Shown piece by piece: positions 1 to 64,000 of a DNA stretch of 64,000 nt. The DNA is taken from assembly GCA_001643675.2 (NCBI GenBank), contig LSRY02000002.1, positions 1,922,001 through 1,986,000 of the forward strand, written 5' to 3'. How positions within the stretch are numbered: the stretch's first letter is position 1; each line of letters opens with the position of its first letter. The translations under genes and the position numbers were made by a program. The stretch comes from Monocercomonoides exilis PA203 (Eukaryota > Protista > Preaxostyla). The notes under the pieces were generated by a model. It was not told the DNA's origin. It ran no database searches and saw only the letters and a program-made list of their open reading frames with translations.

Positions 1-50
1 TGGTGGCTATGCTAATGCTCACCATATTCACACATATTCTTCTTCTTCAG

Positions 51-2555
51 GGAAAGACATACTGGGTGCGATATTCTAAAGAATGGCTCAGAGAATATGA
101 AAAATACAGAGTGCTCAAAAACGTAGAAATTATCGACGTGGATGAAGAAAAGCTCCTTAATGCCAAAAGGCAAAAAGCGATTGAAGAAAGGGATCGTCAC
201 ATGGATGAAATTAGAAACAGTGTGCTCAAACAAAACGCTGCAATGTCACAAAGATCTTCTTCCTCCTCTTCCTCTTCTTCCTCCTCTTCCTCCTCCTCAT
301 CATCATTAAGCTCTGCGCCAAGTTCAAGAGGCACCAAAAGAGTCATCATTTTGCCGAATGCAGTGACTCAGCCATCATCAGCAGCAAAGGCTCAGCAAGA
401 GCAGCAGAAGATCCAGCAGCTTCAGCGCCAAGTGCAAGAAATGCAGCAGACACAGCTGGCATCTTCTCTGCAGCACCAGCGCGAGATGACTGCACTCACA
501 CACACACTCACAGCTGCCGTTGCTGCCAAGCGGATGCAACAACCAATCAACCCACTTGCTTCCTCGGCCACTTCCTTCCCTCCTGCGGCCATGATGCCTC
601 AGCCTTATCCTGTTCCTTCCACTGCCATGCAGATGCAGCCTGCTCCAATGGCTATGCAATACCCGCAGGCTATGCCCATTGGGCCAGCACCTTCATTAAT
701 TGCATCACCATCAAGGGGACAGTTGATCTCTCAGCCACAACCACAGCTACAACCACAGCCACAGCCATATGAATTCCAGGGGATTGTTCGAGACTTTGGG
801 AAGGATAGAGAACGCAGAGAGGTTGAGGAGATGAGTGAGATGATGCAGACGATGGAGCATGTTCAGATGGGAAGCCCACTGAAACAGAGAGTGTTACTGA
901 AAGCTCAGGCTGCTGGGAGGTTTGCAAATGCAAAAGCCAAAAAGCAAATGAAGGAGGATTCTAGAGATGAAGAAAGGACAAAAGAAAGAAAAAAGAATAA
1001 TAATGAAAAGAGAACAGCATTTGCATCAGAATATGAAAGAGGAGACTGTTCAGAAGCAGATACTAATGAGGATGAAGATGAAGAAGATGAAGAGGAAGTT
1101 GAGGAGAAAGAAGTCATAAAGAAGAATGCAAAGGACACAGGAAAACAAGGTGAAAAAGGTAAAAGTAAAGCAGTTAGTATTGGCATTGCAGATGGAGATG
1201 ATGAAGAAGAGGATGAGGATGAGGATGAAGAGGAAGAAGAAGAGACTACAAAAAGTCAATTGAACCAAAAAGCAAAAACGATATCCGTTCAGAAAAAGGA
1301 AACGGTCTCTCCAACGCCAGAAGTCAACCAGACACCTTTTTCACAGCAAAGAGGAGGTAATACTAGTGATACGCCATATACTCCTCCTTCGTTGTCCAGC
1401 TCCTTCAACGCAAGTAGGTCGATGCTTTCGACCCCTGCGACAGCTTCTTTGAGCAGATCGGAGCAGCTGTCTCCTGCTTTGTCAGACACTTGCTCTTCGA
1501 TGCTGATCACTTCAACGTATAATCCACTATCTTCTCCATCTTCCTCAAAAGGAAAAAGTCGGAATTCAAATAGACTGGCTATGGAGTCTGTGACTGAAGA
1601 TATCGAGTTTGATAACGATGATGATAGCATTAGTGAGAATTTGCCTGGCAAAAGGAAAGCTAGCAAACGAAAAAGAAAAAACAAAGGAAAAAATACATCA
1701 GAAACGCAACTTGAAAAATTGAAGAAAGAAGACATTGAAGATGACATTGAAGTGGAAGTCATTCCAGAAATGGCTAAAGCTGAGAAAGAAGTGGAAAAGA
1801 AACATTCAGAAGAAAAAGCAAACAAGATGACTGAAGATAAATGTGCATTTGAAGACAAAAAGAAAGAGAATAAGGATGAAGGAGAGGAAGAGGAAGAGGA
1901 AGAGGAAGAGGAAGAGGAAGAGGAAGAGGAAGAAGAAAAAGAAGAAGAAAAAGAAAAAGAGAAAGAGGAGAAAGAGAATAAAGAGAGAGGAGAAGAAAGA
2001 AGAAAGAAAGAGGAGGAGGAAAAGAAAAGAAAAGATGAAGAGAGATTAAATGAAGAGAAGACAGAAGCAAATGAAAATGAAACAGAATCATCAGATGATA
2101 ATGAAAGCGAAGATCAAACCAATGAGAACCGTAAAACGGAAGAATCCAATGGACAAAAAGCGAAGTCCTCTATTGAAGCTGCTGATGAATCAGAAGAAGC
2201 AGAAAATGATGAAGAGGAAGCATCTTCTCATAAAGCTGAAGAAGACACTCAGAGTGACTCAAAAGAAGATGAAGAAGACTTATTAAGCGACGATACAGTC
2301 AGTTTGGATGAGAAAGAGGAAGCATCTCGGAAAATGCCTCCTTCAACGACTGATCCAGCAGTATCTTCTTGTTCTTCATCATCTTCTTCTATTGATGCTG
2401 ATTCTGACTCGCACAATTGTTCCTCAGAGGAAACTGTATCTTCCAATGAAAGCTCTGATAAAACTTCAGCAAGCGATAACGAAGAGAAAGAAAAAGTTGA
2501 TATTCAAAACATTATAAATGAAATGTTGAACGATCATGATGGGAAAGAAACTTAG
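51..2555 (+). CDS. Last exon of a hypothetical low-complexity protein (Gln/Pro/Met-rich, then acidic/Lys-rich); 5' part lies outside the window
   Basis: Open frame to TAG at 2553-2555. A pyrimidine tract ending ttcttcag at 50 looks like a splice acceptor, so the ORF-track start is probably intronic. No recognisable domain. Confidence 0.7.
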   Translation, partial: GKTYWVRYSKEWLREYEKYRVLKNVEIIDVDEEKLLNAKRQKAIEERDRHMDEIRNSVLKQNAAMSQRSSSSSSSSSSSSSSSSSLSSAPSSRGTKRVIILPNAVTQPSSAAKAQQEQQKIQQLQRQVQEMQQTQLASSLQHQREMTALTHTLTAAVAAKRMQQPINPLASSATSFPPAAMMPQPYPVPSTAMQMQPAPMAMQYPQAMPIGPAPSLIASPSRGQLISQPQPQLQPQPQPYEFQGIVRDFGKDRERREVEEMSEMMQTMEHVQMGSPLKQRVLLKAQAAGRFANAKAKKQMKEDSRDEERTKERKKNNNEKRTAFASEYERGDCSEADTNEDEDEEDEEEVEEKEVIKKNAKDTGKQGEKGKSKAVSIGIADGDDEEEDEDEDEEEEEETTKSQLNQKAKTISVQKKETVSPTPEVNQTPFSQQRGGNTSDTPYTPPSLSSSFNASRSMLSTPATASLSRSEQLSPALSDTCSSMLITSTYNPLSSPSSSKGKSRNSNRLAMESVTEDIEFDNDDDSISENLPGKRKASKRKRKNKGKNTSETQLEKLKKEDIEDDIEVEVIPEMAKAEKEVEKKHSEEKANKMTEDKCAFEDKKKENKDEGEEEEEEEEEEEEEEEEEEKEEEKEKEKEEKENKERGEERRKKEEEEKKRKDEERLNEEKTEANENETESSDDNESEDQTNENRKTEESNGQKAKSSIEAADESEEAENDEEEASSHKAEEDTQSDSKEDEEDLLSDDTVSLDEKEEASRKMPPSTTDPAVSSCSSSSSSIDADSDSHNCSSEETVSSNESSDKTSASDNEEKEKVDIQNIINEMLNDHDGKET
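1884..1931 (+). repeat. (GAGGAA)8 coding microsatellite encoding poly-Glu
   Basis: Read directly from the sequence. Confidence 0.9.
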
Positions 2556-3659
2556 ACAATTTTTGAATGGTATTTTTTGTAATTGACTTCTTCTTCGGTT
2601 AATAAAGCACTATTGGTTTTATTAGCGAATAACAAGAGAGGAACAAGAAGATTTATAGTTTGCACAATGAAACAATCATTGTGTTTCATCATAAATAGAG
2701 CATTTTGTTCTATTCACTATTTTTTGCTATTTGTTGTTTTATCATTTTTTCAACACTTCACTGGATTTCATTTGTGTGTTAATTATCATTTCGTTAAGTT
2801 TCATAATAGATTTTAAAACCTCTTTTTCTGTAATCCTTTTCCGTAGCAATTTTAACTTCAAAATCAAACTCGTATCATGAAATTTTCATTCTTTTTATTC
2901 ATCTTATCCGTGTGATTTTTTTTTTAGTGTTGTTAATAAATATTCCAAACTTTGGCATTTATTTTTTCTTTTAGTATCTACCCTCTTTTTCATTCTGAAT
3001 CATTTTTCAAAGAAAAATTGAAATAAATGAAAAATTATAAAATTTTCTTTCTGTGACAGCTGAAGTTTTGTCAATTGAATGTCAAAAAATAACGAAACTT
3101 AAACAAGAATGTTTTCAAATCAACTGCATAAAAATACTTAAACATAAAAACAATTGTTAAAGAAATATTCAAAATAAAATTTTGAAGTGAAAAAATAACA
3201 GGATATTAAAGCCAGAGTTTATGAAAAGAAATATAAAAATACATATCAAATCATGTATTGAACATAAACAAAACTGCTTCATAAATAAGAAAGAGTGTAG
3301 AATAAATTTTATGCAAAAATGAATTGTTCCACTAAAAAGCAATTCAAAACATATGAAACATGACAACAGCTAATAAAACGTTTATTCTTTTGAAAAAAAT
3401 AATCCTTTATAAAATAATGAATTTAGCTTTATCAAAAGTTTAGAAATCATCAAAAACCTTTTTCAAATATCAATGTGTAAAAAAGTTCAAACGAAATCAG
3501 AAAGGTGATGTAGAAAAAACATAAGTGTGCGATATTTTCATAAAATATCATAATATTTTTTCAAACTTAAAAAAACAGAAAGTACGTAAAATCAAAGAAA
3601 ATCAAAATGATGAAATACATATTGTACGTTTCTAAGATTACGCAATAGTCAGTAATGAA

Positions 3660-6600
3660 CTACTCATCTGTAGGGAGTGGCTGAGCATCGTCGTCCAAGC
3701 ATTGCTCAGAAATAACTTCGCAAGGGGTGGATTGCTTAACCAATGTGTCGCAAGAAAAATTCTTTGAAAAAGAAAAACAACTGTCAGAGTTAGAAATTGA
3801 ACATGTATTAAAGCTATGCAAGCTAGCAGCAGGAGATGGGGACCTATCTGTTGGCGCGATGGAAATGGAGGTATTTGTTTGTGGAACTTCTCCCATTAAT
3901 GAGGTTCTTGCGGTTCCCCCAAGAGTGCTAAAAGTAAATGAAGACGTGGCATTTGGAGGATGAATTATAGAAGATGTATGAGACTGTGAAGAAGAGCGGG
4001 TCAAGCAATTTGTAATCGATCCAGAAATTGTTGATGAATAGGGGCGATTATAACTAGAAGATAACCGACTTGAAGATGATGAAGTGGTTCGGTTCGTCAT
4101 TTTGCTTTCTCTTTCGTCTTTTTTCTTGTTTTTATAAGATTTTTTGGGCATCATTTCATTTTTCTCACCAGGATCGAAAAATACAGGCAAATTTGACAAG
4201 GTTTTGCTTTCAATATCGCATTCGCGCACACGAAGTGATATAGGCTTCTCCATTCGCGGGAGAGCAGATAATGAAGATGCGAATGGCTCTTGCACCGATC
4301 CGCGAAATGTGGAATTTTGAGAGTGAAATGATTCAAAGCTGTGAGCTTCATCTTGGCTTTCAGCATCAAATGTTCGAGATTTGACTTTTGAATCAATCTT
4401 TGACAATAAATATGACAGACTACTGACAGACGTTGCACGTCCAGATTTAATTGGTTGGGTGCCCATTTGCAATCTAGGCAATTGAGGAATAGGAGGAAGC
4501 ATCATAAATGGACTCAGTTCCATATCAGAAGGCTCATCAGTCACATCATCGTCAATAATCTGGCACCTGTCAATTGCTGACGCTGAATGCTCTTTGTCTT
4601 TCGATGATGATTTCTTTCCCTTTGATGAAGACTTATATTCCTTCGAAGAAGATCTGTGATCCGTCGGAAGCGATGGCTCAGAAGCAGAAGACGTTAACTT
4701 TCTATTTACTTTATTTTCTTCTCGTTCACTCTCTCCTCCAGAATGGTTGCAAGAGTCGTGGTTGTCAACGCTGAGTTGCCCTTTACTTGAAAACGATTTT
4801 GAATGAATGAGTTGAGGATGCGAAGCGACATTTTGGAATGGATGATGATCTTCAGTAAATGTTTGTCCGTGCAGATTCGATAAAGGCAATTGTGAGAATT
4901 GACGAGGTAATGATTGTGATGAGATGCAACTGACTTGGGAAGACAAAAGCATTTGAATATGTTCTTGCTCCTTTGCTGATTTGATTCTGTTGCTGATTTT
5001 GCTGTTAAGCGTACTGTCATCATAAGTAAATGAAGGTTTCTTTTTAAATGATTTTGTAACTAGCAGAGTATTGTTTTGAGAATTATTGCTGTCAAACGTT
5101 TTTTCAATTTCTTCAATTTTGTCATCATCTTTAAACTTTGATATTTTTTCCAGAAACTGTGGATTGTCTTCAAAATATTCTTCTTCCTCTTCTTCCTCTT
5201 CTTCCTCTTCATATTCTTCTTCTTCTTCTTCTTCATAGTCTTCACCTTCATCGTTGTCCACATTTGTGATCTTCAATTCTTCTTTTGTTTGTTGAGTTTT
5301 ATTGGCTTCATCTTTTTCGATTGAATTATTCTCGTCAATTGCTTGGTTATCGGAGTTTTCAGCTACTCTTCCATCAAAATGAGAAGCTTGATCATTTTGC
5401 TTCGAATTGCATTGCTCATGCGAATTTTTTGCAAAATCAAATATGCTATTTTTGTCGTTGCATTCCAGAAAGTTACAATCAAGAGTTTCTCCGGACGATT
5501 GTGATCTGATTTCATTATTGTTTTCATTTGTTGCATCAATAATTGTTGAAGAGTTCGCTGAAATAGTTTCAAAATCAGATGGACTGCATATAAGTGTATC
5601 CATCAAAACTTGTGATTGAACATTCTTTGAAGGAAGAGCCTCTTGTGCATCTTCTTCTGTGATCAGCTCAATTGTTCTGTTTTTCTTTTGCTTTCGTTTG
5701 AATTTGACGTACAAGATTATGAATATCACCAAAAAGATTAGACAAACAAATATTGTTGAAGACATTACAATCACAATGATAATTAAATTATGATAAGATG
5801 CATCACGATGGTCATCTCCTGGCACTTCTTGTTTTGGACTGCTTGGAAGAAATGGCAAAAGATTAACTTGAACCGTTTCAGTTGTGCGTTTGGGCAAGTC
5901 AAATTCTCCATATCGAAGTCTTATGAAAGTCGTTGTATTCGGAGTGAAACTTTGAATTGCAGAAACTGGAATTTGTGCAATTAACTTATTTTCATTAATA
6001 AATCCCTCTTTCATAATTTCATAATTGTCATATCCTTCTGAATAATTTGTTTTCCTGACAATGTCAATTGTTAAAAAGCACGGAATGAAGAGATTGCCCA
6101 AGCAATGTAAGCAAAGATTTGATTCGTTTAAGCTCACTTCAACTGAATCCAGTTTTGGAACAAAAAATGAAGAATACCTTTCTTTGGGAATACCATCGAG
6201 TGTGCAACCTTTATTCCTAATCCAAAGAGAATCTTCTGGATCATCCGGTAAAAATGTTCCGTTCAGATACTGCAATGACTGAACATTGAGTGTTGACATT
6301 GTATCGTTGAGCTTTTTGCACTTGATGTTGCAACTTGCTGATGGATATGCATCTGAATTTTTTGAATTATTTGCAAAAATACAATTAGAAATAGAAGTAT
6401 TTGACCCAACAAGCGTTAATCCTCCAACTTGTGAATTCTTGATCGTTGTATTCAAAATGTTAACTGAACACAAATGACAACTAATCAGAGATCCTTTGGA
6501 ATGGCATATACCGATATTTGCAGGCTTATTAGATGTTTCAAATTCTGTATTTTGTTTTTCATTAGAGGATGCAACAGTAGAGGCTTGGTAAATTCCGTTG

Positions 6601-9600
6601 AAAACAGAGTCAGAAATGCAAACAAAAAAGCACTTTTCGATCTGTACAAATGAACCTTCTTCGGTTTCAATGTCATGTGACAAAAATGTCTTTGGATTTA
6701 ACGAAAATTCTGGTTCATATCTTGAATGATATATCTTATTATTATTGTGATTGTCGTATGATGGTTCCTGATGTGCAGGTTCGTCTCCAATAATCCAACT
6801 TGATGTTGTGTCGTTTATTTTTTCACCGAAAATCACTTCATTCATTTCTACGCTTTCACATTCAGTAAAGTGAAGCAGCCTGGTTTGAGGAGAGAGACTT
6901 AAGTACATTCTTTGCAAATGAATTCTTCCATTTTCGCAGCTTATAAATATTGGAAGTTTAGTTCCTGTCTCCATGTTTGCGCTGTTGCAAGATTTTGCTT
7001 GCCGGGGCATTTCTGCCATTATAACACTTCTAAATGTTAAGTCTCCGTTATTTGAAAAGAAGAGACAATTATGCATAAGGCCAACACTAACATTTATGTA
7101 GACTGCTACTCTCTGAATACACACAATATCTACACATTCAACAATACTGTTCATTCCAGAGTTTTGGACTGTCTCATTAAAATAGCATGTTGCCACTTGA
7201 GCACTTCTTGATGATGAACATGTTAAACTTTGAAGGATAATTTCTTCATCAATTGAAATGCTGTCAATTACAGAAATTTGACGAGAAGCATCAGCCGATA
7301 AGTGAGAAATCGCATGTTTTACAGTAATGCAAGGAAGTTCCTTCTTTCCACAAATCGATGAATCTTCGCCACACTTCGATATAGCTATTTCATTTGATGT
7401 ATAAAAAAAGATCAACGGGAGTAAATCGACATCATTTTCTCCGTCATCTATAGCAGTGAAATATATTGAGTTATTAAACGAATAATATGGATTTGAAAAG
7501 TCTAACTGAAAATACATTAGCATAGTGTCTTCATTCAAAGAATCAAGAAGCAGATATATGTCGCGACCGTATACAGCGTTGTTATTTGAGAATGTATCAT
7601 TTTCAAATAAAAATGAAATTGGAGTTCGTTGCATTGCCTTATATTTCCCTCGATTTAACTTTTTCAATGAAGATATTCCCAAAAATGCAATTGGAGTAAT
7701 ATCTGGATTGAATGGAGCGCTCGATAGATCAATAAAGAAAACCCCACCTCTTCCATAAGTATTGGTAGTTTCGCTTATTTCGTCGTTCAAAGAGCATGAG
7801 CACATCAAAAAGGAGCTGTTTGTGACCAAAACAGAATCTTGATCAGATTTTAAAAGAAATCTGAATGCTCCACCAAATATTGAGTTTGACGCAGAAATAA
7901 GTGTCATTGTATTGTTGGTAAATGTAATATTAGCAGGAATCTGTGTGAATTCGTTGAATTCTTTATTTGAAATAAAATTACGTGACGGAATAGGGAAATG
8001 AAATTGGCTATCAGTAAACGAAACGCAAACGGGTTCAGAAGACAAGGATGACGACGATGTGAACATGGAGTTGCTTATGTCCAGTGTCCTAACGAACTGT
8101 TGTGATTCGCTTCTTGTACGTTCAAATGATGTGTCCGATTGCATATTCCTTGATGGAACGCGTAAATCTTCAAATTTATAAAAGCCAATAAAGCTGAAGT
8201 ATCTATTTGAATTTATCACTCGCAGTGAATTTAATATAATTGTGCCAACATCTGCAGCAATCACATTTGCGTATAGAGGACAAGAACTAAGAAATGAAAC
8301 TTTAGTTAAGTTTATTTTTCCTGGGCAAAATACTTGCCTGCTATATTCTTGAACGCCAAATGATGATGACAGCAGGAACATTGGGAGTGTTATATCATCA
8401 TTCTTGTGTTCTATAACACAGTTGCAGACAGTAACCATTCCACTGCTCACTGGAAATAAAATTACATTACTTTGCATTTGATCACTTATAACAGAATTAT
8501 AAGAATTAACTCCGACAAGCGCTATGATGAATGCATCAATAAAGCATTGCAAGTCTGAGTAGACCGTATGCTCTGGAATTGTGACACTGATATTACTTGG
8601 ATGTTGAGAAGAGCTTTTAACCAAGTTTATCAATGAGCTCAAAGAAGCAGACTGGTCAGAAGAAGTCTCGTCAGTGTTGTTCTCAAGTTTTTTAGAAGAG
8701 TCAAAACTAGAGACAGAATGTTGAAGGCTTTCTGTTTGAAGATTTATTGAAGAAGATGAAAAGGCACAATTTTGCATGTCATTGCAATCATTATGTAGTG
8801 TTTCATTCAATTCTTTTGCCTCTTCGTAGCTGTTTTGATTTTGTGTGTCAAAATGTGATTCAAAAAGTGGATGAACAGAATTTAACCATATTAGAAAGAG
8901 ATCGTTGGATGTGATGTTTGCAGATAAAGAAGTATTCCTTTTGTTGGAGAAAGAATACTCAAAATATGAATTGGTAGATTTGAAATTGCGTGAAAGAAGA
9001 TTTGTATTATTTGAAAAGATAGGGAGGAAATGTGTTTTGTTATCCGATGAACAAGAATTGCTTCCAAATGAAAAGTGATTAATCTCAGATAAATTCCTTG
9101 CAAAAAAGAGAGGTGAAGAGGCGAAAGTCGGTGATCTAATCGAAATCATAGTCTGAAATATATTCGATTGAAGCAAAGAAACGTTGAAATCAACACAAAA
9201 AATCAAAGTGGAAAATAGAGGATATGAAAAAATCGAATGTGCATCATTAAAAAGGAATTGTTCAGTAACAATCACGTGATGTGCTTTTCTATCACTCGGA
9301 ACTCTAACATATGAAGAAAAATAAAAATCAGATTCATCAGATCTCTCAATGCAATTTAGTGATTCGTGTGATGTGTTGCAAGGTTTTGTGAGAGAAGATG
9401 AAATAAATAACAGATTTGAGCAGAGGAAAGAAGAATGCTTTTCAGCAGCATTTAGAAGAAAGTTATTTCTCTTTTGTCGTAAGTTTGAAAATACATCCAT
9501 AATAGAAAGTGAATTCCCGTATTTTGCAGAACGGCAATGCATAAAAATGCAATTTTGAACTAAAAGGGTACCAAAACTCGAAGAATCTAATTTTTGCGTC

Positions 9601-10751
9601 AATGATTCATTGTTTGTAATTACTGCTCCATTTATTGACAACCCTCCTCCAGATCCTTTTTGTGATTGGCATTCGTAAAATAGATTCTGATTTAAATAAA
9701 TGTTCCATCGAGTGTTTGCTAAGCCACAATGAATAGCAATTCCACCTCCGTTACCAACCGCTGAGCAGCAGTTAAATATGCATCTCTCAACTTTTGTTGA
9801 AACCGTTTGCGTATTTTCATTGAAAATTATGCTAATACCTCCTCCATTCGAATTTGCATTTCTTGTCTTTGTTGAAAACGAACAATTGCTTGAAAACGTA
9901 TTTGAACAAAAACAATAATAATCATCTTCGAACGAAATTTCTTGGAAAAGCATAATTCCATTTGAAATGTTAGAATTGATTTCAGTTTGATTTGTCATAA
10001 AACTCTGCTGCTCGCATCCGATGTATGTGTTGTTAAATGATTTATATGTTTCTGTTTGTGATAATGATGGGAAAATCTCTCCTTGTTGAAAGTTTTCACA
10101 CATGAAAAAGTAATTGCTTTGAAGAGTATGTTCAGTGTAAGAATATGGTGATAAATGTTTATTTGAACATTTGCGACTATTCTGAACCGTTAAATTTGAA
10201 AGAAGGCAATCTTTCAAAGAAAAACTACACCTTTCCATAAATTTTTGTTTTGCGCGATGGTGCTCAGAAAGAGAATTAGTTGAATATCTCACAAACGACA
10301 TATCTCCAAGGACAATATTTGATTCGCATAAGTTGATGTCGGATTTTGAATCTCGAATTGTTGTTTTTATTGATGAATTAATAATGCTCACCCTTCCGTA
10401 AACTTGATCAAAATCGAAAAAATCAAAACCACTTGACGTAATAATCAAATGATCTAACTTTAGATATGAAGAACAAGTTATGTCGGTAAAATTCGAAAAA
10501 GGTTTGTTAAGTGCCTGAACTTGTGAAATGACAAGAGAAGAATTTTGAAGCTGAATATGAAATGAAATTGAAGTTGAATGAGGAATAGGAAAATCGTATT
10601 GATGCTTAAATGTTTTTTCTTTCCCTCCAAATTGTTGTTGTGTTGCAAAATTTGTTGTACAAAAGTGATATTTGACAAAATGAGCATTTGAAATCTCCTC
10701 CATAACATATGATTTTAGAAAAATCACAGTGATTACTTGAAAAAAGGTCAT
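3660..10751 (-). CDS. Large type I membrane/surface protein: beta-helix (pectin-lyase/POMP-like) Cys/Asn-rich ectodomain, one TM helix, long Ser-rich cytoplasmic tail
   Basis: 2363-aa uninterrupted ORF. Repeated GGGI/GGGL/GGAF/GGVF motifs following FxxC/FxxN; NNAVYGRDIY; CGKKELPCITV; hydrophobic LIIIVIVMSSTIFVCLIFLVIFIILYV followed by KFKRKQKK (~5690-5790). True start is uncertain. Confidence 0.75.
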   Translation of the reverse strand: MTFFQVITVIFLKSYVMEEISNAHFVKYHFCTTNFATQQQFGGKEKTFKHQYDFPIPHSTSISFHIQLQNSSLVISQVQALNKPFSNFTDITCSSYLKLDHLIITSSGFDFFDFDQVYGRVSIINSSIKTTIRDSKSDINLCESNIVLGDMSFVRYSTNSLSEHHRAKQKFMERCSFSLKDCLLSNLTVQNSRKCSNKHLSPYSYTEHTLQSNYFFMCENFQQGEIFPSLSQTETYKSFNNTYIGCEQQSFMTNQTEINSNISNGIMLFQEISFEDDYYCFCSNTFSSNCSFSTKTRNANSNGGGISIIFNENTQTVSTKVERCIFNCCSAVGNGGGIAIHCGLANTRWNIYLNQNLFYECQSQKGSGGGLSINGAVITNNESLTQKLDSSSFGTLLVQNCIFMHCRSAKYGNSLSIMDVFSNLRQKRNNFLLNAAEKHSSFLCSNLLFISSSLTKPCNTSHESLNCIERSDESDFYFSSYVRVPSDRKAHHVIVTEQFLFNDAHSIFSYPLFSTLIFCVDFNVSLLQSNIFQTMISIRSPTFASSPLFFARNLSEINHFSFGSNSCSSDNKTHFLPIFSNNTNLLSRNFKSTNSYFEYSFSNKRNTSLSANITSNDLFLIWLNSVHPLFESHFDTQNQNSYEEAKELNETLHNDCNDMQNCAFSSSSINLQTESLQHSVSSFDSSKKLENNTDETSSDQSASLSSLINLVKSSSQHPSNISVTIPEHTVYSDLQCFIDAFIIALVGVNSYNSVISDQMQSNVILFPVSSGMVTVCNCVIEHKNDDITLPMFLLSSSFGVQEYSRQVFCPGKINLTKVSFLSSCPLYANVIAADVGTIILNSLRVINSNRYFSFIGFYKFEDLRVPSRNMQSDTSFERTRSESQQFVRTLDISNSMFTSSSSLSSEPVCVSFTDSQFHFPIPSRNFISNKEFNEFTQIPANITFTNNTMTLISASNSIFGGAFRFLLKSDQDSVLVTNSSFLMCSCSLNDEISETTNTYGRGGVFFIDLSSAPFNPDITPIAFLGISSLKKLNRGKYKAMQRTPISFLFENDTFSNNNAVYGRDIYLLLDSLNEDTMLMYFQLDFSNPYYSFNNSIYFTAIDDGENDVDLLPLIFFYTSNEIAISKCGEDSSICGKKELPCITVKHAISHLSADASRQISVIDSISIDEEIILQSLTCSSSRSAQVATCYFNETVQNSGMNSIVECVDIVCIQRVAVYINVSVGLMHNCLFFSNNGDLTFRSVIMAEMPRQAKSCNSANMETGTKLPIFISCENGRIHLQRMYLSLSPQTRLLHFTECESVEMNEVIFGEKINDTTSSWIIGDEPAHQEPSYDNHNNNKIYHSRYEPEFSLNPKTFLSHDIETEEGSFVQIEKCFFVCISDSVFNGIYQASTVASSNEKQNTEFETSNKPANIGICHSKGSLISCHLCSVNILNTTIKNSQVGGLTLVGSNTSISNCIFANNSKNSDAYPSASCNIKCKKLNDTMSTLNVQSLQYLNGTFLPDDPEDSLWIRNKGCTLDGIPKERYSSFFVPKLDSVEVSLNESNLCLHCLGNLFIPCFLTIDIVRKTNYSEGYDNYEIMKEGFINENKLIAQIPVSAIQSFTPNTTTFIRLRYGEFDLPKRTTETVQVNLLPFLPSSPKQEVPGDDHRDASYHNLIIIVIVMSSTIFVCLIFLVIFIILYVKFKRKQKKNRTIELITEEDAQEALPSKNVQSQVLMDTLICSPSDFETISANSSTIIDATNENNNEIRSQSSGETLDCNFLECNDKNSIFDFAKNSHEQCNSKQNDQASHFDGRVAENSDNQAIDENNSIEKDEANKTQQTKEELKITNVDNDEGEDYEEEEEEEYEEEEEEEEEEEYFEDNPQFLEKISKFKDDDKIEEIEKTFDSNNSQNNTLLVTKSFKKKPSFTYDDSTLNSKISNRIKSAKEQEHIQMLLSSQVSCISSQSLPRQFSQLPLSNLHGQTFTEDHHPFQNVASHPQLIHSKSFSSKGQLSVDNHDSCNHSGGESEREENKVNRKLTSSASEPSLPTDHRSSSKEYKSSSKGKKSSSKDKEHSASAIDRCQIIDDDVTDEPSDMELSPFMMLPPIPQLPRLQMGTQPIKSGRATSVSSLSYLLSKIDSKVKSRTFDAESQDEAHSFESFHSQNSTFRGSVQEPFASSLSALPRMEKPISLRVRECDIESKTLSNLPVFFDPGEKNEMMPKKSYKNKKKDERESKMTNRTTSSSSSRLSSSYNRPYSSTISGSITNCLTRSSSQSHTSSIIHPPNATSSFTFSTLGGTARTSLMGEVPQTNTSISIAPTDRSPSPAASLHSFNTCSISNSDSCFSFSKNFSCDTLVKQSTPCEVISEQCLDDDAQPLPTDE

Positions 10752-11138
10752 TGAGACGCATATATATATATTTATGCAATGCTTATTGTTTCAATAGGAA
10801 AAATGAGAAACTATAAAAAAAGAAAGTTCCACAAATAAAATGCAATATATATATTATTTCAATAGTCAAACGTATTATATTCCTAAAACACGTGTAAGTA
10901 AAGTGCACTTTTTGTGAAATAGGCCTTTTATACTGATTATCCAAATTTGTGAACAAGGACAATATAAATTTTATATTACGGGATAGTGGAAAAAAAAAAC
11001 AGTTTGAAAAATTTCAACTATTTCGCAATTAAAGATAAAATAATTCTATATAAATGCGTGCGTTAATTATTTCACGTCAAATTGTTCGTAAATACTTAAT
11101 ATATTTGTTTTATTAAAAAAATAAAAGAAAGTAAAGAT

Positions 11139-14100
11139 TCATTCATTCACTTCATAGTGAAAATACAAGTATTTCTGAAGTAACGATCCACGGATGTATG
11201 GAAATGCTTCGTTTGTGAACTCTTTCCCGCACATTGTTTCTAACTTGGCAAAGATCTCTTCTTCGTTTCTGTTACATAAATACAAAAAAGATGGTGTTCC
11301 ATCGCGGAAATAAGCTGCAGCGCATCTGGGTTCTTTTGGTATGATTTTTCTTTTTGGATCCAAAGTTAGCTGAAGAGGCTCTGATTCATCCCAAATTGAA
11401 TGATCACATCGCAGCTCTTTGCATTTAGGCGAGTTGTCAAATGGACTCATTTCTTCCAATATTGCTTTTTCTTCATCTAATTTCATCAGTTCAGAATCAT
11501 TTATTTCTGCATCTGAGGGTTCCAAAAAGCAATCGCATCCTTCTTTTCTTCTCGGGCCCAGTTTTTTCAGTTTTTTAATCTCTCTGACGATATCCACAGT
11601 CAGTCCTTTTCTCAGTCTATTTCTCATCTTTCTCTTCTCCTCTTCTGTTGCCATGTCATTTTCTGTCTTCGCCTTCCACACAGGGCAATCACGATGCACA
11701 ATAAGAGGACGTGAAGGAAGGCCAATAAGCTGCCCAAGATGGAAAATAGACAAAGAAAACTCTTCTGGATATTGTGGAATTAGCGTCGTGAGAGTCTTTT
11801 GCTGTGCTTTCGAATGCTTTTTTTGGATTAAGAAAGAAGAGGATGAAGATTTTTTTGTCTCAGGATTTGTTGAAGCGGTAGCAGAAGAAGAAGAAGAGGA
11901 GGAGGAAGAAGAAGGTTGCGATGATGAGGAGGAGGAGAAGGACGAAGACGAAATTGATAATGGATCTGATTGTATATCCAAACCAGATATACGCTCTAAA
12001 GCCATGTTGTTTTTGGCTGCTTCATTGTTTTCTTTGAGAATAGCATCTCTGCCATCTCCCATCGCATCAGCCCCACAGTCGCAATCGATGCTTCTTTCTA
12101 CTTCGTTTCTTTCTTGTTTCTCTTTCTCTTCCTTCAACGCCTTTTCTCTGAGATCTGCAAACCTTGAGGGATAGATGGTGGCGTAGAACCTGAGCTGTTG
12201 TTCAAATAAGGACAGCTTCTCAGAAGAAGATGTTGTTGAAGATGATGGTTTTGTTGACAAAGAAGCATCTGTGTTGAGTGCTGAATCTGACGATGTAGAA
12301 GAGGAAGTTGCTTTTTCCTGTTCCACAACTCTATCTTTGCTTTCTGGTGCATCTTTATTGGAGTAAGACTCTTTAGCCTCAGATTGCTTTAATTGTTTTT
12401 CTCTCAATGAAATGAAGTCGATATCAAATGGAGTGACAGGCGAATAGCTGTTGAAGAAGAGATGAGCAGGCACCCATGCGAATGAAATGGGGCAAAGCAA
12501 CTCGGATGGAAAGAGCTTGCATTTCACACTCGTTTTAACATTCAGTGCAGAGTAAAGTCCTTCATAAGCAAATGAATAAAGTGAATACATAAAAATAATA
12601 TTTGAAATAAAATAAAAATGAAAAGTTTTCTTCCTTATAACATAACCATTTATGTTTTTGAATAAGAAAGGACCAATAATAAAAATTTCAAGTTTTTCTT
12701 CATTCATACCAAGATGGTAGTATTTTAAAATTGGCCAATTAAACTGCTTTCGTATTTCTCTCATTAAATCCATTTCCATCAGCATAGACAGATACCCCAG
12801 CGTTAAAAACCTAAAGTCAGATATATAAAAAGATGTAGAATAAATAAATGAATGAAATGAAATGAAATGAAAAAATGAAAATTTTATAAAAAAAGTTGAA
12901 ATGAAAAATAGAAAAAACAAAATGAAGGAAATGAAAAATTGAAAAGAAAAGAAAAGAAAAGAAAAGAAAAGAAAAGAAAAGAAAAGAAAAGAAAAGAAAA
13001 GAAAAGAAAAGAAAAGAAAAGAAAAGAAAAGAATATGTTACAAATTACAACACCTGTATTTTGGATCATAAAAGAAGTAGACTGATGAAAGCAATGTTGG
13101 ACACAAATCAACTACACTCACTCCCACAAGCTTCCCGTCAAGACGATATTCCATATGATATGCCCCAAACACCAGTTCGCTGTAAGAACGCAGAGTTGCC
13201 TCGTTTCTCTCTTTTTCTGAAGCTTTTTCTGACTCTTGTTTTTCTTGCTTGAAAAGCTGGTAAACAACTTTTGGATGCCGTTCGAGGTAATTTAAGGCAG
13301 GCTCAAGTCTGAACTTTGGGCCTTTATTGCACAGAAAATTAGTGAAAGATTCCATCGTGGGCACATCATCATCATCGTCTTCTTCGTCTTCTTCTTTGCC
13401 ATCTTCTTCTTCACTTTCAGGTTTCGCAGTGCTTTTCTTGTTTTTATCTTTTTTCACGCTGTGAATAACTCTCTGGTATTTGTCATATAGTTCAAATGAT
13501 TCTTCTGTTGGAGCAGCTGTTCGAATACCAATTGTAAAAGTGTGATATCGTCCAACAATCTCGCAAAGTAATAGCGTTTTTGGTGTTGTCTCTTCCGATT
13601 TTCTTCCATAGTAATCGCCTTCATACCTGGATTTCTGTAATTTCGCTGGAATTAACGTTGAAAAATTTAATGGCTTGTTTATAAAAACTGGAAGAGGACG
13701 GGGGGATGAGTACAAGTTTGGTAAAGGTATGTTTGGAGGTAATAAAGGTCCTTCAAAGGGTGGTGGTGCTGCTCTAACATCAGATAACTTTTTTACAGCA
13801 GATGAGACATCTTTTGCATTGGCATGCCCACGGAAAGTGCTGGCATTAGCAGAAATATTATCCTTTGAATGAAGAGCTTTCTCAGAAGGAGGCCAATCTC
13901 CGTCAAGAAATCTGAAAAATCTTCTAATATCTCTATGATTTGAATGAGAAGCAATGAATTTATCTATGTCCACTCGGATAGAATATCTGAAAAAAAAATT
14001 ATACTCATCATTTTCAAAATATGTAACATAAACAAACTGTGGACAGCAGTTAAACCATGGATAATATCTATAGCAATAAGATCCAGAACGACGAAAGCCA

Positions 14101-14364
14101 TGATTAACTAAATGCTCATATTGAGAAGGCTTCATTAAAAAATAAGAGAAAGCTAATTCAAAATAAAAAAGTTAAAATAAAAAAGCAATAATTATGTTTT
14201 TCAAACAAAATGATTGTTTTGGAGTTTTCGTTCCGCAATATGAACAATATGATTGACTTACAACACAGAATAAAATGAAAAGATGAAGTTAAAAAAATGT
14301 ACCGAAAATCACTTTCAGCAGCAAAAATAGATGCTAATTCTTTTATATCAGTTTCGTGATGCAT
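11139..14364 (-). CDS. ATE1: Arginyl-tRNA--protein transferase 1 (N-degron pathway), 6 exons
   Basis: Removing introns 14257-14302, 14153-14206, 13987-14037, 12811-13053 and 12560-12709 gives CSYC...YEHLVNHGFRRSG...CCPQYSIR, LYDKYQRVIH, FGAYHMEYRLDGKLVGVSVVDLCP, SSVYFFYDPKYRFLTLG, YYHLG and PSELLCP, all matching ATE1 motifs. Confidence 0.92.
12941..13030. repeat. (GAAAA)18 microsatellite inside ATE1 intron 4
   Basis: Perfect pentamer array read directly. Confidence 0.95.
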
Positions 14365-14477
14365 CCTTTATGATAAATAATTGAAAATATTTGCTTTTAA
14401 CCTTGCTATCAATTAGCACGCATAATTGCTTGAAAGAGCGAAGATTTATTTAGGGTTTTCAAAAAGATCAGATTCCA

Positions 14478-15424
14478 ATGAACCCTGTAGATATTAAAGT
14501 ATTAACAGTCATTTATCTCTATTAAAATCAAATGTTGTTTTTTCTATCATGATGATAATGTAAAACAATAAACAAAATAAATTTCATTTGAATATTGATG
14601 GAAATCCGTAAATTTTCAGAAAAAGCTTGTAATCGTTGGAGACGATGGCGTTGGAAAAACTTGCTTATTAATGGGTTTTATTATCTATTTATAAAGCTTA
14701 TTTAATCCTATAATATATTAAAGTTCATGTAAATGGTGCATTTCCAAAAGGTTTTATCAAATTATATATATCATTTTTATATCTTGTCAATACTTCGAAA
14801 CTTTGACTAGATTCTATTCCAAGTTTGTTTAAATATATATATTATTTCAATTTAACATATTAATGAATTTTGTTCAAATTTTCAAAACCATTTAAAAGCG
14901 TTTGTATTTTATGTTTTTAAATTTTCGTTATCATAGTGAAACAAACGAAAGTGTTTTTGATAATTATACATGTAAAATTCAGGTTAAAAATCAACAGCTT
15001 TTGCTTCAGCTTTGGGATACTCCAGGTTCTTTTATTTTTTGAATCTTATTTATTTTTTGTTTGAGTAGGGCAAGAAGAATTCGATGTAATACGACCTTAT
15101 TCATATCCAGGAACAGACATGGTTTTGCTATGTTTTTCTGTAGCTTCTCGTGAATCGTTTATGAATGCTCAAACAAAATGGAGGGAAGAATTAAGACAGC
15201 ATTGTCCAAAAGCAGAAATTGTTCTGGTTGGAACAAAATGTGACTTAAGAGAAACCTCACCATCGGAATGTATAAAAATCGAAGAATGTAAGGAAGCAAT
15301 GAGGAAAACAGGGGCAGTTGCTTATAAAGAATGCAGCGCTTTAAAAAACACAGGAGTTAGAGAAGCGTTTGAAGAGGCAATTGTTCAAATGACTGATGAA
15401 GGCAAAAAATGTGTTATATTGTGA
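14478..15424 (+). CDS. Atypical Rho/Rac-family small GTPase (~181 aa), highly spliced
   Basis: Exons 14478-14498, 14620-14674, 14724-14750, 14811-14822, 14899, 14952-15025 and 15069-15424 (546 nt) give [44 protein letters not shown]...LWDTPGQEEFD..RPYSYP...VGTKCDLR...ECSAL...KKCVIL (CaaX). Confidence 0.93.
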
Positions 15425-15528
15425 AAAATCACTTATTGTTTTATAAACATGATTTTTTAGTTGTATTTTATGTTGTTAAGGAATTTAAGATCAATGTTCA
15501 TTTCTCAAATCAATAAAATTTGAAAGAA

Positions 15529-17736
15529 ATGGAAAATCTCACTTATGAAGAAGCGACTCAATATTTAAAAGAAATTCAGTTTGAATTAATTAGTAATTTA
15601 TAAATATCACAATTAAATGTTAACAGAGAAAAAATAAAAAATCAAACAGCTCAATTGGATGATTTTTTAAGAGAGCACACAAAAACTTTTTTACAAATTT
15701 CAGAGGCTATTGAATCAAATGAATACAATAGCTTGCAACTTTTGAAGTACACTTTCCCTGCAATTAAAACAGGACTTTCTCATCTTGAACTTAATGTTTC
15801 AAAGCCTGTCGTATCCGCGCTTGATCCGTTACAATTTACTTTATGCTTTTTTTCAAGAATTCAAGAAAATGTTTGTATTTGAATATAAATTAAACTTTTT
15901 TCATGAAGGAGTTTTTGAATTTACAGATAATGACTTGTTTACGAACAAATAACATTTTTCGAGCATCATTGTTGCTTATGACTGCATCAAATTTAATTGA
16001 TGTAATTCTTCCGATGATAAATTTTTTGAAGAAAGAAATGCAAAATGAGATGAATGCAACAAAAATTGAAACAGAATCTACAGAAACGAATATTATTCAA
16101 GGAACAAATGCACGTAGCAAAATGAATCTTTTAAATGCTCTTACTCAAACCTTAGAAAGTTTTAATTATGATTCGTTATGTTCTTCAATTGTTCAGCATC
16201 AGAAGACCGCATTTTTGAGTTTTTCAAGCAAATGTGATATTTCTTCTCAATCATTATTGGTTGCTCTCCTTGTTTCTTCATCATTTCTACTTGTTAATGA
16301 ACCTTCTCCTATTGTAGCAGCTGTTCAATCATTTCTTTTTCTTCAGATGAATCGAATTGAGTTTATAATGAGAAAGAATGAATATGAAAAACGATATCAA
16401 ACAAATGATGAATGCACTGATGAGTTTAAAGAACTTCCAGCAACTTTAATTTCTCAATTGATTACTCAGACCATTGTTGACATTTATAACATATTTTTTC
16501 AGAACAAAGAGGGCAAGTTGAATCTATGTAATCTCATTGTTAACTCAAAAAGACAAGAAAAGGACACGAATGCAGCCGAAGTTTCAGTGAACATAGGAAC
16601 ATCATCTACAAGTCCATCTTCTTCAAACATATGCAGCCCGCTATCATTTGCTAATTATACCCTGTCTTCTGAATCAAAGAAATCTGACATCTCCTCTTCA
16701 GCGCTTGATGCAGATGGCTTTTCTGATCCTTCTGACTCTATTCTTTCTTTCTCGTTCACTCAGCCTTCCTGTGTCCGTTTTTCACTCGAAGACGAAGATC
16801 TTCTTTGCGCAATCTCTGCGCTGTCGCCAAATGATGTGGCTTCTCCGGCTGATAGCAACCCCAAAAGCAACTCTTCCTTTTCTTCTTCTTCTTCTTCTTC
16901 TTCTTCTTCTTCTTCTTCTTCTTCTTCTTCTTCTTCTTCTTCTGCGCACATTTCAAAATCTGCTTCTTCTGCTTCAAATTTTGCTTCTCTTCGTCATCCT
17001 TCTTCACTGTCTTCATCTCCTTCTCCTTCGCCTTCGCCTTCTCCTTCGCCTTCTCCTTCTCCTTCATCTTCCCCTTTGTCAATATCTTCTCCAGTCCAAT
17101 CAGAAGAAGCACACTCCGATTTGAGCATTTTGAGTGGGATGAGTCTTTCTGATGCTGTTTGCTGTGGTCTGTTTCTGTCATCTGCATTGGAGAGCATGAT
17201 GGATGTGTCAGCTGAACTGAAGCAGGAAAAGGAATGTTTAGATGAGATGAATGATAACACTGCAGTGGAAGAGAAGAGCGGAGAGGCAAATGAATCTCAG
17301 ATGAAGACGGAAAGGAAAGGAAATGACAGGCAAAGTGAAGCAGATGAGGGTTCGATGAACAATTCATTGAAACTGCCAATGTCAAGAGAAGTGCAGCAAA
17401 ATATCAATGAAGATGAAATAAAGCAAGGCGATATGAAGAGAAAAGAAGAATTTAAAGAGATGCAAACAAAAGATACTTCTTCTTCCTCCTCTTCTTCTTC
17501 CTCCTCCTCCTCCTCTTCTGATTCATCATCACTTTTAAATTATCAATCAAGCTCTGAAATCAAACAACACTCAAAAACTTCTTCTTTAACATCTCGAATT
17601 ATTGCGAACTATAACAAAATGCATTCATTGTTTGTGATTGATGATGATGTCAGAGATGCCATTTCCTTTTTGTTTATGCATTGGATCGCTTCTGTTTCGC
17701 GCCTTCTCAGTTCAGTGGTTTGGATGAATGTGAAAC

Positions 17737-17796
<60 letters not shown>

Positions 17797-19597
17797 TAAC
17801 ATCGTCTTTGATTTGTAATCGGACGTGCGTTTTTTGTTGTTTGCTGATCAAAATTTCATTTCCTTTGCTATTTTTTTTTTTATTTGTTAACATTCTTTAT
17901 TTTGCTGATATTTCAATGTTCTAATCAATATTCACTCACAGGATTCATTAAAGACTCTTGGCCCTCTCAAAAGCTGTGCAGAATTGGCTTCTCTTCGTGA
18001 TTGTGTTTATTCTTCTTTGAATCCTCTGGTTTCTTCTCCAAACTGGCAATTAGCTGTTGACAACCTCATCTTCAAGCACGCTGATAGGAATACTGAAACA
18101 GATGCTTCTTCATCTTCTTCTCAAACATCTTCATTTCCCTCATCTTATCTGTTTCATCCGTTTGATTCTTTCTTTTTGTCAACTTTTCGGATGAAGGCAA
18201 TTCACATCTCCAAAGAAAAGGTGAAGAATATAACAGAAGTATGCAGCACTTTCATAAAAGCAATCGCAAAAGAACACAAAAAACTGCTAAGTGACTCTGC
18301 AGTTACATCTTCAACTTCAACCTCAAACACTTCCTCTACATCAGCTGCCTTTTCGTTATCATCTGCTCTTTCATCGGCTTCCTCCACAAAATCCTCAGAA
18401 AATCATCCTTCTTCTTCTTCTTCTTCTTCTTATCTTCGTTCTTCCTTCTTCAATGTTTTGCCTTCCGCTGTTCTTGTCTCTCACCCTCTCTCTCTCCAAG
18501 CAGCCTCAGAAATTCGCTATTTCTATCGCGAATGGCTCAGCGACTTGCTGCTTTTGCACACAAAAATGCCTCTCCCCTCTTCGTTTGCCTCTTCTGTTGC
18601 TGTGCAGTTTTCTGCTGCTCTTCAGAAGGCGCTGTCGCAGATGGCAACAGAAGCAGCTGAGCAGAACATCGAAATGGTTGTCTCATTCTCTGCCTTTTTG
18701 AGGGAAGCTTTCATTCTGATAGAGGATGCAAAGAATGAACCAGAGTTTGCCAGCTTATTCTCTTCAGAGCAACCTCAGTCTTCAAAGGAAATTACACAGA
18801 CTATTTCTTTTGATCCAAAACAAGATGGCTTTTCTTCTCTACTGCTTTCAGAATCATCTACGCTCTTTCAGTCATTTCTGGACAAAGTTATTGTGGCACC
18901 GTTGATCTCTTCGTTCACCCGTCTGTTGGACATCACAACGCATTCATCCGAATGGATGGTGTGTTCATCATACACGTCAAATACATCAAATTCATCAAAC
19001 GAATTAGACCAAACTCCTTCTGCTGATTCTTCCTCTTCTGCAGCACTTTCTTCTCTTCTTCTTTCTGATTCGCCTTCACAACATGTCATCTCTCTCATTA
19101 ATTGTGCTGCTGAAGTGTACAACTCATTCTGTTGCAGCGCTTCTTCAGCATCAGACTCAGACTCTCTGCATCTGTTTCCACACGCACACTCCACTTCATC
19201 CAATTCTTCTTCTTCTTCTGCTTCTGCTTCTTCTTCTTCTCTTCTTCGCTTCCTCACTCTTTCAGTTCAGCCTAGATCCGTTCTTCCCTCTCTGTTTCTT
19301 CAGCGCCTGTGTGATGCTATTTCAAAAGCACTTGAATCTCTGCCTGCTGTTGCATCAACTCCATCTCTTTGCACAGAACAAGGTGTGTTTCAGATGGCAT
19401 TCGATCTCATTGTGTTGGCAAATGTATTTCCTCCTTTCTCGAAGGATGTGAAACTTCACAGCAAACTTGTATCCCTGAAGGAGGGAGTGCTTCAAGCAGC
19501 AGATCCGATCGATGCGGCTGTGGCTGTTCCTGTTTTGGAGGCCCGTGCGAAGTCATGGTGCTCATTTCATCCTGCGCCTTTTTCGCTTTTGAGTTAA
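15529..19597 (+). CDS. COG1: Conserved oligomeric Golgi complex subunit 1-like protein
   Basis: N-terminal Vps51/COG1-like segment (EKIKNQTAQLDDFLREHTKTFLQISEAI) and C-terminal QMAFDLIVL...ADPIDAAVAVPVL...PFSLL, resembling the COG1 C-terminus. Introns near 15579-15626, ~15871-15927 and 17739-17941 join the ORFs in frame. Confidence 0.7.
16881..16943 (+). repeat. (TCT)21 coding microsatellite (poly-Ser) in COG1
   Basis: Read directly from the sequence. Confidence 0.92.
17740..17791 (+). repeat. T52 homopolymer that forms the 5' splice site of a COG1 intron
   Basis: AAA CGA|G followed by 52 T; intron closes at CACAG 17941 and the next exon is in frame. Confidence 0.85.
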
Positions 19598-19832
19598 ACA
19601 TTTCATGAAAAATGTATTTTTTATTTAATTTCTATTTTTTATTTTTTATTTTTTGGTGTTGTTTCAGAATTAATAGAATGTGCGGATGAACAGAATTGAT
19701 ACTCTTTTATTTAAAAAATAGTAGCATCACATCGATAGTTGAATGTTTGATTTAATTGCCTTTTCAAAGTAAATTTTAAATTTTTATTTTTGCTTTGAAA
19801 AAAATGCTTATGAAATGAAATTAAATGACTAA

Positions 19833-20028
19833 TCATTTTTGAAAACATACTTTCGTCCAAGTTTTGACCATAAATTTTTCCTCAATGGGAAAGCAAAGAT
19901 AATTAACTTTTTTATATGCAATTATATTTTAAGCATTCACATGTATTTTGTATTTTTTTTTTATTTTATTTCCCATTGAGGAAAATTTTGTGAACAAAAC
20001 TCGAACGAAAGTATAATTTCAAAAAGGA
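19833..20028. repeat. ~200-bp foldback / MITE-like inverted repeat between convergent COG1 and TOE1
   Basis: 19833-19892 (tcatttttgaaaacatactttcg...ttttcctcaatgggaaa) is the imperfect reverse complement of 19969-20028. No TSD identified. Confidence 0.8.
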
Positions 20029-20200
20029 ACAAACAACAATAAATATTTGAAATAAGTAATTTAAAAATTATTTATCTGGTGTTTTTTAGTTTTAACTTTG
20101 TAAGTTTTATGAAATTTTATTGTGTTTCATCTGGTTGCATTTTCTTTTCTGAATTAAAGAAAAGTGGTCTTTATTCAGTCTCTTTTGGAAAAGATTGAAT

Positions 20201-22330
20201 CTATGAGGCTTTTGGTTTGGCATGCAATGAAGGGCTGTCATCTGAACGGTGATGTGGAGAAAGCGTAATGAACTTCCCTACAGATGCGTCTGGTGAAGAT
20301 CTGCGAGCTTCATGATGAGCTGAATCACTGCTGGATGATTCCTCGTCATTCGACATTTGCGATAGATTGACAGAATTTGACTGTTTTTCATTCGAATCCT
20401 CTGGCATTTCAGGTGAATGCGCTTTTCGTTCGTGTCCTGATTTGTGCAACTGCATTAATTCAGCAACAGTTTTTGTTGTATTTTGTGGCTCTTTTAATAT
20501 CCGTTCATAAATTGGTATGTACAAATATGAGCCGCGTGATAAATCTTCTGGTGCTTTTGAAGAGGAAGATGATGATGATGATGATGATTGTGCTGAGGAG
20601 GATGAAGAAGGTGTAGAGGACGAAGATGAAGAAGATGAAGAAGGCGATGATAATGATGGGAAGCGCGCACATGAAGAAAGTTTCAGATTATGTGTCTCGT
20701 TGATCAAAGCAGCCAGCTCCTCTAAGTCTTCTTCGCTTTTCTTTCCCATTAAGATGACCCTTGGCCATTGGCACTGAGGATGTGTCCCACACGAAATGAT
20801 CGACGAATGCAAAGGAAGAATAAAACGCCGATCGGGTGCAGGCGTCCATAAGTTTGCATCGTCCTTTCTGTGTTGGCTCGGATATATAACAGATTTGCGC
20901 TTTGACACTTCTGGTGCTTTTAGACTGAAAAGCTCCTTCGGTTCCAGCAGCTGATGGAGCAAGTAGGCAAAGATGTATCCGGTGGCAAATGCATCAAAGC
21001 CAGGGTTGTGGGCAAACGAGGTGCTTTCAACTGGTTTGATTTTGTCTTTTTTTGGAACAGCAGTTTGCACGTTGAATTTCCGCACTTGCTCCCTCACTTC
21101 ATCAACATCAAGTCCATTTGCCAGCTCTCCCATAAATATTATCTCGTTCAAGTCATGATTGAAATTGCATTTTTTGCCAGAGTGACATCTGCCTGCGCGC
21201 ACAAAGTGAAAACAAGGATGTGTTATTCCGTTTCTTTTTTGTTGAGAATTTTGTTCAAATGTGCTCTTTAAGTCATTCGTGGAAACGGAGGAAGAAGATG
21301 CCAATGTTAAAACAGATGAAGATGAAACGAAAGAGGAAGATGAAGAAGGTGAAGAAGGTGAAGAATATGAAGAAGATGAAGAAGATGAAGATGGTGAAGG
21401 AAGCGGAGATGAACTGGATGTTGCTGATTTCTGATTTGCATGTTTCAACCGTCTGTCAACATCAAAGAGAATTGAGCAGAGTCTATTTGTTTCCATCGCA
21501 CGATTTTTGTTTTGCTTTAAAAATGAACTTTGCCATTTGTTTACTTTTCCGAATGATTGATAAGTCCATTCAAATGAAGTCTCAGAACGCAAATAGGAAA
21601 GACAGTTCTTCCATACGCATCTTGTAAAAATCAAATCCAGCCAAGATGGATTCCCAACTTTCTCAATAATAGGCGGTAAAATACGATTCCATAGGGAAGT
21701 GAGTTCTTTTGTATCATAAAATTCTGGAAATGTACTTGAGAATTTCTCGCAAAATTCTGGCAAAGTATCTGGAAGTGGACCAACAAATGAATGATACAAA
21801 AAAGCAGCATCAATAAATCCATTATGCAATATTAGCGGAATTTTTCGAAGAGAAATATATTTAAACAAATTGCCAAGATCAGGGTTGTTAGTATCTTTTT
21901 TTATCTCATTAGAATAATTTTTCCTTCCCTTTTCAAAAAACGGGATACCATTTAAAAATGTTTCTGTAAGATCCATGTGATTTTGGACAAGAAACAACAA
22001 ACTACTTGGTAAAACTGAAAACTGTGCTGCTGGAAAGCACGGAAAATAACAATTTGTGACAACAAAATTTCTGCCTATTGATTGAAGAGGTTTCTTTGAT
22101 TCGCACCAGATTGATAGACCAACTCCCAACAAACCATATCGTTCTGCTGATTCCTTCACAAGCAGATATTCTTCAGGAAAATATGTATCATCTAAAAGTC
22201 CATTATTTTCTCGTATTCCTGACATTTCAAAATCAATTGAAACAAAAAGGGCATCGTTTAAGATATTTATTAGTTCATAATAAACGATATCAAAATTCAA
22301 TTTATTCACCAGAGTTATTGAATGGTTCAT
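20201..22330 (-). CDS. TOE1: TOE1 / CAF1-family DEDD deadenylase with CCCH zinc finger
   Basis: SIDFEMSG, HNGFIDAAFLY, YDTK, CCCH finger CFHFVRAGRCHSGKKCNFNH embedded in the nuclease domain, and AHNPGFDAFATG. Intronless, 709 aa. Confidence 0.88.
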   Translation of the reverse strand: MNHSITLVNKLNFDIVYYELINILNDALFVSIDFEMSGIRENNGLLDDTYFPEEYLLVKESAERYGLLGVGLSIWCESKKPLQSIGRNFVVTNCYFPCFPAAQFSVLPSSLLFLVQNHMDLTETFLNGIPFFEKGRKNYSNEIKKDTNNPDLGNLFKYISLRKIPLILHNGFIDAAFLYHSFVGPLPDTLPEFCEKFSSTFPEFYDTKELTSLWNRILPPIIEKVGNPSWLDLIFTRCVWKNCLSYLRSETSFEWTYQSFGKVNKWQSSFLKQNKNRAMETNRLCSILFDVDRRLKHANQKSATSSSSPLPSPSSSSSSSSYSSPSSPSSSSSFVSSSSVLTLASSSSVSTNDLKSTFEQNSQQKRNGITHPCFHFVRAGRCHSGKKCNFNHDLNEIIFMGELANGLDVDEVREQVRKFNVQTAVPKKDKIKPVESTSFAHNPGFDAFATGYIFAYLLHQLLEPKELFSLKAPEVSKRKSVIYPSQHRKDDANLWTPAPDRRFILPLHSSIISCGTHPQCQWPRVILMGKKSEEDLEELAALINETHNLKLSSCARFPSLSSPSSSSSSSSSTPSSSSSAQSSSSSSSSSSKAPEDLSRGSYLYIPIYERILKEPQNTTKTVAELMQLHKSGHERKAHSPEMPEDSNEKQSNSVNLSQMSNDEESSSSDSAHHEARRSSPDASVGKFITLSPHHRSDDSPSLHAKPKAS

Positions 22331-24899
22331 AAAAATGTTTGTTATTGCAAGTTTTATCGGTCTTGAACAAAAACATATTATTACAAACCCATATTTAATT
22401 TATTCACTTCTCAATCATGTTTGTATGGTTAAATTTTTGTAAAATGAAATGTTTTTTATTCACACTTTTTTTTTGAATATAATTTGATTGTCTTGGAATG
22501 TCACGTTCAGTGGTCAATCATTTGTTGTTATTTGTGATAAGTGGGTTAAAAAAATTCTTTGTTATTTTGGAAATTATTCATTCAATCAATTGATTATCAA
22601 TTGCAAAGATATTTTATTTATTTCTGTTTTCATTCGATAAAAAGAATCATTAAATAAAGAAAGAAAGAGAAGAGTTAAGAAGAGAAACAATTAATGAATT
22701 ATCTTTCAAATTGTGCAGATTTGAACTATTTTTTTTTTGTAAAATAAAAAAGAATATTTTTTCACTATAAATAGATCAATAAATAAGTTAATATGGGACA
22801 AAATATTTAACTTCAGGCATTTTCATTGAAAAATTATGCACCTTTAATGAACTTTTTGATGTCAAAAAACATAATAAAAAGGGGTTTATTTTTTGACATT
22901 CGTGAAATATCACTATTCTTTATGTTTTGATTTCAACGATGCCTGTTTGCAGATATGAAATTCAAATTTATTTTGAAATCCGAGAAAGTTAAATAAAGTT
23001 ATGAGAAAAGTAATTTTTCAATGCCTTGTGCAAAAAAAGCTTGAAAGACCGTATTTCCCCCCATATAATAAATTATTATTTTCATTTTTTGTTTATTTAT
23101 TTATTTATTATTGAATATGAATTTCAAGTATTTTTGTGAGTCTGAAGTCATACCAAAAAGCTGATCTGATCTATCATTTCAGTTTTGATTATTGAAAACA
23201 ATACAATGTTTCTAAAACACTTTTTTTTTGCCAGATGGAAATCAACACCGAAATTTTCGGAAATAATCAAGATATATTTTGACAGATTTTTTATGACTTT
23301 TTCCAAACGCTTTTATCCCCATAATTGCCTTTTCTTTGAACAGACTTTTCTTTTTGAAGAAAAAGAAATAAAAAAATTTAAAAGGGAATTCTTTTAGAAT
23401 TCATGTATTTTTCAACAAATCTAATGATCTGAAATTAGTTAAAATGTTGAGAAAGAGTACCGAAAAATGAAGACGCCTATCAGAAATTCCGCTGTCTTTC
23501 TTTCATATCAAACACAGGCTTTTGAAACAATTGTGACAAATTTGACAACAGAATGAAAGACTACTATTTATTTGCAAAAACTCTATTTGAAATTAGCACA
23601 TTGTGGAAAATACAGACTTTCAAACTTTTTTTGCACAAGGCATTGAAAAATTCCTTCACTTTTATCATTATTAAACTTAATCAGATTTCTTAAGAAATTG
23701 AATTTTCATATCCGAAAACAGGTACAGTTATCGCACAAAATACCGGACAAGATCGATATCTCAATTAAACATGTGTTACAGATCATAAAATTTATGTCAC
23801 GTCCGTCAGTCATTAATTGAATCCGTCAGTATTTATGAAATTTCTAAAGAAAACTTGGATTAATATATCTCAATAATTTATTCAAGAAATCTTTATTCTA
23901 TTATTATATTTAGCAATTTTTTCACTTTTTTATAAAGAAATTTTTTTATTGGAAAACTTTGGTGAATAACCATAATGACTTTGAGAAAACAAATTTTTTA
24001 AAAAATTTCGATTTTTTCATCATATGTACTCAAAAAGAGATGCTTCTTCAAAAATATTGATATCCAAATTGCAAATATTTTGAATTCAAATAAATACCGA
24101 TTCAAGTTCTTAGTCGCTTCTGTAATGTGAGTTTGCATTTCTTTACGCTTTTTAAACTTTTTTATCTACATTGAACAACTGTTCGAATATTATTTTACAA
24201 AGGCATGCGATTGAAGTTCAATTAGTTGGAAAAAAAACTGAAAAAGTGATTTTGCTTTTTCATTTTTAAGCATAGAAAGCATTTTTGCTTGGATAAAATA
24301 AATAGAAGCCTGGAAAACAGATGAATGGTTGATAATGTTTTTTTTAGAAAAAGTTTTGAATTGATGCCTTATCTAAAGATGATGTTTTTAAATTTGTTGA
24401 TTTAGAAATTGAAGATAAAAAAACAACAAAAAATCACTCACATTTCATACATCATTTTTTCAAATCAAAAGCTTTTTCTCATCAATGACATTTTTTTAAG
24501 CAAAAATGAAATAAATCTGTTATGACAATTTGTCATAATCGAATTTTTCACTTCATCAGAAAAAGAAAACAAATTTATTGTATCAATGAATGGGGAAAAT
24601 AGTTATTATGTATGTAAAGATAAACAAAGTCACATTTCACAACATATGTGTAATTTTCAAGCATTTGGTCAAAAGAAAGTGATGAAAATTAATTATGATG
24701 AGAAAAATTTTTTTGCAAAGAATCTGAAAGGAGAAAATGAAGTTAATTTTGATGACAAAAAAGATTGAAGAATAACAGATATAAGATTGATAAATATTGA
24801 TTCAAAAATGTTGATTACAACACATAAGTATTTTGCGAAGATGGATAAAAGAAAGAATGAAAAGAAAGAAGTTTATAAATTAAGAAAGCAGAATTTTGG

Positions 24900-27250
24900 A
24901 TAATATATGAAAAGAAAAGGAAGAATGACAACGATAAAGTGTTTTGCCCATTCATTGGAAGATGGTAATGTTGAAAGTTTTTGGAACTTCTGTGAGTTGC
25001 GGTGGGGGTTGACGAATGAAAAGAGTGAGGCAATACCAAGTGAGACGGAGAAGTATTTTGTTTTTAAAGTATACGGAAGATATGAGATCTATTATCATTG
25101 CACTAAACATGAAGTTTTGATGTTGACGTGAAACTAACTGCATTGAGGAAAAATGAATTGTTTGTGGTGAAAAAATATGAAAATGAATGTGATTGAGATT
25201 AATTCACTTTTTTCAACTTTTGTATTTCTCTTCATTGAATCTTGTTTGCTACAAGAGGAACATTCGTGAGATAGTTATTTGAAATAAGATAATTTGAATG
25301 AATGGAAAACAAGTTGAAAAATAAAGTTTTGATGATTTTTCGTCTGAGAAGAAGAAGAAGATAAAGATAATGATGAACAAGAAAATCTTATTGAATTTGA
25401 CCTTGTTATTAATATTTTGCCACTCACTGCGATAACAATGATAACGATGAAATGATTAGACATGTGAACAAACTTTTATAAAGAGAGCAAAATGTCCGAA
25501 GGGCTTTATATTTGTTTTGATTTCCAGAACATTATTGAAGATGAAAAATAAACTTTCTAAGAAATTGCGAATAAAGAATATACGGTAAATAAATCCGTAA
25601 ACATGCATGTTAACAACATATTTATTGGTGAAAGCAAAGCAGATGAGAAGAAGTTGATAAGAGCAGTGCAAAATGTGTCAAAACAATTGAAAAGAAACAA
25701 CAAAGATTTTATGCCTTCCTCGTTATTTAACTCTCGTTTTCGCTGTTGAAAATCATTCAATGACCTTTCAATGCTCATCAATCTCACATCCAAAAAACTT
25801 TCGTTTTTTCCTTCAGTCTTCTATTGAGAATCCCCTTCGTTTCATTTTTTCCAATTGAAAATTAACTCTCATCTTATCTAAGTTTTTATCATATAAATAT
25901 ACCATTATCAATATTGAATTATTATTTGTCTGGTGCAGAAAACTCTGGTTGAATTCGAATTCCATTTTCCAGTTAGAAACGTTTCTTTATTTTGTGAGAA
26001 ATCCGTTGATCTTATCCATAAAAATTATTGGACATAAAAAGAAAAGGCAGAAAAGGAGATTTATAGCAGTTGTGAGAGTATATTAATTTGATTGAGGTTA
26101 ATGATACATTCATCAATGTGTTCGGAAAGAGATGGATGATTTCTGGAATGATACAGGATGTTGGAGGAGATTGAATGATATATGCTTGAAATGAAGGAGA
26201 AGATATTATCACATGAATTTTTTAAGGATGAAGGATGTGTAATGAATGACTGTGGATGGGAAAAGAGAGTTTTATTTATTTGAAATCATCACAAATGAGA
26301 ATAACGTTCGTGTTTATTGTGGATAAAAGTAATTAGTTATGATGAGATGGAGAGAGGAGACAGAAACATGGAGATATGCGTATCGTACAGATAATATTAT
26401 TATAAAGAGGAGGACAAGAATTGGAAAGGAAATGGAGAGACAAAAGAGGAGATGGTTTTTTTTCAAAGCACACACACACATACAGAAAGAGAGGGAATAT
26501 GTGGTGGGCAAAGGGAGATTATTGCGAGAACATGAGCGATTATAGAGGAAACTTAGGTGGAAAATTGTGTGGAAGAATGGAAGAAGAAAGTGTGGGAAGT
26601 TTTTTATTTTTCGTAGATTATTCGGAGGACTTTGGCCGCGCCTGGCATTTGCAACGCAAGGGATGGATGTGGATGCTGGGGAAGATGGGAAGAAGTAACA
26701 ATAATACTAACTTTTTGCATTGATGAAGCGAAGGCAGATGTGCTGCAGGGATGGAGCGAGATAAGGGGCTGACCACAAGATGGCGTCGATCATTCGATAC
26801 AGAAAAATGATGGAAGCACATATTTTTTATTGGGAGAAGAAATTTGGGGGATGGGGAGATTGAGAGTGAAGGAAAAAAGAATTTTGATATAGCAAACGAA
26901 GGAGATAATGGAAGAATGGCGGATGTGCGTTTTTGCAATGAGGGAAAATGAAGAGAAGAAGAAGGTGATGCAGCAATAAGGGATGGGAAGGGATTCTTCT
27001 GATGAAAAGAAAAGATTCTGATATTATTGTCGAATAGAGTTAATGGCTTTATTTGAGTGGAAGCATTATAGAAAACAGGACTTGAACAAATATTTGTTTG
27101 ATGAAGCAGAAAGGAGGTGCAGACGAGAAAGATGAGCTTTGTTGGAAGAAATGAACGATATTTTCAGAAGAAGAAAAAAATTCTGTTAAAGGCGATCGTT
27201 ATGAAAGATTTAGGTTTGTTTTTTTGATAATTATATATATAACATTCCAT
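24900..27250 (-). pseudogene. Probable decayed second hAT transposase inside the element (boundaries approximate)
   Basis: Collinear fragments in shifting frames: IIKKTNL...EFF (~27200), VSND...IHPLRCKC (~26640-26800), QLLLICFAFT (~25640) and TWY...PQLTEV/QKLSTLPSSNEWAKHFI (~24930-25045, hAT C-terminal dimerisation-like). Many stops and frameshifts. Confidence 0.5.
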
Positions 27251-28085
27251 ATTTTTTAATATTTATGAAATTAGGATTTTTTCAAGAATGTTCAACGGTA
27301 ATGAATAAGCATGGGATATGTGAAGAGTATAACTGATTGCATTAAAAGAAATTAGGACACAATACATGAAGGAACGTATGGAGGAAAGATCTTGATAAGA
27401 AATATGAAAAAAAATGGAAAAGAAAAATATTTGTGAGATTCATTAGATATTTTGGAAAGAATAAGGGGAAGAGATAGAAGAGAGAGCAGAAGATTGATGA
27501 TATGGGTGAATGGCATATGCTCAATGAATTATTTGTAAGAAGCAGCAGCAGCAGTATTAGAAGTGGAAGAAGAAAAAGAAGAAGGTGAATATGAAAATGA
27601 AGAAGTTGGAGCAGAGGATTGTGAAAGGAAGAAAATGAAACAAGAAATGAACTCCACGTAATTCGATGTGTTCTCTCATTTTCTATAATTTTATTTTTTT
27701 AACTGAAAGCTTTTTCCTCCTCTTTTGTTTCTCCAGTTAAGCTTTAAAATTTTGAATAATTCAACATTGTGAAAGCAAGTGCTTCTAAACAAATAGTTTG
27801 TCATTTGTTATTCATTTGACCGAAATTACAATTAATACTTGAATTATTGCGCTTTTTTAGTTAATAACAAATTGATGAAATGTGAAAAAGAGTGATAATG
27901 CAAAGATTACAAAAAAAATCATAACAAAAGACTCTTTTAATAAATTCATAACCTGTAACAACTATCATATATTCGGAATTGAGTAATTGAAATACTACTT
28001 TGAAAACACAGAATGAGAAAAAAAGAATAGAGTGAAGGAGTTTTACTATAGTGACACATTGAACAAAAGAAACTTTCAAAGACTT

Positions 28086-31000
28086 CTAGATCTGAAGAAG
28101 AGCTTCCAAAGTCTGTGAGCTAACAAGGTGTCTCTTATCTCCAAGAATATTTCTCATTTTTGAAATTACTCTTTCGCAGCTCACCTCGCTACACGGAGAA
28201 GCAATCAGAGTGAGGCAAAGGCCAGAGTAAATCATGTGCAAATCTCCGTAAGAAGAAAGCGCTTTGTAAAAGATTTCTGCATCTTCTTCGTAAGGATATT
28301 CTGGTTCCAATTTCAAAGATCTTTGGAACAGTAACAAGCAGCCCTTTGTTAACTCTTCATCCAAACATCCTATTGCTTTTTTTATATATGTTGCAAAGGA
28401 TTCATGCAACCTTGGAAACCAGTCTGTTAGAAGTGTGTTTTTAATGTTTGTTTGCAATTCATTTTCCTTTTCTTGAGATGGTTTTTTGCAAAGAGCAATT
28501 TTTTTCGTAGAAAATAACATGACGAGATCATCTTCGCTTTCACTTTGAGAGGGAATTTCTTCGTTTTTGTTGCTTGGTTTATCTATTTCACTTTCATTAG
28601 AAGTTTTGAAGTTTGATTTTGACACTTCGTTGTCTTTAATTGCTTTATCTTCTGAATATTCTTCCGTTTCATCAAATTGTTCCAAAAGTCCTGAAAAAAA
28701 GTTTGAAAATGAAAATATTTTGAAAAATCTCATTTTTAAAAACCATTATGCTTGAAAACAGATCCAACATCAATCGAAGAGTTGAAATTTAAGGAAGATG
28801 AAGAGGAAGAAGATGAAGGAAAAGAATAAGAAGAAGAAGTAGCTGAACATACAACATGTGTTAATGATAAAGCGGAAAGAGAAGAGTCGTGTGAGACGAG
28901 GGAAGGTGGAAACGAAAAGGAAGAAGGAGATGACGATGATAAAGGAAAAGAAGAAGAAGAGGATGAGGAAGAGGAAGAAGAAGAAGAAGAAGGGGAAGAA
29001 GAGGAAGAAAAAGAAGTTGATGATAATGATGAAGCTGAAGCGGAAGCAGGAGGTGAAAATGTGGAGGTTGGGGGAGAGGAGGAAGAGGAAGAGGAAGAGG
29101 AAGAGGAAGAGGAAGAGGAAGAGGAAGAGGAAGATATTAAAATATTATTATCAGCAAGATCACAATATTCGAAATCATCTTCATCAGTTGATAATTCAAA
29201 CATATCATCTGCTTCGATTTCTTCCGCTGCAAGAATTCCCAGTTCATCACTTTCAGATTGACTATCGGTTGAATTTTCTTGGACAAAATCAGTATCCAAT
29301 GTCTGTGTCAATGTGCCACTTCTCAATATTTTTTCTAAAATATCAATAATTTTAAAAGGAGTATTCGAATATAAAGAATCATTTTCAAGAGAATATATAA
29401 AAGGATTTTGAATAAAAACGTTCATTTTCTTTGAACTCTCCGAGCTCAAACGAATTAATGCTTGAGATTGAGCGTCTGTGCTCAAAACTGAATGTTTGTG
29501 TTGAAAATTGCTCTGTTCAATTATAATATTGGATATTGTGCATCTTGAAGGTGCAAGATCTTTATTTGTTCTGTTAATTTGTGACACAATTTGATCTGTT
29601 TTATTGATTCCAACACTTTTGTCTGAAAATTTTGAAAAACAATCAGCTTTATTAAAATTTTGAAAGAAAGATGAATATTCAACAAAAGACTGAACAAATT
29701 TTTTCCTGCGATACTGCTGCATGCCAATTGGCGATAACGCAAATGAAAGAGAAAGTATTTCTCCTCTGGCACCTTCCAAAAAGTAGTTGTTCAACTGAAC
29801 CAAAATGTTGGTAATGGCATTGTGCCATTTTTCTTCAGAAAAGAGTGAATGTTGCAACAAACTGAAATAATACCCGAATGTTTTCAGAATTTGTGGAAAG
29901 GCTTGCCACAACTTTGTTGAATCATGTTCAAAGAATAAATGCAATTTGTACAAAGGATATAATAGTAATTCAGTTTTGATAATATCGATAATACTAATTG
30001 CATCTAACATGTTGTTAACGTAAATGATATCGTATTTTTTCCGGATGAATTCACACAATAAATATAAACTGTGCCATCGCGTCGAGACAAAGAAAGGAAC
30101 GGATTTTCTAAGCAAAGATCTGTAGATTTTGCAATGGGACTTTTGAGAAAATTCCTGTAATTTCATTTTTAAATCATTCAAAAAAGGAACTTTAGTGAAA
30201 GATGTGGATATGACCAAATTGACAAGATGGTTGCAACAATAAATGAATTCTGGAGCAACAGGAAAACATTTATTATCAAATAACTTTTTGTTTGAGCATT
30301 CTTTGGAAATTTGATGAATTGCTTTTAATTGAGGAGCGAATCCATCTGTGCAGTAACTTCTCACAAAAGAATTGAAAGTGGAGAATTCTTGAGACAAATG
30401 TTGAAGCAGGTTATAAAACTCCTCCGTTGAGAAACATTGCTCGTACAATCCCCAGAAGAAATGTGAAGCCTTCAATGATATTGGGACAACTGTGACAACA
30501 GTGTAGTGCTTGTTACCAACCAAAGCTCCATCAATCATTACACTGAGACTTGTGTTTGCAATCCTTTTTCGTTTGACCTTTTCTGATATGATTTTCTCTT
30601 TGATAATCATCTGGGATATTTTCCTTCTTGTCAAATATGGGAAAATATTTTTCGGTGAAACATTTGGATTCTCTTGTCCATATCGTATTAATGACTCAAA
30701 AAATGAGTTCATTTCTTTCGACGAAGCTGCCATGAAAGAAATGTTACATTTACTGACCATTGCAACAAACTGTTTTTCCAGATCTTGATTCAGCAAAGAT
30801 AATTTGGGAAAAGCTGATGTTTCCAGAAAAAGTCGTTTGCCATGATGATGAAATTGTTTCAGTAATGTTGAAATATGTTGCGTTTTCAACAAATCACACT
30901 TGTGGTTTGCTATTGTTACGTAATTTTTTCTCCCCGTGGCTCCGCACGAAACACCGTCTTTGCAATTTGGACATAAGAAATATCGATGCCAATCCTTTTT

Positions 31001-31418
31001 TGGAGTTCCATCTTTTTCGACTTTGACATAAGAAATCCACAAATAATTGTTCAGAGGTTCGAGTGTCATTTTCGACATGTATTCTTCTTTTAAACGTGGA
31101 TGCTTGAAAACTTTTATGTATTCACAAAGAAAGAACTTCACATTTTCTTGAAAAACATCAAACCTTGTCCATATTTTGATACACAGAGCTTTTCCAGTTG
31201 AATAAACTTACAGCCACACTTTTTCAATTGTTCAGAATGGAATTTGAAAAGTTTCTCCTTCAAATAAAAATTTTCAAAATAGAAAAGACATTTGTTTCAA
31301 ATAAACAAACGATCTCCTTCTTTTCAAGTATTTCTTTAAAAACTTCTTCAAATGATAATATCGCAGGATCAAAGTGGACTTTTCTTGCAACTCCTGACGG
31401 ATCATTTTCCACTGACAT
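28086..31418 (-). CDS. hAT transposase, 4 exons, ~1057 aa, apparently intact
   Basis: Exons 31418-31311, 31257-31164, 31110-28744 and 28690-28086 (3174 nt, all GT-AG, frame preserved). BED-like CPNC...HKC; D (VMIDG); D (YCTDG); CxxH (CCNHLVNL); STRWHS; E in SPCSEVSCERVIS...KR. Confidence 0.92.
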
Positions 31419-32084
31419 TTCTGACCGTCTGTTGATCAATTAATTCCCAGATAAACTGAGCTGTCACTGAACCTTAATGAAAATTTTTTATTTAAAATAT
31501 TTTTTTCAATTTTGATTATTTGAGACAATTCAAAAAGTTCTTTTATTTTTACAATAAATGTTTAGAATAACTTGTTCCATCGTTTAATAAATCACATTTG
31601 TTTTATTTGTTTAATATTCTTAATTATAATAAGGACCTGACGCGATAATGAAAATCACGTCCGTCAATAACAATTTTTTAATTGTCAATAGTCATAAAGT
31701 AACACATGTTTAATCTCAATTATCGCAAGAAGAAAAATTCTGACAATTTTCCTCAAAATATATCTCATCAATACAAACTCAGTTAATAAACGAGGCTTAA
31801 TGAATAGCTTCATTTGTGCTCAGAAATAATAAATATCGAAATCTCGGAGAAACTCAAAATCCTATTTCTCCGAAATTTCAAATAATAATTTTTTCCATAT
31901 TCAGTCTTCATGAAAATGGAAGTTTGATATGCCAAATGAGTTTGTATTGATGAAATATATTTTGTGGAGAATAAACAGAATTATTCCTCTTGCAGTTATT
32001 GAGAAATCTATCTTGTCCATTATTTTGTGCGATGTCCCGTATTTTTTGCGATAACTGTATTTTAGATATTAAAATTTAATATAT

Positions 32085-32324
32085 GTCATGATTTTTTTGA
32101 AAAGTTCCTTTTGTTTAATTTACAAATAAAATTAAAATTTCATATTTCGATTAAATTTCTGTTCCCACTCCCCAAATTTTCCTCTAAAGAAGATAAAATC
32201 TTGATAATGTTGTTGTTTCTATTTTTGTGAAGTTTAGTAAGTGGGAACAGAAATTTGATCGAAAAATGAAATTTTTATTCTGTTTGAAAATTTAACAAAA
32301 GGAACTTTTCAAAAAAATTTTGAC
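32085..32324. mobile_element. 240-bp MITE (GTCA...TGAC ends, ATAT TSD) inserted in the right arm of the outer foldback
   Basis: 32085-32169 is the reverse complement of 32240-32324 (aaatttctgttcccact / agtgggaacagaaattt; ttttgaaaagttcctttt / aaaaggaacttttcaaaa). ATAT at 32081-32084 and 32325-32328. Confidence 0.82.
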
Positions 32325-32492
32325 ATATTTTGTGGCCTAACACGTTTTTCAAAAAACCGACCCATTTTATTCATGTTTTTTGAACACATAAAGTCAATCA
32401 AAAGTGCATAATATTTTTGTGAAAATGCCAAAACCGTTTTATTTTGTCCCATATAGAAAAAAAGTTATTATTTCAAAATCACTCATATATAT

Positions 32493-32750
32493 GGGTGATT
32501 ATTTTTAAAATCATATCTTTTTTCGTAGTGTTGACTTTTCAATGACTGTTGGTTTTTTGAAAGAAAATTTTAATACTAAAGAGAAAAAGCATGATAATTG
32601 TATTTTAAAACAAATGTTTTTTCCGAATTGAAGATTAAAATGTGTTCAATAAGCCTTTTCACTTTTCATTTTATTTTTAATTGATATTCAAAAAATATTT
32701 TAGCACTGAATTTTTTGTATGAAAAAATATGATTACTAAAATAATCACCC
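32493..32750. mobile_element. 258-bp MITE (GGGTGATTATTTT...AAAATAATCACCC, ATAT TSD)
   Basis: ~30-bp imperfect TIRs, with ATAT on both flanks (32489-32492, 32751-32754). Confidence 0.75.
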
Positions 32751-33453
32751 ATATTTTTGAAAACTTGAAACTATTTCATAAATTCAAATGCCCAGCATAT
32801 AAAATTTCATCTTGGAACAAACTAAAAAAATCAATTATCAAAGTGGGAATGTTTTTCTTTCCATGGTGATTTTTCAATGGTCGGTTGGTAAAGTTAACCA
32901 TATAATGCGATTTTTCGTGAAAAATTATTAAACATGAAACATTTGCAGTTTTTCAAAAAGAATAACATATTTTTAAAATTATACAAAACCAATGCATCAT
33001 TCATTCGATTTTGTTTTCAATTCAATCATAGCGTATTTTCTTTTCTTTTCTTTTCTTTTCTTCTCTTCTTTTCTCTTTTCTTTTCTTTTTTTTAAAAAAA
33101 CTGAATTAACTACGATTTTTTGAGTGAACATCACCAAGCTTTGTTTCACAATTTTTATTAATTTGGAAAGACATTTATTTCTCTGATTTGAATTGACTTC
33201 AGTTATAAGGCGCTTGATATTAAAAAACCAAAAGTCCCTATTTAGCTCTTTCGTCAGTGAAAATTTTCAAATGACAAAGAAAGATCGAGATTTTTTTTTC
33301 ATAATAACTGTCATGTTCCTTTTTTTGATTACAAAAAATAAAGAATAGTTTTTTTCGTTTTTACTACCATTTGATAATATCAAATATCATTTTTCTGTTT
33401 TATTTAATAAAAAAAGTTCAATAGAAAAGAGCAGATATATATATAAATGTATT

Positions 33454-34465
33454 GGGTGCATATTTTATCTTGACCCAAAATTTTATCTCAACCCTTTTTT
33501 TTTGAAACTTTCTGAAGCATTTTTCGAGCTAAGCAAAGGTATGAAACAAAAAATAAATTAATAAACAATTTTATCAAAATTATTTACAACTTTCTGTTAT
33601 TTTTAATTTTTATGAAAATTTTCTCTAAATAATTTGTTATTATTTTTTTTATTTTTGAACCCAGATCAAAGACTTGCTGGCTTTGAAGCGAATATTTCAT
33701 ACGGAACGTTAAAAGATACAAAATCATAATTCTACACTCCTATATAATCATTTTAACTTGTTTTTAACTTTTCCAATATAATTTTTAACCTTTTTTTCTC
33801 ATTTCACTGTTTTTGCTTAAAACACGATTTTTAATATAAACAAGTGTTTGTGTCAAATTTTATTGAAATGAAAAAAAATAATTAAAGTTTTATATATCGT
33901 TTATTTGTGTTAAATGTTGAAATGAAAAGAAACTTTTTAAGAATTTTAACTGAAAAGCAAGTGTATATGATTTTTTTGTTATTCAAATTACCAAACATTT
34001 ACAAAAAAATAATCTTTTTAACAAACAAGGATCTTTTTATTTTAATAATGCTTATTAATCATTTCAAAAAATTTCTAAACAAATGGATGCATGTCTCTGA
34101 AATCGTGTTTTTTTAATAAATGTGTGAAATGAGAAAAAATGTGAAAAAAACAAGTTGAGAAAGTTTAAAATAACTTATTCATATAAAAAAGAAATAATAA
34201 ACATTGTTATTGAAGCTAAAAACTTCTGAGAATAAGCATTTGAGGGAAAAGCAGCAAACCAATGATCAACACATAAAATTATTATTTTCCTCGATCTTTT
34301 TGAAAAACATGAAATTATCAAAAAATATTTCTGAATAATTAGATGATTATATAACAAACGTTTCTGGTTATTTTTTATTTAAAACAAGCTCGTGTGTAGC
34401 CGAAAGCATAACAAAAAAGAAAAGGGTCGTGATAAAGAAAAAAGGTCAAGATAAAATCATAACCC
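33454..34465. mobile_element. ~1.0-kb non-autonomous TIR element (GGGT...ACCC ends, TATT TSD)
   Basis: gggt..attttatcttgacc..tttatc..acccttt (33454-33500) versus aaagggtcgtgataaa..ggtcaagataaaat..accc (34421-34465). Non-palindromic TATT is directly repeated at 33450-33453 and 34466-34469. Confidence 0.7.
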
Positions 34466-34605
34466 TATTTTAAGCTAACTATTTATTTTTTCATTATATT
34501 TACGAAAATTAAATAAAAAATTTAAAGATATTACGAAAACGTAAATAAAAATTATAAAAATGCACCAATTACAACAACTATGCATTACTTAATTATTGTC
34601 AAACA

Positions 34606-36229
34606 CTAGACTTCAGAATTAGTATGATCACTATCATTGATATCGGATTTAGATTCTTCAGACTTATTCTGATCTAACTCACTTTTGGCTTCATCTTTAT
34701 CATTTTGTTCAACAACAGAAGAGTCGCTTTCCTTTTTTTCACTTTCGTCTGTTGCAGTTTCCGTTAACTTCTTATCCTTATCATTTTTCACATCATCTTC
34801 CCCTTCAGATTTTTTCTCACTTTCTTTATCTTTTTTATCCCACAAATCCACAAAATATCCATCAGGAGCAGGAACAATATATGGCATGATTACTCTCTTA
34901 GAGCCTTTAATATTCATTGTTCGCATTCGACCTTTCAATTGCTGAATCTGACCACTTTTCATAACCAAAAAGTGATTCATCAAAATTGATTCAAAGTTAT
35001 TTACAAATGAACATACAGAGAAAAGAACTTTAAAAAAGTACAAACCTAACTTGTTCATCCTTTGCACATAATGGAACCATTCTAACTTCACATATTGGCA
35101 TCATTCTTACACGCATTGGAGGTTGAGGTGTTTTTTCTGAAGAAGAAGAAGAAGAAGAGGAGGAGGAAGAGGAAGGAGAAGAAGAAGATGATGAAGCTTC
35201 TTCACTTTTCTCATAAATGTTTTCTCTTTCAACTCTCATTAATTGATGGAACCCTCCTGCATGCCCTACCGAAAGAACAAGTATGCCTCCTCCTTTCAGT
35301 TGAGAAACCAATTTCTGAGGAACTTCTAAAAATATTTAAAAGTATATTTTTTTCGAAAAATATAAAAAATTAAAGTAAACATGCCTTCAGCCGATGCACC
35401 GACATATATAGCATCATAAGGTGCTCCAATTTCATAACCGTCACGGCCATCTCCCTCTTTAAGTCCAATTATAATTTATTAATGAATGAATTACATTAAC
35501 ATCATTTTTGTGTTACAAAATTATTAAAGCATGAAAAAAAAAATAATATAAAATTAAACGAAACCTACAAATTCTATAATGTTTTTCCTTCTGAGTTCTC
35601 TAATATGTTCAGGGTAATGTTCATTGTTGACAATGTCATTTCCATTTGTAATAAAGCTTGAAATGTGATCTATTCCAATAACATGCCCTTCTTTTTCTTT
35701 AACCAGCATTCCAAAGCAACAGGTTAGATATGAACTTCCTGAGCCAACATCTAAAATACGAGGATGCTCAGATTTTTTTACTGCATCAAAAATTAAATGT
35801 AGTGCAAGAGCATGAATATGTGGAGCAGAAATAGTTGCATAATCTCCAATCGGTAACGCTCTGTCCTGCATTTATTTAACACATATATGAACATTAAAAC
35901 GTGAAAAAGATAAAAAATCGAAAACTTCGTAAGCATATTTTTGATGAGATGGAGGCACAAAAAGACCTCTATCAACTTGCAGCATTGCCTGTTCAACAAT
36001 TGGATTTAATATTTTTCTTCTTTCTTCAAAAATCAACATAAAAAGAAATTAAAAATTATTCCATTTATGTGAAAATAGTCATAATTAATAAAAAAATGAA
36101 AATAAATACGCCACCTTTCAATCCTTCAACTAATTCTTTATGCGAAGAATAAACAATAAATTTTATTTTAACTCCATTTTCTTCGACCTCTCTTTCTTTT
36201 TGTTTTTTTTTAAATAGCCAAGAAAACAT
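34606..36229 (-). CDS. PCMT1: Protein-L-isoaspartate O-methyltransferase with acidic C-terminal extension, multi-exon
   Basis: Spliced pieces: AMLQVDRGLF...AYE|DRALPIGDYATISAPHIHA, ILDVGSGSSYL, VIGIDH, GDGRDGY..GAPYDAIYVGASA, QLKGGGILV, VRMVPL. Confidence 0.9.
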
Positions 36230-36315
36230 AATTGAAGTTTGTTCGATTTTTATTATGGCCAAGAGAAAGAATATATATTGCATTAGATCAAATCAATTAT
36301 TTTTTGCCCTTTTTC

Positions 36316-39300
36316 ATGTCACAGCTTCCGCTGAACAACGAAAATTTATTTTCTGTTCTACAATTAATATCTTCTGCATCAGCAGAAGATAGAAAGTCGG
36401 CTGAAGCGACATTAAAATCAGTTTTTTATTGTTTTTAAAAACTTCTATTTAATTTATTATTGTTGTTAAATTAGTGGAGAAAAGTTAATAACTATTATAC
36501 AATGTTTATGGCTTTTATTATGACACCAGAAATTGATATTAATGTGCGACTTCAAGGAGCAATTCAATTGAAACATGGAGTTCTTTCAACATGGGGCATT
36601 TCAACTGATAAAACAGGAAAGAAATTAATGAGAGAAAAAATTTTGATTGCACTTGCAGCATCTCCTAAGCCAATACAAAATCAATTCTATGTTATCATTG
36701 AGTCAATGATTGTTCACGATTTTCCACATAAATGGATCAACCTTTCTTCACTTATTGCACATGCATTTCAGGGAACAGAACTTAAAACAAGAATCGCATG
36801 CTTTCCAGTAATATTTTCAATTGTCAAAAAATATTATGAAATTCATCCTGATGATGCTAAACCTCTTTTCCGTTCAATGAACCATTGGTATCCTACGCTG
36901 AAGAGTACAGTCCAAACAATAATGGAAAATTTATCTCAAGGAGGAGACGAACAGGGCATGATTCTTAAATATTTCTGTAAGTTTTTGGTGAAAGTCTCAG
37001 AATCATATCTTCCTCCTTTATTCGATGATGCAAATGAAATTAAGATTCTTGTTGCAATTTGTGTTCAAATTTCAAGTTTGCCTCTCCCAGCAGATACTTC
37101 GGTTTGAAAAACAGCTATTATTTACCATCATTTTCACCACTAAACATATTTCGATGAATTATTTTTTCTGAATTTGTATTACACTTCCAATTTTTACAAC
37201 ATAGGAGTTGTGGCATAAAGCACAAAAATGGGCAATGCGATTTTTAGTCCTTGTTTTTAGAGAATACGGACTTCCAAGTAAAGGTCATGAAGAAATCAAA
37301 GAATTTTCCGAAAATTGGATGACTAACCACGCGAATAATCTTATAACACATTATTTGGGTATTCTCCACCAGTCACAATCCCAGTCGGCAGACAAAGCTT
37401 CTCATTCATCGAAAATGCTGAGCAGTGCAGTTGACATCCTGGCTTTGGGAGCGCAGCACAATGCGACATTTATTCCTTCGATTTTCCCTCACATCGAATC
37501 CATCTTGAAAGAGATTATTCTGCAGAACTTGACGTTCACAGAAAATGAGCTGTCTTTGTATGACTCTTCCCCCGTTGCTTTTATTGACCTTATGGAAAAC
37601 GAGGAAAATTCGTATCAAACTGAGCTTGGATCTTCCTCATCTTCTTCATCGTCCTCCTCTGCTTCTTCTGAATCATCGCATCCACCCAAAGAACATGAGT
37701 ATTATTCTTCTCCGCTTCGGCAATCGGCCATTCGGCTTCTTCGCTCTTTTTGCGGAAATCGCCGTGCGTCGTGTCTTCCGATTGTCATGTCCACAATCAT
37801 CAGCTCTGCGCAGGCTGCAGGAGAAATACTGAAACAAGGAATTTCTTCTGCGGCTTCTTCGCCTGCGAACACTGCTGTCTCGGCAGAGCTGTCGCATCCT
37901 GCCTGGAAAGGGATGCACTCAGTGCTTGTTGCCCTCAACCATATCTCAACTTCTTTGACACTTTCAACAATAAATGCCTTTTATCTACCTTCTCCTGTTG
38001 CATCGCTTGGAACAGGCTTCACATCACAACAATTCAAAGACGGGCTTGTTAGCTTTATTAACACAAATGTTGTTCCTCTTATTACTTCTCCCTGTCCATT
38101 TCATCTTCTTGTAAGAGAAGCTTGCATTTTTATTTCAAAATACACACACTTCATAACCATTTCTCCGTTCACCACAGGCTCCTCTACTGGTTCCACACCT
38201 GCTCCTTCAACAGCACTTCTTTCCCAGCTGCTTGGCTCAGCCATCCAATGCCTCGATCATCCATCTCTGGCTGTCAACATGGAAGCAGCACGGGCAGTCA
38301 CCAACACAATACGCTGCGTCTACCATCCATTCACTCCGCTTTTTTCAGCTGTGCAAAGCTCTGTTTCCAGCGACTGCTCCTCTTTAATCTCAACCATTGA
38401 ATCATTCCTTCCGACGCTATTCAGAAAACTCTTTGACATCCTGAAGAAGACACAGGTCGCCACTGCAGCTGAAGCATCATCGCATTCTGCGGTTGCTCCA
38501 ACATCCTCCTCGTCTGCCTCTGATATCGTGGTGACTTGTATTAGCCGCTCTGTTCGCTGCTCTCATTCCACTTTTGGTTCTCCTGCATTCTGCACATTTG
38601 CAAAGTCCTTGTTTGACGATATCATTTCAGCGCTGTCAGTTCTCACCGCAAACAGATGGGCTCGCATCAAAGCGCTTGACGAGAAAGAAGCTCAATTAAC
38701 TGCATCTTCAGCTGGCGGCACTGACGGAGCCATTTCGGTTTCTACTCAACCTACTGCTGCTCAGTCATTGCAGCAGGAAACACACGCTGAAGGGCACGAG
38801 ACAGAATTTATTGACCAACTCTCTGATTCTCTATTCTACATAATTTCTTTTTCAAAGCAAAGTCCAGAATTGTATGCATCATTTGAGCCAACAATATCAA
38901 ACATGATTATTTCTGCAATAGCCGCGAAAGACATCACATTTATTGACGATATTTTGCCTTCTTTCGAGTTGGTCTGCTTGGGAATGATGAATGCAATGCC
39001 ATCTCCATCTTCAGCTGCTTCTTCTTCATCAGATAAAAGTGGAATGACAAACACACTGGGAGCTTGTATTAGTCAGCTTTGTGCGTTTGTTTCTGTTCAT
39101 ACGGACATGCTGGAGTCAATTCTCCCTTCACTCCAAGCGGTGGCTGAGAAGTATCTGCCTGCCGTTTTGAACACACCAACGCTCATCCTTCCTCTTTTCA
39201 AGGCGCTTCGGGATCCATTTGAACTTCATACAAAGCACGAAAAATCAGTTGACGACTCCTCAATCATTCCGTCTGCGGCGTCGCTTGTTCTTCTGCTCGA

Positions 39301-40937
39301 CCAGCCTTCTCCACACATTGCATCATACGACATCCAACTGATCCAGTCTGCCAGGCTGCTCAAGTTCTTCCTTCTGCGTGCGGGGATTCAGCGTGTCAAC
39401 GGCACATACACAGCATTTGCAGGCACAGATGCATCAGCCTCCTTCTGCAATGGAATCATTACATCAGGTGACTTTATCACATCTGTGCTGGAGCTTTCAT
39501 GGCAGCGATATCCTTTTATTCTCATTCCACACACCAGACATCTTGTTTCACAAATCATCATGTTGTGCTTATTTGCATCTCCTGCGCACTCCTTCAACGC
39601 CATCTGCAAACAGACATTAGCTCGTCTTAAGGCTCTTGGCGTGGAGGCACAGCAAAAGATGAGAAAGGCTTTTTCGTCTGAATCATCTCGCGGGGCGATG
39701 TTGAAGATGATGCACCAAGCAATCAGAACCAACTCTCAGCTCAGCTTGCCACAAATTCCCACTTTCTTCGAACTGTTTGATTGGATCTCTTGTGAAATAG
39801 AAATCATTGCCCCAACCAAAAAAGTTGAGATTAAACAGTCTGTGCCTTCGTCTTCTAGTTCAAATTCGACGATGGGATCGATTGCATCTGTTCCTTTCTC
39901 TTCTTCTGTTGGCCGCACCCAATCATCAGATACCACGGAAACAGATGACTCTTTGAAGGACTCTGCTTCTCATCTTTTGCACATGCTCTTTGACAAGAAA
40001 CTTGCTCTGATCTCAATAATCTCTCTTCTCACAGTTTCCATCACATCGTATCCTTCAGAGTTTTCATTGAAAAGCCAGGCTGTTTACTCCTTCATTCCCA
40101 ATATGATGCAGATATCCTCACGACTTGCACAAGATGTTGCAAAATATAACTCTATTCTATCTTCGCTTCCAGCTTCTTGTCTTCCAAAAGCCTGGAGTGC
40201 GATGATGGCAGAGAATGCGACAGAAGAATGGAGATTGACTAGCGGCTCAGAAGCTGAAGTGAGCGGAGATGAGAACGAGATGGAAAGGTTTGTGCATTGG
40301 ATGAATGAAAACGGCAAGCTGCCAGAAGGCATCCAGATGGGAGAGGATACAATTAGCGATGATGACGAAACAAACAAACTTTATTTGAAAGACATCATTC
40401 CACTCGATGAGATGCACCAAGCAGCTGTGATTGATGATGACTTCAAAGAAGAAGAGGAGGAAGACAGTGATGATGATGACGAAGGAGACGGAGAAAGGGG
40501 CATTGAAGAAGACAAAGATGATGATGAAGATGACTCGGATGATGATGACGACAGTTCCAGTCAGAGCTCTGATTCAGACTCTGATTCAGACAGCGACTCA
40601 GATTCAGATTCTGATAACGATTCAGATGAAAACGATGATGATGGAGGCGACAGAGTGCTTAATAATTTTGATGCTGACGATGCAGACGAAAAAGATTTGA
40701 TGGATTCAGCCCCTCTCATTTCGCTAAATGTTCAAGCTGTTTCGTCTATGTGTGTGAAATGTATGCCAATTTGTTCAATTTTTGATTTGAATCATATCAA
40801 AATTTATACGTTCTTTCATTTTTAATTTATTTTTTCCAGTCTTCCAATCAACAGATAAAGAAGGAGTGCTCGCACAGTCAATCAATCAGCTGATGCCACC
40901 AACACAAGCATCAATCAAAGCACTATTTGGCATATGA
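36316..40937 (+). CDS. Importin-7/8-like karyopherin beta
   Basis: IBN_N-like RKSAEATL...VRLQGAIQLK; HDFPHKW; WHKAQKWAMR...EYGLP (cf. importin-7 WKxKKWA...YGxP); acidic loop near the C-terminus. Introns ~36421-36474, ~37102-37203 and ~40754-40839. Confidence 0.82.
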
Positions 40938-41755
40938 TCATGCCTCTTACTTCGGTTTTGAAAAGACTCTTACTCATTTCACAAAATAAAATTCATTTCA
41001 ACAACCCAAAAAAAAGCATTTGAAGAATGAAGATTCCATCCAACACAAAAATCATTATGTGCAAGCCGTTGACATAAGAAACATTTAATTAACTAGTAAG
41101 CATTATCATTTTTTGGGTGTAGCGAGTGTAATGAAAAAGAGATACAACAAATATATACCATTCAAGCAGCAGCTAGCGGACTTCAAATTCTTGAACCTCT
41201 TTAAAAAAAAATGAAAAAATAACAGGTGCAAGATAAAAAACCACAAAAAGAAACGAAGATGCCACAGTGATATTCTGATGGATTAACAGTAAAGGTAAAA
41301 ATTAGAGTAATAAACATCATCACAAGTCTTGTAAAAGAAACAAACAAAATAATAGAAAAAAAATAAAAAGCGTTACTATTTGTGTGATTAAAGTAATTCA
41401 TGAAAAGTACAACAATAAAAACAAAAAGACGAAGAAATACATAATTCCTCACCTAAACTTAGTTGAACAATTGTCAAAGTGAAAAGTATGAGAAAAGACG
41501 GATAAACACAGCAACAATAATCACAAGGTTTAGAAAGAGTTGGAATGGAAACAAACAAAAAAAGAAAAAAATATAATCAAAAAATATGCTTTTTAGATAA
41601 TTTGCGCAGAAACGAAACTTCTTTCACAAAACTATTGATCAAACAACGAGAGATAGAATCATATTAAACATCACAATACATTAGCGAGATTTATAAAAAA
41701 ACATTCAAAAACACTTTGAAACAAAAATTTAGAAATACACAACATTTATTAAGCT

Positions 41756-44700
41756 TCATTTCTGTGCCTGGTGCTGCTTCAGCTCCTTCTCCTCGATTTT
41801 GGTGAGCTTCAGGAGGATCTTCTTCCCAAAGGAGTTCCCACGGACAACTGTCTCGCGGCTTCTCACGATGTGCAGGATCCTCCCCAAGTCGCCTTGCCCA
41901 CACACATTCAGCAGCTGCTGCAGGACGTAGTTGCCGTACGGGTCGCACATCAGAAACAGGAGCCGCCAGCCTTCGCCTGTCTCCTTTGCGCGGTCGGTCT
42001 CTTCGTCGTCGCTCGGCGGGAGGTCAGACAGCAGCAGGCTGATGATGCTGCTCCGGTGGTGCGCATCACACGAAAGCAGCAGCTTCTCCATCGCATTCGA
42101 CGCAAACTTGTGGACAGACAAGGAAAAGAACGTGGGCACAAACTGAGAGAAGAAGAGATCTTTGATGACGTGTGAGCTACAAGGAAATAAATAGATGAAA
42201 AAATAATATATTGATTTGATTGAAAAGTTAAATAACAAAAGTTTTCAAATAAATATGAAACAATATTTATTCTATAAAAAAGCTGAAAAAATAAAAATGA
42301 CAAACGGATCAATTCTGTTCCAATCCAACAGCATGATGTCCTGAATGAGGTAGTTCGCAAACGAGTCCCTCACAAGATCCAGCCCCAGATTCTTCAGCAC
42401 AACACCCAGCGCCAGTGCGATCTTCAGCCTCGGCACAGCCACCGACAGCGCTTTTTGCACAAAGGAGCACAAATGCCTGCTTCCCATGAAGTCTCTGAGA
42501 CAGTCAACGATCTCTTCAACCACAAATGAACGAGAAGAGCAGCCACAGTTGCATGTGCAGCTGGTGTGGTACATCACATCCCTCTGCACAATCGGCGGAG
42601 CCTCTCCATTCAGCATCTGCTTCACAGACTCAATCAGCCGCCCTTCGTCGTCTGCGCACCGACACAGGGAACACGCCGGAGCTGCAACGATCTTCAGCAG
42701 ACAGTGCATTCCGAACTGGTCTCTTGCAATAGCCACCACATTCCCTTTTACCCCGTTCTCCACCTGCTCCCACCCTTCTGTCGTCTGCAGCACATCCATC
42801 AGCCGCTGCACCACACGCGTACCAAACGCATTCACTGCGATTTCCGAAAAGACAGGCGACAGAAGCGCTGCCAGCCTTTCTCTCTGCGCTGTGTTCGACC
42901 ACTGCAGCATCCTCTGCACAGTGTAGTTGCCAAACTGGTCGCAGCACAGCCACCCGATGAAAGGAGCTGTCGCCTCAATCACCAAAGACACTGTGTGTGT
43001 CAGGAGCGGCGAGTGGTGCTCAGAAGTGGAAGGGTCTTCAGCCGGCCACGTGTCGTGCTTGTCTCTTTCTCTCTCCCAGTGGCGCTGTTCTTCACACACC
43101 TTGCCGTCTCCTCTCTGCCGCAGAGTCTCTTCGTCCTGTGCGCTCATCTTCCAGTTGTGCCCTTTCTCGTTGTGGAAGCTCCACTCTCCACACAGCTCAA
43201 TCGCCCGCTGCACAAAGCGGTTGCCGTCTTGTGTCGACAGAAGCGCTCCGATCTGCGGCAGAACAGCCGAAAGCGACGAGAAAGGCGATTCTACACTGAC
43301 ATCAGTCTCCATCCGAAGGGAGTTAAACCGGCGCGTCGATGAAGACAAGTGTGAAGCAGACGAGGAGACAGACGCAGACAAAGGTACAGAAGGAGATGGG
43401 GAAGGCGCGGGGGATGCTCTGGATGAATTGCGCGTGTGGAATGAGGGATGGCTGAGAGAGGAAGGATTGGTTCCATTTTGAGGTGTGTGGTTGGAGGAAG
43501 ACGGGACAGCGCTGTTTGAGTGATGTGCAGATGGCATTGAAGACATGGCGTATTTTGGGCTAGGATCAGGCAAGATGGGCTGATAGCTGTATGGAGAAGG
43601 CCCAGGATAACTTGTACCAGTTGAATAGACTGAGTTCATGTTCTGTATTTGTGGCTGGGGCATTGGCTGTTGATACAAAGGCAGGTCAGGCTGCAGACGA
43701 GTGAGGGAGTCTCTCATCTCAGCAGAAGTGGCAATGCTCTTTGGAGGAATGAGAGGCGGCTGTATGCGACTGACTGAGCCAGCAGGAGAAGGCGAAGGAG
43801 ACGGAGAAGCAGAGGAATAAGGGCGGGGTGGATTGGGAGGTGCACCAGAAGGAGGCATCGGAGGAGGAGGGAGGAGAGGAGGATAGCGAGACGCCATGTT
43901 CTGCTGAGGGAAGTACGGCTGGAGCATTGAGAGAGAAGGAGGATCAGCAGAAGAGGACGGAATAGAGGGAGAATATTGATTGGATGCTGGTGGAAAGAGC
44001 TTCGAAGGCATTTGGGAAGAGGAAAGAGGAGCATAATACTGTCCTTTAGAAGAAGAAGAAGAAGCAGCCATTGAAGAGCCATCTTGTGAAAAACCCATTC
44101 GATTTGGGGGAATCTGAAGTGCCATCGGGTCATCTTTGTAAGTTGGCAGGGAGATGTCTGGAGGAATAGCCATGTTTGATCCATATGGCTGGATTGGATT
44201 GAAGTTGCCTATGGAATACGATGAGGAAGGGAGAATTGGTTGGTTCTGTGTGGATGTGTCGAATTCGAATTGAGACATTGCCTTTGGATTGGGATAGAGA
44301 TTGTATTTGGAGGGGCCTTCAGGATAAGTGGATGAGGAGGACGGTGAAGAAGAAGGTGAGGACGATGAAGATGATGAAGAAGCTGATGTTGATGACATCC
44401 CAGTTGCTGACTGAGCAGAAGGAGTCATATACGATGAAGTGTTTGTCGCATAATCACCACCAGCACCAGCACCACCTATAGCATTAGAAGTTGCACTGCC
44501 CATGTTTTCACTCGAAGCATTCATCGAACTCCGCAGGGCGCTTTTTGGTAGCTCATTCATGTTGTTCTTGAGGCTGGCGATGCTCTGAATGAGTGGCGGG
44601 TTCTGACTGCCCATTTGTTTGTTGCCAACAAGAGGGAAAGCAGGATTTGATGAAGGAAACGCAGAGAGCAGAGTGGGAGACGAGCCAGCGCCCTGTGACG

Positions 44701-47700
44701 CCGCAAAGGAGGAGACGATGGATGGATTCTGAGGGGACGTGGCGTCGCTTGAAGGGAGATCAGGTGACTGGTTGAGAAGGCCAGAGCCGATGCCGGGGGC
44801 GTAGGCAGGTGTGTAGGAGGAGAGGGAGCCGACGCTGCTGCGCCTGTCGCGTGTGGGAGAAGAGAAGAAGAACTGCTGCACGGAAGCAGCAGAAAGAGCA
44901 GTGGGTGTTTGATTGAGGGTAGATGGGTTAAGAATGAGAGAGGAGGGGCCTGCGGGCATGGAAGCGGTGGTCTGCATAGGAGATGTGGAGTTGGGGGCGA
45001 TGGAAGTGGAAGAAGAAGAAGAAGAAGATGATGATGAGGAGGAGGAAGAGGAGGATGAAGCAGAAGAGGAGGAAGGAGTTGAAGAAGCAGAAGTGATTGA
45101 GAGACTTCTTGCTCCCAACGAGTTATCAGATGAGAGGAAGAAGGGGATGCTGTATCCCATTGGAGAGAGAGGGGTGGAAGAGCTTGGAGATGAGGCAAAA
45201 GGGAAGAGAGACACGTGATGAGCAGAGGAAGGGAGCCCCGCTGGAGGCAGCTGCTGTGTCTGCTGAGGCTGCACATTCAGCATATTCTGTGTTGCCTGTG
45301 CAGATTGATTGGATTGATTATTCTGAATATTTTGTGAATTTTGAGTGTTTTGATTGTTCTGTACTGTCTGAACATTCTGTGGATGAGCACACAACTGGTG
45401 CATCGATGCTACAATGGGAGAAGGAGTGGGAGAAGGAGATTGAGAGCCAGGCGTATCAGCAGGGGATGTGGACAGTGAAAAAGTGGGTGTGGGGATCTGA
45501 ATGAATGCAGGGCGGCGCAGATCAGGCTTGGCAGAATTGAAAGTATTGTTTGGATTGTTTGGATTGGCTGTATTGTTAGTATTTTGCTGTTGCATGTCGT
45601 GTGTCTGAGTGGAAGAGGAGGAGATGGACAGTGGAGATGGAGAACCAGATGCTGAAGGGGTTACAAAAGCAGTGCCAACAGCCAAGTTCTGCGCAGATTG
45701 CTGAAATTGGGGTGATTTTGACTTGTCTGAATGGATTGCTTGTGCATTTCCTTTGGCTGAAGAGTCAGATGCCATCTGTTGCATTGGATGGATTGAGCTG
45801 AGAAGCATCTTTGGAGAGACAGGATAGACAGACTGGGCAGTGGAGGCAAGGGAAAGAGCAGAAGATTGTGACTGTGCAGAAGAAGAAGAGGAAGAGGAAG
45901 AAGTTGAATTAGAAGAAGAAGAAGATGCTGCTGAAGAAGAAGCAGCAGCAGCTGCAGAAGGAGAAGGAGGAGGAATAGTTGTGAGTGAGTTCAATGAAGA
46001 CAGATTTGTTGGAGTTATCGGAAACTGGCCAGACAACTGCTGAATTTGCTGGTATTGAAGCTGCTGCTGCTGCTGCATTGCAGATGGAGTGATCTGTGCT
46101 GTGGGGGTTGTGGGTGTCTGGGCAGAGAAAGTGGGGTATTGGTAGAATGGGGACAGAGGAGAGTTGAAGGATAACTGGCTCGATGTGAGGTAGAGAGGAG
46201 AATGAAGCGACTGAGGCACAGAAAGGGCTGAGAGATGCTGGTGTCCCAGTGCAGACGCCAGCTGTTGCTGTGTCTGTGTCTGTGTCTGTGTTGGAGTCTG
46301 ACTCTGTGATTGAGATTGTGTTTGTGATTGTGATTGAGACTGTTGTTGTTGCTGCTGCTGCTGTTGTTGCGACTGCTGAAGAGTCTGTTGTGCAGTGCCA
46401 GTGAATGTTCCTGTGGGAGAGTTGAGAGGTGTTGCCCCGGCAGACAGAAGAGATTGCTGGGCGATGTATGGGATGGCGATAGAAAGTGTAGGAAACGGAT
46501 GAGTTGAGGAATTTTGTGCGGCCGGCGGTTGTTGTTCGCCATTCATTGAGATTGAAGAGTGAAGTGGGGATGCAACGTTGACGCCAGATGCTGGTGTGTT
46601 GGCTGCTGTTGATGTAGACAAGTCAGTGGAAGAAGAAGAAGTAGAAGAAGAAGAAGAAGGAGATGCGAACATATTTTGTTGAGCATCGCAACTTGACAGT
46701 GCTGCTGCTGCTACTGTAGATGATGCTAATGATGATGTTGATCCATTTTGTCCTGCGGAATTTGTCAAAGCGGCAGAATTCTGCGAAAAAGATGAAGTGA
46801 AAGGTGCACCTGAAGCACCATTGTGGCTTGCAGGGTCCACAAAATCAGTGTTATTCTCTTCATTTCTCTTGCCCTCACCAACTGAAGTGTGGCCATCAGC
46901 ACTCAAAGAAGCATCTGACTGAGGCTGTTCGCTCTGATGATGCTTACTCGGCAGTGTCTTCGCAGGTGATTGTGTCTGAGAGTCAGGCAATGAGTGCTTC
47001 ACCTGCTTTGACGGGGCAACAGGTGATTGAGAAAGATGGTTGGATTCAGTGACTGCAATAGACGAGTTGTATGACATCGACAGCGACGGTGAGACAGATG
47101 CTGACGACTGATCGCTGCTGGAGTTGTTTGAGTCTGTCTCTTCAGAGAGCGAGTGGGACTCCGACCTCGGACGAGAGTGAGATGGGCTTCGTGAATGAGA
47201 GCGAGAACGAGAGAAAGACGACTGAGTGGCTGTAAGCGACGGCAGGGAAGAGGCACGGGGCTCGCGGGAGAGGGAGACAGAGGGCGACAGGGAAGCTCTA
47301 CTGGACGGGGAGCCAATTGTGTCGGAGGCAGACGAAGAAGCTAAGTCAGATGTGTTGTATGTGCGCGAGGTCTGCCCGCCGCCGTCGGTTGAGGTGCGAC
47401 GATGCGGCACTTTCGTGCCACGTGGCCTGCCTTCGCTGTTTTTGCTGCTGCTACTGCTGCTGCTATTACTGCCACTGCCAGTGCTATCCCCGCTGCATTG
47501 AAGCAGCGCGTCTTCGTTTGCCGAGCTGGAGATTGATTGAGAAGTGTATGGATGATTTGCCATTGAGCTGTCAATTTGCTCATCGTGCAATGAATCGCCT
47601 GCAATTGGCGAGCGTTCCCGTTTCTGATGATGTCTGCTTTTGGGACTGCTTTCCTTCCCTGAAGCATCTGAAGCATATGTGTGCTTCGATGATCCGCCAT

Positions 47701-48624
47701 CTTCTAACATCTTTTGCGAATCCGTCTGCAAGATAGAGCCACGACGCGAAGTACAGTCTGCCATCTTTGGAGAACGAAGAGGCGACTGAGAATGCGCTCT
47801 GATCGAAGAAAAGGATCCGTCTGAGCTTTGACGCCCTCGTGGCTGTGGAGAAATGGATTGTGCTTCACTAGAATGCCATTTCCCTTCTTTTGATTCGTTT
47901 TCATCTGAGGTTGAATCGTTATTATCATTTCTAGTTGAAACTTTTCCACTGCTCTGGACAGACGGCTCAAGAGCCGATTGAGAAAAAGATTTTTTTGACA
48001 TTGCCAATGGTTTGCTCACGGAGCTTGTTTGCTGTTTTAATTGTTCGGCTTCAGTAAATCGAGCCAACAAAGGAGAACATTCAGCAATATCACCTTCTGC
48101 ATCGCCAGGAGAAAGAGGAAATCTAAATGCGAAAGGTGATGTTGGAGTTGACTTAGGATGCTGGCACTGTTCTAATGAGTCCAAATAATTACTTTCTTCA
48201 TTAATTAACTGAGCTTTGTTGACCTCATTAAAGCTTTGTCGATCTGAATGCACATCTCCTGAATAACTGCCTTGAATAAAATTTGAATAACCTTCTTGAA
48301 AAGAGTAATTTGTTTGCTGCGAAAAATCAGAAGGATTATAAGTTTGATTGCTATGAAAATCAGCATTCTCACGGAGTGAATCGCCAGGAGTATGCAAGAC
48401 TGAAGATTTGGGGGAAGACGGTGTTGATGCAGACTTAACTTTATGATGCACTTTTTTTATTGACTGAAAATTTCAATAAAATTGCAAATAGAAAAAAAAT
48501 GCAAATCAATAATTCAACGATTTTATAAAAAGCGTACAGAATGTGAATTCAAAAGAGAAACATCAATTTCAATAGAGGGGTGTTGTTTAAAAGATCCCTT
48601 TCCTTCAATTGAACGCGTGGTCAT
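41756..48624 (-). CDS. Pumilio/PUF RNA-binding protein (Puf4/Puf5-like) with ~1800-aa Ser/Gln/Pro-rich N-terminus
   Basis: Exon 1 is 48624-48538 (ATG); introns 48464-48537 and 42177-42305. Eight PUF repeats: GNRFVQ, GNYTVQ, GTRVVQ, GMHCLL, LCSFVQ, ANYLIQ, ASNAME, GNYVLQ. Confidence 0.9.
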
Positions 48625-48685
48625 CGAAGGCTTTTCTTCAATAAAAAATAAGAGTAATATTGGGAAGATCTTTTTGGCTTTGTTT

Positions 48686-49879
48686 ATGAATATTTTAAAG
48701 ATTCTCGGGGTATTGGCTGTAATAATTTTTGTGTTTTGGTTTATACTTTGGAAAAGGTATCAAGGAAAAGTATTATACATTGGAAAGGACAACATACCTT
48801 TCAATTACTTGGAAAAAAAGAAGCTTCCATGTTCTTATTCTCCTCATTGGAAATTTGGACTAGATCCTATGGTTAATACTGGAGCAGCCTTTTCACAGAA
48901 TAAATCAAAATATAGACCAACCAGAGAAATTTTATATGGAGAAGACGGCGGTGAATTTGGAATTGATTGGTTTGTTGATGATAAACATAATAATTTTGCT
49001 CCTGATGCCCCAATACTGGTGCTTGTGCACGGACTTAGTGGCGGGAGCAGCGAACCTTATTTGCAAAAGCTTGGTCTGAGGACAATGAGAAAGCTTGGAT
49101 GGAGAACTGTTTGCGTTTTATTCCGTGGATGCTGCGGAACCAAACTTACAACACATACAATTTACAATGGAGCATTTACTAGTGATTTGCACGTTGCTTT
49201 ACGCACGATTTCTGACAGATTTCCTAAAGCAAAAATTGCACTTGTTGGATATTCGCTTGGAGCAAACGTAATTGCAAAATATCTTGGAGAGCGCACGAGC
49301 AAACAGAGACCTGCAATCAAATACAAGCACGTTACAGAGAATCAACCAATTCCAAAACAGTTGATATGTGCAGTGTCAATATGCTGCCCGTTTGATCTGG
49401 TAAATTCAGATAAAATATATAACGATAAACTGCAACTGTTTCTTGGAAAGCCTCTCTTAAAGTATCTCGCAAAGCACAGAGATTCAGTAAAGACGATTGA
49501 AGGATTTGAAGAGATGGAAAAGAAATTTAATGAAGCAGGCGATTTTCGGTGTCGTGTATTTGACAACACATTTACATGCAAGTTAAGCGGATATAACACA
49601 GGCCTTGAGTATTACGCAGATGCTTCAAGCGCAAGATACATTGATGGAATCCAAATTCCAACTTTGTTTATTTCAGCGAAAAATGATCCAATTTCACTTT
49701 ATAGTGGGATTCCTCTGAATGAGATCGAAAAGAATAAGATGACAGGAGCGATAATAACTCCTTGTGGCGGACATCTTGGATTCTTTTCCATGTTCGACAC
49801 GGCTAAAACATTAGACGAAGAGATTGTAGTTGAATTTGTCAGTAAAGCTTTTAACTCTGATGAAGAGAAAACAGATTAA
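48686..49879 (+). CDS. Alpha/beta hydrolase, ABHD1/2/3 (YheT/Eht1) family, N-terminal membrane anchor
   Basis: DGGEFGIDW, HGLSGGS, RGC, nucleophile GYSLG, KNDP and GGHLG. First ATG at 48686 is followed by a hydrophobic helix. Confidence 0.9.
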   Translation: MNILKILGVLAVIIFVFWFILWKRYQGKVLYIGKDNIPFNYLEKKKLPCSYSPHWKFGLDPMVNTGAAFSQNKSKYRPTREILYGEDGGEFGIDWFVDDKHNNFAPDAPILVLVHGLSGGSSEPYLQKLGLRTMRKLGWRTVCVLFRGCCGTKLTTHTIYNGAFTSDLHVALRTISDRFPKAKIALVGYSLGANVIAKYLGERTSKQRPAIKYKHVTENQPIPKQLICAVSICCPFDLVNSDKIYNDKLQLFLGKPLLKYLAKHRDSVKTIEGFEEMEKKFNEAGDFRCRVFDNTFTCKLSGYNTGLEYYADASSARYIDGIQIPTLFISAKNDPISLYSGIPLNEIEKNKMTGAIITPCGGHLGFFSMFDTAKTLDEEIVVEFVSKAFNSDEEKTD

Positions 49880-50132
49880 TGTTGAGCGTATTCATTTTTC
49901 TGTTTTTGTAGTAGTTTCATGAATATTCATCATTTTTCCATGACTTAATTGAGGAATAAAAATGCTTATGCCACTCTTCGCTTTATTTATTTATTTATTC
50001 AAGGATGTTTTTGACTAGGAAGGCATTAAGTGAGATTGAAGGCATTTTTATTGGCTTTTAGATAATTTGATTACTCTTTTTATTTATTTTTTCATGTTTT
50101 GTTGCAATTTTCGCTTGTTATTTTGTGGCATC

Positions 50133-51583
50133 CTATTCACTCGTAATATTCTCTTTAACTTTTTTCGAAGTTGTGTGCGAGCCATCTTTTTCTGTGTAAC
50201 TTATGTTGTAGGTGCAATCCGTCTGTAGCAAACATTCATCTGTTGTGCTGCATTTGGCCACATCTTTTCTTGTTTTCTCAACTCGTTTTTGTTCTTTGTC
50301 TGCTTTTGCGCAGTTTATGTCTTTGCAAATTGCTTCTGCTTCTAAATCGCTTAGTTTCCTTTTGTAAGTATGCGCGCTGTCAATCTCTTCGATCTCCTTT
50401 GAATCTTTTGTTTTCTTTTCTGCTTTTTTCTTCATTTCTCGTTGCATGTTCCACGAAATAATAAGCGCAAGAAACTCCTGAATCCATCTTTTATTTTCAT
50501 TCACATGTTGGACTGCCGAACTGAAATTCTCTGACTTGGAGGTTAGTGTTTTTAGAGAATATGATGAGCTAATTTCTCTCCAATCATCTGGAGGTTCGGG
50601 AGGAAATGGAAAGCATCCTCGCAGCGTGACATGAAACTGAAAAGGGAGTTAATAGAAGATTCACACGTTGAAAATGTGAATCAAAGAATCACAGAAAAAA
50701 AAAAAATAATGAAAGAAAAAGATATAAAACAAATTAACATTTTTTTCTCGTAGCATTAAAAAGATTACATTCATACTCTATCTCTTAATTCTTGCGCCAT
50801 CCATGGATAATCTCCAATTCGCTTTTTTATTTCCTGTGAATTAAGAAAACCCGAAAGTGGCTGTAGAAGTGTTTCATGGTCTCTGCAGAATCCAGGAACT
50901 GTTAAACGATGAATCAGCGATTCTAGTTTAAAAATAACAATGAGAGGAATTGTCGAATCCGTCACTGTACTTTCTGTGCAATGGATATCCTTTGAAAGTT
51001 GCATTTTAAATTGAGATGGAGATTCAGAAGCAATAGTGTATCGACGGCGAGGCGGAAACGGCTCAGGTGGAGCTGATGCAAGAGTTATTCGCTTTCGAAA
51101 CAAATGTTCAGGTTGCTTGATCCTATATTGCCTGTCAGTGCGAGTAATTGACATTTTATCTGAACACTCTTTTGATAAATCTTGTTGAGTCGTATTACGT
51201 GGTTTGCTTCCCGATGAATAATAGAGCTCAGATGAAGTTAATGATAAGTGTGATGGCGCTTTTTGAAAATTTCCTTCACCATCCTCATTCACACTCTTTT
51301 TATTAAAATCACTATTACAAAAAAAACCAGCCAATAGACAATCAAGCTTTAATTTTCCTTCCAATAATGTATTTTTCCCCATCAAAAATTTAGAAAAATT
51401 ACTTCTAAGGTTTATTTGTTCAAACGCAAAATCTAATTCATGTTGAGTTTGAACATAAAGAACATAAACGTTTTTCTCTTCTTTCTTTAATGAAGGCGAA
51501 ACTCCACTTTTTTGTTCTGACATTTTTGATAATACCAATGAAGATAAAGAAAAAGTTTCACGAAGAGAAGGCGTTTTTGACAT
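50133..51583 (-). CDS. Hypothetical protein, weakly resembling an inactive DnaQ-like 3'-5' exonuclease domain
   Basis: Intron 50637-50776 joins the two ORFs in frame. Segment IVIFKL...LSGFLNSQEIKKRIG...ELRDRFHVTLRGCF...SLKTL recalls EXD/WRN-type domains, but no DEDD residues are seen. Confidence 0.5.
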
Positions 51584-51669
51584 TTATTTTTATTTTGCTC
51601 ACCATTATGGTATTGTTTTTATTAGTAATGGTAACAATAAAATAATTGTTTACACTTTTTCCAAGAAAT

Positions 51670-54600
51670 ATGTCAAATGATTGGATTAAACCAGAAGTCC
51701 TAGAACGTTTGATGCAATCAGGGGATAAATCAATGCTGAAACGGATCGGTGGCGTTGAACAACTCCTCAAATCTCTTCATTCATCAAACGAAGGTATTTC
51801 CAATGATAAAGAAGATATTGAATCAAGACAAGCAAGGTATTTGATAAAAATGTTTGTTGAATTAAGATTGAATAATTTTTGATATTTATAGATTCGGAAA
51901 AAATGAATTTTTAACTCCGCAACCTAAAAAATGGATATCGTTGTGGCTTGAATCTTTTGAAGATCATACTCTTATTATTCTGATGATATTGGCTGTTGTA
52001 TCTCTTGTTATTGCATTTGTTTTTGAGAGAGACGAAAAGTTAGCTTGGGTTGATGGTGCAGCCATATTAATGACTGTTTTTGCTGTTACAATTGTTTCAT
52101 CTTTGAACACATGGACACAAGAGCAACAATTCAGATCACTAAACGATAAACAGCAAGAAAGAACTATCATGGTGATCAGAAATGGAGAGCCAATTGAAAT
52201 TTTTGTTGCTTCATTGTGCGTTGGGGATATTGTGATTCTAAGACCAGGAGAAAAAATACCAGCAGACGGAATTTGTATTGAATCTTTTAGTCTCCAATGC
52301 AATGAGTCCGCTATGACTGGTGATTCCGATCTCATTCCGAAGGATGTTTTGGACAGTCCATTTCTATTTTGCGGATGCACCATACAAACTGGGTATGGAA
52401 AGATGGTTGTCACTGCTGTCGGTATGAAAACGCAATTTGGCATTGTGAAGAAATCAATAATGGAGCAAAGTCAGGAGCGAAAGCCAACCGCATTGCAAAC
52501 AAAATTAGGCACTCTTGCTGATCAAATTGGCAACTTAGGCTTTATATCTGCTGGAATAACATTAGTTTTACTAGGAATATTTTGGGGATTTGCACTGTGG
52601 AAAAATCCAGCAATCTGGGATCATGGGAGGTACATGAAAGTGCTTCTTGATTATGTGATAGTGGCTGTTACTATAGTTGTTGTTGCAGTTCCTGAGGGGC
52701 TTCCGCTGGCAGTGACAATTTCTCTTGCGTATTCGATCAAAAAAATGCTGAAGGACAACAACTTGGTCAGGCGGCTGGAGTCTTGCGAGACGATGGGCTG
52801 TGCAACGGTCATATGCTCAGACAAGACAGGCACACTCACACAGAACTGCATGCGAGTCTCAAGCGGATGGTTTGAAGGGCGAATGTGGAATACAACAAAA
52901 GCAAATGGTGATGACAATACGTTTGAAAGCAACTTAAACAGAGCCGACAACCTCTTTACTTCTTCTCCATCTTCTTCGCCTTCGCAGAAAGTGAATCTTT
53001 CTTCTTACTATTTGTCATTGCTCAGTGAAGCCATCTCACTGAATTCAACTGCTGAGCTTCGTATTCAAGATGAAGCATACGATCAGACATGGATGGAAGA
53101 TTCTCAAGATAGCAGAGACACAAAGAATACACACAGATTGAACTCCTCTTTAACCTCATCATCGTCTTCTTCAAATGGTCACACTCAACACAAGCACATT
53201 AACGAAGATGAAGAGCCTTTGATTTCATCCAGCAGCCAATCTCATTCATCATTTGGAGCTGACTCTGAGTCTTCAGCATTCGGAAAGAACGCCAATGAAC
53301 ACGTTGAACATCTGGGGAATGTGACCGAGTGTGCCCTGCTGCATCTACTGAGAGACTGTGGATGCGATTACAGACAGGAGAGAAAAGATAAGGAAGACGA
53401 TGTATTGGAAATGTTTCCATTCAATTCTGAAACAAAGCTGATGACTGTTGTGCTGAAAAAGACAGAAGCGTCATCGCCACAAAATCAAATGAGCACACCA
53501 ACTTTGGATGACAAGATGGAAAATACAGTTGAACGTGAGCAGAAAAAAGGAAAAAAAGATGAGAAAAAAACAAAGCTGAATGGGATGAAATCGAGTCTTA
53601 GCAGAACATTCAGGCGTGTGATTGTGAAAGGAGCACCAGAAGCTGTTCTGGCAAACTGCACACAATTTGCTGATGTGCCATCGCAAAAGGAAGATTACTC
53701 CAATGAACTGAACGTGAAGCAGATGTCAGCAGATGACAGACACAGATTTGCTCAGCTTGTTGCCAAAATGTCTTCGGATGGACTGAGAACGATTGCTATT
53801 GCAATTTACGACGACAAAACAAGCATTGAGAATGCTGGCAAGGTAGGAAATGATGATGCAGCTGACGATGAATCCGAAGCGTACAATCAGATTCTGGAGC
53901 ATCACCACATGAAAAAGGTAACACCACAGAAGAATCAGCGCTCTCAGCATTCCTTGTCACCTCAAAACTCATCTTCATCCTCGTCTCCATTGCGAAACTC
54001 TGAGAAAGGAGATGATGACACTTTTTGTTATCCTTCTTCCACACCCACAGGGCAGGAGTACATCCACAACTTGACGTTGATTGCGATTGCTGGAATTAAA
54101 GACCCTCTGAGACCAGAAGTGAGTGAGGCCATAAGAGAATGCAAAGAAGCATCGATTGCAGTGAAAATGGTGACTGGAGACAACATCCACACGGCCATCT
54201 CAATTGCAAAGGATTGTGGCATTTACAGTGCGGATGATGTTCCTGAGGTGGAGAATGATGCTTATTCCAGCACAGCTGTTTCACCGCTGAGTGATGGAAT
54301 GTCTCCTTATTCGACAGACACTGCAGAAGATGTTGCGAGAATGACAAAAGTGAGAGAGCGCATCAAGCGCTGCCTGAAGAAGCAGAAGGAGATTGCACTG
54401 ACAGGATACGAGTATCGCCATCTGACAGACAAAGAGCGGATGAAAGTGCTTCCTTTGCTGAAGATCCTGGCTCGCTCGTCGCCAATGGACAAGCTACTGA
54501 TTGTGTCTGATCTGCAAAAAGCAGGGGAGATCGTGTCTGTCACAGGCGATGGCACAAACGATTCCGCTGCGCTGGCACAAGCAGATGTTGGGATGGCGAT

Positions 54601-55933
54601 GGGTATCACAGGAACAGAAGTAGCCAAAGAGGCGTCAGCCATTGTCATCACAGATGACAACTTTGCTTCTATTGTGAAGGCTGTTGTGTGGGGCAGGAAC
54701 ATCTACGAGTCAGTCAGAAAGTTCATCCAGTTCCAGCTGACAGTCAACCTTGTGGCCATAACAGTGTCTGTCATCGGAGCCATTTTTGCGATTACTCCTT
54801 TGAAAGCTGTTCAAATGCTGTGGGTGAATCTGATCATGGACACACTCGCTGCACTTGCACTAGCAACGGAGTCTCCAACAAAGGAAGAGCTGCTGAAGAG
54901 AAAGCCGAACGGGAAGAACAAGAGCATCATCAACAGCTACATGAAGCGCAATGTCGTTGCTGGAGTGGCATATGAGATGCTTGTGATGCTGTTTGTGTTA
55001 TTTGCGTGGGGCAAAGAAGACTTCGAGTATCAATCTTCTGTTGACGGGAGTGAGTCATTGAAGATATTGCACTGTGAGCCATCAGAGCTGATTGAGTCAA
55101 GTCCGTTCCTGTTTCCTGGTGGATTGTGCAGACGCTTCCTTCTCGACTCATCTGTCCACATCTTTTCTGTGGAGCATCTTTCGTTCGTATTCAACACGTT
55201 TATTTGGCTGCAGCTGTTCAACGAGATATCTTGCAGGCGCTGCAACAATGACACAAACTTTTTCCGGCACATTCTGCAAGACAAGCTATTTCTATTAATT
55301 GAGTGTGTGACTTCTATTATTCAGGTATGTGTGATGCTGATTCCACCGCTATCAACTGTGTTTGCCGTGTGCAATCTGTCTCCTTCTCTTTGGGTGTGGT
55401 CGCTTGTCTTGGCAGTGGGCATCATTCCTGTGCAGTTTGTGGTGCGCTCTCTGGTGAAGTGCAAAGAAGACAGCGGTTCTGGTGACGATAGAGAAGATGC
55501 AGATAGAGCGATGGCTAATCCGAGAGATTGCAGAGACGGAAGAACAGAAAATCGGGCCAAGACAGAACGAGGCAAGGCAAATAAAGTCGATAGAGAACTG
55601 ATTCCTGAGGGGGAAATGATGTCACTGGAGCCCGCTGCTGAAGATGGTATGACAAAGTCTCGAAAGAATAATTCGCCTTCATTATCTTCATTGTCTTCTC
55701 ACAATTCTTCTATTTACACATCTTCTACCAATTTCAGAGCTAATGATGCTTCCCGTTCGAAAAAGCCCAAAAAAGATCTCTTAGAGCAAGAGAGAGGCCG
55801 AAAGTCGGATGGTAATTACACAAATTTCATTTCATCACCTTTTATTTCTTCTCCTATTCGAACCCTGCTGCAGCGTAATTCACCAACAGTGGGAGGACAA
55901 AAGGACATTGATAAAGCTAAAAAGGATAAGTAG
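51670..55933 (+). CDS. P-type IIB (PMCA-like) Ca2+-ATPase
   Basis: Intron 51837-51891. Motifs VAVPEGLPLAV, CSDKTGTLT, KGAPE, DPLRPEV, MVTGDN, GDGTND, FIQFQLTVN and LWVNLIMDT. Confidence 0.95.
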
Positions 55934-56151
55934 ATTTATACTTTAAGTTTTAAAAACAAAAATTTTTATAATTAATTTTTGCGAAAATTTTGTATGCACA
56001 TATTTAATTTTATTTCAATCATTCATCCGTTAAAGTGTTTAAATGTATTTTGCGTTTTTTTAATTCCAACTGTTTTTGGATAATCTATTTGCGTATGAGT
56101 TTTTTTTTAAGTGTTTGAGATTTGATCAACAAACCAATACAATATTTAAAA

Positions 56152-59100
56152 ATGTCTAACTTTTTGCCAAGCATTTCTCTGAACACCAAAGTTAGAAATG
56201 TTCTTTCTGAGGAAGGATTCAATCATGAAACATCTGTGCAAAGATACAGCATTCCGGTATTACTTGAAGGGAAAGATGCTTGCGTTGAAGCTTCAACAGG
56301 AAGGTTTATTCGAAAATATCTCTTTCATTTGATTATAAAAACATTCAATTTAAAGTGGAAAAACACTTTGTTATGTAATAGCTATTTTAGAAAAGATTAT
56401 ACCTATTGAGCTTTCAAGTGAAAAGGGGAAAATAGTTTCAATAGTAATTGTCCCAACACGGTAATGTTACAATTCAATTGCTATTGAATTTATTGTGAAA
56501 TTGTTTACTTTATATGTTTAAACTTCTTAGTATTATCGCAAAGCAAGTCAATGAAGTTATTACACCGTTTTTAGCAAAATTTTCAGGTGAAATATCTTCT
56601 TTTCTTGCTGTTGGAGGAGCAAGCAAAACGAAAGATATATCGACAAAATGCCAGCAATTTCTTCGTGCAAATAAAAGCAAGGTGGTTGTCATTGCGACTC
56701 CGGGGTGTATTGTTCAATTTATAAAAGTGTGTTTCTCGTGCTTTACAAGTTAAAAACATGTTTTTTTGCTCAAAGAGTTCGATTTCCATGTCCGAAGTAC
56801 GTGTCGTCATTCTTGATGAAGCTGATAGACTTCTCGATACTGGATTTTTTGATTCAATAAGATTTGTGTTGGATGAACTTCCTAAACAACGTTTAACAGT
56901 TTGAATTGTGAAGTTTATTTTTTTCTTTGAATAAATCGTGTGTTTCCTTAGGGCTTGTTTAGTGCAACAATGACTACAAGTGTCAAAGAATTAGCGATGA
57001 TAGGCCTGAAAAATTTTGCTGAAATCCGAATTTCTTCTGATGGTAAACTTCAACCATTAACAACAACATCAACATCTCAATCAAAAGTTGGCTTACCGTC
57101 TTCTTCACCATTCACAAGCGTTATTCCAAAAGGGTATCTTATTCAAATTTTTATTGTTATATTCTTCATATTCTTGTGTATATTTTTATATTTGTTGTTA
57201 TTTTGAATTATTATCATTACTGCAATCTTTTTTTATTATTATTATTAAAAGTCTCACGAACTACTATCGAATTTGCCAGCCTAATGACAAATTTGCATTT
57301 TTGTGCCGTTTTTTGAGATGGCAGGGGACCAAACCTGGATCCAAAGTGATCATCTTTTTCCTTACAAGACATATGGTGGATCATTTCTATCGAATTCTGA
57401 CAGAAGTCTTAACATCATTTGAAGATCACAGAAATAAAACCAAAAACCCTCCTTTTATTGTTCCGAAAGAAGATCAAACAGAAAAAAGTGAGGAAGAAGA
57501 TGCTGAAAATCAAGAAGAGAAAGAAGCTAGTGGAGATAAAGGGAAAAAATACAAGAAAAGAGAAGGAAAGAAAAATAAGAATATGAAACAAGAAAGAAGA
57601 AAACAAATTGTTACGAATGAATTCTTCCCATCTACGTGCTTCGCTGCCATCCATGGAGGAACATCTTCTTCGACTCAGCAGTCGGTGATCAAACGCTTCA
57701 ATTCACATGGACTCGAATCTTCTTCTTCATCATCCTCTGCTTCAGCCAGTTCAACATCAATACATTCACCGAACTGCTTCGTCCTGTTAACCACAGATGT
57801 TGTTGCACGAGGTGTTGACTTTGAAAGTGCAGATTGGATCGTTCAGTTTGATCCGCCTCAAAACCCAGACACATTTGTTCACAGAATTGGTAGATCTGGA
57901 AGAATGGGAAAGAAAGTGTGTTAAATAATTAACAATGATGTGATGATATGTAAATTTTAATGAATGCTGCTTGAGGCATTATCTATTTTTTGATGAGATC
58001 AAATATTATTCTCTTTAGTGATTTCTTGAATTTCATTTGTCTATTTTCCAATTTCTGATTGCCAACTTTTTTGTGACGAAATAGGGTTCATCTCTTGTGC
58101 TTCTTTTACCAAAAGAAGATCCATATGTGTATTTTTTGCAGGGAAGAAAGATGAAACTCCATCAATGGGATGAAAACGAGATGAAACAGGAGGATAAAGA
58201 GGCAAAAACCATTGAAAATGACTTACAAAATGAGAAAGCCTCCATCAAAAAAGTGAAAGGCGAAGAACTTAACGAAAAAATGAAGACTGACAATAAGAAA
58301 ACAGATGAAAGCGCACAAAATGCAACTCAGCAAAAAGAATCTTCCCAGCAATCTCATTATTTGGAGGCACTTGCAATTCCAGTTAGTTCTCCGTATATCT
58401 CAAATGATCTGAGAATCAACATTGATTCTGTGGTTGAGCTGCCTGCACCTTTTAACAAGCTGATGAACAACAGCAGTCAAAAAGACAGCTCATCATCACA
58501 GCCAGCTTCTTCTGAACGCACTCCTTCAGAAGTGATTGATTCCTTCTTTTCCACTCCGTCTGCTGTAACAGCCTTTCTTCGAAGGGAGTTTCTGTGTGAC
58601 AGGTCGCTGTTTGATTCATCCCAAAGAGCGTTTGTCTCTTTTGTGCGAGCATATCATGAGCACCACTGCTACCAAATATTCTCACTTCGCTTGCTCCCGT
58701 GGCTTGATGTGCTGGAAATGATGGCACTTTTGGAGGTGTGAAGCATGTTGAGTGAATGAATTTTTTTTTTTTTTTTTTTATTTTTTCGGAGTAAATTTTG
58801 TGTAGAAATATTGTAGTTTTTGTTTGTTTTGTTGTAACAAAAATATGTTTTAAATTAATATTTTTATTTTATTTGTTTGTTTGTTTGATTCAATTTCAAC
58901 GTTCATTCTCAACTCTTATTAACTTAGATTCCACGAATGCCTGAACTAGCAAAAGTTGCAATTGGGAAATTCCATCCTGTTCCATCAGACTTCAAAATGA
59001 AGTGGATTCCGTATGCAAATAAGACTGAAGAGCTTCAAAGATTAACTGACTTGGCGTATGCTTTATTCTTTTTCTTTTTTTGTCTGTATTTGGAAATTTT

Positions 59101-60013
59101 TATATTTCTTTGCTCTTTTTTAATTTGCAGAAAACATAAATTTGATAGACCAATCACAAAGATTTCAAAGAAAGAACTTTCCGCTTCAGAAAAAAAAATG
59201 CTCAGTAAGAAGCGAGTTGTTTGCTGACTTTATTGTGATTATTCTTGTTCCTGTTTTATTCCTTCAAATTTTCACTCTTATGGAAAATTTTGACCAATGA
59301 CTTTTCTTTTATTTACCATTCGCATTTTTAAAAATTGCAACATTCAGGTGTCTGGGCATATTTTCAACTTGCAAGATGAGTTGGAGATAGAGAAAGACTA
59401 CAAAATGCTGAAGAAGAAGAATCGGAGGAAGAAGAAGCAGAAAGAAGGGAGATTTGAATCTGAGCTCAAACGGAGGATGGTTGACGATTCATCGGATATA
59501 CCTTCAGATTGGCCATCTTCACTCGAATTTTCCGATTCTGACGAAAGTTCAGATGATGATAGTTCGAATGGATCGCCCAATTCGTCTGAATCAGAGTCAA
59601 GTAGCATTCACTCTTCTCAAGTCAGCTCTGAGAGTTTTGATTGGAATGACAAATCCAAAAGGGATTCTGAGAGCGAGAGTGATGTGGATGATGATTCCGA
59701 TGACTTTACCGATGACAGTGATCAAATAAGCGAGGAAGAAGAAGAAGAAGAATCTTCACAAGAAAGCAATGATGAAGAGGAAGAAGATGAAAGCAAGAGC
59801 AACAGCGAACAGCATTCAGATGAAAAGGGTACTCCTGAAATGGATTTCAAAAAGCCAAAATTGACAAAAGCTGAAATTCGGCTGAGGAAAGAAAAAAGGA
59901 AAAAGATTAAGCGTTTAAATAGCATGAAGAAAAAGGAAAAATTACATAACAAGCGTTGGAGTCAAATGAGAAGAATTATGTTTGACCCAGTTACTCACAA
60001 AAGAATAAAATAG
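56152..60013 (+). CDS. DDX55: DEAD-box RNA helicase DDX55/Spb4 (60S biogenesis), multi-exon
   Basis: Spliced [48 protein letters not shown], and Spb4-type C-terminal extension [10 protein letters not shown]...IF...IPRMPEL. Confidence 0.88.
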
Positions 60014-60097
60014 TTTTCCATTAACAATTCAACAATTCACTTCACCAATTTTTTTCATTTCACAAAATGTAATGATAAAAGAAAAAAGAAACAATGA

Positions 60098-61339
60098 TTA
60101 CGGTGCATTTTTTATTGGAATAATACAATAAAAAACATAAGGAAAGTCTGATGCATCGTGAGATTCTAATTCTTCGTGTGAAAAATATCTGAGAATGCCC
60201 TTTTCATTAAGTCTCCAATTTCTACACGAATAATTTTTGCTTTCACTTTTGCTTTCGCCTTTTTCTTCTTTTGTATCGAAAATCTCAAACGAAACTTTCT
60301 GAAGTGAATTATCTTCCAGATACTTGTCAAAATCCTCCACACAATATGAAAATCGACTACTATGGTTGCAAAGCAAACACATTGGATAGGATTGCAATGA
60401 TGAACAAGATAATGGCTGATCAAGAAAATCAAATGTTTGAGATGAAGAAGAAGATGATGATGACGATGACGAAGAAGATATTGAAGAATCACTCAACATT
60501 GAGATGCTTTGCTCTAGTGAAGCGTGAAGATAATGAGCAATTGTTGTAATAAATGCCTTTATGTCAGTATTAAAGTATCTATGAAAGTTGTTGAGAATTT
60601 AAATGAAACAATACACATATAAAATAATATTACAAACATCACATCAGAAGCCAGAATAAGCAAGGGTTTTGTTTTTGTTGGTTCGAAACTGTGTATGTTT
60701 TTATCACTTGAAGTTTCAACATCTTTGCAAAACTTGCATCGCTTTTTGACTAAAAGTTCATCCAAAGAAGGAAGTTGTTTCACGTCTCGAGTCCAAGTGA
60801 GTTGATGAAAAACACAATTGCGAGAAATACAAGAACTCGTCGATGAACTTTCATGTTCGGAACAATGGAGGGTATTATGAATATTTTCTTCAATTGTTGA
60901 AAGAAAATACGGAGAGCTGTCACTGTCTGTTAAGCAAACATCTTGGGCACCAAATTCTATTATGGAAAAATTATTCCGTTATAATGATAATTTAACAAAA
61001 ATTCATACGAGATGCAATCATTCCTGGTAGTCCTATTCCGCATCTTTTTCATCAAATTATAATTATTGAAAAATGAGTTTTAAAAAGAGAATATTGATAC
61101 GAACAGAAAACTAACCCAATTTCAAGAACAGATCTTTTTTGAAATATATGTTTATGATTCAATAGATACCCTCCTAAGGCGGTTGCTCCTCCCCATAAAA
61201 TAGTTGAAGTAGCTGCAGCTACGTGTTGATTTTCTCGATGAATTGATTTAATGCGATAAGAAAGTTTGTATTCTGGAAATTCAATAATGTTTTCCTCTAA
61301 CTTTAATTCTTCTTGAAATATATCTGATAGATCTTCCAT
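60098..61339 (-). CDS. Seven-beta-strand protein methyltransferase, METTL21/Methyltransf_16 family, multi-exon
   Basis: ILWGGATAL...VLEIG|CGIGLPGMIA...AQDVCLTD...LTW...ILASDV across short introns. Confidence 0.8.
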
Positions 61340-61530
61340 CAATAAGTTGTTAATAATTGAAAAAAAAGAAAAAGAGAAAATGTTTGATCAAAAAATATAT
61401 TTGACTAAAAACAACCAAAAAATGCAATCGATGAAATGATATATCATCTAAAATTTTAAAATTTGAAAATATGTTCTTGATTTCTATTTAATTAAGGGTT
61501 AATCAAATTTTAAAAATTAGAATTATCGAA

Positions 61531-64000
61531 ATGCATGATGAAAACGAGAATGAAAGACTCTTTACGGACAATATAAATGAAGTGGAAATATTAAAGGAAA
61601 GAGAAACTTTTCAAAAACATCTTCAGAAAATGAAGGAAGAACATTTATTTGAAATGCAACCTTTACTGGATATAAATCAAAAACTCAGTCATGACATAAC
61701 AACGGTTGTTTTTGATATTTTTATGCGATATAATATATGAATTAATTAGATTAAAATAGATATGCAATCAACAGTCAATTCTTTAGCTGAAGAAAATAAG
61801 TATGTGAGCTTTTTTTTAAAGTTTAATGAGTTTTTCTTCCATAAATTTAAAGAAAATTAAAGGATAAATTAAATAAACTGGAAGCTGAATTAGAGCATTT
61901 GAATCAAACTCAAAAAATCGAAAAATCAAGTGAAGAACCAAATATTCAAAGAGGAAAACTTAAAATAAAAGAAATTGATGACAATGAATTTTTAATAAAA
62001 AATCCTTCGCTTCTTCAAGATCAGATACTGCGCAGAGAGAAAGAAAAGGCCTTATTTGAGTCTAAAAGAAAGAGAAATAGAGAAGATACTTCCTATGACA
62101 GATGGCTTTGTAAATATAAAGAGCAGCAGAAACTCATTCAGTGCTCACAACTTTCAACATCCAGTAATTCAGATCCCAGCGCGTTTCCTCAAGTTTCTGA
62201 ATCTTGTGATTCTTTGTGCAACACATCTCATTTTTATCCTATGAAAAGTACTTCTTCAAGAATAATCGACTTAATGAAAACAATTTCATCTCAACGCGAG
62301 TTTAAAATATATCGTCCTTTGAGTTTTTCTACTTCTGAAATTTCTTCCTCTTTTTTTCCAAAATGTCAAGCTTCGTCATCGACTGTACTGTCAGAATCTC
62401 AAGAAAATGATGGAAAGCCATCTGAAGTGGACAATTCTCCAAAGCAATCAACAATGAAACAGTGCAACGGAGATCAATTTCATTTTTTACTCGAAAATCG
62501 ACAATCTACTTTCTCGCATGAACCTTCCGAAAGTTTTTCTGAATACGATTATGCACAAAATGATTTAAAATCAAATTTTCCGCTACCAAATCAGATCGCC
62601 ATTGACTTATTGACTGAAAGTGCTTTGGCTTCAAAGGATTCAGAATTATTGCATAATGATGTCAAAGGATCAATTGCCGTTCAACAAGCACAAGATGTTT
62701 TACTTGATTCTGAAACGATTCAAAGAGATTCTAGACAATTGGAAGATAATCATTCACAAAATACTACAAACGAAATGGACGAAAAATCCTCTAATCCAGA
62801 AGTCTTCTCAAAAAGTGATCAAGAACGTGATGGTCAACAAAGTGAGGGAAATAAGACTTTTAGTTGTGACTCTTATGAAGATAAAACTTGTTGTGCTATT
62901 TCTTCAACAAATGCTGAAACAGAAAGCGATTCTAAAGTTGAAAGGGCAGAAATGGATAAATCATCAGAACTTCTTATTTCGAATTCAGCATCATCAAAAC
63001 ATTTATCATCATCTCCAGCACTTATGGAACCTGATGCTCAAACTTCTCTTGAAACTTCTGTAATACCAAGTATTCTTGCAGAAAATGCTTCAAAATCTCC
63101 AAAGAAACAAGAAAAGTTAAAAGGTATTCAAAATAGTCGCCTCCATCATGAGCATCATAAGCATCATAAGCATAATCGTCACTCCAGCATTAATCCATTG
63201 AAAAATCGCAATGCTTCTAAAGGGCATCATCATCATCATCATCATCATCATCACAGACATCATTCAAATAAGGACATCAAGGAAGCAGGAACTCAAAATC
63301 GTTCAACGCTGACTACTTCTCAGCAGCAGAACAGTTCGATAAGTGAATCACCTTCCACTTCGTCTCTAAGTTCTGCTCAAGAAGGACTTTCGTGTTGTGA
63401 CGCTGTTGAAAAGAAAGATTCTGGCGAAAAATTGGATGAAGTAAAAGGAGCTGAAGAAAGATCTCAATTAACTCCAAGCCAAATACAAATGGGAACAACA
63501 GAAACCACAAATGTGTTTGATACGGCTAATGTTTTAACTGAAAAATCAATCTCTCCTGATATTTATTCAGTTGATTCAAGTATCCCTTCAATCGGAGATC
63601 AATTATCAAAGAAGAAGAAGAAGAAGAAGAAGAAGAAGAAGAAGAGATCTTCTAATTTGGCGGAAATTAGTTGTGCTCAAAATGTCAATCAATCTAATCC
63701 CATTCCTTCAACTTCATTAACTGAAGTGCCAAAAAAAGAAACAAGCATAACTGATGGAAGTCTTTTTGGAAGCGCTGCTAATTCATCAGCTTTGACTTCA
63801 CTAACATCTTTGTCAATCAAATTTGATAATCGTTTCTCTGAAGAGCATAATACAAATTTTACTGAATTAAATACGCGTCCTCCAACACCAATTCATGCTT
63901 TCCTCGACTTGTCACAATCACAACGAACTAGAAAAAATGAAAAAATCAGTCAATTACTTTCTGAAGACATTCATCAGACATCCGTTGGTGGGATTGACAA
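61531..64000 (+). CDS. Hypothetical protein with N-terminal coiled coil and Ser/His/Lys-rich low-complexity region; runs off the window end
   Basis: ATG at 61531, short introns (~61705-61749, 61800-61851), then a frame that appears open to the window end with poly-His (~63225) and poly-Lys (~63610) tracts. Confidence 0.65.

Follow-up and report, generated by a model that had tools for sequence, protein, structure and literature searches.

How is the reading frame maintained in a GTPase gene of the mitochondrion-less protist Monocercomonoides exilis whose evident exons cannot be joined to each other? The gene lies in a window of 64,000 nucleotides (the whole stretch of DNA that was analysed), which comprises positions 1,922,001-1,986,000 of contig C14 in a genome of 82.3 Mb and 101 contigs. 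The 12-nt exon at 14811-14822 ends with ..CCA-A in phase 1 and is followed by GTTTGT, and the next exon, at 14952, opens with T-GTT-TTT-GAT-AAT-TAT (VFDNY), so that a direct join of 14822 to 14952 is a frameshift (phase 1 to phase 2). A first-pass annotation of the sequence had proposed that a lone C in the gap, at position 14899, is an exon of its own. The analysis presented here leads us to conclude, with a probability of about 0.94, that C14899 truly forms an exon of one nucleotide that the spliceosome includes constitutively in the mRNA of this gene, and that one Thr codon is built from three exons: 14811-14822 contributes the A, 14899 the C and the exon at 14952 the T.

The gene and its neighbourhood

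The gene with the one-letter exon is MONOS_16771 (public protein P0001) and codes for a Rho-type GTPase of 181 amino acids. Every exon translation agrees with P0001, and the translation of 15071-15422 is 100% identical to residues 65-181 of that protein. P0001 already contains the switch-I Thr, i.e. the public gene model yields this residue. Searches were run with individual exons; wherever the analysis called for the complete protein, P0001 served. The introns of MONOS_16771 are 43-121 nt long (Table 1). When we read the sequence directly, the coordinates and letters that the first-pass annotation had assigned to the exons, to C14899 and to the two introns beside it all proved to be correct.

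The surroundings of the Rho gene are tightly packed. On the minus strand a divergently oriented open reading frame starts at about 14362 (14300-14362), and on the plus strand the next gene apparently begins with the ATG at 15531, nine bases past the end of the Rho RNA contig.

Table 1. Features of MONOS_16771 (window coordinates) and apparent tiny exons of the three CKS genes (coordinates of the respective loci L016-L018).
Feature	Position	Strand	Description	Basis
Exon 1	14478-14498	+	from ATG, MNPVDIK, ends in phase 0	X1 piece 14479-14498 joined to 14620; N-terminus of P0001
Intron 1	14499-14619	+	121 nt, GTATTA..CAG	X1 joint 14498>14620
Exon 2	14620-14674	+	P-loop, then first base of Val	P0001 and RNA contig
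Intron 2	14675-14723	+	49 nt, GTTTTA..AAG	joint 14673>14723 with cut +1, X1 and X2
Exon 3	14724-14750	+	27 nt, ..HVNGAFPK..	sequence, RNA contigs, P0001
Intron 3	14751-14810	+	60 nt, GTTTTA..TAG	reading of 7 overrun letters (2 mismatches) and 6 unplaced letters
Exon 4	14811-14822	+	12-nt micro-exon ATTCTATTCCAA, ..D-S-I-P and A of the Thr codon	homologue in all seven loci
Intron 4a	14823-14898	+	76 nt, GTTTGT..AAAAG	
Single-nucleotide exon C	14899-14899	+	middle base of the switch-I Thr codon A-C-T	RNA, sole AG-N-GT, conservation
Intron 4b	14900-14951	+	52 nt, GTTTGT..GAAAG	RNA resumes at 14952
Exon 6	14952-15025	+	T is the third Thr base; ends with first base of Gly	
Intron 5	15026-15068	+	43 nt, GTTCTT..TAG	joint 15023>15067 with cut +2, X1, X2 and X4; retained in X3
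Exon 7, coding part	15069-15424	+	QEEFD...KKCVIL, CAAX box, stop TGA 15422-15424	
3' UTR	15425-15522	+	minimum extent	end of contig X1 at 15522
CKS gene on C72	L016:1700-1703 and 1800		4-nt and 1-nt exon	sequence
CKS gene on C50	L017:1707-1710 and 1817		4-nt and 1-nt exon	sequence
CKS gene on C13	L018:1649-1652 and 1750		4-nt and 1-nt exon	sequence

A sole AG-N-GT site in the gap

The 129-nt gap at 14823-14951 contains exactly one site of the form AG-N-GT, which divides it into two GT-AG introns of 76 and 52 nt. It reads AAAAG-C-GTTTGT at 14894-14905 (AG-C-GTTTGT at 14897-14905), the C being position 14899. When the gap was shuffled, 0.18% of the trials produced an AG-N-GT(A/T)TG with introns of 40 nt or more on both sides. 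The motif AGCGTWTG occurs five times in 128 kb (both strands), compared with 2.3 expected occurrences. A pattern search of the whole genome for the exact architecture matched this locus only; the paralogue described below escaped this search because its spacing and donor differ.

GTTTG had been regarded as the locally preferred donor, which holds for both introns beside the C, whereas the other donors of MONOS_16771 are GTATTA, GTTTTA (twice) and GTTCTT. The acceptor upstream of the C is AAG rather than the usual YAG. RNA folding of the gap at all seven loci considered in this study (see below) gave energies no better than those of shuffled sequences (z -1.3 to +1.0), and there is thus no sign of a fold that brings the splice sites together.

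A spare AG is located 15 nt upstream of the acceptor of intron 4b (14935-14951). Its use would add 15 in-frame letters, that is five residues, after the Thr; the RNA contigs join only at 14951/14952.

The single C is present in RNA contigs

As RNA evidence we used assembled contigs from four RNA-seq runs of one study, aligned to positions 14300-15900; two of the contigs, which come from two of these runs, span the site, and minor isoforms are hidden in contigs. Roughly half of the sequence words in the gene region are present in the four runs, which is what a spliced transcript should give. Contigs X1 (643 nt) and X2 (601 nt) bear out introns 1, 2 and 5, all of which are GT..AG, and their exonic parts show no other differences from the window over about 600 nt, 3' UTR included.

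Between exon 3 and position 14952, both X1 and X2 have exactly 13 letters, which end in TCCAAC and correspond to the 12-nt exon plus C. Thirteen letters are expected of the form that includes the C; a direct join would leave 12, and an alternative donor at 14827 would leave 16, ending in ..AAGTTT. The mRNA junction reads ..CCAA-C-TGTTTTTGAT.., and the string CCAA-C-TGTTTTT, which had been predicted from the genomic sequence, is therefore found in both contigs. In the genome, position 14822 is followed by a G and position 14952 is preceded by a G, which means that the C of the mRNA is contiguous with neither exon.

The read aligner itself placed neither the 12-nt exon nor the single C (14751-14822). 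Its output in this region is a spurious 'CA..AG' skip of 194 nt from 14757, with two mismatches in the last seven aligned letters and with TCCAAC left unplaced. According to our reading, what the aligner put on GTTTTAT (14751-57) is ATTCTAT, the seven letters with which the 12-nt exon begins; we deduce the identities of the mismatches from their count and from the exon sequence, and ATTCTAT and GTTTTAT differ at exactly two positions. The failure at 14751-14822 is an example of the way in which standard mapping of RNA-seq data loses such exons.

The strongest competitor of the one-letter exon is a splicing pattern in which the main product stems from an alternative donor at 14827 (..CCAAGTTT/), so that the protein would read P-S-F-V-F-D-N-Y without the Thr and the form with the C would be minor. 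Such a join is in frame and of the GT-AG type, and rare isoforms do not show in contigs. However, the form with the C is seen in both spanning contigs, at a depth of about 10-12, and neither the alternative-donor form with its exon end ..CCAAGTTT, which the first-pass annotation had named as the outcome that would speak against the exon, nor the frameshifting direct join occur in them. Moreover, the alternative product would destroy a conserved Thr, and its frame is not kept in the homologues, in contrast to the AG-N-GT site. We consider this pattern very improbable.

A different concern is the source of the RNA. The runs are labelled as the metatranscriptome of a synthetic community, and the contigs could come from another locus, such as a retrocopy or a paralogue, or from another organism of this 'synthetic metagenome'. 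Against such an origin, the contigs match the exons and the 3' UTR of the window without other differences over about 600 nt, the 82-Mb genome contains just one fully identical (100%) copy of exon 6 and one of exon 7, and the protein of the paralogue shows only 61% identity. Searches with exon 6 and exon 7 also revealed no intronless copy in the genome. From the single 100% genomic copy and the perfect match it follows that the contigs derive from this locus and from no retrocopy, and we rate a foreign source as very improbable.

X1, X2 and X4 lack the 43-nt intron 5, whereas one further contig, X3 (15010-15486), reads straight through it, a sign of intron retention or else of some pre-mRNA or DNA in the libraries.

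Homologous loci share the layout of the one-letter exon

Six other distinct loci have the layout 12-nt exon, intron, AG-N-GT(A/T)TG, intron, exon (L002, L005/L006, L019, L020, L021 and L022/L023). They represent the only paralogue in M. exilis and five loci on metagenome or assembly contigs that an exhaustive protein search and contig look-ups yielded, with protein identities ranging from 46 to 64%. The comparison of homologous loci that the first-pass annotation had called for thus reveals a conserved AG-N-GT architecture. As in the window, the gap of each of the six loci contains exactly one AG-N-GT site, and per locus such a site arose in 0.04-1% of the trials when the gap was shuffled. The introns flanking the single letter in the homologues open with GTTTG or GTATG, and outside the splice signals the introns of the different loci are unalignable.

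The paralogue is MONOS_13320 on contig C29, the only one that searches with exon 6 and exon 7 retrieved from the genome. On its coding strand the 12-nt exon (..GTACCAA/GTTTGT) is followed by a 104-nt intron, CAG-C-GTATGC, a 62-nt intron and TAG/TGTGTTTGAT. At the five contig loci the 12-nt exon ends with CCNA or CCAG, the first intron measures 76-103 nt and the second one 50-91 nt, and the subsequent exon starts with (T/C)GTnTTTGA... For four of them (L005 and L019-L021), protein identity amounts to 63-64% with the paralogue and to about 51-53% with the window gene, and for L022 the value with the window gene is about 46%. Two further loci, L003 and L004, are distant (33-38% identity).

The letter of the tiny exon and its neighbours in the codon vary to some degree. 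The codon of L021 ends with C (ACC) and still specifies Thr. The Logan contigs L022 (positions 520-720) and L023, from SRR13490894 and SRR13490892, have T as their one-letter exon and G-T-C as the codon, so the encoded protein would carry Val in place of the switch-I Thr. Here the splice architecture is kept though the residue would change.

A tree of the C-terminal exon places six of the loci in one moderately supported clade (87/85), in which the window gene is the sister of the paralogue and the other four; L022 sits on a long branch outside the resolved clade. In view of this placement we do not claim orthology of L022 to the window gene, despite the GDDG and WDTPG motifs that both have in common. 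The one-letter exon is probably older than the duplication that gave rise to the two M. exilis genes.

We also considered JGI metagenome loci as further relatives. A scan with the alignment of the C-terminal exon gave nine loci, of which the seven with a switch-I motif (L007-L013) belong to other eukaryotes and have PTVFDNY uninterrupted; they therefore add no relatives with a one-letter exon.

The homologues bear directly on the possibility that 14823-14951 is a single 129-nt intron, that the assembly lacks a C at its donor or acceptor owing to an error or to strain polymorphism, and that AG-C-GT is coincidental. The stretches concerned are ..CCAAGTTTG.. and ..GAAAGTGTT.. as assembled for strain PA203, and the fact that this assembly is Nanopore-based (PMC8767320) speaks for such a scenario. 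Yet the same letter would have to be 'missing' at six distinct loci in different organisms and assemblies, each time together with a single AG-N-GT(A/T)TG, whose chance of occurring is 0.0004-0.01 per locus; in addition, the C14899 site lies outside any homopolymer. The same layout at six homologous loci excludes a missing C in practice. Least probable of all is the removal of one intron with a subsequent insertion of the C through RNA editing or polymerase slippage, for which we found no supporting point in this analysis and which would leave unexplained both the conserved AG-N-GT(A/T)TG in otherwise unalignable introns and the T at the L022 site.

The encoded Rho-type GTPase

With C14899 as an exon, A, C and T combine to a Thr codon and the protein reads IPTVFDNY, as had been anticipated; this sequence aligns with the switch-I motif PTVF(E/D)NY of RhoA and Rac1 (E about 1e-46). 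We take this residue to be the equivalent of Rac T35 and RhoA T37. The typical features of a Ras-type G domain are present, namely the P-loop GxxxxGK(S/T), the switch-I Thr, DxxG, and GTKCDL for (N/T)KxD, and the C-terminus is a CAAX prenylation box (..KKCVIL, then stop). The domain matches of P0001 are PF00071 (precomputed) and TIGR00231 (5.9e-30), and its best matches among solved structures are all RhoA, Rac1 or Rac3, with E about 1e-46.

At the position of the Rho insert helix (about 13 residues after (N/T)KxD), the protein shows a 9-residue gap relative to RhoA. For this reason we name it a Rho-type or Rho-like, insert-less GTPase and not a canonical Rho. Its Gly-12 position is occupied by Asp (GDDGVGKT; 14638-14661) and its Ala-59 position by Pro (WDTPGQ; 15011-15025), and from its sequence the protein may be an atypical, slow-hydrolysing Rho-like protein.

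A model for the splicing of the one-letter exon

We propose that two ordinary U2-type GT-AG introns are cut out on either side of the C. Introns of about 120 nt are usually recognised across the intron, and strict intron-definition splicing, as suggested in the first-pass annotation, would fit the short introns of this gene. Only one nucleotide separates the acceptor of intron 4a from the donor of intron 4b, and their joint occupancy would hardly be feasible. With splice sites in such proximity, recognition most likely proceeds by intron definition, and the two introns are most likely excised in succession. If the upstream intron were removed first, the join would recreate a donor (..CAAC/GTTTGT); if the downstream intron came first, the upstream acceptor would be followed by an exon of normal size that starts with the C. 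Both orders would thus yield a workable intermediate. Such a stepwise removal would resemble recursive splicing, yet with one letter kept. The model is also in keeping with the intron population of M. exilis, which is described as U2-type GT-AG only, with introns that average about 120 nt (PMC6759080, PMC8767320).

As to its origin, the arrangement could have arisen by two intron gains one letter apart or by a one-letter deletion that was rescued by a cryptic AG-N-GT, the latter being a route that has been suggested for Fusarium (PMC12940212).

Comparison with known single-nucleotide exons

Exons of one nucleotide had been said to be documented in few organisms, and the literature bears this out, with published cases in plant APC11 and VPS55 and in Fusarium CYP621A. 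The 1-nt exon of Arabidopsis APC11 (Guo & Liu 2015, PMC4674806) is conserved across land plants (Yu et al. 2022, PMC8831610). Like C14899, it is a constitutive single nucleotide between AG and GT inside an apparent single intron, is required for the frame and is conserved among species, and the model proposed for it is likewise intron definition with stepwise, recursive-like removal (PMC4674806). The two cases differ in that APC11 is a plant gene whereas M. exilis is a metamonad protist, and in that the upstream intron of APC11 is long (333 nt). The letter in APC11 is an A that was shown by mutagenesis to be copied into mRNA, while the M. exilis case rests on RNA and comparison; in M. exilis, moreover, the letter adjoins a 12-nt exon and stands at the second position of a codon for the catalytic site.

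Plant VPS55 (PMC8831610) also has a conserved 1-nt micro-exon with a conserved extended donor. It is used alternatively, via intron retention, in several plants, whereas in the contigs no alternative form is seen at C14899. A parallel in the codon is offered by the P450 genes CYP621A of Fusarium, with AG-G-GT (Nelson & Syed 2026, PMC12940212): they share the phase-1 to phase-2 join and the position as middle base of a codon within an invariant motif, and the kind of evidence, orthologue comparison plus SRA reads, is alike. The Fusarium letter, however, is G, which fits both splice-site consensuses, in contrast to C in M. exilis (T in one homologue), and the M. exilis exon is common to anciently diverged paralogues (61% identity) and to other species.

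Two further phenomena can be compared. At the zero-nucleotide ratchet points in long introns of Drosophila and vertebrates (cited in PMC4674806), AG also adjoins GT within an intronic stretch and removal is stepwise, but nothing is left in the mRNA and the introns are very long; here, one letter is kept and the introns are 52-104 nt. The mitochondrial cox1 gene of placozoans has a single-base exon as well (PMC5436844), but this one is organellar, with introns of the self-splicing type instead of spliceosomal ones.

Our literature search, which covered M. exilis genome papers other than that of 2016, yielded no description of the one-letter exon of MONOS_16771 in these or in other publications. 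It also yielded no study of micro-exons or of the structure of Rho genes in Monocercomonoides, and no published one-letter exon from a protist. The 2026 paper counted its own case as only the second example, though the APC11 and VPS55 plant clusters had already been described (PMC12940212, PMC8831610). The one-letter exon of M. exilis adds to a rare known kind and shows all of the defining features that could be examined. It is unusual in being common to old paralogues and in lying inside a catalytic-site codon.

Apparent tiny exons in CKS genes and implications

All three CKS/Cks1 paralogues of M. exilis appear, from sequence, to carry a 4-nt exon (ATGG) and, after an intron of 96-106 nt, a 1-nt exon (G) (Table 1). 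In the genome these genes are found at C72:76289, C50:328362 and C13:297878. Each of the tiny exons is flanked by AG and GT(A/T)TG, in the order ..GG-intron-ATGG-intron-G-intron-.., and the resulting codons GGA-TGG-G(AA/TT) specify G-W-(E/V) of the conserved CKS core. This case suggests that M. exilis has one-letter exons outside the Rho genes as well.

An exon of one letter is the smallest unit that a spliceosome can define. The one in the Rho-type gene has outlasted a gene duplication and several speciations while its flanking introns diverged beyond alignment, and this persistence argues for stable, efficient splicing rather than a fragile accident. Since the C occupies the second position of a codon for the catalytic site, every mis-spliced mRNA codes for a GTPase that is either dead or frameshifted. 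In practical terms, gene finders and RNA-seq aligners will miss such exons.

It is conceivable, though at somewhat less than even odds, that oxymonads routinely splice exons of 1-4 nt, that the Rho exon predates both the Rho duplication and the split of several species, that CKS is a second family of this kind, and that many more such exons are hidden or mis-modelled among the about 35,000 introns of M. exilis. If this is true, the culturable M. exilis would be a natural system for learning how a spliceosome deals with a 3' splice site and a 5' splice site that lie next to each other.
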